From Candidatus Eiseniibacteriota bacterium (GTDB taxonomy: Bacteria; Eisenbacteria; RBG-16-71-46), in the NCBI GenBank assembly GCA_041483195.1, contig JBGPFC010000059.1, positions 1 through 12,744 on the forward strand: a stretch of DNA of 12,744 bases. Direction: 5' to 3'. Below are positions 1 to 12,744 of this stretch, piece after piece; positions within the stretch are counted from its first letter, which is position 1, and each line of letters starts with the position of its first letter. Below the pieces are notes generated by a model that was given only the letters and a program-made list of their open reading frames with translations, was not told the origin of the DNA and searched no databases. The position numbers and the translations under genes were made by a program.

Positions 1-875
<875 letters not shown>

Positions 876-917
876 GGTCACGAACCCCGGTTCGTTAGAG
901 TTGAGAGAGGGCGGCGA

Positions 918-1463
918 TCAGACGCCGACCTCGATGAGCTGATGCGAAATCGTGTCGAGCAGGGTGCGCACCGAGCGGTCCATGACGCGGTCGCCGATGC
1001 GGACCATCGCGCCCCCGAGCAGCGCGGGATCCACGCGGGTCCCGAGCTTGATGCGGCTGCCGGTCGCGCGCTCCAGCTCGCGGTGGAGCCGGTCGAGCTC
1101 GACCTTCTGGAGCGGCACCGCGCTCCACACCACGGCGCGCTGCACGCCCTGCGACTTCTCGACCCGCGCTTCGAACTCCTCGACGATGGTCGCGAACTCG
1201 GCGAGCCGCTTCTTGCGCAGCAGCAGGTCGAGAAACACGGCGACGGTGCGCACCACGCGGCCTTCGAGCGCGCCGCCGAGCGCCTTCAGCTTCACGGCGA
1301 GCCGCACCTCGGGCGACGCGAGAAACTGCCCGACCCGGGTGCGGGGCGCCACCACCTCGAGCAGGGCCTTCAGATCCGCGAGCGCGCGAGTCGTCTCGCC
1401 GCGCTTCTCGGTGATGAGGAAGAGCCCGTGCGCGTAACGGCCGGCGACGATCGAGTCTCTCAA
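918..1463 (-). CDS. atpH: F1Fo ATP synthase subunit delta (about 181 aa)
   Basis: 3' part of ORF 918..1874. Sequence (L)RDSIVAGRYAHGLF...VDPALLGGAMVRIGDRVMDRSVRTLL matches the delta/OSCP signature. The probable TTG start (1463-1461) overlaps the atpF TGA stop as TTGA, consistent with translational coupling. Confidence 0.95.
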   Translation of the reverse strand: MRDSIVAGRYAHGLFLITEKRGETTRALADLKALLEVVAPRTRVGQFLASPEVRLAVKLKALGGALEGRVVRTVAVFLDLLLRKKRLAEFATIVEEFEARVEKSQGVQRAVVWSAVPLQKVELDRLHRELERATGSRIKLGTRVDPALLGGAMVRIGDRVMDRSVRTLLDTISHQLIEVGV

Positions 1464-1948
1464 CGCAACGCCCCCAGTTCGTCGATGAACTCGCCCGCCA
1501 GCTTGCGCTGCGCGGGATCGTCGAGCTTCGCGCGCAGGATCTTCTCGGCGGTGCGGATCGAGAGGTGCACCACCTGCTGCTTGAGCAGCTCCCGCGCCTT
1601 CTCGCCCTCGCGCACGATCTCGTCCTGCGCGCGCGCGAGCCGGGTGGCGGCGTCGGCCTGGGCCTGGGTCTTGATCTCGGCCGCCACCTGCTGGCCCTCG
1701 GCGACCGCCTCCTGCAGGCGCTGGCGCGCACGGGCCTCGATCCCGCGCAGCTCCTGTTCGAAGCGGCCCTTCAGCTCGTCGGCCTCGGCGCGGGCACGCT
1801 CCGCCGCCGCGAAGTCGGTGACGATCTTCGCGCGACGCGCCTCGAGAATCTGGAGCAGCGGGCCGAACGCCCACTTGCGCAACGCCCAGATCAGGATCAG
1901 AAAGCCCAGGATCTGGGTGACGACCAGGCGTAGATCGATGAGATTCAT
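1460..1948 (-). CDS. atpF: Fo ATP synthase subunit b (162 aa)
   Basis: N-terminal TM helix (QILGFLILIWALRKWAFGPL), then LEARRAKI and a long Ala/Glu/Arg coiled coil ending in AEKIL. GGGGGAG SD upstream. Lies between c and delta. Confidence 0.96.
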   Translation of the reverse strand: MNLIDLRLVVTQILGFLILIWALRKWAFGPLLQILEARRAKIVTDFAAAERARAEADELKGRFEQELRGIEARARQRLQEAVAEGQQVAAEIKTQAQADAATRLARAQDEIVREGEKARELLKQQVVHLSIRTAEKILRAKLDDPAQRKLAGEFIDELGALR

Positions 1949-2023
1949 GTGCTCCCCCGCGGCCGCGCGGCCGGATCCCGAAGCGGGCGGACCCGGCGAC
2001 TCACGCCGATCGGACCCGCGTGC

Positions 2024-2257
2024 CTACTTGATCAGCCCGTTCAGCATGAGCATCGCGACGAACGCATAGATCGTGAGCGCCTCGGCGAGCGCGGCCACGA
2101 TGATCATGTTGATCTGGATCTTGCCGGTCGCCTCGGGCTGGCGGCCGATCGCCTGCATGGCGCCCGACCCGATGAGGCCGAGCCCTATTCCGGAGCCGAT
2201 CGCGGCGATGCCGATGCCGAGCGGGAGACCGAGCGCCAACGCTGCCTGGAAATTCAT
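2024..2257 (-). CDS. atpE: Fo ATP synthase subunit c (77 aa), probably H+-coupled
   Basis: ATG at 2257 with AGGAGG SD. Glycine motif GSGIGLG, loop RQPE, ion-binding Glu in ALAEALTIY. The ORF-track start at 2305 lies inside atpB and is unlikely. Confidence 0.98.
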   Translation of the reverse strand: MNFQAALALGLPLGIGIAAIGSGIGLGLIGSGAMQAIGRQPEATGKIQINMIIVAALAEALTIYAFVAMLMLNGLIK

Positions 2258-2276
2258 GGGTTCCTCCTGTGAAGGA

Positions 2277-3647
2277 TCAGTGGGCCGGATGCGCTGCTTC
2301 CTCATGCCCGTGTTCTTCGTGGGGCAGCATGAGGAGGATGTAAATGGTGCTGAGCACGGTGAACACGAACGCCTGCAGGCCGCTGGTGAGCAGCACCAGC
2401 GGGAAGAAGATCGCGTGCATCGGCATGCCGATCGGCAGATGCGCGAACGACAGCATCCCGATGCCGAGCGTTGCGAAGCCCACCATCAGCATATCCTCGC
2501 CGAAGATGTTGCCGAAGAGACGGCACGAGAGCGAGATCGGCTTGGCCAGCTCGCCCAGCACGTGGATCGGGAACATGAGCGGCGCGAGGATCCAGCCGGT
2601 GAGATTGCGCGGGCTGCCGAGCATGTGGTCGAGGTAGCCCACCACGCCGAGGCTGCGGACGCCGACGTACTGGACGTACACGAACACCGTGAGGCCCAGC
2701 GCGAAGGTGACGCTCAGGTTCGAGGTCGGCGAGTCCATGAGCGGGACGATGCCGAACAGGTTCATGGCGAAGATGTAGACGAAGATCGCGCCCAGGAACG
2801 GGAAGAAGCGCGGGCCATGGCTGGGCCCGAGGATCCCCACCACGAAATCGTAGAGCTGCTCGACCAGCGCCTCTGCGCCGTTCTGGAGCGGCCCCGGGAC
2901 CATCTGCGGGTTGCGGCTCGCGATGAATCCCACGACGCACAGCATGAGGCCGACGAACAGCGCGAACACCACCGCCTCGTAGTGATGGAGCACCTGCGCC
3001 CAGCGCTGGTGCGGAAACGCGCGCGTGACCAGCTCGAGCGCGTTCGGGAATTTCTGCGAGCCGGATTCCTCCTGGCCTTCTGCCTTCGCGACCGCCCCTT
3101 CGACTTTCGCGGCGGCCTCCGCCCCCTGCATCGCCCCCGCCACCGCGGGGGTCGCGGCGCGGCCGCTCGCGGACGCCGCGCGCTCGGTGCGGAACGCCGC
3201 GGGCAGCGCCCACCACGCGATCACGAGCAGCGCGGCGATCAGCGCCGCCGCGCGCCACGGGCTGCGCGTGAGCGCCGCCCATGCGCGGCTCTCGAGCACC
3301 GCGCGCGAGCCGGCCTTGAACACGATCGCGAGCAGCGGCAGCGAGAATCCGGCGGTGAGCCACAGAGCGGGCGTGTGGAACAGCAGCCATGCGCCCGCCG
3401 GGACCAGCGCGAGCAGACCCAGGAGGGCGAAGCCCGCGCGGCGCGCCGCGGGGGGAAGCATCGGCGCGGGCGAGATCACCGAGACGATCAGCGTCTGGAG
3501 CAGCGCGAGATTGATCAGCGACCACGCCGCGCCGCACGCGAGGCCCAGCCCGGCGAGCGGCGTGACGTAGGTCGCGACGATCAGCGTCGCGATCGCGGCC
3601 GCGGCCAGCGACACGCGGCGGACGCGAACCAGAAACTCGAGGCCCAT
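2277..3647 (-). CDS. atpB: Fo ATP synthase subunit a with an N-terminal AtpI-like membrane domain (456 aa)
   Basis: The C-terminal ~240 aa carry subunit-a motifs: PGPLQN, MNLFGIVP, SPTSNLSVT, KPISLSCRLFGNIFGED (essential Arg) and LQAFVF. The first ~115 aa hold four hydrophobic segments including GAAWSLINLALL. There is no in-frame stop between the two parts. Confidence 0.95.
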   Translation of the reverse strand: MGLEFLVRVRRVSLAAAAIATLIVATYVTPLAGLGLACGAAWSLINLALLQTLIVSVISPAPMLPPAARRAGFALLGLLALVPAGAWLLFHTPALWLTAGFSLPLLAIVFKAGSRAVLESRAWAALTRSPWRAAALIAALLVIAWWALPAAFRTERAASASGRAATPAVAGAMQGAEAAAKVEGAVAKAEGQEESGSQKFPNALELVTRAFPHQRWAQVLHHYEAVVFALFVGLMLCVVGFIASRNPQMVPGPLQNGAEALVEQLYDFVVGILGPSHGPRFFPFLGAIFVYIFAMNLFGIVPLMDSPTSNLSVTFALGLTVFVYVQYVGVRSLGVVGYLDHMLGSPRNLTGWILAPLMFPIHVLGELAKPISLSCRLFGNIFGEDMLMVGFATLGIGMLSFAHLPIGMPMHAIFFPLVLLTSGLQAFVFTVLSTIYILLMLPHEEHGHEEAAHPAH

Positions 3648-3664
3648 GGTGAGAGAGTGCCCGG

Positions 3665-3919
3665 TCAGGGGCGCCCTTCGCGCTCCTCTTCTGCCTGATG
3701 ACGGCGGTAGATCAGGTAGGTCTCACGGCCGGCGGCGGCGAAGCCCAGCATCAGCCCGAGGATGCCGAACCAGGGTGCGGACTTCAGCCATCGATCCACC
3801 AGGCTGCCCAGGAAGTACCCGACGAGGGGCGCGACGATGAGCAGCGTGGGGATCGCGAGCAGCATTCCGGCGCTCCGCAGGGCCGAGTAGTCCGATTTCG
3901 TCCGCCGCGGCTCCGACAT
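3665..3919 (-). CDS. AtpZ/AtpI-family ('ATPase gene 1') small membrane protein (84 aa)
   Basis: ATG at 3919 with GGAG 8 nt upstream. The pattern GYFLGSLVDRWLKSAPWFGILGLMLGFAAAG is typical of the two-TM gene-1 family. It is the first gene of the atp operon. Confidence 0.9.
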   Translation of the reverse strand: MSEPRRTKSDYSALRSAGMLLAIPTLLIVAPLVGYFLGSLVDRWLKSAPWFGILGLMLGFAAAGRETYLIYRRHQAEEEREGRP

Positions 3920-3930
3920 GTCGCTCACTC

Positions 3931-3948
3931 CGGTGAAACTTTTCACAA
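3931..3948. promoter_or_regulatory. Putative Rex operator in the atp operon leader
   Basis: CGGTGAA-ACTT-TTCACAA matches the Rex consensus TTGTGAA-N4-TTCACAA at 12 of 14 positions. It lies between the predicted promoter and the first RBS. Confidence 0.65.
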
Positions 3949-3994
3949 GCGCCGTGCAAACGTCGCAGGATCAACGCATGCACAAAGCCGAAGC

Positions 3995-4023
3995 AATGTA
4001 GGGAAAGGGCTCCCCGGGGTCAA
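3995..4023 (-). promoter_or_regulatory. Sigma70-type promoter of the atp operon
   Basis: On the minus strand: TTGACC (4023-4018), 17-bp spacer, TACATT (4000-3995), about 75 nt upstream of the first start codon. Confidence 0.75.
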
Positions 4024-4131
4024 CCGCAAAGTCGCCTTTCGGCCCGGATTCGCCGACCGGGCGATCACCTCTATATAGGCCGCCAGCCGGTGGCGATCGG
4101 AGCCCGGCGCGCGCCGGGCGGGCCCCGGCAC

Positions 4132-4161
4132 TTGGCCCGCCGCGCGCCCTGCCCCTATGCT
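4132..4161 (+). promoter_or_regulatory. Putative sigma70 promoter for the NUDIX-yajQ unit (leaderless or near-leaderless mRNA)
   Basis: TTGGCC (4132-4137), 18-bp spacer, TATGCT (4156-4161). The GTG start follows 8 nt later and no SD is visible. Confidence 0.5.
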
Positions 4162-4169
4162 GCGCGGCC

Positions 4170-4694
4170 GTGTCCGCCATCAAGCCCACCCAGGTCGAGG
4201 TCCACGTGTTCCGGCGCAGCGGCCGGGCGGTCGAGTTCCTCTGCCTGAGGCGCTCGAAGCGGTCGCGTCTTCCCGGCGTGTGGCAACCCGTGACCGGCAC
4301 GCTGCGTCGCGGCGAGGGCGCGCTGGCCGGCGCGGCGCGCGAGGTGGGCGAGGAGACCGGGCTCGTGCCGATCAGGTGGTGGGCGCTCGAGAGCGTGTCT
4401 GTGTATTTCGACGGGCGCAGCGGGCTGGTTCACGCGCTGCCGATCTTCGCGGCGGAGGTGGGGGCGCGCGAAACGGCGAGGCTCTCGGCGGAGCACGACG
4501 CGGCTCGCTTCCTCCCGGCGCGCAGGGCCGCCGCGAGTTTTCTGTGGGACGCTCAGCGCCGCGCGCTCGAGGCGGTGCGGCGCGAGGTGCTGCGCGGCGG
4601 TGCGCTCGCGCGCGCGCTCGAGGTCACCAATCAACTGTTACGACGCACTCGCGCCAGAACGGCTCGGCGCGCCACGCGTCGCAAACCTTCATAG
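4170..4694 (+). CDS. NUDIX hydrolase, NudB (dihydroneopterin triphosphate diphosphatase)-like
   Basis: Intact Nudix box GTLRRGEGALAGAAREVGEETGL (GX5EX7REUXEEXGU), preceded by LRR...WQPVTG and followed by LSAEH, as in NudB-like proteins. Arg/Lys-rich C-terminal tail. Confidence 0.88.
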   Translation: MSAIKPTQVEVHVFRRSGRAVEFLCLRRSKRSRLPGVWQPVTGTLRRGEGALAGAAREVGEETGLVPIRWWALESVSVYFDGRSGLVHALPIFAAEVGARETARLSAEHDAARFLPARRAAASFLWDAQRRALEAVRREVLRGGALARALEVTNQLLRRTRARTARRATRRKPS

Positions 4695-4703
4695 GAGATT
4701 TCA

Positions 4704-5210
4704 GTGGCCAGCACGAACTCGTTCGACGTCACGACCGGCGTGGACTTCATGGAAGCGCACAACGCCGTGGATCAAGCCACCAAGGAGATCACGCAGCGTT
4801 ACGACTTCAAGGGACTCAAGATCACGATCGAGCTGAACCAGAAGGAGAAGACCATCACGCTCTCGGCGCCCGACGAGTTCAAGCTCAAGGCGGTGTGGGA
4901 CGTGCTGCAGGCCAAGATGGTGCGGCGCCAGGTGCCACTCAAGAATCTCAAGCCGGGCGTCGTCGATGCCGCGGCGATGGCGAGCGTGCGGCAGGTGATC
5001 GCGATCCAGGACGGCCTCACCGCCGACATGGCCCGCGAGGTCGCGCGCGTGATCAAGGACGCGAAGCTCAAGAAGGTGCAGGCCGCGATCCAGGGCGACA
5101 CCGTGCGTGTCTCGTCGGCCGACAAGGACGCGCTGCAGGGCGTGATCGCGCTGCTCAGGGGACAGGAGTTCGACTTCGAGCTGAAGTTCGGGAACTACCG
5201 ATCGAACTAG
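4704..5210 (+). CDS. yajQ: YajQ-family nucleotide/cyclic-di-GMP-binding protein (168 aa)
   Basis: Motifs SFDV, NAVDQA.KEI..RYDFKG, IKDAKLKKVQAAIQGD.VRVS and D.LQ.VIALL...F.NYR. AGGAG SD before the GTG start. Confidence 0.97.
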   Translation: MASTNSFDVTTGVDFMEAHNAVDQATKEITQRYDFKGLKITIELNQKEKTITLSAPDEFKLKAVWDVLQAKMVRRQVPLKNLKPGVVDAAAMASVRQVIAIQDGLTADMAREVARVIKDAKLKKVQAAIQGDTVRVSSADKDALQGVIALLRGQEFDFELKFGNYRSN

Positions 5211-6064
5211 CGATGGCGCGCGCGGAGGGGCGCGGCGATGGGCAGGATCGCGATCGCGGAGGCGATCTGCTGAGTGTCGGTCGAGCCCACGCTCCGCTCG
5301 CCGGCCGGGAGCCTGACGCGAAGGCCGGACTCGATGCCGCCGCTGAGATTCAGGGCCGCGGTGCAGCCGAGTCCGCCCTGCGCCTCGCTCTTCAGCATCA
5401 GCCCCGCGATGTCGTAGAGGTGGGCCTCGCCGGTCGCGATCAGCAGCAGTCGCCCCTGCTGATCGAGCCCGATGACCGAGCGGCGGTAGGGCGGAGACTT
5501 TCGCTCGATGAGGTCGATGCCGTTTTTCCCCGGCCGCTCGATGACGATCGGGCCGGACTGGATGGCCTGCGCGAAGACCCCGTTCTTGAAAGATGCCTTC
5601 GCGATGATGTCGGCGCCGTCCGGCCCCACGCAGAAGACACCACTCTGTGACGAGCTGCGCGCGTTGAGACCCGTGACGACCTTCCCGTCCTGCACCACCA
5701 GCCCCGCCGGAATCGGCAGGGAGTATGTCGCGGTGAAGCCGCCGTTGATCGCTGCGATCATCCGAGGGAATTTCTTCCAGACATCGAGCAGCGTGTAGGT
5801 GCGCGATTGCGTGGCCATCGGGGCGCGGAGGGCCGAGTACACGCCAATCACCTGCAGCTTCACCTGGGCAGGTTCGCAGCGCACGACGGAGACGCTCAGC
5901 GGGCTCTTCGGCTCGCCCACGTTGGGACTCCACTCCGCGTAGGAGACGCCGGGCGCCACCGTCGTCCACGTGATCTGCGCGAGCGCGGCGCCAGGGGTTG
6001 CGATCGGCAGTATGGCGACTATCGCGAGCGCCGCACCCAGACCGTGGCCACGTGACGCGCGCAT
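5207..6064 (-). CDS. Secreted phosphodiester glycosidase (NAGPA/DUF2233)-like protein (285 aa) with variant signature motif
   Basis: ATG at 6064 begins a signal-peptide-like stretch ending AALA-Q. Family motifs AAINGGF, GLVVQDGK, QSGPIVI, RSVIGLD and ALNLSGG are present. The ORF-track extension to 6259 overlaps the upstream gene. Confidence 0.82.
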   Translation of the reverse strand: MRASRGHGLGAALAIVAILPIATPGAALAQITWTTVAPGVSYAEWSPNVGEPKSPLSVSVVRCEPAQVKLQVIGVYSALRAPMATQSRTYTLLDVWKKFPRMIAAINGGFTATYSLPIPAGLVVQDGKVVTGLNARSSSQSGVFCVGPDGADIIAKASFKNGVFAQAIQSGPIVIERPGKNGIDLIERKSPPYRRSVIGLDQQGRLLLIATGEAHLYDIAGLMLKSEAQGGLGCTAALNLSGGIESGLRVRLPAGERSVGSTDTQQIASAIAILPIAAPLRARHR

Positions 6065-6072
6065 GCCGGGCC

Positions 6073-6606
6073 CTAGTCTTCGGGATTCTGCCGGTACACG
6101 AGCACCAGGCAGTCGCACGTGATCACGGCGTCGGGGTCGAGGATGCCGGGCGCGATCGTGATGCTGTGGACGTTGTCGCCCACCCCGGCGTCGAATCGAA
6201 GCTTCTCGGTGATGTCCGACTGGACGAAGCCGTCGGGGATCTTGCCGACGCGCTCCCACTTCTGGCCGTCGATCGATCCCAGGAGGCTCGCGTTTCCCAC
6301 CGCGCTCGCGTTGAGCGTGACCTTCACGGTCTGGCCCTTCATCGCATAGAAGAGGATCTGACGCGGCAGCCGATTGGCGTTGTCGAAGATCATCCCCGAC
6401 GAATAGCCCGCATCCACGCGCCGCGAGACCTGCTTCAGCACGTAATCGGACAGGCCGAACGCCTTGTCGAGGAACTGCGGGGTCAGGCCTTCGCGCCCCA
6501 GGAATCCCACGAAGATCGCGATGGCGCCGACCAGCGCGCTGGGGGCCATGCTGGCGAGAGCGGATGGGATGCTCTTCGCGAATCCTTGATCGGGATGGCG
6601 CGGCAC
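6073..6606 (-). CDS. Hypothetical protein with one N-terminal hydrophobic segment and a beta-rich C-terminal domain (177 aa)
   Basis: GTG at 6606 preceded by a strong SD, GGAGGTGA (6618-6611). Hydrophobic stretch ALVGAIAIFVGFLG and protein-like composition. It ends 8 nt before the next gene. No family recognised. Confidence 0.75.
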   Translation of the reverse strand: MPRHPDQGFAKSIPSALASMAPSALVGAIAIFVGFLGREGLTPQFLDKAFGLSDYVLKQVSRRVDAGYSSGMIFDNANRLPRQILFYAMKGQTVKVTLNASAVGNASLLGSIDGQKWERVGKIPDGFVQSDITEKLRFDAGVGDNVHSITIAPGILDPDAVITCDCLVLVYRQNPED

Positions 6607-6711
6607 GGTCTCACCTCCGGACTGCAGCGAGCCGACGAACCCGACCGGGATAGTGAATTCTCGTACGCCCAAGATCAAGGTCTGAGTGATCGGTGATCGG
6701 GCGCCTTTGGG

Positions 6712-8286
6712 CTACCGCTTCCACGCCTCCCGCACCACCGCCTCGATCAATCCCGGCAGCCGATCGAACGCGTATGGCGCATTCACGCGCTCGAACAACC
6801 CGTGCGCGTCGCGGCCCCATGGGCCGAGCGTCACCACGTCGAGATCGAGCGCCGCGGCGGCCGCGGCCGGCAACCGGTACTCGCGCCCCAGCGCGGGCAT
6901 GAAGCGCGCGACCGTCTCCGCCGGGTCCGCGCGCCACGCGAGGTAGGCCGCGTCGCTCACGTAGGGATAGAACGCGCGGAAGTCGAGCCCCTCGTGTTCG
7001 AGCACCGCCGCCGCCGCGCGCTCGAGCGCGCCGTCACGCGGCGCGGCCGCCGGATACCAGGGCGGAAGCAGGCTCAGCACCACGAGGGGCCCTGCGAGCT
7101 TCGCCGCGCGCGCGAGATGATTCAGCCGCTCGCGCAGCCGCTCGCGCGTGTCGCCAGAGCGCGGCCCATCGCCGAGCGGATCGGCGTCCGGCGCGAACCC
7201 CGCGCGCTCGAGCAGCTCGGGATACGTGAGCACGCGGCTCCGCGGATCGAACCCGCCGCGTGACGCCGCGGCGCGGCCCGCCCAGCGCGAGAGATCCGCC
7301 ATCGCGCGCGACCACTCGTCGAGCGCCTCGATCGCCACCTCGCGCAGCTGGTGCATGGTCTCGGCGAGCGGGCGCGCGAACGTGACCAGGTTGATCTCGG
7401 CCACCGCCTCGGCCGCGGTCTGCAGGTTGTAGCCGGACTTCAAGTCGCGCAGGCGCAGCGCCACGGCCGGCGCGCCGTGCAGATGCTCCCATCGATCGAC
7501 CAGCGCTCGCGAGCGCGTCGCGCGCGCGACCACCGCCGCCGCGAGCTGGATCGCGTCAACGCCATCGAGCGGGGCGGCCGCGTGGGTCGGCACGCCGAGC
7601 GCCCACACGTGCGCGAGGGCCTTGCCCATGACGCCGCTGTACGCGGACGGGCGCTCGACGTAATCGAGGTTGATCGCGCCCGCCAGCTCGAGCCCCTGCT
7701 CGGTCGCGAGGCGCGCGATCGCATCCACCGCCGCACGCATGCCGGCCGACTCGTGCTCCTCGTCGGGCGTGGCGACGAACAGCACGCCGCCCTCGAGCGC
7801 GTCGCGCTCGCGCGCGAGGCGATCGATCGCGGCCACGCCCGCCGCGAGGCCGCCCTTCATGTCGAGCGCACCGCGCCCGAACATCCAGGTGCCGGGCGTC
7901 TCGCGCTCCTCTTCGAGATCGCGGGCGAGCGCCTCGGGCTGGCTCGCGGCGTGCGCGGGATCGAGCAGCCACGCGCGCAGCGCGGAGCAGTCGAACGCGA
8001 GCGGCGCGTCCGCGCGGGAATCGATCGCCGCGAACTCGGAGACCCCGACCGTGTCGTAGTGCCCGAGCAGCAGCACGGTGCGAGGCGAGCGCCCGCGGAG
8101 ACTCGCATGCACGATCGGCCGCCCGTCCGCGGCCGGCCAGGTGCCGCGCTCGAGGCCTGCGGGCAGCGTATCGAGCAGTGCGCGAGCGCAACGCGCCTCG
8201 CCCTCCGGGTCTGGGCTCACGCTGGGAATCGCGACCAGGCGCTCGGCGAGCGAGCGAGCGGCGGCGGCCTGCGGGCTTTCGCGCAC
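6712..8286 (-). CDS. M20/M25/M40 metallohydrolase, RocB-like (about 524 aa)
   Basis: Metal-ligand motifs LLGHYDTV, WMFGRGALDMKGG, TPDEEHESAGM and GPWGRDAHGLFERV. RocB-type segments YSGVMGK, RDLKSGYNLQT and FYPYVSD. Start placed at GTG 8286; TTG 8325 is the alternative. Confidence 0.9.
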   Translation of the reverse strand: MRESPQAAAARSLAERLVAIPSVSPDPEGEARCARALLDTLPAGLERGTWPAADGRPIVHASLRGRSPRTVLLLGHYDTVGVSEFAAIDSRADAPLAFDCSALRAWLLDPAHAASQPEALARDLEEERETPGTWMFGRGALDMKGGLAAGVAAIDRLARERDALEGGVLFVATPDEEHESAGMRAAVDAIARLATEQGLELAGAINLDYVERPSAYSGVMGKALAHVWALGVPTHAAAPLDGVDAIQLAAAVVARATRSRALVDRWEHLHGAPAVALRLRDLKSGYNLQTAAEAVAEINLVTFARPLAETMHQLREVAIEALDEWSRAMADLSRWAGRAAASRGGFDPRSRVLTYPELLERAGFAPDADPLGDGPRSGDTRERLRERLNHLARAAKLAGPLVVLSLLPPWYPAAAPRDGALERAAAAVLEHEGLDFRAFYPYVSDAAYLAWRADPAETVARFMPALGREYRLPAAAAAALDLDVVTLGPWGRDAHGLFERVNAPYAFDRLPGLIEAVVREAWKR

Positions 8287-8452
8287 GCCGGCTACGCCCC
8301 GACCGCGAACCGGCGGTGGAGCCAATGCGAATTCAGCTCGAGGATGGAGTCCTCGCGGTGGAGTGAGGTTCGAGTTCAGCCTGCGTGAACGGGCGCCACG
8401 TTATCGCACCCGGGCCAGAACATATAACGCGTGCGGTCCACGAAGTTTGCGA

Positions 8453-8481
8453 TTGACCCACCGCCGGGGCACGTCTAGCGT
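8453..8481 (+). promoter_or_regulatory. Sigma70-type promoter facing the FG-GAP gene
   Basis: TTGACC (8453-8458), 17-bp spacer, TAGCGT (8476-8481). Predicted start site at about 8487-8488 (GGG). Confidence 0.65.
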
Positions 8482-8486
8482 CAATT

Positions 8487-8911
8487 GGGCCTACGTGGGG
8501 TCGTCCACTCTTGGGCCCGCCGTCGGGGTGTTCCACATCCCCGGCCGAGGACGGATCGGGTTCAATCTCCGCGAACGGCTGGATCGGACCATCCGGTCCA
8601 GGACTCGATGGGGCCAGGCGGAATCCCAACGAGTGAGGTCGCGATTCCGCCGGATCGCGACGCGCCGACCTCAGTCCGGCTCAGAAATCGATTGCATCGA
8701 GCGACAGGCATGCGCCGGGACGGTGCGAATCATATTCATTCCGTCCTCACGCGATCCCTCCCGCCGGCCGCAACCCCGACCGTGGGATTCGCCTGCCACG
8801 CTCCACATTCCCCGTGTGCTCCCGGGACTCGAGCCTCATTGAAGACGACGCGGATGCGAATCCGGAGGCATTCCCGTAGGGCCGCCGTTGGCTCGACAAC
8901 GAGGAGCACCC
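8487..8911 (+). other. Long hairpin-rich 5' leader or possible structured RNA
   Basis: No convincing ORF. Successive stems at 8487-8518, 8519-8579, 8579-8601, 8615-8628/8783-8795 (enclosing 8634-8673 and 8717-8747) and 8851-8864. No known RNA family recognised. Confidence 0.35.
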
Positions 8912-11900
8912 ATGCGTTCGAGATCGCGCCGTCGCGTCGCATCGCCCTTTGCGAGCTTCATTCGAAGTACGCGCGTTCCGAGCAGCCCCGCATTTGGAAC
9001 CATGAACGCGCGCGTCCTCGTCGCGGTGATCGCGGTCGCATTCTCATGCGCCGTGCATTGGCGCGACGCCCTGGCCCAGGGCTTTGGTGCCCCTACCGAC
9101 TTCGCGACCGGATCGTCGCCGACCTCGGTCGTGACCGGAGACCTGAACGGCGACGGCAAACCCGACCTGGTGTTGGCGAACAGGGCCTCCAATACGGTCT
9201 CGGTGCTGCTGGGTACAGGCGGCGGTAGCTTCGGTGGCAAGACCGACTTCGCGACCGGGGTCAATCCACAATCGGTAGCGATCGGAGACCTGAACGGCGA
9301 TGGCAAGCCCGACCTGGTAGCGGCGAACTTCAGCTCCGGCACGGTTTCGGTGCTGCTCGGGACCGGCACCGGCAGCTTCGGGGCCAAGACCGACTACGCG
9401 GTCGAGACCAGCCCGTACTCGGTGGCCATCGGCGACGTCAACAGCGATGGCAAACTGGACCTGGTGGTGGCGAACTCAGCCGCCCGCAGGATCTCGGTGC
9501 TAGTCGGCATTGGAAACGGCGACTTTCTTCCTGTGTCCGACTTCTCGATCAACACCGGGTTCCTTCCTTACTCCGTGGCGATCGGTGACCTCAACGGTGA
9601 TGGCAAGCCCGACCTGGCGGTGGCGAACAATGGCTCCAATACCGTTTCGGTGATGCTCGGGACCGGCGGCGGCAGCTTCGGGGCCAAGACCGACTTCGCG
9701 ACCGGGAGCGGTCCCTACTCAGTGGCGATCGGGGACCTGAGCGCGGATGGCAAGCCCGACCTCGCGGTGGCGAACCAGGGCGCCAGCACGATCTCGGTGC
9801 TGCTCGGCACCGGCGGCGGCAGTTTCGCACCGAAGACCGACTACTCGGTCACGTCCGATCCTTCCTCGGTGGCGATCGGAGACGTGAATGGCGACGGGAA
9901 GGCGGACCTGGTGACGGTCAACCTGGGCTGGACTACGGTCTCGGTGCTGCTCGGGACCGGAGGCGGCAGCTTCGGGGCGAACACCGAGTTCGCGGCCGGA
10001 CCCAATCCCTATTCGGTCGCGATCCGGGATCTCAACGGCGACGGCAAGCCCGACCTGGCGGTGGCCAATTTCGGCGCCAACACGGTTTCCGTGCTGCTCA
10101 ACACCTATTCTCCCCCGCCCCCACCGACGCCCACTCCGTTGATTTTCGGGAAGCTCGATTTCGCAACCGGGAGCGGTCCACAATCGGTGGCGATCGGCGA
10201 TCTCAACGTCGACGGCAAGCTCGACCTGGCGGTAACGAACTCCGGCGTCGGCACCGTCTCGGTGCTGCTCGGTACCGGCGGCGGCAGCTTCGGTGCGAAG
10301 ACCGACTTCGCGACCGGGTCCTCTCCCGGAACCAATCCTCAGTCCGTTGCGATCGGAGACCTGAACGGCGACGGCAAGCCCGACCTGGCTGTGGCGAACT
10401 TCGCCGTCAACACGGTCTCGGTGCTGCTCGGGACCGGGGGCGGCGGCTTCGGTCCGAGGACCGACTACACGACCGGAACGAATCCTCAATCGGTGGCGAT
10501 CGGGGACCTCAACGGCGACGGCCGGCTCGACCTCGCGGTCGCGAACAACGATTCCTGGACGATCTCGGTGTTCCTCGGCACCGGCGGCGGCAGCTTCGGC
10601 GCCAAGACCGACTTCGGGACCGGCATCGGCCCTCAATCGGTGGCGATCGGGGACCTCAACGGAGACGGCAAGCTCGATCTCGCGGTGGCGAATTCCAAGT
10701 TCGACAATACGGTCTCCGTATTCCTCGGGACCGGGACCGGCAGCTTCGGGGCCCGGACCAACTTCGTGACCGGGGGCGGTCCAATATCGGTGGCGATCGG
10801 GGACCTCAACAGTGACGGCAAGCTCGACCTGGCGGTGGCGTGCTCCGGCACCAGCACGATCGCAGTGTTCCTCGGAACTGGAACCGGCAGCTTCGGCGCG
10901 AAGACGGAATACGCTACCGGCACCACCCCGGGCTCGGTGGCGATCGGCGACCTGAACGGCGACGGCAGGCCCGACCTGGCGGCGTCGAACATTAGTTCCA
11001 ACACGGCCTCGGTCCTGCTCGGAACCGGCGGCGGCGGCTTCGGGGCGAAGACCGACTACGCGACCGGGACCATTCCCCGCACGGTCGCGATCGGGGACCT
11101 GAATCTCGATGGCCGTCCCGACCTGGCGATTGCGAATGGCACTGCCACCACGGTCTCGGCGCTGCTCAACGGCATCGACGCCACTCCGCCGACTGTGCAC
11201 GTGGTCTCGCCCAATGGCGGGGAGACGATCGACGAAGGCACGGTGACCAAGATTGCATGGACCGCGAGCGACGACCTCGGCGTGGATCACGTGGACCTCT
11301 ACTACTCGTTCAACAGTGGAGCGAGCTACACGCTCATCGCGTCGAGCCAGCCCAACAGCGGCACGTTCAACTGGTCGGTGCCTTCCATCCCAATCAATGA
11401 GAATGCTCGTGTGAGGGTCGTGGCGTTCGACGCCGCGAGCAATAGTGCCGCGGATGCGAGCGACGCCGACTTCACGATCTTGGATCAGGGCGTGCCGGTG
11501 GTCACGGTGGTCGCACCCAACGGCGGAGAGACGCTCGCCGAACAGGCAACCACCACCATCTCGTGGACGGCGAGCGACAATCTCGGCGTGGACCACGTGG
11601 ATATCTACTATTCGGTGGATGGTGGCTCCACCTTCCTCACGGTCGCCGAGTTCGAGGCGAACGATGGGAGCTACGTCTGGACCGTCCCCATCACGCCGAC
11701 GACGCGGGGACGGGTGCGGGTGGTGGCGGTCGATGCCGCCGGCAATGCCGCGGCGGACACGAGCGATGCAGACTTCACCATCGAGGACGAGGGCATGTTC
11801 GCAACCGAGGCCTTCCCCATCTCTGTGGCGATCGGGGACCTGAACCGCGACGGCAAAGCCGACCTGGCGGTGGGAAACATCGGCTCCAGCACGATCTCGA

Positions 11901-12631
11901 TTCTGCTCGCGACCGGTGGCGGGGGCTTCGGTCCCAAGACCGAGTTCGCAGCCGGGACAAGCCTCCAACACATAGCAATCGGGGACCTGAATGCGGACGG
12001 CATTCCCGATCTCGTGGCCGCGAACGGTGAACCTAGTACGGTCTCGGTGCTGCTCGGGACCGGCAGCGGCGGCTTCGGACCGAAGACCACCTTCACAACC
12101 GGAACCCAGCCCAGCTCGGTGGCGATCGGGGACCTCAACGCGGACGGCAAGCCGGACCTGGCGGTGGCGGACGGAAACTCCAACGCGATCTCCGTGCTGA
12201 TTGGTACCGGTACCGGCAGCTTCGGGGCCAAGACCGACTTCGCGGCGGGGACCACCCCCGTTTCAGTCGCGATCGCGGACTTCAACGCGGATGGAAAGCC
12301 AGACCTGGCGGTGGCGAATGCCGGCTTCGGGACGAACACGGTCTCGGTGTTGCTCGGAACCGGCGGCGGCGGCTTCGGAGTCAAGACCGACTTCGCGAGC
12401 GGGAACGGAGCCCGATTCCTCGCGGTCGGCGACTTCAATGGAGACGGCCGGCCCGATCTCGCGGTCGCGAACTACGGGGGCTTCTCGGTCTCCGTCCTGC
12501 TAGGTCTTGGCGACGGCGGCTTCGGGGCCAAGACCGATTTCGCAACCGGGATGGGGCCTCAGTCGATTGCAATCGGGGATCTGAATGGGGACGGCAAGCC
12601 CGACCTAGCCCGGATTATTCACAAGAAGTGA
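8912..12631 (+). CDS. Large secreted FG-GAP/VCBS-repeat beta-propeller protein with two Ig-like modules; C-terminus truncated by an insertion (possible pseudogene)
   Basis: GAGGAG SD at 8901-8906 before ATG 8912 (alternative ATG 9002). Signal peptide ends ALA-Q. There are 20 copies of (G/A/R)D(L/V/F)xxDGxxDL and two PNGGET...W.ASD.LGVDHVD...DF(T)I modules. The frame ends abruptly as PDLA-RIIHKK*. Confidence 0.92.
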   Translation: MRSRSRRRVASPFASFIRSTRVPSSPAFGTMNARVLVAVIAVAFSCAVHWRDALAQGFGAPTDFATGSSPTSVVTGDLNGDGKPDLVLANRASNTVSVLLGTGGGSFGGKTDFATGVNPQSVAIGDLNGDGKPDLVAANFSSGTVSVLLGTGTGSFGAKTDYAVETSPYSVAIGDVNSDGKLDLVVANSAARRISVLVGIGNGDFLPVSDFSINTGFLPYSVAIGDLNGDGKPDLAVANNGSNTVSVMLGTGGGSFGAKTDFATGSGPYSVAIGDLSADGKPDLAVANQGASTISVLLGTGGGSFAPKTDYSVTSDPSSVAIGDVNGDGKADLVTVNLGWTTVSVLLGTGGGSFGANTEFAAGPNPYSVAIRDLNGDGKPDLAVANFGANTVSVLLNTYSPPPPPTPTPLIFGKLDFATGSGPQSVAIGDLNVDGKLDLAVTNSGVGTVSVLLGTGGGSFGAKTDFATGSSPGTNPQSVAIGDLNGDGKPDLAVANFAVNTVSVLLGTGGGGFGPRTDYTTGTNPQSVAIGDLNGDGRLDLAVANNDSWTISVFLGTGGGSFGAKTDFGTGIGPQSVAIGDLNGDGKLDLAVANSKFDNTVSVFLGTGTGSFGARTNFVTGGGPISVAIGDLNSDGKLDLAVACSGTSTIAVFLGTGTGSFGAKTEYATGTTPGSVAIGDLNGDGRPDLAASNISSNTASVLLGTGGGGFGAKTDYATGTIPRTVAIGDLNLDGRPDLAIANGTATTVSALLNGIDATPPTVHVVSPNGGETIDEGTVTKIAWTASDDLGVDHVDLYYSFNSGASYTLIASSQPNSGTFNWSVPSIPINENARVRVVAFDAASNSAADASDADFTILDQGVPVVTVVAPNGGETLAEQATTTISWTASDNLGVDHVDIYYSVDGGSTFLTVAEFEANDGSYVWTVPITPTTRGRVRVVAVDAAGNAAADTSDADFTIEDEGMFATEAFPISVAIGDLNRDGKADLAVGNIGSSTISILLATGGGGFGPKTEFAAGTSLQHIAIGDLNADGIPDLVAANGEPSTVSVLLGTGSGGFGPKTTFTTGTQPSSVAIGDLNADGKPDLAVADGNSNAISVLIGTGTGSFGAKTDFAAGTTPVSVAIADFNADGKPDLAVANAGFGTNTVSVLLGTGGGGFGVKTDFASGNGARFLAVGDFNGDGRPDLAVANYGGFSVSVLLGLGDGGFGAKTDFATGMGPQSIAIGDLNGDGKPDLARIIHKK
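9077..12608 (+). repeat. Intragenic tandem ~150-bp FG-GAP-type repeats in blocks of 7, 7 and 6 (last one truncated)
   Basis: Recurrent DNA such as tcggtggcgatcggggacctcaacggcgacggcaagcccgacctggcggtggcgaac and ggcggcagcttcggggccaagaccgacttcgcgacc. Blocks lie at about 9077-10104, 10141-11170 and 11795-12608. Confidence 0.93.
11177..11782 (+). repeat. Two tandem ~100-aa Ig-like modules
   Basis: 11177-11479 and 11483-11782 share V.VV.PNGGET, W.ASD.LGVDHVD.YYS, RVRVVA.DAA.N and D.SDADFTI. Confidence 0.85.
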
Positions 12632-12744
12632 GGAACACGAAGACCTCCGTGTGGTAGAAAGCGGTTGTCGACGCCACTCTCTTCCACGGACGGAGGTCTT
12701 CGCGTGTCGCACTCTACCACGACACCCTGTGTACTGTTCCCGGA
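12609..12744 (+). mobile_element. Left end of an insertion sequence, probably IS1380 family (continues beyond the window)
   Basis: The repeat sequence stops at GACCTAG and switches to the more AT-rich CCCGGATTATTCACAAG, which resembles IS1380-type ends as I recall them. An internal inverted repeat, an SD and a new ORF start follow. The right end and target duplication are not visible. Confidence 0.72.
12704..12744 (+). CDS. Putative transposase N-terminus (IS1380-like), partial
   Basis: GGAGG at 12692-12696, then GTG at 12704 giving MSHSTTTPCVLFP(D/E). This resembles the 'T..CVLFP' starts I associate with IS1380 transposases. Only 13 codons are visible. Confidence 0.6.
   Translation, partial: MSHSTTTPCVLFP

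Follow-up and report, generated by a model that had tools for sequence, protein, structure and literature searches.

Can a factor that assists the assembly of the ATP synthase become a covalent part of one of its core subunits, and does it then stay there? This question is raised by a single gene in the window, i.e., the whole analyzed stretch of 12,744 nucleotides, which stems from a sediment bacterium of the candidate phylum Eisenbacteria. The gene (2277..3647, reverse strand) comprises 456 codons and a stop codon and encodes an AtpI-like domain, a fifth helix, a linker and Fo subunit a. Conservation of AtpI, also called UncI, at the head of atp operons extends from bacteria to chloroplasts, where the protein occurs as CGL160. 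It is normally a separate protein that assists the assembly of the c-ring or of Fo and is not retained in the final enzyme. How AtpI acts is still poorly defined, and E. coli can do without it. Tying one AtpI to each subunit a suggests that AtpI has its place of action beside subunit a, in a 1:1 ratio, and the fusion offers a natural construct for AtpI biochemistry and cryo-EM that could help to reveal AtpI function. In the main texts of open-access papers and preprints, no description was found of an AtpI-subunit a fusion, of an Eisenbacteria ATP synthase or of a signal peptide on a bacterial subunit a.

The fused gene is one intact reading frame

The original prediction of an uninterrupted 456-residue frame was confirmed by the ORF listing, which shows a single ATG-to-stop frame from 2277 to 3647 on the reverse strand. 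Its start, MGLEFL..., is common to fused and stand-alone relatives in the alignment, and the gene order is atpZ-[fused gene]-atpE-atpF-atpH-atpA. Two neighboring genes could in principle have been merged artificially by a lost stop codon or an assembly indel, leaving a pseudogene. For this no support was found; the frameshifts present in the two relatives G022 and G104 lie within the subunit a part and away from the joint. Moreover, Logan contigs from the runs X3, X4 and X5, which represent other sediment samples possibly taken in one campaign, cover the locus at 2200-3402, 2900-3321, 2884-3257 and 3257-3840, with no differing letter and no gap compared to the window. Because these contigs from other runs are identical, an assembly error does not account for the frame. 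The same fusion was furthermore found in 76 of 121 genomes in eight families, where the N-terminal domain is conserved as well, and the fused gene is the only PF00119 gene, and thus the only subunit a gene, of a genome that is 96.8% complete. An artefact is extremely improbable under these circumstances. Judged by these sequence comparisons, the AtpI-subunit a arrangement is a genuine, selected and conserved natural gene fusion.

A profile search of the same assembly (96.8% complete) yielded no separate PF03899 gene. A second weak PF03899 match (C8, 19.8 bits) is located inside a 502-residue membrane protein with many helices and was taken as a chance match.

The C-terminal part is a complete subunit a

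Subunit a proper comprises residues 199-456 (2277..3053, reverse strand); it starts at a conserved K-F-P-N motif and ends at the stop codon 2277-2279. The assignment of this part to the ATP-synt_A family was borne out by PF00119, which matches residues 227-437 with E 7.7e-50 and 170.2 bits (cut-off 33.9) over profile positions 2-216 of 217, by TIGR01131 with 129.3 bits (cut-off 102.6) and by BLASTP to E. coli AtpB with E 1e-18. In the pairwise alignment, Arg376 (codon 2520..2522, reverse strand) within the motif LSCRLFGN is the counterpart of the essential Arg210 of E. coli subunit a, and it is invariant in 18 of 18 relatives. As far as its residues can tell, subunit a is shown to be complete and catalytically intact. 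With the canonical Fo subunit a represented by E. coli AtpB it shares the whole PF00119 profile, the essential arginine and the place before atpE; unlike the canonical subunit, the fused protein carries about 200 extra N-terminal residues.

The N-terminal part is a divergent AtpI domain

Residues 1-125 (3273..3647, reverse strand) form an AtpI/UncI-like domain. The four hydrophobic helices and the G..WSL.NL motif described in the original prediction were recovered: the AlphaFold2 model places helices at residues 3-27, 30-58, 65-91 and 94-118 with a pLDDT of about 90, and 18 of 18 full-length relatives in the alignment carry the motif G39..W42-S43-L44-x-N46-L47 unchanged. In addition to the residues of this motif, Y27, G100, F101 and P104 are invariant. 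The model is based on an 18-row alignment and has a pTM of 0.34 with a pLDDT of 50-70 in the subunit a part, so that it says nothing on domain packing. A predicted complex of the domain with three c subunits reached a score of 0.04 compared to a mark of 0.32, which speaks on neither side of the question of binding.

A direct assignment to the AtpI family failed in the Pfam test, as residues 1-125 score 9.7 bits against PF03899 (E 1.6; profile positions 1-86 of 99), below the cut-off of 25.1 bits; in the genome-wide profile search the domain scored 9.0 bits. The relationship becomes apparent through relatives. A profile of the domain retrieved 414 proteins at E <= 0.001, most of which are stand-alone proteins of 120-160 residues. 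Among 72 sequences scanned with PF03899, i.e., 70 stand-alone profile matches picked by length together with P0029 and the window's own domain, 53 match at E <= 1 and 18 at E <= 1e-4. Within the phylum, PF03899 exceeds its cut-off in 17 of 121 genomes, and in 13 of these the match is inside a fused ORF. Finally, hhalign aligned the N-terminal domains of 14 members of the window's family (f1) end to end with seven PF03899-positive relatives (probability 99.2%, E 1e-19, 122 columns). These relatives were used because E. coli AtpI, as a single divergent sequence, is a poor anchor: the one K-12 sequence showed no significant similarity to the N-domain profiles (E 0.47 and 0.21). A profile search among the sequences of solved structures revealed no AtpI relative below E 0.5.

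The genomic position points in the same direction. The ORF upstream (3665..3946, reverse strand) is atpZ or 'gene 1', a small membrane protein matching PF09527 (ATPase_gene1) with E 1.9e-10 and 41.1 bits (cut-off 26.6), for which the ATG at 3919 with GGAG ahead is a likelier start than the listed GTG at 3946. Since this neighbor is ATPase_gene1, the N-terminal domain occupies the usual place of atpI, as was originally proposed, and relatives in which the two parts are split have a separate gene there. Because these split relatives carry both halves as intact separate genes, the homology to AtpI is confirmed. Taken together, profiles and orthologues support that the domain is, by descent, a divergent AtpI/UncI-family module fused in frame to subunit a, its own Pfam score aside. 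It resembles AtpI/UncI/Atp1 (PF03899) in its size of about 120 residues, its four membrane helices and its location between atpZ and atpB, and it differs in that it makes up the first third of the gene for subunit a and has diverged below the Pfam cut-off.

Descent from AtpI would also be compatible with a different function, in which the domain handles cations such as Mg2+ together with AtpZ instead of assisting c-ring assembly, so that this activity would be placed at the stator. The gene directly upstream belongs to a family annotated as 'putative F0F1-ATPase subunit Ca2+/Mg2+ transporter', and an excerpt of PMC3543383, citing Hicks et al. 2003, assigns atpZ and atpI a part in the import of Mg2+. 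However, excerpts of PMC9806626 and PMC8904574 describe AtpI as a c-ring assembly factor, which is the best-documented role of the family, and nothing in the sequence favors a transporter. A cation-handling role in place of assembly is thus unlikely; the two roles are not mutually exclusive. For Synechocystis Atp1, the four transmembrane helices TM1-TM4 are described in an excerpt of PMC9806626.

Fused and split forms interchange in the phylum

The original prediction named related genomes as a place to look for the same fusion, and it does recur there. Seventeen other metagenome proteins of 438-495 residues share the N-terminal domain and contain PF00119, and eight further matches of the N-domain profile search (453-561 residues) were confirmed as fusions. 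The one-frame arrangement is present in 34 of 41 related genomes. Across 121 genomes of Eisenbacteria, 76 have the fused form and 29 the split form, and 16 remained without a call. A stop codon between the halves in relatives had been named as evidence against a fusion; in the 29 genomes where such a stop occurs, both halves are intact separate genes, which leaves the fusion standing.

Mapped on the subunit-a tree, a quick tree of this single gene, the fused and split states changed nine times by parsimony, and at least three changes are forced by well-supported branches. Such repeated changes are easier to understand if the fusion is nearly neutral, i.e., if the joint is still cut. Comparison across the phylum yields a stepwise route, leading from plain atpI and atpB to an atpB with signal peptide and a His/acid-rich periplasmic extension and from there to the fusion. 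Programmed read-through between the two genes was also considered and dismissed: only five of 34 non-fused loci have atpB in the frame of atpI with a single stop codon separating the two, which is no enrichment.

The joint is derived from a signal peptide

The two domains are connected by a fifth hydrophobic helix at residues about 129-151 (SPWR-AAALIAALLVIAWWALPAAF-RTER; 3195..3263, reverse strand), delineated by the model and by comparison with split relatives, and by an Ala/Glu-rich, low-complexity and disordered linker at residues about 152-198 (3054..3194, reverse strand), which is predicted to be periplasmic. In the AlphaFold2 model the helix extends from 130 to 162 with a pLDDT of about 78, and the pLDDT drops below 50 at residues 165-200. 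W131, A133 and W145 of the helix are nearly invariant in the 18-sequence alignment. The linker varies in length and sequence among relatives and is always in frame; helix and linker together separate the two domains of fused relatives by 39-165 residues with the frame kept. Neither the fifth helix nor the low-confidence linker featured in the first reading of the sequence.

Stand-alone AtpI forms stop after helix 4, and the fifth helix stands where the subunit a of split relatives begins with a Sec-type signal peptide. By eye, subunit a of 21 split relatives starts with a methionine, a basic n-region and a hydrophobic core, often followed by A-x-A; the signal peptides end as in ...GGAFA/ES, ...PGSAWA/SS and ...PTVQA/EG (the slash marks the end of the segment), and a His/acid-rich stretch precedes the ELPN start of mature subunit a. 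Subunit a of relatives in this phylum differs in this respect from the canonical one: its signal peptide looks cleavable, and the periplasmic extension behind it is rich in His and acidic residues. The same segment is internal in fused relatives (...VRAFA/QD, ...SLALA/QE), and the Sec signal-peptide features are clear by eye both at the N-terminus of split subunit a and internally in the fusions of the families f3, f10 and f11. The joint is therefore an internalized signal peptide, because the subunit a of split relatives starts with a signal peptide at this very place. That AtpI and subunit a are truly fused in this gene, with a former signal peptide as the junction, is very probable. Also interesting by itself is a subunit a with a signal peptide and with a His-rich extension where the proton entry channel opens.

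Membrane topology and fate of the joint

The fusion would be translated as one membrane protein of 456 residues. Both termini of the four-helix AtpI domain are expected in the cytoplasm; basic residues cluster before helix 1 (three Arg), between helices 2 and 3 (two Arg) and between helices 4 and 5 (K111, R115, R121, R128 and R132). The N-terminus of subunit a must be periplasmic. As the AtpI part would end inside and subunit a would start outside, a fifth helix is needed, and its crossing to the outside, followed by the flexible periplasmic linker, would solve this topology problem. In f1, the family of the window, the preferred reading is that the fifth helix is no longer cut and serves as a permanent anchor, so that one AtpI module would be made per subunit a, tethered by about 50 flexible residues. 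This module could act in cis as an assembly factor, helping the c-ring to form and handing the ring to the adjoining subunit a. This topology, an uncut helix and a role as chaperone in cis are what we infer; for f1, the chances that the helix stays uncut appear evenly balanced.

The AtpI part might instead be released, because its connection to subunit a descends from a signal peptide that may still be processed. In that case signal peptidase I would cut the polyprotein after the fifth helix and set free an AtpI of five helices and a normal mature subunit a whose N-terminal extension lies in the periplasm. All that the fusion would ensure is that both parts are made in a 1:1 ratio and inserted next to each other, and the assembled enzyme would have nothing unusual about it. 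The position of the helix at the place of the N-terminal signal peptide of split relatives agrees with such processing, as does the interchange of fused and split forms at least three times in the phylum, which is expected if the mature products are alike. Moreover, several fused families keep a textbook A-x-A: f3, f10, f11 and f13 retain the n-region, the hydrophobic core and an A-x-A followed by Q, E, D or S. Even in f1, about a third of the rows (5 of the 14 labelled f1) have a small-x-small triplet at their end, and a precedent exists in the FbcH (cytochrome b-c1) precursor of Bradyrhizobium, which is cut at an internal signal peptide.

Features of the window's own family speak against cleavage. 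Directly after the hydrophobic segment, the f1 clade has a basic residue, Arg or Lys, in 17 of its 32 rows, compared to 3 of 21 N-terminal signal peptides of split relatives and 4 of 14 members of other fused families, and a positive charge just after the cleavage site hinders export and processing. Furthermore, the helix of this family has a WW belt and is uncharged over about 20 residues. In the window, an n-region with R121, R128 and R132 is followed by 20 uncharged residues and then by AAF and RTER, so that the joint reads ...WWALPAAF/RTER without a clean A-x-A; a site such as ALPA/AF may nevertheless be cut. Two other measures, both crude counts, do not separate the forms: small-x-small (A-x-A) at the segment end occurs in 16 of 46 fused and 10 of 21 split sequences, and the median length of the uncharged segment is 21.5 residues in fused and 21 in split forms. 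We consider processing by signal peptidase I a tangible possibility that falls short of an even chance. That the AtpI module is never released and persists as a permanent fifth-plus-four-helix stator appendage beside subunit a at the rotor is rather doubtful.

Two products might also arise from the one frame, if an internal start such as the GTG at codon 117 gave a signal-peptide-bearing subunit a beside or instead of the fusion. This GTG is in frame and lies ahead of both the basic stretch and the fifth helix, and the ancestral atpB start lies at about this place in split relatives. However, it lacks a Shine-Dalgarno-like sequence at the right distance, in contrast to the AGGAGG ahead of atpE, residue 117 is not conserved as a Val/Met/Leu start in the 18-sequence alignment, and fused relatives such as L067 and L071 have no methionine ahead of the segment. 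An internal start would also leave the open frame across the variable linker in 76 genomes unexplained, making it quite improbable.

Comparison with known fusions and precursors

As in the FbcH polyprotein, a single chain comprises two membrane components of one energy-converting complex, separated by a signal-like segment. Unlike in FbcH, the component encoded first is an assembly factor instead of an enzyme subunit, and its cleavage from the second is hypothetical. Subunit a homologues with leader peptides are known from yeast Atp6, which is cut by Atp23, and from chloroplast CFo-IV, and these resemble the present case in being made as precursors. The closest parallel on the AtpI side is CGL160 of plants and green algae, in which, according to excerpts of PMC9806626, an AtpI-family domain is covalently joined to a second ATP synthase assembly module, an added N-terminal domain that recruits CF1. 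In those excerpts the partner is a soluble, lineage-specific domain at the N-terminus, whereas here it is a core subunit, attached C-terminally via a membrane helix. CGL160 shows that fusions are tolerated in the AtpI family and that its members can connect steps of assembly.

If the joint is cut, the gene would represent a way to assemble a rotary motor from a polyprotein. An uncut joint would result in a stator with five extra membrane helices, four from AtpI and one from the joint. If AtpI is never released, this would be the first ATP synthase with a built-in assembly factor, and AtpI would be fixed at the a/c interface for structural study.

The neighboring atp genes

Downstream of the fused gene, the operon continues on the reverse strand with atpE (2024..2257), encoding the 77-residue subunit c (PF00137, E 6.3e-16), with AGGAGG ahead; its Glu59 is invariant in 42 relatives. 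The 162-residue subunit b is encoded by atpF (1460..1948, reverse strand; PF00430, E 9.1e-23), followed by atpH for subunit delta (918..1469, reverse strand; PF00213, OSCP, E 6.3e-38, residues 143-313 of a 318-residue ORF). The probable start of atpH is the GTG at 1469, with the listed ORF extending further upstream. The last gene is atpA (3..881, reverse strand; PF00006 and PF02874), of which the N-terminal 293 residues of subunit alpha are present before it runs off the window.

Operon context and integrity of the fused gene

On the minus strand of the window lies the first part of an F-type ATP synthase operon, comprising a small PF09527 'gene 1'/atpZ protein (3665-3946), the fused atpI-subunit a ORF of 456 codons (2277-3647), atpE (2024-2257), atpF (1460-1948), atpH (918 to ~1469) and the start of atpA only (3-881), all encoded on this strand. 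With its probable GTG start at 1469, atpH shares 10 bases with the end of atpF (stop 1460-1462), and its stop-to-stop frame extends 400 bases further upstream, within atpF, as is common at such GC content.

In the 456-aa protein PF00119 (subunit a) spans residues 227-437 (E 7.7e-50), TIGR01131 scores above its own cut-off, and Arg376 is the aligned counterpart of Arg210, the residue essential in the E. coli subunit. This ORF is the sole subunit a gene of a genome estimated to be 96.8% complete, and judged from its sequence the subunit a part is intact. In two relatives, G022 (L059/L037) and G104 (L079), the fused gene carries a frameshift within its subunit a portion, both times on long contigs, the genome of G022 consisting of a single one; these are either assembly indels or the only atpB copy is broken.

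An in-frame fusion of an AtpI-like assembly factor to subunit a had been predicted, and the single long frame turned out to be genuine: Logan contigs from three other sediment runs (X3, X4 and X5, possibly from one campaign) span the N-terminal domain, the joint and the linker with 0 differing letters and 0 gaps, and an artefact is extremely improbable. A further run, X1, may represent the source sample. The same fusion was recovered in relatives, with both parts in one open frame in 34 of 41 related genomes; three of the remaining genomes have separate genes, three are interrupted by contig ends and one gave no match. The N-terminal part and PF00119 are common to 17 further metagenome proteins of 438-495 aa, and records that bear a name assign the clade to Candidatus Eisenbacteria. 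Across the fused relatives the inter-domain stretch varies from 39 to 165 residues and also in sequence; that the frame is kept despite this variability argues for translation through the joint, and internal translation initiation within the long frame is quite improbable.

Four records titled Verrucomicrobiia, Methylomirabilota, Saccharimonadaceae and Terriglobales (L026, L027, L038 and L051) also carry the fused gene. Their subunit a nests within the Eisenbacteria family of the window in the tree, and they are likely mislabelled or contaminated bins rather than cases of transfer.

The N-terminal domain as a divergent member of the AtpI family

The similarity of the N-terminal domain to AtpI, part of the original prediction, held by profiles and orthologues and failed by the window's own PF03899 score, which for residues 1-125 is 9.7 bits against a cut-off of 25.1, the weak alignment covering profile positions 1-86 of 99. 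The domain found no match in NCBIfam, and single-sequence comparison with E. coli AtpI detected no similarity. A profile built from 12 N-domains and searched against 1.84 billion representatives retrieved 414 proteins at E ≤ 0.001, the majority of which are stand-alone proteins of 120-160 aa matching profile positions 1-125 only. When 72 sequences were scanned with Pfam (70 stand-alone profile matches chosen by length, P0029 and the window's N-domain), PF03899 was matched by 53 at E ≤ 1 and by 18 at E ≤ 1e-4, the sole other family at such level being the related AtpR, once. Of 121 genomes of the phylum, 17 have a PF03899 match above the Pfam cut-off, which in 13 of them lies within fused ORFs (12 from family f10 and G008 from f1, the window's family) and in four in stand-alone genes. 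Moreover, hhalign of 14 f1 N-domains, the window first, against seven relatives, all of which match PF03899, aligned 122 of 125 columns with a probability of 99.2% (E 1e-19). The AlphaFold2 model, which with a pTM of 0.34 is good for the N-domain only, places helices at residues 3-27, 30-58, 65-91 and 94-118 with pLDDT ~90. Based on the profile, orthologue, hhalign and four-helix evidence, we file the domain as a divergent AtpI/UncI family member by homology, its own score lying below the curated cut-off.

A variant is found in L019 (968-2422; genome G039, family f5, lower GC), where ~60 residues are inserted in the helix 2-3 loop of the AtpI-like domain; there the Pfam and profile matches span the first two helices only, in one piece.

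Three architectures of the atpI-atpB region

The atpI-atpB region of 40 further genomes across the families of the phylum was sorted with custom profiles into three types. In type I, atpI is separate and the N-terminus of atpB is short and devoid of a hydrophobic segment; this type occurs in f2, f12 (4/5) and f16 as well as in two records that are more distant, of which one carries the label Latescibacteria. In type II, atpI is likewise separate and atpB opens with Met and basic residues, then a hydrophobic core and in many cases A-x-A, followed by a His/Asp/Glu-rich stretch of some 40-120 residues preceding the conserved ELPN start of subunit a (e.g., L064, L066, L070, L083, L085 and L088). 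It is found in eight families, i.e., f7, f8, f9, f11 (2/3), f14, f15, f17 and f18. Judged by eye, these N-termini look like Sec-type signal peptides, and type II would represent an unusual precursor form of subunit a, whose His/acid-rich tail would sit where the proton channel opens to the periplasm. Type III is the fusion, with a signal-peptide-like segment between AtpI and the linker, and occurs in f1, f3, f4, f5, f10 and f13, plus one genome each of f11 and f12.

Among 121 evenly sampled genomes from 18 families of one class, 76 are fused, a count that takes in the frameshifted G022 and G104 as well as G098, classed from an alignment beginning at residue 114 only, and that for f3 rests partly on an unpublished genome (G026). 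Split genes are present in 29 genomes (8 type I and 21 type II), and 16 were classed as neither owing to contig ends, a locus outside the examined set or no match. On a quick maximum-likelihood tree of subunit a (81 rows, excluding G026, L037 with its frameshift, identical duplicates and loci lacking a near-complete a-domain), the fused/not-fused label changes nine times, at least three of them forced by well-supported branches, the count being rough because the tree comes from one gene. On these sequences a single origin of the fusion without reversal seems unlikely. In five of 34 non-fused loci (L053, L054, L060, L066 and L085) atpI and atpB share a reading frame and are separated by a single stop, a proportion not above chance. 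One point change would fuse such pairs, and in G045 (L066) the genome-search alignment ran straight across the TGA.

The joint as a former signal peptide

The four helices are followed by a fifth hydrophobic helix that the original prediction lacked (residues ~129-151; model helix 130-162) and then by an Ala/Glu-rich stretch, modelled with low confidence, that reaches to the conserved K-F-P-N at the start of subunit a. Relatives of the N-domain that stand alone terminate after helix 4, which means that the additional helix does not belong to AtpI. Since the same segment heads atpB in type II and sits between AtpI and the linker in type III, helix 5 of the window's protein represents an internalised signal peptide of subunit a. 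Topology is consistent with this origin. In the window's protein, clusters of basic residues precede helix 1 and occupy the helix 2-3 and helix 4-5 loops, which would place the C-terminus of AtpI on the cytoplasmic side. Bacterial subunit a has a periplasmic N-terminus, so one extra crossing is needed, which the fifth helix would supply.

Signal peptidase may still cleave after helix 5, which would make the fusion a cut polyprotein. The signal-peptide origin of this helix, the textbook A-x-A retained in fused members of f3, f10, f11 and partly f13, and the fact that split and fused states interchanged repeatedly favor cleavage. For a cut precursor, FbcH, the Bradyrhizobium cytochrome b-c1 polyprotein, and the leader peptides on yeast Atp6 and chloroplast CFo-IV are the nearest parallels. 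However, 17 of 32 rows of the f1 clade have Arg/Lys immediately after the hydrophobic stretch, compared to 3 of 21 type II signal peptides and 4 of 14 other fusions, and a conserved SPWR...AWW pattern with ~20 uncharged residues is present; in the window's protein the segment ends AAF|RTER. We regard cleavage as possible though doubtful in the window's protein, and give even chances to its staying in one piece.

Relation to known proteins and proposed role

Among known proteins, stand-alone AtpI/UncI comes closest. Among known fusions of the family it is plant CGL160, whose partner, according to PMC9806626, is a soluble CF1-recruiting domain on the opposite side compared to the fusion described here. 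A search of open papers and preprints yielded no description of a signal peptide on bacterial subunit a or of an AtpI-subunit a fusion. The present analysis adds that the joint derives from a signal peptide and that the arrangement occurs in three states, and it raises the question of cleavage.

According to PMC9806626 and PMC8904574, which credit Suzuki 2007, Ozaki 2008 and Brandt 2013, the AtpI family acts in c-ring assembly of Propionigenium-type and Acetobacterium enzymes and in chloroplasts, and CGL160 interacts with subunits c and b. From this documented role we infer that the fused module would help the c-ring to form and would bring it to the co-made subunit a in a fixed 1:1 ratio, i.e., assembly in cis. 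The chain would insert with AtpI N-in/C-in, helix 5 would export the linker, and subunit a would then insert in its normal orientation. Alternatively, and less probably, the N-domain and AtpZ may handle Mg2+ (Hicks 2003, as cited in PMC3543383), which is compatible with a role at the c-ring.

Neighboring genes

Beyond the operon, the plus strand encodes a NUDIX hydrolase (4170-4694), a DUF520/YajQ-type protein (4704-5210) and a 1247-aa protein (8888-12631) with a signal-like N-terminus, by appearance of the large repetitive surface/secreted type, which contains 19 FG-GAP/FG-GAP_3 repeats (E 3.4e-202) and two Big_7 Ig-like domains mid-protein. On the minus strand follow a phosphodiester glycosidase NAGPA-domain protein (5207-6259) and an M20/M28 peptidase (6712-8325). 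A 201-aa ORF (6073-6678, minus strand) overlaps the NAGPA ORF and has no Pfam match, and is therefore probably no gene.
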